Shown here: one piece after another, positions 1-64,000 of the stretch
Numbering within the stretch: the stretch's first letter is position 1
Layout of the letters: the number at the start of each line of letters is the position of its first letter
Notes under the pieces: generated by a model
Told to the model about the DNA's origin: nothing
Seen by the model: only the letters and a program-made list of their open reading frames with translations
Databases searched by the model: none
DNA from: Tubulanus polymorphus
Lineage: Eukaryota; Animalia; Nemertea
Assembly (NCBI RefSeq): GCF_964204645.1
Contig: NC_134027.1
Location: 25,196,560 to 25,260,559 of the forward strand
Length of the DNA stretch: 64,000 nucleotides
Reading direction: 5' to 3'
Translations under genes and position numbers: made by a program

Positions 1-600
1 CAAACAAAATACCTAGTAGAGTATAATCCTGTACACTGTGGCCATTTCACAGTTAACCAGTCCAGTCCGTTGTTCTCTGAGGAACCCCTTCATCGTCTAA
101 TATTCAGAATGCAGTTAAGACAGCAAGCTTTGAAGGACAATCGGTTGACTGGAAATTTCCAACAGGTGCCAGTTACACAGACAAAGGCCAAGTCAAGACT
201 GATCTAAGAGATGTCGTAGTTCTATAGCCAATCTAACACCTGGTAACCTAAGACAAACTCCTTCTGATTCTACAAGAGAACCCACTAAATTCAAATTATT
301 TGAAACCAACGAAATACATTCAACTGGTTTTTTTCATAAATCTAGGTTAAACATATTTTACATGCATTTATGTGTAGATGGACTGAAAATACATGTATGA
401 GAGTATACACGATAGTTAAAAATCCGGATTAAGTGGACTTTTCTGTAAACTAACAATGTAAGATCAGTCCAATCTCATTCCAAACTAACAAGACTGATAA
501 TTTTGCGCCTTAACAATGCATTTAATAATCACTCAACTTGGTCCAGCGGGGATACGTGGTGTAACCCAGTTCTGAAAAGCACAAAGCTAAAGCACATGTA

Positions 601-749
601 CAGTTAAGCTCGCCTAACTCGGACTGGAAAAATTGGACCGGGTTCAGCAAAGTCCGATAGGAAAATACGTTAGGAAGTCAGAACAATCATTTTGTTATTG
701 TCAGAGTTGGTCAAAAGTCGGTCCTGTCCGAGCAAGGTGAGGTTTACTG
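601..749. mobile_element. Tc1/mariner-pogo-like MITE
   Basis: ta|cagttaagctcgcctaactcggac ... gtccgagcaaggtgaggtttactg; same family as 60293-60409. Confidence 0.55.
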
Positions 750-1578
750 TTTATAGAAATACATTTTTGTCAGTTTTTAAATGTTTACATTATAGCGATA
801 TCTTAGATTTGTAAGACCCGGTAAACACATACATAATAACATTATATTGATGATAATCAGTGGCGCTTTACAAAATCCCATGACCCACAAGAGTGATAGA
901 AATGTGGTTTTACAGTTCATGGTTTTCTTCTGGTGTAAAATATCAGAGACACCGGCGATATACGATAGACCTTTTTACAACGTGCTCTAAATTATTCAGC
1001 ATTATATTTTTTTTCTCACTGGACCTCAATTTTGGCGAGTAGATAATGACTATATTCACAGAACCGATTGCTGGACCGGTCTCAAGACTGCAGAAACTAA
1101 ATGAATTCAAAACCTCATTTTCAGGCGAGACCGGGGCGTCTTAAAAATAGAATTTCCCCTGAACCGACCTGATTTTGATTTTACTCTTAGAAATATATAA
1201 AGAAATCTATCTGGATTGATCTGGAGCCAGTTGAAGTCGTGGCTCAGATTTAAGACCAGTCCAAGACCATCTTAGTTCTTTAGCCAACCTAGCATCTTAA
1301 GACCAGTTGACTCTACCAAAAGGTTAAAACATCAAAAACATACGAAATGAACTTTAGCGTCCAGAGTCCAGTTTCACGCGAAAGTTAAACTCAAATTTCA
1401 GGTTTAATTTCAACGAGGACAACATTTCAAACACGAACATGTCAACTTTCAATTCATTCATGAAACTGAACCCTGGACTCGTTTTTAGAAGCTACGGAAA
1501 CGACCTCCGCGGACCGGTCTCAGACCGAAATTTCAGAGTTTAAAGGCCCCGAACGACTCTAACAGCGGAAGCGAAACG

Positions 1579-10015
<8,437 letters not shown>

Positions 10016-10693
10016 TTTGGTTGTGTCGCTAAGAAAACACGTTGCAATAAGTCGAAGATTCTCTGAATATCTATAGTAGTTCAATAAATTAGTCAAAAAT
10101 ATTGTAAATATTTATTCTTTATAATTGTTTGATGGAGATTTTATCTCAAAACTTTGTTTAAGGAATTCTCATGAAACATCATAAATCGAAGTGACATGAT
10201 AGGGGTATATTTTAATAAACTAGCTTAGTAATACTGGTTATTCAATAGATGTAATTTTTGGAAAAAAAAGAGCTATTACTCTAACATTTCAACACTTATA
10301 TTTGGTTTTCTATAAAATTTAAGGGTGAAAATGTGGATTTCTTTATTTATGATGGAAATCTGAGCATCGATCTATCTGAAGAATTACGAACGAAGCCATC
10401 GGAATTGACTCTAATTTAATGTCATCGACTTTCGTTTATAATTATAGAAATTTTATGACCAATTCTACGCATCTTATACTTAATAACGCACAAATAATGC
10501 TCTAGATGAAATTCTTAATACAAATCATTTTGGGCAGAAGAAATTTTTTCGGGGACTAAAATCTCGCCGCTGACAACCGTAAAACAACATGGCGGCCACT
10601 CCTTGGCAACGTTCAGTTCGGCCCCGATTTTTCGCGTAAAATGAGTGTGTCCGCGGTGCGGAGATGTTGTCATCGATTTCCAATAGCGCCTAA
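10016..10693. promoter_or_regulatory. Divergent promoter region METAP2 / TTLL3-like
   Basis: Start codons about 680 bp apart, head-to-head; YY1-like aacatggcggc (~10586) and gccattttg over the METAP2 ATG; X-box-like cactccttggcaac (~10597). Confidence 0.6.
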
Positions 10694-13600
10694 ATGGGGA
10701 GGCGTAATCCCTACAGGGAACCCGAGTTGCAGTCTGTGCCAAAAATAAGCTACCGGACGAAAAAACTAGCGTCCGCTTCGCGAAAACGCAAAGTCGACGG
10801 CCGATCGAAGCCAAAAAACCAGCAAAACCATCCGGGAAACTTCATCAGTATCGCAACTGATTCGAGCTCTTACGATAAAAGCGTTCCGAATTATATGCAA
10901 GATACGATAGCCAGGAGGGAATCTTTAGTGCTGCCACCTTTACGCAGGTTAGAAATCGCGAAAAAACTCTACGCGGCCTCTTTGACATTTTCCCCCTCTT
11001 CAGGTTCACCGCCGGGGAATAATAGTCCTTCCGAGCGAAGACAATCTAATTCGAAAATTTCCGGACTATCGTTTCCGAAAGTGAGCGATAATTTATCGTT
11101 GACGTCATCTTTGCATTCGAAGAACAGTCCGGCCGCGGCAGCCCACGATAGGATAATGGCCCGAGCTGCGGCAATCGCCACGACGACGACGAACGGCAGT
11201 CGAAAAAGCTCGTTCCAATTCGCCGACGAAAATCCGTTCACGTTTCAGCCGAAAGTGAGTTCGGCAAGCGTTCGAATAGTCGAAGGTTTGGGCTCGGATT
11301 TTATGACCAGGCAACAGCAACACATTGAAAAACAGAAGAAAAATGTACGTATTTTTTTGTCTTGTAGCTTTAGCTGAAGCGATTATCAAATCTACGACCT
11401 GAAAATTATCTCCTTTTAGACAATCCTGGTCAGTTTTTGAAAGCAGGCCGTTTCAATTAAGAATGTCACGGATGAAGTGTTTGAAAGTTTGCTGATAAAA
11501 TGTCTAATGTCTGGTGTTTGTAGTTTATTTTCAACGAAAAATGTCTGTGAAGTCCCGATCACATTCAAAGTCAGGATAATCAAAAATTGTTACTGAACAC
11601 ATCGAAATATGGATGAACAGTTTTTGAAGTCCGGTGTTTGAAGTTAATTTTTTCATTAAAAATATCCCTGAAAGTTCTGACCACACGTGAAGTCTGATCG
11701 ATCAACGGTGACAATGTCTGAGGCCAGGGCCGGGTCCAGACAGCAGATTGACTGCTCTTTATTTTACGTTTATTAATCGTTACAGTTGGAACAAGCGAAT
11801 CAGCATTATCAAGAACAGATCAGAGTGAAGAAATCCACGTCTCCTACAGAGAAAACTAACACTAAGAGAAGTGAGGTATGCAAAAATCATTGTTCTTCAT
11901 CAAGTTCTTTGTTTAAACCCTATTTGGGTAATCTATAAAAGGGGTTTCAGTTTTGGATTTTTTAGCCTTTCTTATCAGTCGACTTCTTTGGGCTGAGCTT
12001 AGCAAAGGAGTTTTACTTTAATCGAATTTGATTAATGAATCTGTTCTAAAGGGATTTGCTTTAATAATTCATTATTGATATGCTAAAATTTAAGTGAAAG
12101 ATTGATTTAAAAACCAAGTCTCAATCTTACAGTTGTGTGAGCATGGTTAAGTTGAAACTGAGTTGAGATTAGTTTTTCATTTCCAATGTTTTGACGCTAA
12201 ACTCAGAACTTTGGGTGAAAGTCCTTCGAAAAAATGGAAAATGGAAACAACATATATGTCGGGGAATAGGCGAAAAGCAAGTTAGATAAAAGTGGCCTCC
12301 CTGGTCAAGTCATTGGTGATTAATTGGATTCATTTAGTTCACTGTGTGTGAATTACTGGCGTTAAGGATTACGCTAAGAGCTGATTGCTCACGTATTTAC
12401 TGGTCAAATGTTTGAATCCACTTAAAGATGTCTACGGTCTAATGATTTAAGTGTTTATTATTTTATGGTCACTCTAATCTGGAACCTATTCAATCATTTG
12501 ATATATATATATATATACTTAATAAATAACGACATTGAAGCGTTATGAAGTTCATCGTGTGCTGAATATCCTGTGTTAACAGGGCTGACCCCAACCTGAC
12601 CGCAAGTAATGCGAAAAAAAATCCCCCATTTTCTTTAACCATTTTTTGGAAAAAAAACATATCTTTCTCTATACTATGGGAGTTGGACTATTTTATGTAG
12701 GCCTACATTAGGCACCAAAAAAGGTGGTCACAAAATACATTTTCAGTCGGTACAAATCATGTTGAGATCGAAACTATTTGCTAATGTGGTTTTGACCTGA
12801 GAAAAGGAAATTGTCTTGTCTTATTTATGTGATCATTTTTAATCCCTTACTAACCAACCAGTTACATCTACCGGGAAAGAAACATTGGGTTTGATTTTGA
12901 AGTGGGAAAACAAGTAAAGTTTATGGTAAAATTTAGGCTAAAATGATACCTTGTCCTCATCAGCCAGGTCGCTTTAGTTAACCGCAATGAAATTTGTTAT
13001 TACGATATTTCATTTCTAAAGTCGCTGGGTCTGTTGTTGTTGGCTTGATCATGATTTTGAAACAAAATTAATATTCAGGGCAGATCTATCTGCCCTGTAT
13101 ATTACTTTAACACAGTCGGCCGGGTCAACTTTTCAACTCAGCAGAAATGAGAAACAAGGTATTAATTTCTTTTAAACTTAACTTTTTGCTAATCTAAATA
13201 CATGACCTTAAGTTATTTTCTTTCATCTTGTATATAAAATATCATTGTATGTTAAATAGGCAACTATACGTCTTATTTATTTGATTTCAATCGCTCTGAT
13301 GCTTACTGGCATATAAATCTGGGAAGGATTCGGGGGATTTGATTTCGGAATGGGAAATCAAGTACAGTCGGATGGTCGGTGGAATTTACTGAATTCTTTT
13401 TTAAATCGAAGTACGTAATTGGAAATTTCTGTTCAGGTTTGTGTAAACAATCTTCCTTTCAGCCCAAACAGACAAACGACTGTTCGGGGGTTGTTTATTT
13501 TCGTTGTTTTAAGCACAAGAGAAATCATGAAAGCTGAACTGATTTGATTGCTCGATCGCGTGTTGAGAACTGAAAGGTTTCCCCTGAACTTATTGTTAAT

Positions 13601-16600
13601 CAATTATGAACTGGTTGATAATTCAGTAGTTTCTGGTCTCTATTCGCCGTGAAAGGTTAAATCAACTATACCACTTCCACATAGGCCTACATGAAACCAT
13701 CAGTAAATACGCAGGTAGCTAAACTTACTAGAATTAGAGTCACCGTTGTAGGCCTAAAATTGGCAGATCCTGGATCTTTAAATATATTTTTGAAATGTAG
13801 TTGTGGCTTGTATTTAAGTTTGTAATGTTGTAATTTAGGTTAAGGGTAACATGGAAATGCGCTCTGAACCAGTGGAATGTGTTAGTAAGAATGAAGTAGT
13901 CAAATATTTAGGGGTTTAGATGTTTGTGTATGCGTAAACATGTTCCTGAGGCCTCCTTTTAAAGATTTAGGTTTAAGTAGCTCATTAATTATTATTTAGG
14001 CGTAGTAATAACAATAATGTAGCCTATAATTCTGTTAAACTTATTGATCATTTTTCAGATGATCTGACCTTGATTTTGGTCGTAAACTAGTTCAGTTTTA
14101 TCTTAAAGGTTACCCCCGTGCCTAAGGCTGGTGTCACAAAATCAGTCTTAACGTTTAAATCTAAAACTATTTCATTGTTCAGTTTTAATGCACGGTTATA
14201 ATCTACTTGGAATATTTCTCACTGTACACAAATAACGTATTCATGAAATTGTTTCGTTTGCGTAAAGATCTTTTTCTTATGATATTCTATACATAGCGCT
14301 AAGACTTTTCTTACTTTTTTCCCATGAACGAAAATATAGTTTTTGTTTTGCAATCGTGTCAGTATGTTTGGGACAGAAAGTTCTAGAAAGTCAAGGGGAA
14401 TGAAATCAAAAAATATTGACCATCTCTTTACGACCATTTTGTGACTATAGTCCGGGGTATTGTGATCAACTTGTAGCAGTCTTAACATTTTACTTGCAAT
14501 TACTTACTAAACGTTAAATAAATTTGTACTCAAAATTTGAGGATTTTGTTGATGATTCTTGTTTTTAGGTGCATTTATTCAAACTTAATCGTTTTAAACT
14601 TTTTCATGTAATCAGGTCCAGATCTGGGATTCTGGGCCCAGTTTCAATGTACATTTATGACCAGTTTAAGATTCTATATAGCCAATCTAACAACTAAAGA
14701 TCAGTCTTATAGAGCTGCCAACTGTTCCTGATTTTCAGTATTTCATTAATATTTTGTCCCGAGAAATGCTGTTGAATTTTTTTTTAATGCATAGCCTACA
14801 GAATTGTGAAAGATGTTACTGAGGTCCTAGGAATTGATAACAGATTAATTTTAACATTTTCTTTCATATTTCAATGAAATGTTACTGAAAATATTCAACT
14901 AGTTATTAATAGCATTTTTCACAGGTTGGCAACCCTGGTCTTAATGATTTGAGACCATTCGTATCCATCTAAATAACCCTCGTATTTAAAGTATCAAATA
15001 TCACCGCAACTGCCCCACCACGTTCCATCCCACCCCGCTCCATCCCACCCCACCTTGCCGTAGCAAACTGTTTTGTAACGCTGACTGGTTGCCTGGTGAA
15101 CCCTGTCACGCTCAATAAACCCTTCAACATCGCTAAACACATGATTTTGTTTCACAGTAAACTATTTATCATTGTCTATCACTGTTACATCGTCATGGCT
15201 ACACTTCCTGGCGTCTGCCAGTATCGCCGGTGCTCCAGCCGCGGCTGTTGCGGTTGTCATCATCTCATCGTCATCGAGTGGATATTTATTGTTATTTAGG
15301 AGGATTGTATTAAATAATCGTTTTTGATTAGTGTGCATAAAACTGCAGCTGATATTAAGTGGCTCTCTGGTGAGTACTGAGCCATCATCATAATTACTTA
15401 CTGGATGGCTTATTTTTTACAATAGGTAGCCTCAATGAGGATATATGTTATTTTGAGGCCCATTTGCACAATCACAGCTTAAGTAAAAAACCACTTAGAT
15501 AGTTTAGACCACAGTCACAGTTGTGAGATTGGCTATAGAACCAAAAATTGAGCTCAGACTGGACTTAAGTTGTTAGATTGGCTATAGAACCAAAATGAAC
15601 TCAGACTGGTGTTAAGTTGTTGGATTGGCTACACAACCAAAATGAGTTTAGACTGGTTAGATTAGTTATAGAACCAGAATGGGATATGATAAAATCGGTT
15701 TATAATCTAAACCATGAATCTATTACCAGACCCTTAACCCTGAGGACTTACAATCAAGACTTGGGTTCAAAATCTGGTCTGAAAAATACTGAACTATCGA
15801 TTACAATAATTTTCACACTTTCGCATCTTTCAATTGTTTTCTGCAGAGTTTTGACGCCGGGAGCGAAAATAAGGACGCAATGAAACCACAGGCATCGCAA
15901 TCAAATACATCGGTGAACAACAACAAATCTACTTCATCTAAAACCGTTTCAAATCAAGGTCTGAGCAGACTGGAAAATAGTAAGTGAAATACCGCGATTA
16001 TGGCACGGTATAAGGTAATAATTTCCCCTGGAGAAAATTCCACGAGGTAAAAATCCCCCAGGTAAACGATTGTAACCTAGTTTTTATTCAAGTTGCCTAC
16101 TCTTGTTGGGGGATTTTTACCAGGGGGATTATTACCTCCATTCTTATGGCACTGTTTGCTTTGAATAATTGAAGTTAGGGTCCTCTAACAACTTGAGATC
16201 ATTTGAATTGTTCATTTGGAGTTGTCCTTATAAATCTTTTCTGTTGCAACATGGAATCTAGAGTCCATGGTTGCACGCAAAAAAGGTTTTCTTGGTTTGT
16301 CTCTCTTACAATATACTACGCGACAAACGCGAAGATATAGAGTTGAAAAATGTATAGTTCAAAAGATCTCTCTATGTCTGATGTTTAGTGAAGTGTCCAC
16401 ATGTATTTTTGTCTTGTATTGTGTTTGCGTTTCAATGCGAATGCTTAATGAAACAGCTTTGTAATAAAGGGCCGGGTCGGTTGGAATTTATTGTGTACTC
16501 AGTAAATTACAACACTTAATCATGTCAATACACTTTCCAAAATTATCCATTTCTTCAGAAAAATTGCAACATAAAAGTGATAAAAGTAATAAAAAGTCTT

Positions 16601-19600
16601 TTGTGTTGATCGGTAAATGAAAATCTTTATCGCGGAAAACTTGTTTTAGTAACGAGGCCCAGTGCCATATATTTAAAGGTTTCATTGACTCGATCTCTTT
16701 TTGTTGTGGTAGGCAAGAGAAGTTTGGTGTCAGGAATTTTTTTAACCCTTTCACAGTGGTTCCCTAGATTTATCAGGGTTTTAACAAGCCATTTTGGATG
16801 TTCCACAGTTGCTAGTTAATAAAGGTTCCCTTAAAGGTCGTTGTAAATAAGTTAGTTTGACTAATGTTATGGTCAAATTTTACAAACGAACTTTAATCTA
16901 ACTAGAACTGGGTTAAATCGTTGATATAACATAACATAACTGACTGATATCTATTGTAAACAAAATACAGTTGCAAAGTTTTGCTTTGATTAACTTCTAC
17001 AGTCCAATCATCATTGGAGGTTTTAGTTATACTTACTTTCATATAATTACTGTGGAACTTCAGAAAAATCATTATTTCACATGTAAAATTTCTATACCTA
17101 CCACCACAAAATGTAGATTTTTGCGTTGCTAAAGCCTGTGATAGACTAAGCGAATTTCATGGCTGAATCATTTTTTTTAAACCAAATTTTGCGTAATGTA
17201 CCACAGGACACCGAAAAGATTTAGTGAAAAAATACATCAGATCATTTATTCTCCTAAAATGTATGAACCTCTTTTTCCTGAATTCAATCACAGGTGTATT
17301 ATGAAGTTTGTCTAGTCTGTCACGAGTTTAAAATGTTAACAATCACGTGCGTGAGTTCGACCACATTTCGCACTCCTCAATCGATTGATACTTTTACCAG
17401 GTCCGTACGGTTCGTTGGGCGTCGGCGCGGGCCCCGGCACAGTTCTCGCTAAACAGAAAACTAAAATCGCCGCCAATCTGAAAAAACGTCAGAACACGAC
17501 GATCGTAGATTCGAGTCGAACGCAACGAGGTAATAACGAACGTAAAAATCCAACTTTACACGAGTCAGAAAATAATCAAGGTAAAATTCGGTCTAAGTTT
17601 TTGCGTTTAGTGTTTTTGGCTCCTTTCCACACACCTACACGTGCCTCTAGTGCAAAGGTAATTCCCTTTATCTTCTCAGTATGTTTGCGAACATCTTGGC
17701 GACAAATTCCTAATGTTTTTAAAGATTTATTCAAGTTAGACAAGATTATTTCAGAGCGGAGAAACTTTTTCTCTGGCGAAATCATTTGGGAATTATTTAA
17801 GATGATAGATAGATAGTAGTTGTAGACATTTTTTTCAAAATTTTCAACCCGATTTTACACGGTCTGGTTCAATTTTTCTAATAGCACTTGTTAAAACATT
17901 CACCGTGTGTAATAATCATCACAATATAACAGCACCAAAACCAACAAATTTGATGAAAAACAAATCTCAAATTTAGTCACACATAGAATAGAAAATTTAA
18001 GATATAATTTTCTCCGTCGCTTGAAAATTTTATCTTCAGATTTCAAATGTTTTTATTTCATTTCTAGATGAACATCCCGAACACATTTCGCATAATCGTA
18101 GTAAAACGCTGCCCCCTGGTGGACAGAAAACGACGATGTCGAAAGTAACAGAGATGAATCTAGACCGGGTGAAAAACGCTAAATTGATGGCAGAACGAGC
18201 TATCAGGGTACGTTCCCTCGAAGCTGCTCCTCAAGAAGTTAGGCCTAGATGGCTTTCACTCTACAGTCAAATTGATCATAAAACTTCCACTGAATTCGAT
18301 TGTCAGTGTGTTGCAGTCATATTTGAATATCTATTAACCCTTCTCAGTGCGTCTACACCGCAGTGCAGTGTATGAATCGGTGATGGATTTTGCTAGTACA
18401 CCGCACTGCGGGGTATTGATTTAATTAGTAATTAGTTTTCATCTCTATTGAAAGATGGCAGCACCTGTCAAACATAGTGAAATATTAGTCACTTACGGCA
18501 GTGCGGTGTATACGCACTATAGTGGTATTCCCGTTATTCCACACACTAGGGTGGAATTTCCAAAAATTTTCAAATTATCTTCAGCACTATAGGGTATTGA
18601 TTAGTCAGCACTGAAAGGGTTAAATTGATTTGTTGCAGAAACGTAAAGTATTCACGATACAAGGACCGTACCCGTCAATCCGAGCGAGTCTACGCCGTCG
18701 AGGCTGGGTGGAGAAATTCTACAAGATTCCGGGACCGGTGAAAAAAATACAGAGATCCGTGAATCGTAAACCGAAAATTGTCGATTCCGATGACGATAAT
18801 GATGATGATGACGGAGATGATGATGGAGACGCTGATGGTAAGCATCTATCGTGTTTACGTATAAAACTTACAAAAAAACAGTGTATTTTGCTTATCACAC
18901 TTATCTTATTAACTCATTGCCTGCCAAAACCGTACTGGTACGGTTGACTTGTTTCTTAACTTTAACGATAGATGGCGAATCCATCGCACAACAATAGTTA
19001 GTTTAATGCCTTAAACTATTATCAGTCGTTCAATGCAGTGTGTTAGTGACGTCATCTATTGAAATGGGGTCTGAACACGCATGAATTGGCATAATAAAAT
19101 ACCCCCTCTGCACTAGTGATTGCTGCAGATTTTATCAGTTTTAGAAGAAATGCTGCTTATTTTACATGAAAAAGCAAGACCAGATAAACAAAATAAAACA
19201 AATTTGATGATGATATCTCTTTTAGTTTTTGTTTTATGAATCTCTGAATAACACGGAAATCCTGGCAAGTGCAGCATTAAAGAGTTAAGAAAATTGAACT
19301 GCATTTGCCGAATTTTTGATAAATTTTGTATTTCTTTATGAATTATGAATTTTATATAATCATTTCGATCAAAATTCTGTTATGTCTCTTCACTTGTGTA
19401 CATTAATGGAGAAAATTCTATCATTAATTTAATGATATTCTCTAACACAGATTACATGGCCGATGAAAATAAAGTTCCTCCGTGGGAAGAAAATGATGGC
19501 ATTTACGGAATTATGGTTCGTATTTCTCTTGATTCTAAACTCTTCCCAGAAACCTGATTGTTTTATGATGACATTATCATAGAATGTTTCATCTGGGGCA

Positions 19601-22600
19601 TGAAGCCGCAGTTTATTGGAGATCTTTCTGATGACTTAACCCTTTCCTTGTGTCTACACCTCAGTGCAGTGTATAGATTAGTGATCGACTTTGCTCTTAC
19701 ACCGCATCACAGTGTATTGATGCTTCGCTTTTATCTCCATTGAAAGATGGCATCACCTGTTTAACATAGTGAAATACTAGTAACTAATGATACATCGCAC
19801 CGCAGTGTAGACGCACTATAGCGATATGCCTGTTATACAATGCACTGGGGTGGAACCTTTTTAAATTTTCTAATCATCTCCTGCCTATATCTTTTTGGTA
19901 TTAATTATTTGATGCAATTCAAAGTTGATAAAAGGAACACGACATATATCATTGAAATGTCTATATTTCAGTCTCGTATAGCGCGGAATTCATCGCCGAC
20001 GTTCGTCTGGTGTATTCGTCGCGACGCGGTCGATTTCCGATTTATGAGCAGAGATCAGATGGTGAATCATTATTGTCGCGCCGGTTCGTTTACGACGAAA
20101 GCCGGGCTGTGTACGAACATACGAAACGTTCAATGGTATTACGACGCCGATCCCGATACGTTCTTCCCGCGTAGTTATAAACTCAATAGCGAAGACGACG
20201 ATAAGCTCAATTTTGTTGGTAAGTCTCGTTACACTTATTGATTTCTTACCCTTTTCAGTGCCGACAGTTTCATACTAAAAAATGCTGTTAAATGCTTTGT
20301 CAAATTCCACTCCAGTGCCTTGTATAACATACACACTGTTATATTGCATCTACCTCTCAGTGCGGTGTGGTGTATATCATACACACTGTTATATTGCATC
20401 TACCTCTCAGTGCAGTGTGGTGTATATCATACACACTGTTATATTGCATCTACCTCTCAGTGCGGTGTATATCATACACACTGTTATATTGCATCTACCC
20501 CTCAGTGCGGTGTGGTGTATATCATACACACTGTTATATTGCATCTACCTCTCAGTGCGGTGTGGTGTATATCATACACACTGCTATATTGCATCTACCT
20601 CTCAGTGCGGTGTATCATTAGTTATTAATATTTACAATATAAGATACTGCCATCTTTCAATAGAGATGGAGATTCTTACTAATTGAAAATAAGATGGATA
20701 CGCTGCATCAGGTGGTAGGTGCAATATAGGGTGGGTGGATTATACACTACATACCAAGGTACTCGAACTAAAAGGGTTTTAAGGGTACTTGCACTGAAAG
20801 GGTTAAAGGCTTCAACTGTTTATGAAGTCACCTAACCCAGGGTTTCAATTAATTGCACGAAATTCATGATTTTCGCTACCAAACATTCTGCATTCCTAAG
20901 AGCTGCCATGTTTGTTTTGAATGAAGAGCAGCAATATCTATTGGGTTTCAATCTTAAGTTGTTGGGGATTTATTTCATGAATTTGATTGTTTTCAGATGA
21001 TTATCGGTTGTCAGCTTGTATGAATATTATTAAATGGGTGATCTATCGGCATGAAGGTGAACCGGAGCCAGATGAGGGGGAAGATGAGGAGAAGGGTGAA
21101 AATGAAGATAAAGAAGAGAAATTAGAGGAGAATACTTCAAATATGTCAAATACATCGAATACGTCAAATGCGCCAAATAACAAATGTATGTTTGAATACA
21201 GTTCTTTTTCATTCAAAATATTGTTATGATATTAGTTTGACAATTGGTAAACCAACAACTGTAGTACCTGACCCTGAGTCAACTGTGAAACTGGTCCACA
21301 GTAAAATCAAACCACACTGTCAGCTTAGTACTAGGTAGACTTAAAGATCAACTCATTTAGTTGGTGTGAAATACACTGCAGAAGAAATTACTGTTACAAT
21401 CCAAATGGTTTCGAAATGATGACAATTTTCTTGAATTTTGCAGCTCCATCGCGTAGGAAGAAGAAAGGAGGTGTCGTTCCGATGAAATGTTTAGACGTAG
21501 CTATTCAACAATGTGAACGATGGATCAGATTCAAAAACAACGAAGATATCGATCATTGGGAGGATGTAAGTTTTAAAAATTCTTTTAAATGTCTGGTCAA
21601 CAGTTGACAAAGGTTAGAATCAGGATCAATTCAAACGATTGACTTTTTTTCAGCCGTATGAAATTTCTGATGCTCAATGGGATCAGCTAATACAGTGGTC
21701 TTATCAACTTACTCAGTAAGTCAGCATTCTTCAATCGCAGGGATATAACTATGTATATACTTCCAGTTACATTCACCCTTTCTGTGCCATCTTTCAATAA
21801 AGATGAAGACTTATTACTAAAAATCATCACTGCACCATGATGCGGTGTACTATCAAAGTCCATCACTGATTTATACATGTCACTGCAGTGTAGACGCACT
21901 GAAATGTTTAAGTTTGTGCACAGTTTTTGACAATTTTTGATATAAGATTCAATATGTAGTCAACCTTTGATTATCCCCCGACATTCAATCATCGACCATC
22001 CTTAGTAAACGAAGGACCGGGAAATCGAGTCCCTGAAAGTCAAAATTTCGAAATAAGTTCTGAAGATTATGGATCCGTTTCTCGTTTTTGTAGGGATGAC
22101 GGTGTAATTCAACAGAGTAGATCGCGGTTAGCCGAATGTCAAATAATGGCCGATCGCCTACGACTGACGAAACCTCAGTTTGATATGGACGGTACGAAGA
22201 ATATATGGATTGTCAAACCTGGCGCCCAATCAAGAGGAAGAGGTAATGTAAAAAAGGCCACGATAAAAAAGGGTATCACCAAAATCCTAAATCAACGATG
22301 TAGGGGAATACCATGGGTTTGACTTGTTTCAAATTCCGAATCTGTTTTATTCTCATGAAAATGCGAATGGATTTCACGCGAGGGCAAACTCGATTTTCGT
22401 AGATCATTACACGAGACAGAAAGACCCATATATCCCATTAGTAATATGATTGCTATGTCATCTCTGGTGATATTTTTTTATTTTCAGAAGCTTGATATCG
22501 CTATGTTTTTAACTACCGTCAATTAGGGAAGATATGTCAGTTTTTAAGCAAGCAGTCATGAGAAATATCAAATTAATTCAAATAGTAGACAGATTCACAC

Positions 22601-25600
22601 TATATAGATTTCAATATACTAAATACCTACAACCTACTTTACTGCGGCCAGTTGCTCAGTCAAGGGTTCGATATTAAGACCAGCCTAAAATCATTCTGGT
22701 TCTATAGCCAATCTAACAACTTGAGACCAATCTAAGCTCACTTTGGTTCTATAACCAATCTTACAACTCAAGGCCAGTCTTAAGTCCATTTTTGTTCTAT
22801 AACCAATCTAACCAATAATACCAGTCTAAGCTCATTAATTGGTTCTATTACCAATCTAACAGCTCAAGACCAGTCTAAGACCATTTTGAATCTAGAGCCA
22901 TCTTAACAACTTTGTTCTCAGGATATGAGCCTCCACTCGCATGGTTAGATAATGTCTCCCTGGTGTGTTGTTTTTCAGGTATAATGGTCATGGGAAAACT
23001 AGATGAGATTCTGAAATTAGTCAATACCAAGAAATACGTCGTACAGAAATACATCGGTGAGTATTTCAACTGCAGTTGCAAAAAAAACCAGATTTTTCGG
23101 CTCATTTATTTCGTGAAATTTGCTTATTTTACTTCTCGTTGCACAGAGCGCCCCCTGTTGATTTACAACACGAAGTTCGATATACGTCAGTGGTTTCTGG
23201 TAACCGATTGGAACCCGTTGACCATGTGGTTTTATCAGGACTGTTATTTCAGATTTTGTACGCAGCAATTTACTCTAGACGACTACAACGCGTAAGTGAT
23301 GCCTGATCCGTACTGTAGCAATTGGTAGCAACAAAAATGATATCCAACTTTCAAAACCATTCAATTTCTTTGAATTGATTCAGTTAATATTAGTAAATTG
23401 AGTTTTTTGTTACCAATTCAGGGTGGTCACTTACCTACCTGGAAACCAGCGATAAGTCAGGGAAATATCTTATCTACCATATATAAGATATTTTCTTGAA
23501 AAAATTTTATAAAAAAAGCTAAAAATCAGGGAAAAGTCAGGGAAATTTTCTGTGGATGTCAACACGCAAGTCAAATTTAGAGTCAAATTTAACCGAGACT
23601 GTGGATCGTAGGGCCAGTTCCAAAGTAGAAACTTAAAACCAAAAGTGGCCCTAAATCTTAAGACTGGTCTAAGCATCTAAGTCATTAGATTGACTTATAA
23701 CTCATGTGGTCTTAAGCAGGTCTTTAGTCTAAGCCTATGAAACCGGTTGCAGGTTCCACTGGATCATTTCCTTAGATTACAAATCTATGATCTATTTTTG
23801 GACACTTCTTCTATAGAAAGTTTTGCTAGTCGTAGATAAACCGAACCGGTCTCGAAAGTTTTATACGTTTTTATGACGTAATTTCGTCATGTTTTTACAG
23901 GTCGATTCATCTATGCAATAACTCGATACAGAAACACTACAGTAACGGACCTCGTTCATCTCATTTACCTCAGGATAACATGTGGGACAACGATCAATTT
24001 AAAGATTATCTCAGGTAGAGAAATAACAAGAAACTTCAGCTAAACGACACCTTGAAAATTATAGCACATATATATTGCTTAGTAAAATAGGAAATTATGT
24101 AGGCCTAAAATAAAGAATGAATAAGATTATTTTGGGTTTGAATATATCGATAATTGAATTTACCGGCAACCAGTCGAGCAACGATATATCGATGATGTAG
24201 TGCACATCAACTCCCCCTTAAATACCGGTAATGCGTATTGTAAAGGTTTTTTATGGCGTCAGAAAGTTAGATTTTAAAGACTATCATTCTATCTTGCATA
24301 TGAACTACATGATTTCCCGATCCTAGAAATTCAAGACTTTATTTTGTCTACTTTCCTGACTATGGAGTTTTCAAAATTACGAATTAATACTTTTTTCACT
24401 GAATAAAATGATATTTCTATTCACGCAGACGTAGAGGTCACGGTGATGTTTGGGATAAAGTGATCTATCCCGGTATGAAGGAGGCGGTGCTCTCGGCTCT
24501 ACTCTGTACACAAGATCTAGTTGAATATAGAAAGGTTCGTTCTATTTTTTGGGGCTACCATCTTTTTTAAAAGCGTTATTGGTGAAAAACTTAACAATGA
24601 GACCTCATTACAGTGTGCACATTTTATATTATAAACCTTCATACAGTGTACACCTTTATGAAGTGGGCGCGCCACAATAATTTGTAGATTTGTAGAGCTA
24701 TTCACTATTCACTTATTAAACTAAAAACTTACATATTTGTTCTTTCATGAAGTCATCATTTGAATTGTACGGTGCTGATTTTATGATCACTGAAGATTTC
24801 CGTCCGTGGTTGATAGAGATTAACTGTAGCCCGACGATGGCTCCTAGTACTAAAGTGACGTCACGACTTTGCGCGAATGTTCAGGAAGACACGATCAAAG
24901 GTACCACACAATCTGACTAAAATCCAGAGGCTCATTACATAGTGCTAGTAGAGATTCAAAATGTAGGAAAAAGTAAACTTGATCATTGAGCATTATCAAT
25001 TATCTTATCAGATACCTGGAACAGTTCCAAAATAATTTTAAGAATTTCAGACTGAGTTATTGGGAATAGATAGATTGTTTCTCAAACCGTAGTTATTCTT
25101 AACCTGGACCCAATTGCACAACCATGAGCGAGTCTAAAAGTGGTCCTAAGTCTTAAGAAGACTGGTCTTGAGTTGTTAGATTGATTATGGAACCAAAATG
25201 CGCTTAGATTGGTCTGAAGTTGTTAGATAAGCTTCAGAATCAAAATACGGTAGGCTTAGACTGATCTTAAGTTGTTTGATTGGTTAGCGAACCAAAATAA
25301 GCTTAGACCGGTCTTGGATCTTACGCCGGGTAGTTGCTTGGTCATGGCTTAGATCTAACACCAGTCTAGGACCATATTAGTTCTAAAGCCAAACAACTTA
25401 AAACCAGTCTAAAGATTTAAGACCACTTTTGGACATACCGGCAGGTCGTGACCGTGTGACTGCTTGACTCTGCCTTGTGAATACATTAGAAAGTCATATT
25501 TTCATGTTCAACGTTTCTATTTTTCAGTCGTAATCGATCGAAAATATGACAAAACGGCAGACGTCGGACGATTCGAATTAGCGTATAAACAGAGCGTCGT

Positions 25601-26591
25601 CGACGTTCCTCCGTACATCGGACTGTGTTTATCGGTCGAGGGTCAGGGCATCCGTAAACCCGGTTCGATTCTCACCGCTCGCAGAAACACGTGTGCTAGT
25701 TTAGACATAGTCGCCGAAGTGAATCAGAATCAAACTAAAGAATCGAAAGTGAATCGTAGTTCGCCGTACTTGGCGTCGAGCGGCGCGGCGGCCGCGCTCG
25801 AACAGACGTATTCCAACAATAAACCGTTGCCGTTCTCGTACACGAAACCGACGAATCATTACAAATCACCGACGCTGTCTTCCTCGTTGTCATCAACGAC
25901 ACTCGGTAAAAAAGACTCCGTGAATTCCGTGACGAGCAAATCGTCGTCGTCGGCGGCGACGACAGTAAAAAACGCGACCAGTTCGTCGTCGATGGTCGCG
26001 GCGACCGGTTCTCGTAGTCGCGATAACAACATCGTTCAACAGCAGACGACGGCGAGACAGTTACCGGAACGCGAACGGTTCCCGCTGCGATTGACGAACG
26101 TCGACGCCTTAGATTTGAAGCAGGCGCTGGCTCCGCCCTCGAAAGGTAATGATAATCAAAACAACAACAGCGCCGGCGTCGTCGTCGGCGGGAGTGAGGA
26201 TGAATTAATCGAACGTTTAAAAACGATTGTCGAAGAGAAATCGTTGCTCGGTTCGTCAACCGCGTTTTCTCACAGAAGTTCCGCTGATAGTAATCGAATT
26301 CCCCCTCCTCGAATCGTCGGGCTCGATAGCGCAAATCATCGGCTGCGCGGCGAGATTCCCGTTTTGAATCGCGCGCCCGTCGTCCCGGCGATTCGAAATA
26401 AAAAAGGACGCTCGAAAAGTATCGATCGGTTCGATGACGATGATAAAGCGAGTTTCCGATTGCCACAAGTTCCGTATGCAAATATGGTATCCGATGAGAC
26501 CGTCGTTTCGGGGGGTGCTAAGTCGTCCAGCGCGCCTAGATTACGATATTTTTCGAGTCAAAAACCGCAAAACAGTTTATTCATAGAATGA
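10694..26591 (+). CDS. TTLL3: Tubulin monoglycylase TTLL3/TTLL8-like
   Basis: Phase-consistent exons: 10694-11344, 11786-11875, 15847-15979, 17401-17580, 18068-18207, 18639-18837, 19451-19515, 19972-20218, 20997-21185, 21444-21565, 21654-21715, 22094-22242, 22979-23056, 23147-23291, 23901-24014, 24429-24534, 24753-24900, 25528-26591. Motifs [124 protein letters not shown]. The first four exons are low-complexity and less certain. Confidence 0.92.
12934..13170. mobile_element. MITE of the 61882-62101 family, opposite orientation
   Basis: aaaatgataccttg ... gagaaacaaggtattaattt; internal gggtctgtt, tgatcatgatttt, ccgggtcaac. Confidence 0.6.
15010..15369 (+). promoter_or_regulatory. Candidate internal promoter and non-coding first exon of the TTLL3-like gene
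   Basis: CACCC/GC-box run 15010-15055; X-box-like cttgccgtagcaaac (15054), gttgcctggtgaac (15088), atcgtcatggctac (15189); donor ctg|gtgagt after 15369. Confidence 0.4.
15455..15680. mobile_element. MITE family B derivative with internal tandem expansion
   Basis: Repeated gttgttagattggctatagaaccaaaatga..tcagactgg units. Confidence 0.6.
18334..18623. mobile_element. piggyBac-like MITE
   Basis: TTAA|cccttctcagtgc ... gcactgaaaggg|TTAA; near-identical copy 60829-61105; partial copies ~19637-19900, 21772-21910, 28940-29086. Confidence 0.8.
20247..20806. mobile_element. piggyBac-like MITE containing a 50-bp minisatellite
   Basis: cccttttcagtgc ... gcactgaaaggg|TTAA; interior related to 18334-18623 in reverse. 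Confidence 0.7.
20328..20614. repeat. 50-bp tandem repeat, about 6 copies
   Basis: catacacactgttatattgcatctacctctcagtgcggtgtggtgtatat at 20328, 20378, 20428, 20473, 20523, 20573. Confidence 0.95.
22646..22910. mobile_element. MITE family B derivative with internal tandem expansion
   Basis: ggccagttgctc start; repeated ggttctat.ccaatctaacaact..agaccagtctaag. Confidence 0.6.
25104..25460. mobile_element. Cluster of MITE family B derivatives
   Basis: Repeated gttgttagatt...aaccaaaat..gcttaga units followed by a degenerate family B copy. Confidence 0.55.
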
Positions 26592-27262
26592 CTGGTTGTA
26601 GTGTACGCATCATCGCGATGATATTCAGCTCAATCCCAGTTTTTTCTGCGGTTAATTTTGAGAGTTTTAGAGTGTTTTTCTTTTTGCTTCTAAAAAATAT
26701 GTAATTTTGGTCTTAACTAACGTGAAAGTTTGAACTAAACGATTCCTGAAGCACGACTGGATTTTCGGTGCAAGTGGCCTAGTAATCTTTTACCTATATA
26801 GAATAGAATTTCCATTGAAAATTATTTTTTGCACTTGCATTTTATGCAAATTAGGGACAGGGGGCCAGGATCTCATATCAGCAATTTAGCGTCGTAAGTA
26901 TCGAAAGACGGAAAGCTGAATGGCAAAAAGTCTAAAAACTGCCATTCGGAAAATCCATTTGTCTTGACCAAGTATTTGACTTGAATAAAACCCAGGGGCC
27001 TTGGTAGTTAAGCTTAAACGTATTAGGCTTATTTCGTTGATAATCAAACTTGAAATTAACCAAAAATTTGAGATTAGTTTTTCCATGGTTCGATAGATCA
27101 AATTTAAATGGCTTAATTCCGATGAAACTACAGTTTTATATCTGTCTATTGAGTGACTTGTGAAGTAAGAATGATTGTCACTCAATTTATATTCTCTTTT
27201 CCTGCTGCTAATCTATCGGTTATACATAATAAAAGACGAAAAACTTATTATTTTGGTCGCAG

Positions 27263-27396
27263 GCAAAACGAAGTCTTCACCCGGTTATCGCAAACATACT
27301 ATTGACGATTTGAAAGCAGCCCATGTCATCAAGGTTCCTCTACCAAAAAAGCTGTCATTTGGAAAACTCCCAATTATAAAGACTCAGATTTTGTAA
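27263..27396 (+). CDS. Candidate alternative terminal exon of the TTLL3-like gene (GKTKSSPGYRKH...KTQIL*)
   Basis: Acceptor ttttggtcgcag, phase 1, open to TAA; compatible with the phase-1 donor AAG|gtaatg after 26145. Confidence 0.4.
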
Positions 27397-27476
27397 AATC
27401 TCATCCGCGAATGAGGTATCAATGTACGCTCAAATCTATTCTTTATTATATTTTTTATCATCTCTCTCTGTCTATC

Positions 27477-27772
27477 CCTGCACACACTGTGTGGTAATAC
27501 TATTCCTGTGTGCACACTGGTGATACTATACCTGTGTGCACACCCGTGTGGTAATACTATACCTGTCCGCACACACTGTGTGGTAATACTATCCCTGTGC
27601 ACACCGTGTGGTAATACTATTCCTGTGTGCACACTGGTGATACTATACCTGTGTGCACACTGTGTGGTAATACTATCCCTGTGCCCACACTGTGGTAATA
27701 CTATCCCTGTGCACACACTGTGGTAATACTATCCCTGTGCACACCGTATGGTAATTCTATCCCTGCTCACAC
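27477..27772. repeat. Minisatellite, units of about 24-30 bp
   Basis: Variants of cctgtg(tg)cacacactgtgtggtaatactat. Confidence 0.9.
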
Positions 27773-29947
27773 CATTCCAAAGTTCTGGAACCAGTTCCAC
27801 AGTACTGGCACCCAGCTGCTCAGTTATAACTGAATTCCTAGAGCCCTTTTTTCATAATAACAATATTTGTACTGACATTTTGCTGTCGTATTTCTTTCTG
27901 CAGTTATGCGCGTCAAATTGCCACCTCTTACTAGAGCTCACATCTACAATCATCGAAATCGTTCACCAGTTTTGTAAGCAAACTTTTGAGAACTGGGGCC
28001 AATTTTCGAGACCGGTTTTGATTTTTAACTCAAATTGCTTGAATAGTGAAATTAACCCAGAGTTTAAGATGAAACTGGTCGCATGAAAATGGCCTCGAGG
28101 CATTGTTGCATAGCCATGGCTGAATCCTAACATAAACCTAGTCATCATTCTACCGGTACTGGTCTTAAAGCTGTAAGATTGGCTTCTGAACCAAAATGAA
28201 CAGTTCTTGAATCTTAGCCTGGACTGTGCAACCAGCCTCTGATACTTTGTGTAATGCAGTGCCTTATAATATATATTATGATTTTGTATGATTATTTACC
28301 TGCTTGCTATAAGATATTCTCCAAAATGTAACACCCCTAAGCCTTGAAAAATGAGCATCATCCGGGTCTAGAAAAATCAAAAGTTTGTTAAACTAAAATA
28401 TGGATGTATTTTTTTTGTCTATCTGATCAACATCATGAGTTCATTGTAAACTGCTGAATAGAAATCGATGAGATCTAAAAAATCTTTCCGAAGATATCCT
28501 TCACGGTGTTTAAACTGAATCCGAAAACATTTTTTTCAAACAAAAGCGAAAAGGATATTTTCTGGACGGTGTCAATAAGTTTTTCTTCATTACTCTGAAT
28601 ACTATATTTTAACCGATTTCTTGTGGTTTCAATTTCATCACGTTAAAGTTCGAGAAAGAAACATGACCGGCGTTTGCACGCTTCTGGACATGGTTCCACG
28701 GTTCTGGATTAGAATTTGACTATGGTTGAATTGGGGCAACTGTGGAACTGGATCTATCTTTGTAGGGCTTCATTTCTACTGCATGCACTCCTATGCACAC
28801 CCTCAGACTACATCCTCCTTCAACAGGGATATTTATAATCTTGTCTCTCGTGAGACAGCCACGATAGAAAGTCATGCCCTAGTTGCACACCTTTTAAAAT
28901 GTATCAACTGTGAGGGAGGATGCCTCAATCATACACCATAAACCCTTTTAGTGCTGACTAACCAATACACTTTCAGTGCTGGAGATATTTTGACAATTCA
29001 ATGCAATACAAGGCAATGCAGTGTACTAGCAAAGGCCTCACCAATTTGTACACCGCACTGCGGTGTAGACACACTGAAAGGGTTAAGTCGGGCATAGATC
29101 AACCTTCTGACTGCCAGCGATTCTCTGCGACCGCCAATTGTATTGCAGTCAAACTATGTGGCCATTTTGACTGGTTGCGTCACTGGCAGTCACAAGTCGA
29201 CCTGCACCTGCCTTTAGAACTATACTCATCTTGATAATCATAATTTCTAACTTAGCTCTAGATATTTATGGTGTTGGGAAATGATAATCAAATTATTTAC
29301 ACTTATTAATTGAATTATCTATTGAATTAGTTCCCCTGATTTAATTATGATAATACATTTTTACGAATCTGTATACGTTTCAGTAATACTCAACGCTCTA
29401 CCCACAATATGTGTAGGGATTTACAGATATTTAATTCTTTGATTTACACTTTTAATTTCTAAAAAGATTTTCATCAATTTCAAAAATTCACTTTAAGAAT
29501 ATTCTTGCACTCTTTGAATTAAGTTATTAAGTCACCTGATATCTTAATGTACAATAGACTCCGTACGCCTTACTCAGTTCGGTTTGGATAAGTCTGGATA
29601 AGTCATCAGCAATTTAAGCAAATTTGAGTCTTCAGGTTCCAGTTGCTCAAAACATGGTCACAGTTTACCAGTGGATAATTGACATAGTCACAGTTAAAAC
29701 TTCATTGTTACTACTACGTACTCTGGTATTTATCCAGAGGTTAACTTTTAACAGCAACTGTCCTCTGATATGTGATTAGATTTTTTCACTCTCATGGCAG
29801 GACCTAGGCAACGTTTGCCCCTCAAAATCTAAGCATATCTTTTAATGAGTTGGTTGGAGTCTACTGTACATGTAAATGTCTATGTATTGTATTGCATGCT
29901 TTGAGCCTTAATTCTAACTGTGCGCACTTTTTTCTCGCCGTCCACAG

Positions 29948-30432
29948 GTTCTCTGGCAGTCGAGGGCAGCTGGGGTCAGATTTGTGCCAAGTGCGGCAAC
30001 AACCTAAACATGATGTTCCACTACGACAACGAACACCAGTGCAAATGTCGGCAAGACAGCGTCAGTTCAGCCGGGGTCAAATACAAACGTTGTAAAAGCG
30101 CGCGTACGCCTTATTCCCCGCGTGCGTCCGATGTATCGCCGCGCCCGCCGAGTTCCAGCGCGACCGCCGTTCCCCGCGATCACATCCTAGCAGCCGTTTA
30201 CAAACGCGGTTCGTGCGGATTCGAACCGCGACCAACGACGACACCGCAGCAGCATCATCGCGCTTTAAAATCGACGGACTCCGGATTTCGCATCCCTCCC
30301 TTGACGAACTCGCGTTCGGTCGTGCACGCTTTCCCCTCGCTTACGCAACAAGGCACCGGTAACCGGCGTAGTCTCGCGCTCGGGTCTTTATACTCACGCA
30401 GTTTCTACCGCGCACGCCTCGGCGGCCATTAA
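29948..30432 (+). CDS. Candidate alternative terminal exon of the TTLL3-like gene (GSLAVEG...CAKC...HQCKC...ARLGGH*)
   Basis: Acceptor tttttctcgccgtccacag, phase 1, about 160 open codons with the CG-rich codon style of other exons here; AATAAA at ~30450. Confidence 0.6.
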
Positions 30433-31284
30433 AATCTCATTCGCGCTTGAAATAAACTTTCAGCTTTGTGATGTGCAGTTTTGCAGTTTTAATGTGCTTT
30501 TTGAAAAATTCACCGTTTTGGGGCCATCTCAATAGTTTAATAAATCAAGCCAAAATTAAGTCCCTCAACTGCCAATTGTTTTGTGTGGTATCAGCGATAC
30601 CATAATACCGGGTAGATCATGCCTTTTTAGACCCCTACGTGCCTTGTTTTTAACCCCCCCTTTGCAAAGGTGTCCCCCTTTTAGAAAATATCCAAAAAAC
30701 TTTGTGACGATTATTTTTGATAAAATCATGTTTACTACAATTATTACAAAAACTATTTAAACCTGCTTGGTTTTTTTCTGGGCGTATTAAACTTTTCGTT
30801 CGAGACTGTAAAAAGTATTTATCACCGTTTTAAATTGTTTTTTTCTTTAATTCTAAAACAATAAAGGCCTCGTACATCATGTGATATAAAATGATAGGTA
30901 CTCGATGCCGATATCAAATGCTATCCGGTATATGAATAGAATTGTTGCCGCGTGATTATGTTTTTGTTTTCATTCCTGTTGAATATTGAAGAGATTTTGT
31001 TTTTTATACTGTGATGATTTTATATATTATTTAGTGCTGAAAGTGATATATTTTATTTACGCTTAGTTTAATGTGAGTTGTCTATACACATGTGTGTCAG
31101 AACTATTAGAAAAATTTGTTCCTAAAATGTTTACAAATATTATATTGTAACTGTATACATGTACATGTACTTATATTCTTAAGAAAAGAATCGAATATAT
31201 AAGTAAGAAGTTTTTTTTTGTGGGTTGACAAAAGGCAGGAGGAATTCTCTAGTTTACCTGTCTGCTCAAATAGCAGAATGTGGC

Positions 31285-31565
31285 CTGTTTGTTTACATCA
31301 GGTGACCACCTCTAGACCAATGAGAATCTAGGATTACCGGTACTAAACCAAAGTAACTCTAGGGTTGGCCTGATTTCTTGCATCAGGTGACCAGCTCTAG
31401 CCCAATCAGAATCTGGGGATAGTAAACACAATAACCCTAGGTTTGACCTGTATATTGAAATTAGGTGAACACCTCTAGACCAATCAGAACCTAGGGTTTT
31501 ATCAGCCATGCTCACAAGGTTTGACCCATTTGTTTACATCAGGTGACAGGTTCTAGACCAATCAT
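31285..31565. repeat. Degenerate ~80-bp tandem repeat
   Basis: catcaggtgaccacctctagaccaat.agaatctagg recurs four times. Confidence 0.7.
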
Positions 31566-32399
31566 GATGGCCCTTCATAACATTTACTGGATATGAGTTC
31601 ACATTGGATAAATAAAGTTATCTAAAGAAACTATGAGAAATGAGGATTTATCAAGAATTGACGAGAGACCCTTCGATCACATTAATGAATCACGCTTGAA
31701 TCACAGACTTAACTGTATATGTATGTTAACTGTGTCAGTTTCATCAAACGTATTACACACTACAATGAAACCCTAAAGGGAGCCCTACCTTGGACTATGT
31801 GTTCTTTCTACCATTTACCTCGTATCTGATCCTCTGGGAAGTCGTCACCACCATTGCTGACATGGTGTTTCATTTAGTATCATCCACAGCTATATTAAAT
31901 GTTCATTACACTGTGTCCTATGGTTCTCTTAGCAAGGAAGTAAATACTGAGGAGCACTAACTTCTGCACCATAAGCATAACTACCGGTACTACCAATATC
32001 ACCACATAGAGTTGACCTATACTTCAACATGGTTAAATCATCCATGCTTGAATGACTGCTGGTCTACTGGAAATGTGCTCAATCGCTGAATGCAATTTAG
32101 ACCTTTCAAAAAATGAGACATTAAGACCATGCGTTTGAATCTATCACTGTCTTGATTTATTTCACATATTTCCAAAAACTCGAATGTTTATCTATAATTA
32201 ATCATTAGTACATTTCATAACAGAACCCGATCAATGTTGTACGCATTGAACACAGGTTTTATAGGCGGGTAGTTTTCATAAGTCATTTCTATTGTAAATC
32301 ATTGGTACGGCAGCAAAGAGTCCATTTAGACTGGTATTGAGTTACAGCATAAGTCCTCAGATAATCATAGTATTTGCGTACATATAATACATAGTCATC

Positions 32400-32657
32400 G
32401 TAGAGAGAATCCCACAATTATAACGAAAAAGTCCGAAAATGTAATAATGTTCCTGAAGATGACTATTAGGATATAGTTGAAACGTTGAATAAACTACACT
32501 AGTTCAAGGAATACAGTATTCCTGAAGATGACTTTTAGGATAAAGTCGAAACGTTGAAATAAACTACTATCTCGAAGTTACATTTTCGGACTTTTTCGTT
32601 ATAATCGTGGGATTCTCTCTACATCGCGTCAACACGGATATAGTGTTCTATCAATCG
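32400..32657 (+). mobile_element. Short non-autonomous Penelope-like element with 45-bp inverted arms and 15-bp TSD
   Basis: Inverted arms 32400-32444 and 32578-32622; direct repeat taatacatagtcatc at 32385-32399 and 32658-32672; arm and tail sequences resemble 59762-59980 and 62464-62527. Confidence 0.75.
32448..32561 (+). ncRNA. Two tandem minimal type I hammerhead ribozyme motifs
   Basis: CUGAAGA-U-stem II-GAAACGUU at 32453-32486 (GACUAU/AUAGUU) and 32522-32555 (GACUUU/AAAGUC); palindromic ACGU stem III. Confidence 0.7.
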
Positions 32658-33585
32658 TAATACATAGTCATCATCCGCATACAGTAGACTGCTCCTAGAA
32701 CTTTATAGAGTTAGACAATGGAATCTACTTCACATTCTGTTGCAATGTTCTAAAATTGTTATATACGAGACAAGTGAGTCAACGCGTAGACAAATAGAAC
32801 TTAGTATGTTAACTAGATTTTATCAAAAGTACGAGCTTTCATTACTAGTGTATAGGTAAATGAGTGATTCAAAGCTAGCTTGTACTTTCAATAAAATCTT
32901 GTTAACGTACTAAGTACTATTTGTCGTCATATTTACTTATTTAACATCAGGTTAACAGGACTTCTCCACAACTCTCCACTTGTTTAAGTCATAGCTGGAC
33001 TTCATTCGAGTAAAGAGGAGTCCTGTGTACGCGAGCTTGGACTGTCTAAATTTACTTTTTTTTTCTGCATACGCACTTAAAAGAACACTCCCTTTCCCGA
33101 ACAGAGATCATTAAGCTCTTTATAATCTACTTGTCATAATGGTATACAATACTATCTACAGATTATGCTTTATTTTACAAACCCACACGTTCTGGATTCA
33201 ATTAGATCCCTAATATCAATGCCTTTTTGATACATTTCAACGTCCTCCGAAACGGGCCTTTTTCAGAAATAAAACAATCGACAAATTGAAAATAATGATT
33301 TACGCAACACGAAATATAAACCTATGTGCGAGATAATAATAAAACAAATGTTTAAACCCTTCCCCTCTTGCCAATATTCTATTACATTTACATTACTGAA
33401 TTGCCAAAATAAAAAATGTACCAGTACTTTATAGATATGATAATAATGAGGGTTGGCACCCCAAAATCGTGGATACCGGATAAGCGTGTCTTGAATACTG
33501 GATAAGAGAGAGCTATTCACATGACAAAAATAGCGTTAGATTTCGTATATCTTAGTAAGGTTCTCGTTACTAAGGAATACTGAAG

Positions 33586-33630
33586 CACTCCCGAAGATGA
33601 CTTAAAGGATTAAGTCGAAACGTTGAACAT
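33586..33630 (+). ncRNA. Degenerate hammerhead motif of the same family
   Basis: CCGAAGA-U-GACUUA(aaggau)UAAGUC-GAAACGUUG; core has U4C; followed by a degenerate arm-like sequence. Confidence 0.5.
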
Positions 33631-34363
33631 AAATCCTTAAACCTTTCCGGACTCGTTTCTTTCTATCATATGTATAGGATTCTCTATATTATCATTACAA
33701 CACCTACTCGATGTTAAACAATGCTAAAACATAGCGAAGTCGGTCACTTCCGGAACCAGTTGCAATTCATACACATTGATTTGACCCCTGTTAAAATTTG
33801 GCTTGGGCCTGGTGCGACGTTTTTGGTTGGGCCAAATAGGCACGGACCCATTATGCACCTGCGTGAACAGTTAGTTGTTCCCGGCCAAATTGTAGAAATT
33901 TGGGCCGGGCCAAAAATACTTCGTGGCTCATATGCACGTTGAAACAAGAAATGTAGACCCTGCATAATGCGTACAGATCTTACCAGAATACTAGCAGTTT
34001 TTTATGTTGAATACTGTGTACTGTACCCCAGGAGATGCCAACCCTTGATAGGCATAAACAATATCATTTCATCAATTCAAATGCATCAAACACATTGTGT
34101 AGGAATGAACAGCAAGAACTATGATAAAAATAATTTGAGTTAAACACGAAGCAAGCTCTAAATATCTACAAAGAGTGGTCCCTTAGATTCCGAATTCAGA
34201 AAATACTGTAAAAGACAATTATAGATTTTGAAACTGCTCCTTTTACTTAAAAATGTCTTAAAACAATTTTTGATCAAAGGTTAAATTCTAACCATGACAA
34301 CATCCCCCTCAATAAGAACTTCAATGTCTGTTTCCCAGCATGTTATACCGTGTTATAAAATTG

Positions 34364-34468
34364 GACCCAGTTCCACAGTTGTGAGTTAGAGTTAACTCTG
34401 AGTTAAAGTTAGTTCATTTTCAATGTTTTAACTCGGAGGCAAATCTTAACTCAGAACTGGACTGGACC
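34364..34468. mobile_element. MITE family A copy
   Basis: Near-identical to 3312-3419. Confidence 0.75.
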
Positions 34469-35414
34469 CTGTTCTACATTGAAACAACCGGTTTCCAGGG
34501 CTGAATCAACCCGCCTCCGAGAAACTTTGAGTTTAAATATATTCATTTGCCTCGATTGTACAAACTTTCTCAAAGATGAAAGACAAACACCGGAACCTCA
34601 TCATAACGAACTAGGATATAATGATTTGTCAGATAACAGACTAAAGATTTCATCCTAAATGAGAATATTAGTTGTATATCATGTTACAAAAAATTTTAAG
34701 TTATAACAAACAGATTTTCTGGTCACCCGAAGTTCGTTGTAACGAGGTTCCATTATCCAGATGAATTTTGAACTAGACTTACCGGGTATATCAAGGAAAT
34801 AGTATTAGACAATCTTAAGAAATTCAGCGATAAAAAGTAAATAACAACTGCTGAAATGCTTGATAAAATAAATGTGCCCAGCACAAGAGAAAAAGAGAGA
34901 CAGCTAAACCATAATCATTCATATCGATAAAACAAACAATTATTCATCTTTCTTCGAAAGACATGAAATTAGATCAATGATAAAATGCCAGAAATATCAG
35001 AAACAAGTGTCTTTACGGCAGTATAATCATGGCACCGGCATAAAAGCTGCTGCGGTAATTGCGGGCCTGCTTGGTGGCGCTCTTCTCAGTTAAATCACAA
35101 TATCATTCTGATATCCGGGTTGAACAGATATTCGAGTTGAGCTAGTCTAACTTGAGCCGAGTTAACTGCACATTCACCGAAGCCGACCTAAGTTAACATG
35201 ATATACAAACACAACTTCGCACACAAGCTATAAATAAGTTCGTCGAGATACAAGCAAATACGAGTACGACTATTATAGGCGCCATCTGGTGGGATAGCAG
35301 ATCGTGCCGGTCTCCGGTCAATTACGACAAAATTCTTCGATTCTTACAACGTCTAAAATGCTTTACTGGTAATTTGTTTTCGTTAGACGACGCTGCGCCT
35401 CTAGCACATCTAGC

Positions 35415-38400
35415 CTAGATCATATAATCGCGCATGATGCCCATTTTTTTCGCCTTTCCGCAGATGACGCATTCGGCGAACGAGCAAGTTTTCTTCGACA
35501 CCTGCTCTTCGATGCCGCGCGCGAACAATGGTATCAGCTGACAATGCGCTCTGCAAAAAGAAGTAAATGCATTCAAGCCTTATTCTCCTACTTTTATACA
35601 GGTCTCGAGATATCCAGTTTTGAAAAAGCCAAAAAATTCCCAAAATGTCCACTTAGCTCCATACCATACCGTCCTTGCTTGCTAGGGTTTAATTGCCTCC
35701 CACCAAAGCTCATGTAACATAAACCCTGGCCTGCTCTGTGGCCACCAGTCTTATAAGGAGCCAATCAGATGCATGGTATTGAAAGAGCGAGTCTACCGGT
35801 GAAAAATAACGCATCTGATTGTCTTGTTACATAGACTGGTGGTCACTGGGCAGCAATCTATCCGGACCCAAGAAATCATGAAAACCAAAGAATCAATTAA
35901 CCAATGAAGGGTCTGCAGACAGAGGTTGAAAATCTAACCCTGGCAAGCGAGGATGCTCCATACACACCTCACGTCGACGGATGGTTGATCAACGACTTCA
36001 CCGTCGCAGTTCCAAACACTATTTCGCGGACCGGACTGCAGTCGTTGTTGGCCCTCGTCGTCCGTCTGCTCGACGGGATCGTCGTCCTGCGACATCGGGC
36101 GAAATTTATACTCCTTCACGCGGATCACTTGAATGAAATTAAAATCAAACTGAAACAAGAAAAAAAATGGAACCACAGTTAGAACTACTGGTAAATGTGC
36201 AAAACTCTGACTTTAGTTTTTTTTTCAAGCATCTGTTCTGAAATGGTCCAATTAGAAAGGAGTAACCGAAAAGACCGACCAAAAAGTAAAAAAATAATGC
36301 TCAACTGTTGTTCACTCACCTGATCGGCTCCGGTTCGAGTCGTGCGCATCAAATGTCGGAAATAATCGAACCGCGAACAATCGTGCACGATAACCAGGTC
36401 GACGGTACCGTCGCCGAGGTGACACGACGGCGACGGACCGTCGGGACTCAGGTCACACCGACAGCTCATCGAGTACGAGTTGATACCGATGAAACGTCCG
36501 CGAATTCGCTGCCAGCCGTCTTTACCTGCAACCGAATCAACGGGGAAAAGAACTTTCAGATCAATCGTCCACAGATTAGTCACGTCAGGGTCCAGTTTAA
36601 TTAAAAAGTTTAAGTTAAAAGCCGGTAAAGCCTAAATCAGGTCGAATAATCCAATCAGATTGACAGATTGTAAGATTGACATGAGTTGCAAGAGATTGCA
36701 ACGGATTGACCGCGGATCAATCGTAGGCCAAATCAAAATGATAGAACAAGTTCTTTTAGAATGTTTTGAATTCGTTATGTCCAGTATGTCATCCCCTATA
36801 CTCTACGGCACAACTAGTAGACTGATATTAATCTCAGCATTCACAGTAACGAGCAAAACCTACTGTTGATGATTTTCTGTTTATCTCATCATCAGCGAAA
36901 CGAAAATAACATCACAACAACAATGACTTTATTATGTTATTTTTGTTTCTCAGCAGGGTCCAGTTTCACGAAAAAGTTAAACCCAAATTTTTGGTGTAAT
37001 CGCTATTGGTTACTTCATGTTTTCGATGAGGACAACAATTCAAACTTAATCGTTTTAGGCTTAAACTTTTTCGTGAAACCGGGCCCTGATGATGAAGTTT
37101 AGTTAAAACTGTCCGAATAAACTTAACTTATAAACTGTGGGTTTTGCTCATACGAAGGCACATTTCAACAGTGAGATTGTAAAAGGCTTGTAGCAGTCTT
37201 AGGTTGGTAGAAGAACCCACAATCAGAAGCATATTGTGATCAGTAAGAAATTCACAAATGTCAAACCGCGATGAAACGACGAAAAGGTTCTTTTGTCGCA
37301 GGTCATTGTCTTGCTAGTCAATTTTACTTACAGGGTAGTCACATACTTACCCCATAAACACAACATATCTTGATCAATATGATCAATGATTAATACGCGA
37401 AAATGGTTTCGACTTAAAGTTCAGTATAGATTTTCAAATTTCTTGGTAGTTTCATTGTGGGCTTGATTCTCTTGAGGCTGGTTTTATACTAGCATTAACT
37501 TAAACCCTAGCCCTCAGGTTAAAGATAATACCAGTCAATAAAACTGATTCCTGGGGTCAGTCGCACAGTCGTGACTTAAGTCCAAAAGTGGTCTTAACTA
37601 TTAAGGCTGGTCTAAAGTTGTTAGATTGGCTATAGAACTAAGTTGGTCTTAGACTGGTCTTAAGTCTAAGCCATGACTGTGCAACAGGCCCCAGAAGTAT
37701 AAATACCCCTATGCTAGCATGCTAACTGTTCTTCCGATTGTGGGTTTCTCATTTAATGAATGTGATACGTGTTAATAGTATTGAATTGAAAACACCAACA
37801 GTTTTTTGAGAATTTCGCAAAAAATTTGTGAGACAAAAAGAAAACACAGAAGAAGACCCATTCATGAACCACATTTTTAGAAATCCGACATTTCATTAGC
37901 ACACCTAGATCTCTGTAAAAAGAATATTCAATCTATCAACAAGGTAGAGAAGTCAAATTGGTTTCCTTTGGTTGAAAACTTCATCAGAATATGAGGAGAA
38001 TTTCATTAATGTAATGCACCACAGGGTTCATACGAAGAAGGAGGCAAAGGTTAGAATGGAGCGAGAGAGGAAGAAAATACAAGGATATCAAATAGACCAC
38101 TAATTACCGAGGTGTGAGTTATAAGTAAGCACAAATCTACTAGATTTGTTATTGATGTTACTCGAGTTATTGAGTTAATGGGTCGAGGGTCCCGGTTTTC
38201 ATGGAAAATTATTGACAGAAACAAACGTTTAGATTCAATTTCTCAATTCAGTTTATCCAAAATTGGAATCAATCCTTTTTTGGAACTGATTCCAGTTCTA
38301 GTAAACTCGATCAACCGGGTGGCCACTTTCCATCCATTTACAAATCACCCGAGTTTTCCCTGCATTTCCCATGCGATTACACAAAATTGCCCGAGTGAAT

Positions 38401-41400
38401 CTGAGACATTTCAAGGTTTAAAATGTTTTAAATTCATTCATTATTCATTGAATCGCGTATTGATAAAGAAACACGTGGTCAAAAGCAATCTGTCTGAGTT
38501 CCCTGGTAAAATTAGTAAAATACTCCCAAGTTTTCCCTGATTTTTTCCTAGATCCAGCCTTTCCAGATCGGTGGCCACCCTGATGAATTAATTAACCCCG
38601 AAATTAACACACCCCCCCCCCCCCCCCGGGAAAAATTGATTGGCTTCCCGGTGATTTTAGTGAATTAAGTTAAGAATTCGTCGATTTAAAAAAACGAAAA
38701 TTAGAACGTCATTCAGAAAAGGCAAAATCCGAACATAGTTTACCTCCTAACAGCGATACACCCTCAGTGTCTACTAAAACGAAAACAAACGTTTCTAAAC
38801 AAACGAAAAAATATTCCACGAAAAGATGATTGAAATGGATCGTTTCATTTTTGTTTACTCACCGAATTTCGTATTTTCTTTATTATCGGCTTCGTAATCG
38901 AATTTCTGTTGAGACGCCGCGTGGCACGCGTAACAACTACGCATGATTAAAAAAAAAACGAATAATTTGAAAAATCGAAACGTTTAATGGAAAATCGATT
39001 TGGAAATTCTTGGATCGTTAGTGATAGATTTATTGCGATTTTTTTTGGCAATTCAACTGGTTATTTTCTTAGTAAAAATAAACCAACGAAATTAGTTCAA
39101 TTTCGATTACTTTCAATTTAGAATTGAAAGTAATCATTTTCAATAACTTTAAATCTAAAATCAAAATTAGTTCATTTTCAATTACTTACGATGTAGAACA
39201 AAAATTAGTTCAATGTCAATTACTTTCAATCTAGAATCAAAATTAGTTCATTTTGTATTACTTTGAATCTAGAACCAACGGAAGCATTTTCAATAACTTC
39301 AAATGTGGAATCAAAATTAGTTCATTTTCAATGACAAATGTACATTTTAGAGTCAAAATTAGTTCATTTCACTCTACAACCCTTTAGGGTCAAATGGGAC
39401 CAGCGAGTAGTCAAATTGCATACCCTTCATTCTCCTTTGGGAGGTATTCAAACCTGATGGCATTGCGAGACTCTGTACAAAAAACCCTGCCTGATTAGGA
39501 CTACGAAAATTGATACCTTGTTTCTCATATTTTCACCGAGCGTAAATGTTGACCCGGCCAGCCGCCTATCTACTCTCTACATTACTTATTCTAAAATCAT
39601 GATCAAGCTTACCACAACAGACCCAGCAGCTAAAAAAATTTATTGCAGTTTTGAAAAATTACCCAGCTGATTAGGAGAAACAACTTACAAGGTATCATTT
39701 CTTACGCCTTAGCCCCAGTGCACAATTACATACACAACTTAGTCGCATGATGCGGTGCCAATCAGATTGCCTGTTGCATGATTGCTAACAAAATGGCACG
39801 GTTTCATACCGTGGCAATCTCTGTGCCATCAGGTTCATCGGATTCCCGGGGAAGATGTGCTTACTTATGCATGCAGCGAGTTCCATCGCGCGGATGATTC
39901 TCCAGATCTGTACTGGGTAGAAACGCCACCTCGCCGGTATACGACTTCTTCGATAGGAACTTCTTGAGACCTTCCCGGGGAGAAAAAATAAAACATTATT
40001 GAAAATGTGACCGTACAGAAAAAAGTGTATATAACAGGGTCCCTACCGATCAGTGAGGAGAAAATTTCATATTTCTAGGAAGCGTCTGCATCACTTTTAG
40101 CCTATGTCCCGATTACTATAGACTCCTGCTAAATCAGTACCATACTGTTTATATCAGTAAACTGTTAATTCTGTGGTGTTATAAACAGATTTTTATCCTT
40201 TACACTAACTTAACTCAGTTATTGGTTCAAACTGTACTCATTTAGGCGTAGTCTAACATATAACTTCTAAGGTATCTAATTGACTGTTTCTCAAAATTGA
40301 AGGAGTTTTAAAGAAGTCTCAGACATATTGCTCAAATTAAAGTAGCTTCAAGCACGTTTAAAAGCATTTCCATTTCTGAGTTTTTAAGGAATCAAGGAGT
40401 CGTAAGGACCCTGATATGAATGTAAATCTGTTTTAAATTTCTGTGTTACATCAACACCAAATTATTCCGTACCTATGTAATCATAACGTTTCGGACCCAT
40501 CCAACGGAACTCTTCACTTTCCTGTATGACGTCGCCATAGTAACCGTATCCCATTAACGACACGCCGTATTTGATGAACTGGTTGCCGTGGTGAACGGTG
40601 AAAGCGTCGATGGCCATGTGATCACCTGCGAGAAACAGTTGACAAAAAGACAACAATTAAGCGGGACTGCGGCAAGTGTGGATCCACCAGGTGGCGTTAG
40701 TGTTTAACAGGACATGAAGTGATGTGAGATTCCGCTTGTGGCAAGGGAAGATCCACCAGGTGTCGCTGGTGCGCAATCGGGCAACGATGCTGAATGTTTT
40801 TCTCAGATTCAATCAAAATCGATCCAGAATTTCTCAATTTCTAAAAAAACCGTGCTATATGTGAATCCTAAAGATGAATCTGAGTTAATCAAGACGCGTG
40901 ATTTGTCTAATTTCTGATGTCAGAGACGAAAAAAGAAAGTTGATTGAAAATGAACTAAATTTTGTTGTATTTTTGTCATGCCATCTGGTAAGATAACTGG
41001 TGCAGTACATCAGGGTCCTCATTAAACCTTGTGTACAATGACAAGGCCTGGCAGCTTTCGGTGTAAGAGAGGAACTGGTTGGATACAATCATGAATGCGT
41101 TGATAATGTACGCCAGCTTGTGATAGGTAAAGGACAATTTATCTCCAGTTCCAGCCAGTTGCCTATATTCAACTTTTGAGCAACTGGTTGCACTCCGTTA
41201 CAGGCCATCAGCTGATGCGCGCACACCATAATCAACAACACATGGCGCAACTGACTAAAACAAAGCAATTTGACACAGAATTGCCTCAATTAGGCTCAAG
41301 AATATCTATTAGGTAACACATCTCAGTTGCCGTTGATGAGCGCGCTGTTGACCTAGAGACCGACACGAGCCACGCAGTTGCTGGTTTTACTAGATTTACA

Positions 41401-44400
41401 GTTTTCACAGGGTACTCGCTTCACTCGGAACTGGATGTGATCAGATGCTATTTCGATGTATACGCTAGGCTTTAATTTGGATGCATTTTCGTTGGGTGGA
41501 GCTGTGTAACAATGTTTTATATATAAACCCCCGGTAAGTTATACCTCGGTAAGACGACGCGTTTGTGTATCATTGATTTTTTATTTGTAGCGCGCGAGAT
41601 GAGAACTATCTATTAGAACATGAGAAATGCATTTGCGCAAAAACAAACGGCGACATTTCTCGTGCTGAGCAAAAACAAAAGGGATGATTTCAATTCTATG
41701 CGGCTTCTTTTTTCATACGATGTTTAAAGAAATACCGTTGAAAATATACCTCGCTTATAGCGCTTTTGCAATTGGTGAGTCATAAAACTAGTAACGTACG
41801 TAAGACCTTATCTGAAATCAAATTGGTGTTTGAAAAAAAATACTCTTGAATAATTTTTTCCATGTCTTCAATTCACTTGAATAAAAACCTGAAGAGAACC
41901 TAATAAAGGAGAGGTAGATATTCACACTGTGTCGTGAATGAATAATAACTCCAAGTTCTACAATCACAGAGCCGAAAAGTTCAAATACCAAAAAGCTAAA
42001 ATCCATTTCAAAATCTGAATTTGGATTTCACAAATTGAGGATTTTGACATTCCTATTTTTCAAAACCAGTCATAGAATTGATTCAAAGTCGCATCTTAGG
42101 TTTTCTTTATCGACGCGGGTTTCTTTGTTTGTACCGAAATCAGTTGATCAACAATAAACATCGATTTTGCCAATAAATCCTGAACTCATTGACACGCGCC
42201 AATGAACGTGATTAGATAAAAACTATTTCCGTTTATCAGCACACGCATTTCAAAGTCAAGGTCATCATACTTACCTAGTATAATATGTAAAGCGCCGGTG
42301 ATTGCGTCATCGGTTCCCATCGTACTGAACGCTACTGTATTCGTAGAACCTTCACAAATAAACAAATACATTATATAGTTTAAGAAATTTCAACAGATCT
42401 TTCAGTCACAAAAATTGTTGGTTTTAGTTCGAGGTAATCATTGCACAGTTTTAGTTAAGGCTTGTTATTGCTTTTAAAGAATCAATCTGCACCACCTCTA
42501 CTATTGAAGTGTGAAGTGTGTCTTTGAAAGTATTCTGATAAAAAGTCTAATGTCTGGTGTCTGCAGGTAAAGCACTGAACACATGTAAGAGTTGACGACC
42601 AGTTTTTGAAAGTGTGCTGATAAAATGTCTAATATCTGGTGTATGTAGTTCATTTTCAATTGAAAATGTCTCAGGTAAAGCGCTGATAAAATGTCAATAG
42701 TCTGGAGTTTATTCTTTCACTAAAAAATAATGTCCAGGGTGAAGTGCTGAACACAATCAGTACTGAAAAATTGGTTGAACAGTGAAACATTGACTATGCA
42801 GTGGTGCAGGCTGCAGTATAGGACTAGTTATGAACTAGGACTGGGCTCCGACTAGTTCAGTACGGGTGCACTCATTCTATTGAAAATAAATGGCCTCATT
42901 TACTAAATCAGATTGTTCTGGTTTGAAAGCCGTTGATTATGAAGTTTACATATACAGTTTATTAACACCTGAAGGTCAATGAGGTCGTGTGCACTAAACA
43001 CAAACTTATTAACACTGGTGAATAGCTTGTGAGTGAATTCGAGAGATTGAATTATTTCATTATAAAAGCCAAGTCATAATAGAATCGTTGAAGCTAACGT
43101 TGAAATATGAATCGCACGAGTGAGTGTGTTGTTAAAGCCTTATTTTCAATTAGTTCGAGTGCGGATCTGCCTCCAGAATTCTACATAAATCATCAAATTA
43201 GTTGGAAAAACTTTTTTTTAAAGTCCTCCTTCAATCACAAACTTCCGAGGTTTTATGAGGAAAATATTCAAATTATGAAAATTTTACTTTTATCTTTTTC
43301 CTGAAAAAATTGAAATTTAATTCCATTTAAAATTGAAAAATATTCTTTTATTAGGTTTTTGGAGCCAACAGTATTGTTAGTTATAATGGTCGACCTAATA
43401 TGCTATGCAGTTAAGCTCGACTTCACAGAGCCACAATTAGTTCAAATTGGTCAAATTTCAGCCGAGAAATGTAGCACCAAATTTTCAACCAGTAAAATTT
43501 TTATACCCGTGCACGCATGAATCTGGGATCTTAGATTATAGAAAGGAATCTTAATCATGTCTTCGCCAAATTATTCGGGAAATTGCATTTAGAAATTATT
43601 CTCGTTTAGACTTAAGATCGCTTACCGGCGGGGATATTACCGATTCGTATGAACGGTTGGTTTTGTTGGTGATTCGGAGCGTTATCGGTGATGCCAGCAT
43701 CCAACTGCGTTCGATACATTAAACCATGCATGATCTCCGAAAACATTCCATCACCCCCGACGAATACGACCCTGAAATATCAGAGGAGGAACCTTTTAGA
43801 AAACATTCGCTGAACCCTGAAAATAGAAAACCCTTTAAAAACCTTTAGAGAACATTCACTAAACCCTGAAAATACAAAAAAAAACTTAAAAAACCTTTTA
43901 GAAAGCAACTGCTGAACCCTAAAAATAGAAAACATTTGCTGAACCCCAGAAAATAGAAAACCCTTTAAAACCCTTTAGAAAACATTCACTAAACCCTGAA
44001 AATAGAAAAACCTTAAAACCTATTAGAAAGCAACTGCTGAACCCTGAAAATAGAAAAACCTTAACAACCTTTTAGAAAGCAACTGCTGAACAATGAAAAT
44101 AGAAAACCCTTAAAATACATTTCAGAAAACAATTACTGAACCCTGAAAATAGAGAAAACCCTTTCAAACCTTAGTTTAGAAAACATTCGCTGAACCCTAA
44201 AAATAGAAAACCCTTTTGAAAACATTCACTCAAACCTAGAAAATAAACATATCAGAAAACCCTTAAATATCTATTATGACCTGATGAAATCTACAATAGG
44301 GCCTTTATGCTTCAAGTGTTGACCATCAACAGGCAACCAGTGAATACAAAATTATGCATTAAACAGATGCTATCATTCATTGTATAACGGCTACTAGATA

Positions 44401-47400
44401 CAAAAGAGCCTTCATACAGAAATGACATATAACAATGACATCAGAAACGGTTCCAGACAAAATATGAGTTCTACAATTTTTGGCTACCGATACCCGGTAT
44501 TGAGACTTATTTCCGTGAGGGAAATACCCACAATACATGTACCGGTACGTACATACCAAAAAAAAATCCAATTGAATTTTCACCCGATTTATCAAACTGG
44601 TTTTTCATTTTTCGAACCGACTATTGATTACGAAACAAAAACAGATTTTTAAACATGTTCTTCGCGGCTAGCAACTAATGTAAATATTGTGCCGGTTCTA
44701 CGGTCATAACATAATCAACGCCAATAGACGGTTAAGAAAACTATGATATCCCACTCGAATATTAGTCACAATTAGCACCGGCTTCACTGCTGTACGATGA
44801 ACAACAATACTGAATTCAACAGTTTTTAGTTAATTCAACTTTTGGATCAAATATTTGTTCAATTACGATGAATTTGAAGAGGTTATATGAGATTGTCAAT
44901 AATAATGCTGTAGTCGGTTTGAGGTTCGCCATCCGTCAATCTATGTCATCATTTGTCATCGGTTTCATCTAATGATTAATCTATTCCCTAATGTAATGAT
45001 TATTGATGTCATTATGCAACTATTATTACCCTACAGAACAACTCCCTTCCGCTCTCCACCTGCCTATCCTCTTCCATTCTCCACCTGCCCATCCTCACCC
45101 CCTTCTTTCTTCATCCCTACTCTCTGCTTTCTACTTCTACATTTCCCCTATCCACCTTATCTTTATCTGCCTCTCTACCCCCTCCCCCTCCCATCCCCTC
45201 TCCCCCTCCTCTACATACATCTCCCCTATCCACCTCTTGTTTCTCTATCTGCCTCACTCTCACTACGAGGACCCCCGACATTGATTAATCACTGAAACAC
45301 TTATCTCGACAGTAGCAGACAGTATTAATATTGATTTTTCCGTCATCATTCATATCTCAGAAGACCTCTAAAGATACCTCAACCATTTATTCACTCGTCG
45401 TTTCATTAATGTTTGCTCTGCTGATGGTATATCAGTCACATTCATAAGATTCACGTATTTCACAGTTGTAAAGTTAAGATTCTAGACGCCATATTGTAGA
45501 GATTAAAGAACGGAGTCTCACTGAATTTACAGCGGGGAAGTCAAAGATCGCTGAGGCTTAACTCAAAATCTATTTGTTCACTAAATTTCTAGAGCAATTA
45601 TGGTAGACTCCTCTTAAATTGGTACGGTTTATCTCGGTAAACCATAAATGCACTGGTTTTATAAGGAAATCTTTATCCGTTACACTACATAAACTCGGTT
45701 TCTGATTTGGTAACACCTAATTAAGTAACAAAAAGATCCTGGTTCCAACTGTACTGATTTAGGCGTAGTCTAATCTACAACTACTTAACTATCTAATTGT
45801 CTATTTCTCAAATTTGAAGGAGTTCTCGGTGTTTGCTCAAATAAAAGCGAAGTTTTTAATAATCAAGGACCAAAATAAATCTAGGGTTTTTATCAACAAG
45901 AAATAGGTGCATAAGGAATTTTAGGGGTTTGAACACTAGCGCGAAAGTTGGAAAAAAGAAAGTGTCATCTTACCCATCAATCTTACTCAGATTATATTCC
46001 ATAATCGTATCTCGCGCGTGATTGGCACGTACAGTTTCTGGAACAAACAAAACAACAAATTCTAACAATAGAACAGAAATAAGTGTTTCACGAAAATTAT
46101 CGGCAATCGAAAATAAAACGCCGTACCTATTACTTCAGTGTGTATTCCGGCGTGTTTCAACAAAGGGGCGATTTTTTCATCGTAGATTTTAGGACCGAGT
46201 CTTTTTCCGCTGTAAGGATTTATAAACACCAGAAGACTCTTCGGTCGACGGAATTCTACAATAGAAATCTAGGTTACATCAGAAAGGGGCTAAAGCCCGA
46301 GGAGGTCTGACACGTTTAAATGACGCCAGGCTTCAGCCAGATTGAAGAACTCTCGAAATGTCACATTCACATTTTCTCACAAGAAATTACCCGGATTTTG
46401 AAAGTATTGCGCATAATTTTTCCAGGCTTTTTTTCATATCCTTCGCATTGTTTTTCCGGATTTTTAAAAACATTTTTCATACGAAGGTACAATAACACAT
46501 GCGGTGGTTCCTGATCGCTATCAGGACTGATAAAGATAAAAAATTTCTTAAAACTTTAAACACAGCTCACGCATAAATTCAGACCACAATGGAATTTGGC
46601 ATATTTTAACAAGACACTTTTCTCAAATTCTTCATACATTTTCATGATTTTTCATAAGTTTTGAAACAGATTTTTTTCAAAGTTTTTCCAGTTTTTCATC
46701 AATCTCCTAGTCCGAGTCTAAGAATAACGAAATGGCAAATTTTCGTACCGTTTGAGTTGAGTCGATCCTGTATCTTTTTAATCCACAGTTGACAGGTCAG
46801 CGCGTCGCGACACGAGAACGTTATTTTTCGATCCCTCCATTTGTGTTTCGGCATCCGTTTCAAAACCCACAACGAGAATACGTTCGATTGTAGCGACGTC
46901 ATTTCGTTGCCCTTCGAGTCTCGATGACCTTGATGTTTCGGCTCGGACGCCACGTACACGACCTCGCGTAAATCAACTGTGTGAACATCGTGTTCTATAA
47001 ATTATGCAATCATAAATGAATATCACGAGTTTGAATAATTTTTGGCTATAGAACTAAGTTGGTCTTATACCGGTCTTAAGTCTAAGCCATGACTATGCAA
47101 CAGGCCCCTGAAGTTGTCTTAGATCTTAAGACTGGTATTAAGTTGTAAGAATCTTACAATCTTGAAGATTTACTAGGCCCTATAGAACTTTTTTGGTCTT
47201 AGAACAATCTTAAATCTGGCTTCAAGAAAAAAACTAGATTTTCTGGAATTGACTATTTTGGAATAGGCCACTGGGAATATGTATTCTGGAATTGAATATC
47301 CCAAATTAAGTATTCTGCAATTGAGCATTTGGAATTGCTCAAAACAGGAATTGAGAACCGTGGTATTTTGGATTTTCTGCCAGACTGGACATTCAGGAAT

Positions 47401-47989
47401 TGCAAAATGCCTGAATTGAGTACCGGTATTCCACTGAAACAGAATATTTTGTAAACGCTAATTGTTAGCATTGTGTATTCTGGATTATGTATCCCGAATT
47501 CACTCATTTCCGGAATTGATTCCAGATGGAACAATTCATTCCAGCATGCAAATTATTATTAGGTCAGTGCCCTCTTGTTCCTGATACAGGATAAAATGGA
47601 ATTAACTCAATCCAATGGATAGATTGAATGTAAATGGATAATTAGCAAGTCTTTCGTAACAATATCGTTAATCGAGCCTAAAAATTAGAGAATTTGATCA
47701 GTGATAACTTACTGAGAACAGGATCTGTAGCAGTTGGTGTATTGTATCCAGTTGCCGAATGTGGCACATCCCAGTAGACAGTCGACGGTGTCAGCGTCAC
47801 CAAAAATGTCCTATTGTTAATTTCCAGGTTCGACTGTAACAGCATACCGACTGTCATCGCGGAAGATGCCATCCCACCGCTGCCGTCTTTTATTTTAGGA
47901 TGATTATTTTGACAGGTGTTGATCGAGCACCCTCTAACGTCGCATTTGCGAACTATTAATCCCAGTCGTCTTACTGTTGATGCCAACAT
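35415..47989 (-). CDS. CERK: Ceramide kinase
   Basis: Exons: 47713-47989 (or ATG 47872), 46749-46994, 46127-46255, 45974-46037, 43626-43771, 42275-42349, 40473-40625, 39865-39970, 38863-38936, optional 38744-38770, 36320-36525, 35968-36149, 35415-35550. Motifs RPKSLLVFINPYSGK, ANHARD, VGGDGMFSE, IPAGSTN, MGYGYYGDV..SE.FRWMGP.RYD, CxxxCxxC (CMHNCYAC), HLGDGTVDL, SVWNCDGE, HCQLIPLFARGIE. Confidence 0.95.
36957..37085. mobile_element. Harbinger-like MITE, family C
   Basis: CAG|ggtccagtttcacgaaaaagtt ... aactttttcgtgaaaccgggcc|CTG; degenerate copy ~1366-1472. Confidence 0.7.
37554..37691. mobile_element. MITE family B copy
   Basis: CTG|gggtcagtcgcacagtc ... gactgtgcaacaggccc|CAG. Confidence 0.75.
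38744..38770 (-). CDS. Candidate 27-nt frame-preserving microexon of CERK
   Basis: Minus strand ttttcgttttagtag|ACACTGAGGGTGTATCGCTGTTAGGAG|gtaaac; phase 1-1; encodes DTEGVSLLG. Confidence 0.55.
39085..39370. repeat. Degenerate ~38-bp tandem repeat
   Basis: aaaattagttcattttcaattactttcaatctagaatc variants. Confidence 0.75.
39495..39711. mobile_element. MITE of the 61882-62101 family
   Basis: aaattgataccttgtttctc ... acaaggtatcattt ... gcctta. Confidence 0.65.
40097..40320. repeat. Dispersed repeat; second copy at about 45600-45825
   Basis: tagactcct..taaat..gtac ... aactgtact.atttaggcgtagtctaa ... ttgaaggagtt shared. Confidence 0.6.
43772..44265. repeat. Degenerate ~55-60-bp tandem repeat abutting the CERK exon 5 acceptor
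   Basis: ctgaaccctgaaaatagaaaacccttt..aacctttagaaaacattc units. Confidence 0.85.
45040..45270. repeat. Pyrimidine-rich low-complexity tract
   Basis: C/T-rich with repeated cctatccacct; explains the spurious Pro/Leu-rich ORFs. Confidence 0.8.
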
Positions 47990-48576
47990 TTCTTTCGACG
48001 TTCCTATTCCTAAATTCGGCGCGATTCTGATTTAAATACATCGCTGAAACGATATTTAATTATCTATTCGAGTTTTCATCGGTTGATAAGATTCCAAACT
48101 TAGCGAAAATTCAAAAATATTCAAGAAAGATGTAAAAATCCACCAACCCGAACGAAATCCTAAATCATCCCAATCCGTGATTTCCATATAATCCATTTCC
48201 GTGACTTCCTCTTCTGCGGTTGGGATTTTAAAAAGGTCATTGTGGAGTATATAAATCTAAATAACAAATTAACTTAATTGTATTTTTCTCTTTACTTATC
48301 TTTCTAAATCAAACTAGTACGCAAACCACAAAGTCAAAGCATTAGTTTAGAATGTCAGTATTTATTGCTGAATTGGTCCACCCGGCATTGATTTCATATT
48401 TGGTGCAAAACGAAGGTCGCGTGGAATCATGCCATATCCGCGCGCACGCGCACTGAAGCCGAAAACCGCCATGTTGACAACTAGTCAATGAATAATATTA
48501 TTTGACAGCGGCACAAGTTTCGATGTCGTAAGACGATATTTGAGGCGCGAATGTGAAGTATTTTCGGGGTGCTGTT
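47990..48576. promoter_or_regulatory. Divergent promoter region CERK / TBC1D22
   Basis: Start codons about 590-700 bp apart, head-to-head; NRF1-like gcgcgcacgcgca (48440), YY1-like ccgccatgttg (48466), ETS-like acttcc (~48204). Confidence 0.6.
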
Positions 48577-51500
48577 ATGTCTGGGTTCGGAAGAGATCAG
48601 AAGTCAGATCTCGGCGGTCGAGCAACATTCTGGAAGAAAGGGAAAACAGTTCCGGGAAGGTACGTCAATAATATACAGCTAGTCTGAGTTCATAACGTTC
48701 AGAAACTCTCAATATGTTACGCGAGTAATTCAGGTATCTTGGAACTGTAGAATTCTGTTAAGGCAACAGTTAGTCTCATTTGCAAAATCCAGTATGGGAT
48801 GCCACATCATGATCACGGCTGCTGGCTTGGTGCCATTTTCCAGCACAATGTTCGGGGCACAATCGAATCCCTCCACTCCACCAGTCAGTCGGTCTAGATA
48901 CATTAACCTCTGCTTTTGGTCTGTGTTTAAGTTCCACGATCAGATATATTCACAAACCACAAAAGTTGGCATAAGCCCATCTGATTATTATGATGAAGGC
49001 TTACCACCAACGATAAGCGACAACATTAACAAACAAATTCCCTTCCTTCCTGCTGACCTATCACTATTATTGACATTGGTTGATTATTGTCTGTCTAACC
49101 TTCCCCTCTGTGCGACATTTCGATTCAAACCTAAGTCAATTAATTTTTGATCTAATTTTAATATGCATCCAATTTGTTCAGTAAGGATTTTGCATTTAGA
49201 AATGCCTCGTACCGCCTCTAAGGTATAATAAATTGGATCAGTTAATAGTGTAAAATGTTCTTTATTTGCAGTATTAAACCGGTTTATGGAGCTCAACATC
49301 CTCCAATTCAAGAAAAAATCGGCAGGTAAACAGGACAATTCACCAATTTAAACGTTCAATTATGACAATTATGTGTCTTAAACTATTTACACATTTATAT
49401 TGCACATCATACTTCCATAAATAGAATTATGTTAAAATGTGTTTTAGTGACGCAGCAAAAAAAAAATGATACGCCTAAAACCTTGGGTCAACAAGTGAAT
49501 AAATACAAATCCTTTACAGCACTAATAGGGGCCCTATGACCCCTTGATTTTTGTCTAGCATATTATGTATGTGTTTAAGGTTAGCGGATTGATTATTAAT
49601 TAGCTCAGGACGGGATGGGGGACTTGCCATTTCAATTTGGAATTTTTTTTCTGCGAAAATCTAAATTTTCGCTTGTTTTTATTTGCAGCGGTCCGCCGAC
49701 GCCGAAGAAAGAAGACACGGCCGCGTCGCGTCTGAAAAACAAACGCGACTCGTTCCAGGATTTCGAGAACGATACGATCGACGCGTGGGACGACGGCGAT
49801 GACGACGTCATGTTGATGGCGCATAAAATGTCGCTACGAGACGTTCACTCGTCGGCGATGGCCGTTCTGAATAATCATAGTCAGCAGATATTACAGAATT
49901 CATCGCAAACCGGGCGCGTCGGCGTCCGCGGAGGTAGTAAGACTGCTGTTGGTGCTGCTGGTGCTGGTGAGAAAGACGACGCGGGGGTGAACGAAAATGA
50001 AAAACCATCACATCAAAATGGTGCTGAAAATAACCAATTATCGGAACGGGGTTAGTGAGAAAAACTCTGGGGGGAAATTCTTAATGTGTTTGAAGCATTT
50101 CTAATACTTTAGGTGAAAGTTTCTCGAAGACTCTCGATAACAATGACAGATCTGAATATGACTACTTTTTGAGAGTAGTTTCAACTGTTTTTAAGAGCTC
50201 AACTTCTCCCAAAAATAACAAAATAATCGCAAAGTCGTAATAGTCTGTAGTTCATTTTCAATTAAACTACTATTTTTGATGTGAAATCACTTTCATTTCT
50301 GGTGAAATCTACTACAATATAGAGATATCAGGCAGTGTGATTTGCTTAAACGATTTCAGGTCTTGGAACTCTTTAAAAAGGCTCCAAAATAAAGATAGGA
50401 TATACTGATGAGTCTCCTTATTGAGATGGGAGATTTGTTAAGAGGAAAAAAGCGTAAAAATGCGTTTTATTTTCAGGTATGGTGCCAGTTTCGCCTCATT
50501 CTCCAGGAGTATCGGGTCCCGGTGTCGGGGTCAGACTGAACTACGGTCTGATATTACCCAAGTCTAGTCCGATGCAATACGTCAATCTTCCCGAACTGGA
50601 CAAAGAGAAGAAAAAACTCGAGAAGTTTCATTTGCTCGTCGACGCATCAACGACGGACCTCAGTAAGTTTGAAGCAAAAACGTTTGAAATCTCATTTTTC
50701 TAAACGAGAAAATTAATCTCAGGGTTCCTAGAACTCCTTGATTCCTTTAAAACTCTTTCAAAGCAGAAAATGATTTTAAACATGCATGAAACTCCTTTGA
50801 TTCGAGCAAAATGTCTGAAACTCTTTTAAAATTCCTTCAATTTTATGCAATAGGCTAGTGGTTTTTAGTTGTATAGTAAACTATGCCTCAATCGGTATTG
50901 TCAGGACCAGGATTTTTTCTTATGTTGACTTATCGGTTGGTTTATTTGTGTACAGGTCAATTGAGAGAAATGAGCTGGTCTGGAATTCCGAAATCAGTCC
51001 GGCCTATCACGTGGAAACTTTTATCAGTAAGTTCTCTTACAATATTATCAAACTAGAGTTGGGTTGCTGGCCTAGTAGTAGTAATGTGATTTTGTGTCAA
51101 AAGTAAGCTTTCGAAAGTCAAATAATGGGTTTTTTCAGATCAGGGAATTCCAGATTTATCCCTTCAGGAAAATTTAGGGAATTTGAATTCTTGATATCTT
51201 GTTTTTCTTGCTGGGGACGAGTGGAACAAGGAACCTCTTGATATTTTATTTAAGAAAAAGCCCCCACTGAGGATATCTCATAACTTAATCAGTGAATTTT
51301 CGGTGGATGGTCAGGGAAATAAAGAATTTTGGGTTCCCTATTTGTAAGAGCCCTCAAGTTATACCTTAATTAGCTTTTCCATATATAAGCACATTTAACC
51401 CATAACTTATTTGAAAATAGATTTGTAATGGATGCCTTGTTGTAGGGTTATCTACCGCCGAGTTTCGAACGGAGACAGCCGACATTGGAGCGTAAACGTA

Positions 51501-54500
51501 ACGAGTATTTCAGTTTCGTCGAGCAGTATTACGACACTCGACATCAGGAGATACACGAAGGAACCTACAGACAGGTAATTACTCAAATATTCCCAGTCGA
51601 CACGTATGCATTTTTCAATATGATATGATTTTGATATTGCGCAGAGTGGCCACTCAGCTGGACATCAGCCGGGGAATTTATTCATTGAAATGGTCTGGGA
51701 ATCTTGTTGAAAAGCTATAGTCTATGTTTTCCGTACATATATGACTGTGTTAATTGATTTGATTCTTATTGGGTTAAGTCAGGGAAGAACTTAGATGAAA
51801 AGTGTTTAGAAAAAGATATAAGTGTCCACCTTGTGATACACATTCTGTCAATGGGGTACCGGCAACACTACTGCGGCAAGTGAAATTCCATCCGAATTCA
51901 CCAGGTGTCGCTTATGTTCAGTACAAGCTGGATTTCTTCTTTAACTAGATTAAAATCTGATGATTCTATTTTACGAAAATATTTTGAAAATGATCGAGCC
52001 ACATACGAGGTCTGAAGATTTTAATCCAAGTTGATCGTGGTTTGCCGTTGAGATCAAAGTCAATAATGAAAATGAACTGATTTTGATCAAGTACGTCTGA
52101 TGTGGCGCCATCTATAATGGGATAAGCGATGTGCCGGTACCCTATTCAATCGTTTATTTTTTTCGAATGATCTTACATGTTCTTTTTTATTCGATTGAAC
52201 GACGAGCGGATCATTTTAGAAAATTGAAAAAGATTTTCCTCGACAGATTTGATGCGTGTCGTGTATGTGTGATCTATCAAACACATGTTACTGTCAGAAA
52301 AACTGCACTAATTCTCGACATTACGACTGAGTATAGATATTTGTGTTAACCCTTTGGCACCCGCACCCTAAAATCAGCGGTCATTTTACACATGTACATG
52401 TACCTTAAGACAGTTCAAGTATTAGCTGAGGAGACTATTTGGCCCGAGTCATATTTGGTCCATCATTTATTCGCAATCGTGAAAAGATTACACAACCTCC
52501 CGCCTGACGACCATTTTCAAAATACATAACTGAGCATTTTGTTGTGGGGTCTTAAGTATCGTGATTAAAAAGGACTTTCCAGCACTCGGTAGTCGGTGCT
52601 GAAGGGTTATATTTATTTCTAGAAATTGACAATAATTTTCAATATTAAGTAACCATGAACAATGTATTCATAAATTATATCCACTATTTCTATTCCCATA
52701 AAGGACTCGCAGGTAATGATATTCTATCATCCATACGTTTCAAATCTACCCCCGTAGAAATTATCTATACAACCATAAAAAAAACCAGGTTTTTGTGGGC
52801 AGTTTTTTTTTTTGTAATTGTAAGTACCACATTGTGCGCTAACTAAGTAGCACGTGTGCATGCCTGCGTCATTGTGCTATTATTGTGAATTGAATAAATC
52901 GCGAGGAAATACGTAGCGTATTTTCGTCCGGGAAACACGTGTGATATTTTTCAAAAATGAAATCTCAATTGAGCAAAAATCTAATATCGTATTTGGTCCC
53001 AATTTGAATCTTGTTCTTTAATACATACCGTAATGGTCGCAATTTTTAAGTATCTTGAAAATGAAATTGAAAGCTCGCTGAAATTGAAAGTCTGAATTCA
53101 CTATTTCGTTGTAACTGTTTTAGCACGCAGGCAATGTTAATGAACTAATGTGTTAATGATTGAATGATGATGTTGTGTTGTGGTTTGGTTGTTGACGGGT
53201 GCCGTGGATCTATGTATGTAAAGTATCGCCCTGGCTCAACAGTTCACCGGTCAAAACGTTATCTCCACACTTTCGATACCCGCGTCTGGTTAATACTAGA
53301 ATTTCTGAAAAACTTTCTGCCTGCACTGAAAACTAAATTTAAATCTTATTTTCAACATTTATTTTGCAAAAAATGAGTTGATTACTTTGGACCCAGTTCT
53401 ACCGTGATTAAGACGCAATGCTAAAACTGGGCTCGAAGTCTAAGCCATGACTATGCATCAGGCCCCTGGACCTAGTTGCACATAAGATTTAAGACAAGTC
53501 TAAGACTATCTAAGTTTAGTAGACATATATCTTACAAAAGTCTTAAGATCTAAGACCACATTTTGACTTATGGTAAGTCAACAAGACCCTGGACTTGCAT
53601 TTAGAGTCTGAGATACGGAATTGAGCCTCGGTGTCACTTTCTACGTAGGTGCATGTTGTCGGGAGTCAGTAATAAATTGTTGTGAAGTTGATTGTTGGTA
53701 TAGGATGCTGCTGCTGCTGCTGCTGCTGCTGCCGCTAATGGTCGATGTGTTCATTGTTTACAAATATTTTCTATAGAAGGATATGTGATCCCTGTCATAT
53801 TGATTTTTTTCTGAATCTGATCCAGAGATATGTAGTGGAGTATAAGTCGTGTGCTGGATATACCCCAGTTAATACCATAATGTCATCGGACGACATCAAT
53901 AACTAGGATCACTGAACTGAAGTGAAATCCAAGCAAAAATATTTTCCGAAGCAATTTAGGCTGTGATCTTTGCGTTGGACACAAAGTTTTCATTTCAAGA
54001 GTTTTTCGAAGTTGTTGGTTTCCTCGACTTATCAATTCATATATTCAATTGAAGACGAACCAATTTCGACTCCAATGATCGACTATTGAAAGTCCAAATC
54101 AATCTGGTCTGCACCGGGGCTTGTGTCAAATTTGACCCGTGCCTCACTATACTTAAACCGATGCGATGAGTGAAGTGAGTTACTACCGGAACCAGTTAGT
54201 AACCCACGCGGGTCATAATTCCACACGGCCTGGTCCGATGTTTTTGGTCGGGCCAAATCGAGCGCTAAAATAGTTGTAAGATTCAGTAATGTAATCTCTC
54301 TCTAAAGAACCAAGCGTCTGCCATTGTTCATACGCGTATGTAATAGATGCTTGTCGCTGGTTGATATTAACGTGCGTTCGTCGCTTGTCGCATGGCTATT
54401 GTTTTTACAGATAGGTATCGATATACCTCGTATGAATCCCTTACTGCCCCTGTTTCAACAGAGGGTCGTTCAGGAGGTGAGTCGTCCCTCGGAAAAAAAA

Positions 54501-57500
54501 ATGAAACACGCCACTAATAACGTTGGGGGCGGTATTAATGGCGCATGGTACCTATATACCTACCACCCTTAACTATCACTTAATCATATAGGCTATAGTT
54601 ACTATGATGTGGATCGCAAACTCTTCTATGGAAAAAGTGCATGTTTTCGGCGTGTCTGGTGGCACTTGGTATAAACTTTCTTCTCTATCTTACAGCTACA
54701 GTTGTTTCCCTACCATTTGAGGGATCGGTCTCTCAGCCTTTACAACCCTATATCGATATGGTTCTTTTCATCATGTAGAAAAGACTAGGACCCATTTAGG
54801 GTGGTTAAGGCCTAGATTTTTAAGACCAGTCTAAATGTAATGTAGTTCTACAATTGGGTCCTAATATTTGAAATGATTCATAATCGTGGACTTAGATTGC
54901 AACTGTATAACAAGGTCATGGTGCATTATAAAGACCAAGTCTTCATGGCTTCACTTTTGGCTGCCCAATTTAACCGGTCTTTAGAATATTGGTCCATTCA
55001 AGGCTCCGTATTAGGCTACCACTTGTTTCATGAAACATACTTTTCAAATAACAAAAATGTGGTTGAAAGATAGGAAGAGATTTTATGATTTATATATTTG
55101 TGTACGACTGTAACTATGTCGGTTAATGGTGGTGTCTACAGCTCGAGTTTGACAATTGTTGATGTATAAATTTCACTGCTTTCCGGAGTGAAATTTCGCT
55201 CACAACTGCCGTCAAACCGAGTTATGGAATATGAAAAACTTCTCAAACGGAATACTGTTCCACAGTGCTGATGGAAGTTGAGTTAACTAACTCACTGTGG
55301 AACTGGATACTGTTCCACAGTGCTGAGTGAAGTTGAGTTAACTAACTCACTGTGGAACTGGATACTGTTCCACAGTTCTGAGTGAAGTTGAGTTAACTAA
55401 CTCACTGTGGAACTGGATACTGTTCCACAGTGCTGATGGAAGTTGAGTTAACTAACTCACTGTGGAACTGGATACTGTTCCACAGTGCTGAGTGAAGTTG
55501 AGTTAACTAACTCACTGTGGAACTGGATACTGTTCCACAGTTCTGAGTGAAGTTGAGTTAACTAACTCACTGTGGAACTGGATACTGTTCCACAGTTCTG
55601 AGTGAAGTTGAGTTAACTAACTCACTGTGGAACTGGATACTGTTCCACAGTTCTGAGTGATGTTGAGTTAACTAACTCACTGTGGAACTGGACCCTATGG
55701 TGCTAAATTTGTTTAGGAAGTTTTTCTTGGGTTCAAGAAAATATTGAGACAAAAATGAGACTTGTTTCTGCGGCGAATTCACGTTCCAGTAATTTGATCA
55801 CACTTCGTAGAAAATAGTGAAAATACTCGCGGCAGTAACAATGAAAAAACATGGACATGCACTGTTTGGTGTATTGACAAGCAAAGTCATCATCATTTTC
55901 AAGTATTACAGCAATTGAAATTAACCGTAATTTTAGATCCCCCGAAATCTGGATCATTTGAATTTGATTTATTAGTGTATAGTCTATGAAACGAGCCTTG
56001 CGACAGATGTGTGATGAAATTACTGATACAATTCATGTAAATAAGGCTTTATTCGTACGTACCATATATATATATATATAATATTTTAATCGGCACTTCG
56101 TGTCGTGTCATTTGATTGTCTCTTTATATTCGTATGTGCGTATCTGGTAAACAGGGTTTTATGCGGTAACCGGCACGTATCTGCCTTTGGTGTATTTTGT
56201 AGATTCAGAAAGACCTGTGCAGAATGACTTTGCTCACAAATAGACCCAAAGCCAGTGAGGTGAGTGATGACTGGACCTCGCGTACGTGCGTGTGCTGTTC
56301 TCCTCTTCAAGTCTGCGCTCCGTCTCGACTACCTTTCTTCCTCCCAAAACCCTTATTTCTTCCTCATTCAGTCCTTTCATAACTTTCCAAAACCCATATT
56401 GAGGACCAGGTAAGAAAGACTTCTTTAACCCTCTAAGTGCCGCCTGTCTAATGGCATTTATAGGGTTAACAGTAATTCACTGTCAAAGGAAATAATTCCG
56501 AATTGTTGGCCGAAAAAGGGGCAAGCTATCTCTACCTGTCCCGCATACAAGTACTAACAGCTCCTGCAGCCTCCTCGTGCTGGGTCCGTGTGCAACATGA
56601 AATAGTGAGATGTAATCACAGTTCTATTTGAACTGCTGTTACAGTATTTGAACTGTGAATCCCACTTCGAGTAGAGCCATCTCTATAATTACGGCAGTAA
56701 CGCAATATTGACATAACACTTCCCGCACTCCACTCCGCCGTAGCTGGTTAGATACATTTGATATTACATCGAACAACAGCCAAGGTTTATAATTATTCAG
56801 AATCGATGATTTCTGTATCAGAATCTATTCGTGGAAACGGATGATATACCGGGTCCAGTTGCAGAGTCGAGGCTTGGATCGAAGACCAGTCTTTTACCAA
56901 ATTAGTCTTATACCAGCTTAGTTGGAAAAACCAATCTAACAATATCTCAGTCAAATCATAAGATTTGAGAAACAAATTTTGGGCGCGAGTCGTGACTGTG
57001 CAGCTGAGCCCAGGATAGAAGTGGAAGTTGTACTGGTCAAATGATACCTAGATAAGATAACAGTGTGTGTAATTTTTGCCCCAGTATTTCAATAGAATGA
57101 AATGCCTGATTATAATTGATGATAATTGACATTCTGGGCAATAGGTGGCAGGTATACAATTTTTTCGCACCTACCATCAACTCGGCGGCTATTAGATGGC
57201 AAATTAGCTCTAGTTATTACGTAATAAAAAAAAGTAACGCGTTTTCTCTTGATTTTTTGCGACAGATTTTTGAACGGATCTTGTATATATGGGCGATACG
57301 CCATCCGGCTAGTGGTTACGTGCAAGGAATGAATGATCTGGTCACACCTTTCTTTATTGTCTTTCTTACCGAATTTATAGATAATGGTGAGTACATCCAA
57401 CTCTCGCGTAAATATAACCTGTTGCCAATTTAGGGTCCCGACGAGTCCTTCGTTCCGTAAAAACTCCTTAACGATAAGTACTTTTCAAGAACATTTGAGC

Positions 57501-59180
57501 TAGAATTGTTTGTGAAACTCGGCGCGGAATGTCTTGGCTCTAAAACTGCGGCCCAGGACTGGATTCAGAATTGATGATCTCGGTGTTGTTATTGTAGATG
57601 TGGAATCAGATAATTGTGATCTGAGTCAATTACCTCAGGAACAGTTGAACGTCATCGAGGCCGACTGTTACTGGTGTTTATCTAAACTGCTGGACGGAAT
57701 ACAAGACAATTATACATTTGCTCAACCCGGTATTCAAGTGAAAGTCAACGCCTTGAAAGAACTGGTTAAACGCATCGATTGTAAGTAACTCTCGATCACT
57801 TCGCCCGTCAGTAACTAGGTGTTCAAACTTAATCATCAGGGGCCAGTTAATCAAAAGTTGGTTCGAGTTAACCGGTGGATAGTTGGCATGGTGACAATTG
57901 AAAGTTCATTGTTGTGTTGGTATTTATCCACCGGTTATCTTTAACCAACCTTTGAGCAACTGGGTCCCAGCTGTAGAACTGGCGCCTGGGGCCAGTTGCG
58001 CAGTCATGACTTAAGTTCATAAGTGGTCTTAAATCTTAAGACCAGTCTTTTAAGTTGTTAGATTGTCTATAGAACTACGTTGGTCTTAGACTGGTCTTAA
58101 GTCTAAGCCATGACTATGCAACCAGCCCCAGTTTTCACTGTCTGAAGTGACTTACAGCTTGCATTGCTAGGTTTCCTTTGCTTTGCCCCCCCCCCCGGCA
58201 GTTGCGCGATCGTGTTTGACGTTCACGTTTTTGCTATCGTTTTCTAGTGAGTTTACACCAACACTTGGAGGAACAATCTGTAGAATATCTTCAGTTCGCG
58301 TTTCGATGGATGAATAATCTGCTGATGAGAGAAATTCCGTTGAGATGCACGATTCGACTCTGGGATACATATTTAGTATGTATTCACTTACGTATAATTC
58401 ACATCATAAGTCATAAGTTATCTTTAACTTCACCAAGTCGTCCAGCGTTTTATTTTACAAAATCTCCTTATTATAAATCATTTCGTAGATAAGATGGACT
58501 TTAAGTAGCTAGATAAACTGGAACTTCGTTAAAACGATTATATAGAGGTCTTACTTTGACTGCGCCATATCGGCGGTCAATCCCCAGGTCCCAGTTTTAT
58601 AGACTGGTATCAACTTTAACCCAGTGGCTAATTCAATTCAAAATTGAGTTAGCCTCCGGATTTAAGTTAACTGCCAGTCTGTATAACTGACCCCTGGTTA
58701 TCTTCGGTTGTTTATGGCAAGTTGCCAGCAACGGTTTGCAAACAAACTACGTGTCAAGTGTGAGACCTTTATACGAATACGTGTATTCCACTTGAATGAA
58801 TTATTAAACCTGTCAGTCCAACAGTCAAAACATTTTTCTCAGTGATTTTGTTTTCGATTGTTTTCAGTCTGAAATTGATGGATTCGCGTTCTTCCATTTG
58901 TACGTGTGTGCTGCTTTTCTAGTCAAGTTTTCTAAGGATCTGCAACGGGAAAGAGATTTCCAGGTTCGTCGTCGCGAGTCTCCGCCTTCTACCCTTCTAT
59001 CTATGTTTTAGATTTTGATTATATCGGCTGTTTGTCTCGTTTCAGGGTTTGATGATCATGCTACAGAATTTACCGACATATCACTGGGGAGATGAGGAGA
59101 TCGGACTTTTATTGGCGGAAGCTTACAAACTGAAATTCATGTTCGCCGACGCGCCCAATCATTTAAACCCGGGCAGGTGA
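48577..59180 (+). CDS. TBC1D22: TBC1 domain family member 22 (Rab GAP, Gyp1-like)
   Basis: Exons: 48577-48659, 49272-49325, 49689-50050, 50477-50662, 50956-51026, 51446-51574, 54411-54476 (or 56203-56259), 57266-57386, 57598-57780, 58248-58375, 58868-58963, 59046-59180. Motifs FWKK..PGSIKPVYGAQHP, DAWD, SWSGIP..VRP.TWKLLSGYLP, IxxDxxR, WAIRHPASGYVQGMNDL, IEADCYWC..LLDGIQDNY, QFAFRWMNNLLMRE, RLWDTYL, LQNLPT. Confidence 0.96.
52347..52609. mobile_element. piggyBac-like MITE, different interior
   Basis: TTAA|ccctttggcacc ... ggtgctgaaggg|ttat. Confidence 0.55.
53706..53736. repeat. (TGC)n microsatellite
   Basis: About 9 tgc units in TBC1D22 intron 6. Confidence 0.9.
55253..55696. repeat. 55-bp tandem array, 8 copies, each unit internally palindromic and related to MITE family A termini
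   Basis: tactgttccacagt(g/t)ctga(tg/gt)gaagttgagttaactaactcactgtggaactgga; ends in ggaactggaccct. Confidence 0.95.
56203..56259 (+). CDS. Candidate mutually exclusive arginine-finger exon (7b) of TBC1D22, IQKDLCRMTLLTNRPKASE
   Basis: Acceptor tattttgtag, donor GAG|gtgagt, phase 0-0 like exon 54411-54476, and begins with an intact IxxDxxR(M). Confidence 0.75.
57840..57967. mobile_element. Harbinger-like MITE
   Basis: CAG|gggccagtt ... aactgggtcc|CAG; related copy ~29635-29765. Confidence 0.65.
57989..58128. mobile_element. MITE family B copy
   Basis: CTG|gggccagttgcgcagtcatg ... catgactatgcaaccagccc|CAG. Confidence 0.75.
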
Positions 59181-59184
59181 TCGC

Positions 59185-59322
59185 GGGCTAGTGATTGCTA
59201 GGACATCGTGCAAGCGATTGCAGGCTAGTGATCGCTAGGACATTGAGCAGGTGATCATAGGCTAGTGATGTAATCATGGGCTAGTGATTGCTAGGACATT
59301 CTGCAAGTGATTGTGGGCTAGT
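59185..59322. repeat. Short tandem repeat just after the TBC1D22 stop
   Basis: ggctagtgat(t/c)gctaggacat recurs three times plus partial units. Confidence 0.75.
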
Positions 59323-59761
59323 AAAGAATGGGCGTGTGTTTGAATAGTGAGTGTTTTCGTAGATGCCGGTTTAAAAACAGTTGATGTAAGGTGCGAATAA
59401 TGTTGATATATACCGGTACAACATTTCATCTGTGTCAAAACCATCGGGGTAAAAATTGAAAAAAAGCACGACACTTCAGCATGGCTTAATATATCATGAT
59501 CAAGTGCTTCATGTGTTTTAATAATCTCAACAACTTACTAGAAATATTGTTCTAAATGTTATTTTCTGCGCGTAATTTATCCGACTGGATTCGGTATTAT
59601 TCAGGACACGGTTCACAGTTGAAGAAATTTGACTGCTGAGTTTTTCAAACGTAACTCTCAACCGTCGAACTGGGGTCCTACGATTAACTTATCGATAAAC
59701 CAGATGAATTTCATCGGTCTGAAATGATCCGGATGAAGAAGGATTTAATAATTGAAATTGT

Positions 59762-59980
59762 GAGACGAGAAGATACACAATATCCGTGTACGATGATAAC
59801 GAGAGAAATCCCACAATAACGAAGCCAAAACGAGAAACGTGAATAGAAGATTTTATATATTTGTTGATGATTTATGATGATTTATTGATGATGGCTAATA
59901 GTCTTTAGCCGAAACGTTGCGCAAATATATATACTCTTCTATGCAAGTTTTGGCTGAATTTATTGTGGGATTTATCTCAA
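59762..59980. mobile_element. Penelope-like pLTR remnant with inverted arms and one hammerhead-like motif (59885-59919)
   Basis: Arms gagagaaatcccacaataacgaagccaaaac / gttttggctgaatttattgtgggatttatctc; near-TSD aattgaaattgt (59750) / aatcgaaattgt (59981); UUGAUGA-U-GGCUAA(uagucu)UUAGCC-GAAACGUUG. Confidence 0.65.
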
Positions 59981-60292
59981 AATCGAAATTGTATTTAGTC
60001 CAAAGGTCCTCCCTAGAAAGTGCCTCAGTAGCTTAGGGGGATAAAGGCATCATGCTGTTACATTCTGCACTATCAAGTCCTGGGTGGCTAGCTGGTTAAG
60101 TCCTGCTGGCTGCTAACAACGACAGCCTTTGAAGGTCTGAATGATGTAAAACAAGATATACATAAACAAAATGATACTGTTTGTCAAAATATTGTTTGTC
60201 CACACTATGATGTACTGTGTGGTCTATTGATGAATTCAGTAAAATTGGTGCTTAGTTGGTTTAGATTTTTCTTTTCATGTTGAACTCAGCTA

Positions 60293-60409
60293 CAGTAAAC
60301 CTTGCCTAATTCGGACTAACTCCGGTAAAATTGGTCCGAGGTAAGCGAAGTCCGAGTTAACGATTGGGAAATTGGAGTTGGTCATGTCTGAGTAAGGCAA
60401 GGTTTACTG
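60293..60409. mobile_element. Tc1/mariner-pogo-like MITE
   Basis: TA|cagtaaaccttgcctaattcggac ... gtctgagtaaggcaaggtttactg|TA. Confidence 0.7.
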
Positions 60410-60828
60410 TAGAATGGGCTCAACTGCACATGCGCTCCTTGGAATTTGCTCCGTGCATCCTCCCTCGAAGAGATAAAAATCATGGTTGAATCCCATGATG
60501 CCAAATCCTGTGAGTGAAGAATGTGGCCAGAGTCTCATTATGGCATCAGGTTCAAATCCCAGCGAGTGAGCAATGTGGTAGTCTCAGGTTCGAATCCTTG
60601 CCGAGGCACAGTAATGCATGCGCGATTTTTGGTTATATTTTGGTATCGAAATCATATAATTATTCTTTATAAATTATTATTGATATTATATGCGTTTATT
60701 GGTTATCGAATATTTACATTTTAACTTGTACTTGTGTAAAGTCTATTTTCGACAGAAAAGTCCGGACCCTAGTTCCGCAGTTGTTGGCTTTAAGAAAATG
60801 TAGTTCAGTAATGTTCATATCGGCTTAC

Positions 60829-61105
60829 TTAACCCTTTCTGTGCGTCTACATCGCAGTGCGGTGTATAAATCAGTGATAGATTTTGCTAGTACACCGCAC
60901 TGCGGTGTATTGATGTAATTAGTAATTATCTCTCTTGAAAAATGGCAGCACCTGTCAAACATAGTGAAATACTAGTAACTAACGATACACTGCACCGCAG
61001 TGTAGGGTATCCTTGTTATTAAACATACTAGAGTAGAATTTTTCAAAATTTTCAAATTATCTCTAGCACTATGGGGTATTAATTAGTCGGCACTGAAAGG
61101 GTTAA
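60829..61105. mobile_element. piggyBac-like MITE nested in a Harbinger-like MITE (about 60764-61139)
   Basis: TTAA at both ends; outer arms accctagttccgcagttgttggcttt / aaagccacaactgtggaactgggtc. Confidence 0.8.
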
Positions 61106-61881
61106 CCAGGTTAAAAGCCACAACTGTGGAACTGGGTCTAGCGTCTTTAGATTGTGCTCCTCCAGTAGAGAAATCATCTGCATCTTTCGCTTGTATTCTT
61201 TCTGCTTTTGGAATTTTCTGGCAATTCTTCCGACACTGCGATGGCTGGAAGACTCCGTGCACGAGGAAATGTCGACTTCATCATAAAATTTCCACTGACA
61301 CCACGTTTGTTTCGTATCTTACGTCTGCCACCCATCTTTTGGAGGAGCACGAGCGAAAGTAGTCCATGATTCGATACTTTTGACCTCTCTGGGTATTTAA
61401 GTTTAATCGCTTTAAGAGTTTATATCCAGGTCAGCAGATAAATGAAAAATATATCGAATATGTTTTATTTCAAATTCTCAACAACTGTTAATATAGCGCA
61501 CCTTGATATAGTATATTTGTTCAAAGCGATTCATGAGAATTGTATAATTTGCGAATACAAATGTATTCCGATATTTCAACTACCAGTGATGCGGTGGTGT
61601 TAACCGGTACCAGGGCCCATGAAAAGGTTTTCGATCTTTTCTTCATAAGTTTTGTTTATTTTGAGTTCTGGGTCCAGTTCCTCAGTGGTCGTTTGATTTT
61701 GACTTGCTATAAGAACATCGAAAATCTAGTTACACGTTCTGAGCTAAGAATTTCACTCTACTGATGTCTGATTGAAAATTAATTACTTTAATCAAGAGTT
61801 TACTTCTGTTTTCTGATTCCATTGCCACAGATTGTTCAAAGAAAACTAAACTTGAATTATTACTAAAAAAAACTTGTATTA

Positions 61882-62101
61882 GGCCAAAAAAAATTGATAC
61901 CTTGTTTCTCCGCTCTGCTGAGCTTAAATGTTGACCCGGCCGGCCGCCTATCTACCCTATACATTACTTTTTTTAAAATCGTGATCAATTTCACCATAAC
62001 AGACCCGGCCGCTATAGAAATGAACTGTTTATAAATTTTATCATATTTTACAAAAATGACCCGGCCGCTGCGGAGAAACAAGGTATCATTTTTGTTTAGC
62101 C
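61882..62101. mobile_element. MITE with long TIRs and TTA TSD (PIF/Harbinger-like)
   Basis: TTA|ggccaaaaaaaattgataccttgtttctccgc ... gcggagaaacaaggtatcatttttgtttagcc|TTA. Confidence 0.75.
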
Positions 62102-62463
62102 TTATGACTACTGTTGTGGACCTGGGTCCGGATCTAAATTTTAACTCTGAACCCTGTGGCGCTGGGTCAAAAGAGTAATATGTGAAGAAGATCTTGTTTA
62201 TAGCTAATAAACTAACAGGGCATTGAGTCCTATTTTGGATATATTGAAAAATAAATGTATATTCAGAAAATGTCATTGTATTTGTCTTAGTGTCGTTGGT
62301 GGGAAAGTTTTTGATTTGAGGAGGTTAAAATGGAATAGAATGGTGTGCTAGTGGAAAAACTTAAGTATTCTCGCCGTCGTCTCTTTGTCAAATTCTCGTG
62401 TGGAGACTGAGCGCACAGAACCGCTATTGCGAACATTTTTGTGACGTAACATGACCAAACTTA

Positions 62464-62527
62464 GACGAGAAGATACACAATATCCGTGTATGATGATCGA
62501 GAGAAATCCCACAATAACGAAGCCAAG
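62464..62527. mobile_element. Penelope-like pLTR end fragment
   Basis: Nearly identical to 59764-59829 (gacgagaagatacacaatatccgtgta...gagagaaatcccacaataacgaagccaa). Confidence 0.65.
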
Positions 62528-63369
62528 ATTGAAAAATTCTACATCAATTGATTACATTTGAGGAGTGACGGTTAGCCATCATCATGAAAGTAAAAACTGC
62601 AAAGATTATTAAATGAATCGTAAACGGTGTCATTTAAAAGGCAGGAGGGCTTATAAACCATCCTAAACGAATCATACACTGTCACCCTACCCTGCCCCCC
62701 TCAATTTCCATAATTAATTCAACCAAACTTTGAAGACACACTGCCGTAGTTTGAACGTTTATTCGAGGAAAAAGCTGCAGAATAGAATGGAAGATCATAC
62801 ACGTTCGATTAAAATGCGTTGATGCCTAGGAGTTATACTGGGAGTTAGCTTTGATTATATAGCTAGCCATCGATTACTCAATAATTCATCTATTACAACA
62901 GAAATGTAAGCAGTAGTGTGACACAAAAGACAGGCGAATACCCTGCAGATCAAAGCGCTTATCGGTACGGATCGTTTTCGAGTTGCGAAATCGTGGCCGA
63001 GTCGTATTTTTAAACGAGGAACCCAAATTGTGGTCGTGGCATCACGGTGGTATCTCGATATCATTTTAGTTGACCCCGGTCTCCGGTATAGTTCATGCTC
63101 AATGCGAGCAGGAATAATCCTGCCGTGACTACTCATGCGCAGTCTATAGATTGACCAGATATGTCGGTTTTGGATTGTTCTGGTACAAACCAGTTTGGCG
63201 ATGTACGACAAAAGGTCACGTTATTGTCACGCGGTGACGGCTGCGGGCTCAGTTCTGTACGCGAGAATTTTACGATGAAACATCGTGTGAAATACCTCTG
63301 GTTTTTTCCTAGGAGACTTGAGTCTTGACTTATATAGCTAGCCATCGATTACTCAATAATTGATCTCAC

Positions 63370-63915
63370 CCCTTCTATCGACTTCATCAACTCCCAATAT
63401 GCATCTTCGAAATTCACTTGTTAATGGGGATAAAATGACCAAATTCCGTTTTTAGATGTTCTAGTTCATAATAAATATTCTCATTTGATTTCCTCGGTCT
63501 ACCGTAAACCTGCTATAAGTAGTAAAGGAAAAATAATGCAAGTAGGATCCAGAATGAGTGGGTTTCGTTCGACGCTAGCTCTCTGTTTACCAATGTCACT
63601 CTCGCGCCTACCTTGGATTTTCTCAAACGTAAACTTCCCTCGTTGGACTTCAATTATGATATTCCTACTGATCGTATCATTGAATTAATTGGAATTAGCG
63701 CTCAGAACCCCTTTTTCAGTTTTAATAATTCATATTTTGAACAGGTCTTTGGCATGTCCACGGGGAACCCCCTTAGCCCCATTTTAGCAAATTTATTTGA
63801 TGTGTTGATGACGTTCTTGAACTTATTCCTTGCGATTTTGATATTGATTTATTTCTCTCATTCATAACTCTTTTTACCCCGATCGTTGAACTTCACATTT
63901 GAATTGGAAGTTGAT
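63370..63915 (+). pseudogene. Fragmented Penelope-like reverse transcriptase
   Basis: IPFLDVLVHNK..ISSVYRKP (~63443-63511); FD.SSLFTNV (~63567-63598); ELI..NPFFSFNNSYFEQVFGMSTGNPLSPILANLF (63680-63798); frameshifted and out of normal order. Confidence 0.8.
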
Positions 63916-64000
63916 GTGATCAGAGGAATCTAAATGATCCGTCCTCCACAAATCGGCCTGCATCCACCCGGACATCACACTTCTGCACATGGATCCAGCT

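Follow-up and report, generated by a model that had tools for sequence, protein, structure and literature searches.

Two homologous exons for the arginine-finger segment of the Rab-GAP TBC1D22 in the nemertean Tubulanus polymorphus

The window, a stretch of 64,000 nucleotides from the nemertean Tubulanus polymorphus, contains the TBC1D22 gene, and the protein predicted from our gene model matches RefSeq at 516 of 516 residues. TBC1D22 proteins are Rab-GAPs, which turn off the GTPases of membrane traffic. Based on sequence and fold comparison, the Tubulanus protein has a RabGAP-TBC domain (PF00566) and is nearest to TBC1D22A/B and Gyp1. With TBC1D22A/B and yeast Gyp1 (PDB entries 2qfz, 6d0s, 2g77 and 1fkm) it shares PF00566 and the IxxDxxR and YxQ motifs; matches to the human chains have E values of about 1e-150, and the predicted fold compares at 1.7–2.6 Å rmsd. 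These two motifs are given as the catalytic motifs of TBC Rab-GAPs in the available part of PMC13090580. A PDB search with a ceramide kinase piece returned no match. RefSeq lists two Tubulanus isoforms, XP_074645247.1 (X1) with exons 7a and 7b and XP_074645248.1 (X2) with 7b alone. Both exons are thus present in the automatic annotation of T. polymorphus, but they are not described there as a duplicated catalytic exon.

Table 1. Positions within the window of the TBC1D22 exons and of the tract preceding exon 7a.
Feature	Position	Strand	Evidence and remarks
TBC1D22 exon 1	48577..48659	+	ATG at 48577; gene model matches RefSeq T. polymorphus proteins
TBC1D22 exon 2, 54 nt	49272..49325	+	Bounded by AG/GT; 18 residues; in RefSeq
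TBC1D22 exons 3–5	49689–50050, 50477–50662, 50956–51026	+	Gene model; joints in run X4
TBC1D22 exon 6	51446..51574	+	Ends in phase 0, within the helix that continues into the arginine finger
Exon 7a, 66 nt, ancestral-type 22-residue arginine-finger segment	54411..54476	+	RefSeq isoform X1 (with 7b); among canonical exons in the exon tree
Pyrimidine tract of 7a	54380..54407	+	Other sequence instead in one S2 allele
Exon 7b, 57 nt, derived 19-residue K-type arginine-finger segment	56203..56259	+	Spliced in a run X4 contig; both RefSeq isoforms
TBC1D22 exon 8, YxQ glutamine finger (YVQ)	57266..57386	+	Gene model
TBC1D22 exons 9–12	57598–57780, 58248–58375, 58868–58963, 59046–59180 (stop)	+	Joints in run X4; gene model

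The initial annotation placed two phase 0-0 exons with canonical splice sites between exons 6 and 8, each opening with an IxxDxxR arginine finger, and our coordinates and translations agree with it on both points. Exon 7a is read as tttttacag/...GAG/gtgagt and exon 7b as ttttgtag/...GAG/gtgagt, and all boundaries among exons 6, 7a, 7b and 8 are in phase 0. Across the three forward frames of the 64 kb, the pattern [IVL]xxDxxR[MT] occurs twice, once at the start of each exon and both times immediately 3' of an AG. The two exons are adjacent, have the same phase, motif and donor, and align to the same 22 columns, as expected of tandem duplicated exons. The frame is open to the stop with 7a, with 7b, with both and with neither. 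The I, D and R of the motif are kept in 7a and in 7b, and each isoform has both fingers, namely Arg302 and Gln334 when 7b is spliced alone, and Arg302, Arg324 and Gln356 when both exons are included.

At 22 residues, 7a has the length that is usual in eukaryotes (118 of 130 representatives). The segment is 82% identical to the canonical segment of a priapulid, falls among canonical exons in the exon tree and is of the TBC1D22B, or ancestral, type, in line with its earlier likening to human TBC1D22B. Exon 7b differs in having a lysine (K) at the third motif position (6 of the 130 representatives), LC where IP or VP is usual, and a loop shorter by three residues. The human segments given for comparison in the initial annotation agree with PDB chains 6d0s (22B, 22 residues) and 2qfz (22A, 21 residues). 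Sample S2 has no differences from the reference within 7a or 7b and four in the flanks of 7a; in one S2 allele, at least 255 letters of foreign sequence replace the 7a pyrimidine tract (loose end before 54408, runs X2 and X3). Among 143 AG..GT frames in three introns, neither a third alternative exon nor a counterpart of the 6–7-residue insert of Lineus and bivalves was convincing.

In run X4, one contig of 1778 nt at depth 102 contains the two junctions predicted for 7b, 51574>56203 and 56259>57266, and therefore establishes that the exon is used, with 7a skipped. The same contig carries seven further listed GT..AG joints of TBC1D22, and the loose ends of X4 around 7b are the tail of exon 6 and the head of exon 8. 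X4 is regarded as RNA solely on the grounds of this contig. Support at the RNA level comes from this single contig of a single study, possibly the same data as used by RefSeq. Use of exon 7a is indicated only by RefSeq model X1, whereas 7b is in the spliced contig and in both RefSeq models. Neither the two RefSeq models nor the X4 contigs include a transcript with 7a only, and no X4 contig covers 7a at all; assembled contigs lose rare isoforms, and the missing contig is therefore no evidence that 7a is silent.

Mutually exclusive splicing, as initially proposed, fits the contig that skips 7a, but RefSeq X1 joins the two exons and both-exon models are common in other animals, so strict exclusion is doubtful. 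We found no device that would enforce it among intron length, AG-free zone, frame, U12/U2 clash and pairing of flanking RNA. The intron between 7a and 7b is 1726 nt long, with an AG-free zone of 46 nt; both exons are frame-neutral with identical gtgagt donors. Pairing of the exon flanks was not above chance over 28 pairs (4 of 28 at p<0.05, best p 0.015). Inverted repeats in this intron derive from a 55-nt minisatellite. Among assembled contigs, both exons occur together in two of the shark type and in 0 of 21 of the K type.

Exon 7b is conserved, being found in Lineus, in a third nemertean-like contig and in a tapeworm, where both Echinococcus records have the 19-residue form only; an Atlas search identifies the tapeworm protein as TBC1D22-like. 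Counted over protein gene models (tallied by eye for Lineus, molluscs, Owenia and amphioxus), the variant, canonical and both-exon classes number 2, 1 and 0 in Lineus (n=3), 27, 9 and 10 in molluscs (n=47, with one model having neither), 1, 2 and 1 in the annelid Owenia (n=4), 2, 2 and 3 in amphioxus (n=7) and 3, 4 and 0 in lamprey (n=7). Oyster models comprise 8 variant and 7 both-exon (n=15). In nemerteans and molluscs the variant follows the canonical exon, and in chordates it precedes it; the K-type exon of Owenia is arranged as in chordates, and this annelid fits neither scheme cleanly.

The initial annotation suggested 7b as the counterpart of the TBC1D22A exon, which is probably wrong. 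In the exon tree the nemertean and tapeworm exons group together (99/98) and then with the molluscan variant (100/99), while the 22A-type exons stand apart (91/100); the tree has only 22 columns, its bootstrap is unsettled, and better trees escaped the unconstrained search. Because 7b groups with the K-type exons of molluscs and a tapeworm, and because the exon order is reversed relative to chordates, 7b probably arose by a duplication separate from that of the chordate variant, as judged from these sequences. The opposing reading is that one ancient bilaterian pair, strictly mutually exclusive, gave rise to all of these exons, with 7b orthologous to the vertebrate 22A exon. Several pieces of evidence favor it: (i) exon pairs occur in animals from either side of the bilaterian split. 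(ii) The tail contains a PK in 24 of 41 distinct 21-residue segments and in 2 of the 3 nemertean variants, but in just 3 of 170 segments of 22 residues. (iii) Neither a clade of 7b with 22A-type exons (p-AU 0.071) nor a single clade of all variants (p-AU 0.571) is rejected. (iv) Owenia has the chordate exon order. (v) The two exons together are absent from the K-type contigs and from all lamprey and Lineus models. Tubulanus 7b also matches 22A-type exons (mean score 22) nearly as well as molluscan ones (mean score 24), which counts against the reading with separate duplications. Against a single ancient pair stand the reversed order in nemerteans and molluscs, the placement of 7b with molluscs and the low scores (2–7) of the lamprey variant against nemertean variants. 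The strict exclusion that it calls for is weakened by X1, by the molluscan both-exon models and by the two shark-type contigs, and the intron length, neutral frames, shared donor and lack of flank pairing surviving 28 tests give no sign of a device for it. We consider a single exclusive ancient pair improbable.

In vertebrates, the initial suggestion that an ancestral pair was divided between the paralogues is largely supported. Human 22B has the canonical ancestral 22-residue form (PDB chain 6d0s), and 71 of 74 tetrapod 22A models have the 21-residue variant alone, with none of the 74 canonical. However, shark 22A (5 variant, 0 canonical, 7 both, n=12 models) and teleost 22A (4 variant, 3 canonical, 8 both, n=15) keep both exons, and the split therefore appears complete only in tetrapods. 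Lamprey and amphioxus protein models show both exon types in the gene as it was before duplication. The loss of the variant from 22B is read from the human chain and from the 120 matches that were listed out of 719, where it is absent; they include no true fish or shark TBC1D22B. The gene tree for the part after exon 7 does not separate 22A from 22B because both records named TB22B are fragmentary, with long branches, and no record carries the human 22B motif. Four both-exon records named 22B fall among 22A sequences, the sturgeon one being 99% identical to 22A.

The predicted 7b form appears to fold as a normal TBC domain, with helices at 290–301 and 310–326 joined by a loop and an rmsd of 1.7–2.0 Å to 2qfz and 6d0s. 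The both-exon form is predicted to keep the arginine helix of 7a and to gain a 22-residue insert of low confidence (pLDDT <50 over residues 303–326).

Taken together, we favor, with a probability of roughly 0.6, a tandem-duplicated exon pair in which 7b is spliced alone and 7a is likely a minor alternative, the swap likely tuning Rab choice or rate, with separate duplications in different lineages. The exon for the helix that bears the arginine finger and for the loop that follows would have been duplicated in tandem, leaving a derived copy, 7b, that is spliced alone and an ancestral 7a that is likely used less often, alone or ahead of 7b. With the catalytic Asp and Arg retained, exchanging the copies likely tunes which Rab is engaged or how fast. 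We infer that 7b goes back to a spiralian duplication of K type that molluscs and a tapeworm share, and that the chordate pair, with the variant first, likely arose by a separate duplication of that exon. Following genome duplication in vertebrates, the ancestral exon would likely have stayed in 22B and only the variant in tetrapod 22A, with both persisting in fish and shark 22A.

Alternatively, 7a could be a fading leftover in Tubulanus, with 7b now the working exon and the swap of little regulatory meaning. The blank in X4, the lack of a 7a-only RefSeq model and the foreign sequence in one S2 allele point this way, as does the apparent use of the 19-residue form as the working exon in a tapeworm and of the 21-residue form in tetrapod 22A. 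We think it unlikely, as 7a is intact, with a consensus donor, close to its priapulid counterpart and invariant between individuals, the pair is maintained in Lineus and across molluscs, and a blank over 7a in contigs that lose minor isoforms proves nothing. Least probable is that co-inclusion is the regulated event, 7a before 7b adding 22 residues by the active site that would slow or switch off GAP activity: the sole 7a-bearing T. polymorphus model has both exons, oysters and sharks show the same two classes, and two shark-type contigs and the low-confidence insert would agree, but automatic gene models frequently chain alternative exons, canonical-only models are present in Lineus, scallop, mussel, Aplysia, Octopus, amphioxus, lamprey and teleosts, and low model confidence is not inactivity while the Arg and Gln fingers remain.

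A broader form of the favored exon-swap reading is more tentative. According to the available part of PMC12631847, human 22B was recovered in a RAB1B-GTP pull-down and 22A was negligible, and TBC1D22B is a poor-prognosis marker in breast cancer. Since 22B binds RAB1B and 22A hardly does, the segment is a testable candidate specificity switch, although the two human proteins differ at many other sites. It is conceivable, if doubtful, that at least two independent bilaterian duplications each made a Rab-facing splice switch, that the chordate one was frozen in two genes, and that the segment explains RAB1B binding by 22B and the breast-cancer phenotype, both absent in 22A.

The TBC1D22 pair resembles tandem duplicated, mutually exclusive homologous exons as described in the available parts of PMC8373072, PMC9741552 and PMC5740500, in which adjacent same-phase homologous exons encode a functionally central segment and substitution systems are ancient and conserved. 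Unlike those, its two exons are annotated together in one open frame, so that exclusion is not strict, and its copies are unequal in length (22 and 19 residues). TBC1D22 has no entry in the searched supplement files of PMC4417111, PMC4494069, PMC8146666 or the human duplicated-exon catalogues of PMC8373072, PMC9741552 and PMC5740500. The accessible text of Abascal et al. 2015 (PMC4494069) reports 11 events of splice isoform separation after gene duplication, including CALU, MARVELD3 and U2AF1. TBC1D22 appears alike in passing from a two-exon ancestor (lamprey, amphioxus) to one exon each in tetrapod 22A and human 22B, but its split is asymmetric and late, fish and shark 22A keeping both, and involves a catalytic finger. 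It is unnamed in the text and two supplement files searched there; that survey, as far as the accessible text describes it, begins with exon pairs in human genes, and TBC1D22 shows no evident pair in human. Available parts of PMC12886300 and PMC8590485 list a human event 'TBC1D22A-62725-ME' and an exon-skip event, respectively, with the exons not named. Our search, with subscription journals outside its coverage, found no description of the exon pair.

How TBC GAPs select Rabs is a standing problem. In worms, molluscs, amphioxus, lamprey and fish, evolution exchanges a piece of about 20 residues round the catalytic arginine while the rest of the protein stays fixed, and these natural exon pairs are ready-made material to test whether the segment sets Rab choice or rate. 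They offer a specific and inexpensive test of why TBC1D22B binds RAB1B and 22A hardly does, as given in the available part of PMC12631847. TBC1D22 is also a further probable example of splice isoform separation, of a kind that catalogues built from human exon pairs would miss, and the 19-residue form of nemerteans and a tapeworm may serve as a character for spiralian relationships.

With both alternative exons included, the gene model of the window matches RefSeq isoform X1 (XP_074645247.1) at 538/538 residues; with exon 7b alone, it matches isoform X2 (XP_074645248.1) at 516/516 aligned residues. Exon 2 is the source of 18 extra RefSeq residues. A search with exon 9 returned Tubulanus polymorphus TBC1D22 as the top animal match; the protein has a PF00566 domain, with matches at E ~1e-150 to human TBC1D22B (22B) and TBC1D22A (22A) and at 1e-82 to yeast Gyp1. 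Conventional TBC GAPs use IxxDxxR and YxQ as their catalytic motifs (PMC13090580); the fingers of Gyp1p are Arg343 and Gln378 (PMC3674391). The initial annotation had placed two arginine-finger exons, 7a and 7b, between exons 6 and 8, and its coordinates, acceptors, donors and phases were all borne out. Across all three forward frames, the window has two matches to the pattern [IVL]xxDxxR[MT], one at the start of each exon, and in translations of the gene model the frame stays open with 7a, 7b, both or neither.

Features of the TBC1D22 locus and its surroundings, in window coordinates
Feature	Position	Strand	Details
Ceramide kinase gene	46062-47001 and about 47678-48031	minus	PH_CERK E 2.7e-10, DAGK_cat
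TBC1D22 exon 2	49272-49325		
Exon 6 end	51574	+	phase 0
Exon 7a	54411-54476	+	66 nt; AG acceptor after pyrimidine-rich tract; donor GAG|gtgagt; phase 0
55-nt minisatellite	55252-55692		8 copies; intron between 7a and 7b; internal hairpin-like inverted repeat
Exon 7b	56203-56259	+	57 nt; AG acceptor after pyrimidine-rich tract; donor GAG|gtgagt; phase 0
Exon 8 start	57266	+	phase 0
37-nt repeat	59179-59269		2.5 copies; starts at TBC1D22 stop codon, in 3' UTR
Retrotransposon-like frames	about 63434-63867		by eye, like a decayed reverse transcriptase; nothing matched in Pfam

The stretch is present in four sequence runs of one study, none recorded as RNA. One contig of run X4 (1778 nt, depth 102) contains the predicted joints 51574>56203 and 56259>57266 together with seven other GT..AG joints among those listed (46 further joints are unlisted); at 7b, its loose ends consist of the exon 6 tail and the exon 8 head. 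This contig thus includes 7b and skips 7a. Exon 7a is in none of the X4 contigs; this does not prove silence, as minor forms are dropped from contigs. The mutually exclusive splicing proposed initially agrees with a contig using 7b without 7a, but the species protein cluster consists of two members, 7b-only and 7a+7b, co-inclusion is in frame, and strict exclusion is doubtful. We found no exclusion device: the exons are separated by an intron of 1726 nt, 7a and 7b share the same donor sequence, and flank pairings reached p<0.05 in 4 of 28 cases (best 0.015), close to chance. Sequence similar to the minisatellite in this intron is also present elsewhere in the runs. Assembled contigs are the sole source of 60 proteins, of which 47 cover the exon 7 region: 21 have only the K-type segment (K at motif position 3), 19 a 22-residue non-K segment, five a 21-residue segment and two, of shark type, both exons. 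These counts indicate that assembled spiralian sequences use one exon at a time as a rule, and that co-inclusion does occur, at least in sharks.

Runs X2 and X3, without splice joints among those listed, appear to be DNA from the sample (S2) behind X4. They contain an allele in which at least 255 letters of other sequence immediately precede the CAG of the 7a acceptor (window 54408), the two acceptor alleles having depths of 24 vs 17 in X2. This sequence is likely an insertion replacing the 7a pyrimidine tract, and the allele may lower 7a use in that animal. Between the reference and this sample there are 0 differences inside 7a or 7b and 4 in the 7a flanks, all small numbers.

Protein models from many phyla, tallied by eye, contain two versions of the segment in one gene: a canonical 22-residue form, as in 7a and human 22B, and derived variants, such as the 19-residue 7b and the 21-residue form of human 22A. 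The variant, the canonical form and both together were counted, respectively, in 27, 9 and 10 of 47 molluscan models (one with neither; 15/18 oyster members among those listed), 1, 2 and 1 of four Owenia models, and 2, 2 and 3 of seven amphioxus models. Lineus has one canonical and two variant models (n=3), and lamprey three with the 21-residue variant and four canonical (n=7). The corresponding counts for 22A are 4, 3 and 8 in teleosts (15 listed of 16) and 5 (two shortened), 0 and 7 in sharks (n=12); among 74 tetrapod 22A models, 71 are variant-only, two lack the segment, one lacks the region and none is canonical. All 120 matches listed (of 719) in a reedfish double-segment search, a query that selects doubles, carry both exons, the 21-residue one ahead of the 22-residue one; they come from sharks, rays, chimaera and bony fish and are nearly all named 22A. 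The variant was not seen in thin samples of coral (7 of 15 listed span the region), horseshoe crab (3), chiton (2) and Ptychodera (3). Among 150 eukaryote representatives, 130 scorable, the segment has 22 residues in 118/130 and K at motif position 3 in six, including a tapeworm TBC1D22 whose 19-residue segment resembles 7b. This 7b-type segment, present in the tapeworm (Echinococcus) models P0383 and P0516, is possibly a character shared by nemerteans and flatworms, the latter represented by the tapeworm. A 6-7-residue insert with a Gly-Leu core lies just ahead of the exon 7 segments in Lineus (P0123) and in scallops and oysters (P0009, P0125, P0024, P0151); since in oysters it precedes the canonical exon too, it is likely a separate microexon common to Lineus and bivalves. 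No counterpart was found in the window.

We favor separate spiralian and chordate duplications over a single origin by about two to one. The canonical exon comes first in the Tubulanus genome and in both-exon molluscan models, and the variant first in amphioxus, fish, sharks and Owenia. An exon tree of low power (39 segments x 22 columns) joined nemertean and tapeworm variants at 99/98 and these with molluscan variants at 100/99, placing 22A-type segments separately with lamprey (91/100). Pair scores of Tubulanus 7b are 48 with tapeworm, 24 on average with molluscs, 22 with 22A-type and 10 with canonical segments; the corresponding Lineus figures are 28 vs 13. One clade of all variants is not rejected (p-AU 0.571); under constraint, the best trees grouped K-type segments with those of Owenia (+2.3) and amphioxus segments with the 22A-type (+1.5). 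The initial annotation had linked 7b to the 22A exon and proposed that an ancestral pair was divided between 22A and 22B. A 7b+22A-type clade costs 4.0 log-likelihood units and retains a p-AU of 0.071, but exon order is reversed and the tree puts 7b with molluscs. Because separate duplications are favored, the link is probably a parallel and the partition holds for the chordate pair, although fish and shark 22A retain both exons. Its weakest link is loss of the variant in 22B, which was judged from protein models that yielded no fish 22B.

In the window, the ceramide kinase gene lies head-to-head with TBC1D22, as do human CERK and 22A, which are adjacent. Both human genes map to 22q13.3 (PMC12111097). 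This suggests that CERK and TBC1D22 are an old gene pair, with 22A at the ancestral locus.

In the predicted 7b form, whose domain superposes on 2qfz and 6d0s at 1.7-2.0 Å, helix 290-301 is built from exon 6 and the front half of 7b and reaches its end at Arg302; behind it come a loop and helix 310-326, which starts in the tail of 7b. Given this layout, an exon swap would leave I, D and R in place, alter the residues flanking the catalytic Arg on either side, and change the length of the loop (22, 21 or 19 residues). When both exons are modelled together, the Arg helix comes from the first one, and residues 303-326, including the second Arg, have pLDDT <50. We infer that the swap alters Rab choice or rate. 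This gains weight from a report in which pull-downs with GTP-loaded RAB1B recovered human 22B but negligible 22A, and only silencing of 22B sped up ER-to-Golgi transport (PMC12631847), although the paralogs differ at many sites besides the exon 7 segment. Shark models P0533 and P0542 have the 21-residue exon cut to 18 residues. Aplysia, Xenopus and alligator models (P0146, P0112, P0120) skip the whole arginine-finger segment; if real, these skipped forms are predicted to be GAP-dead.

Tandem duplicated homologous exons are a known class, as is the separation of splice isoforms after gene duplication (PMC4494069), and both exons already appear in automatic annotations. We found no description of the TBC1D22 pair in the openly available full-text literature and supplements searched. 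The Tubulanus pair is a further case of the duplicated-exon class, and a recurrent splice choice at the catalytic finger would let Rab specificity be tested directly in TBC GAPs, the two human paralogs included.
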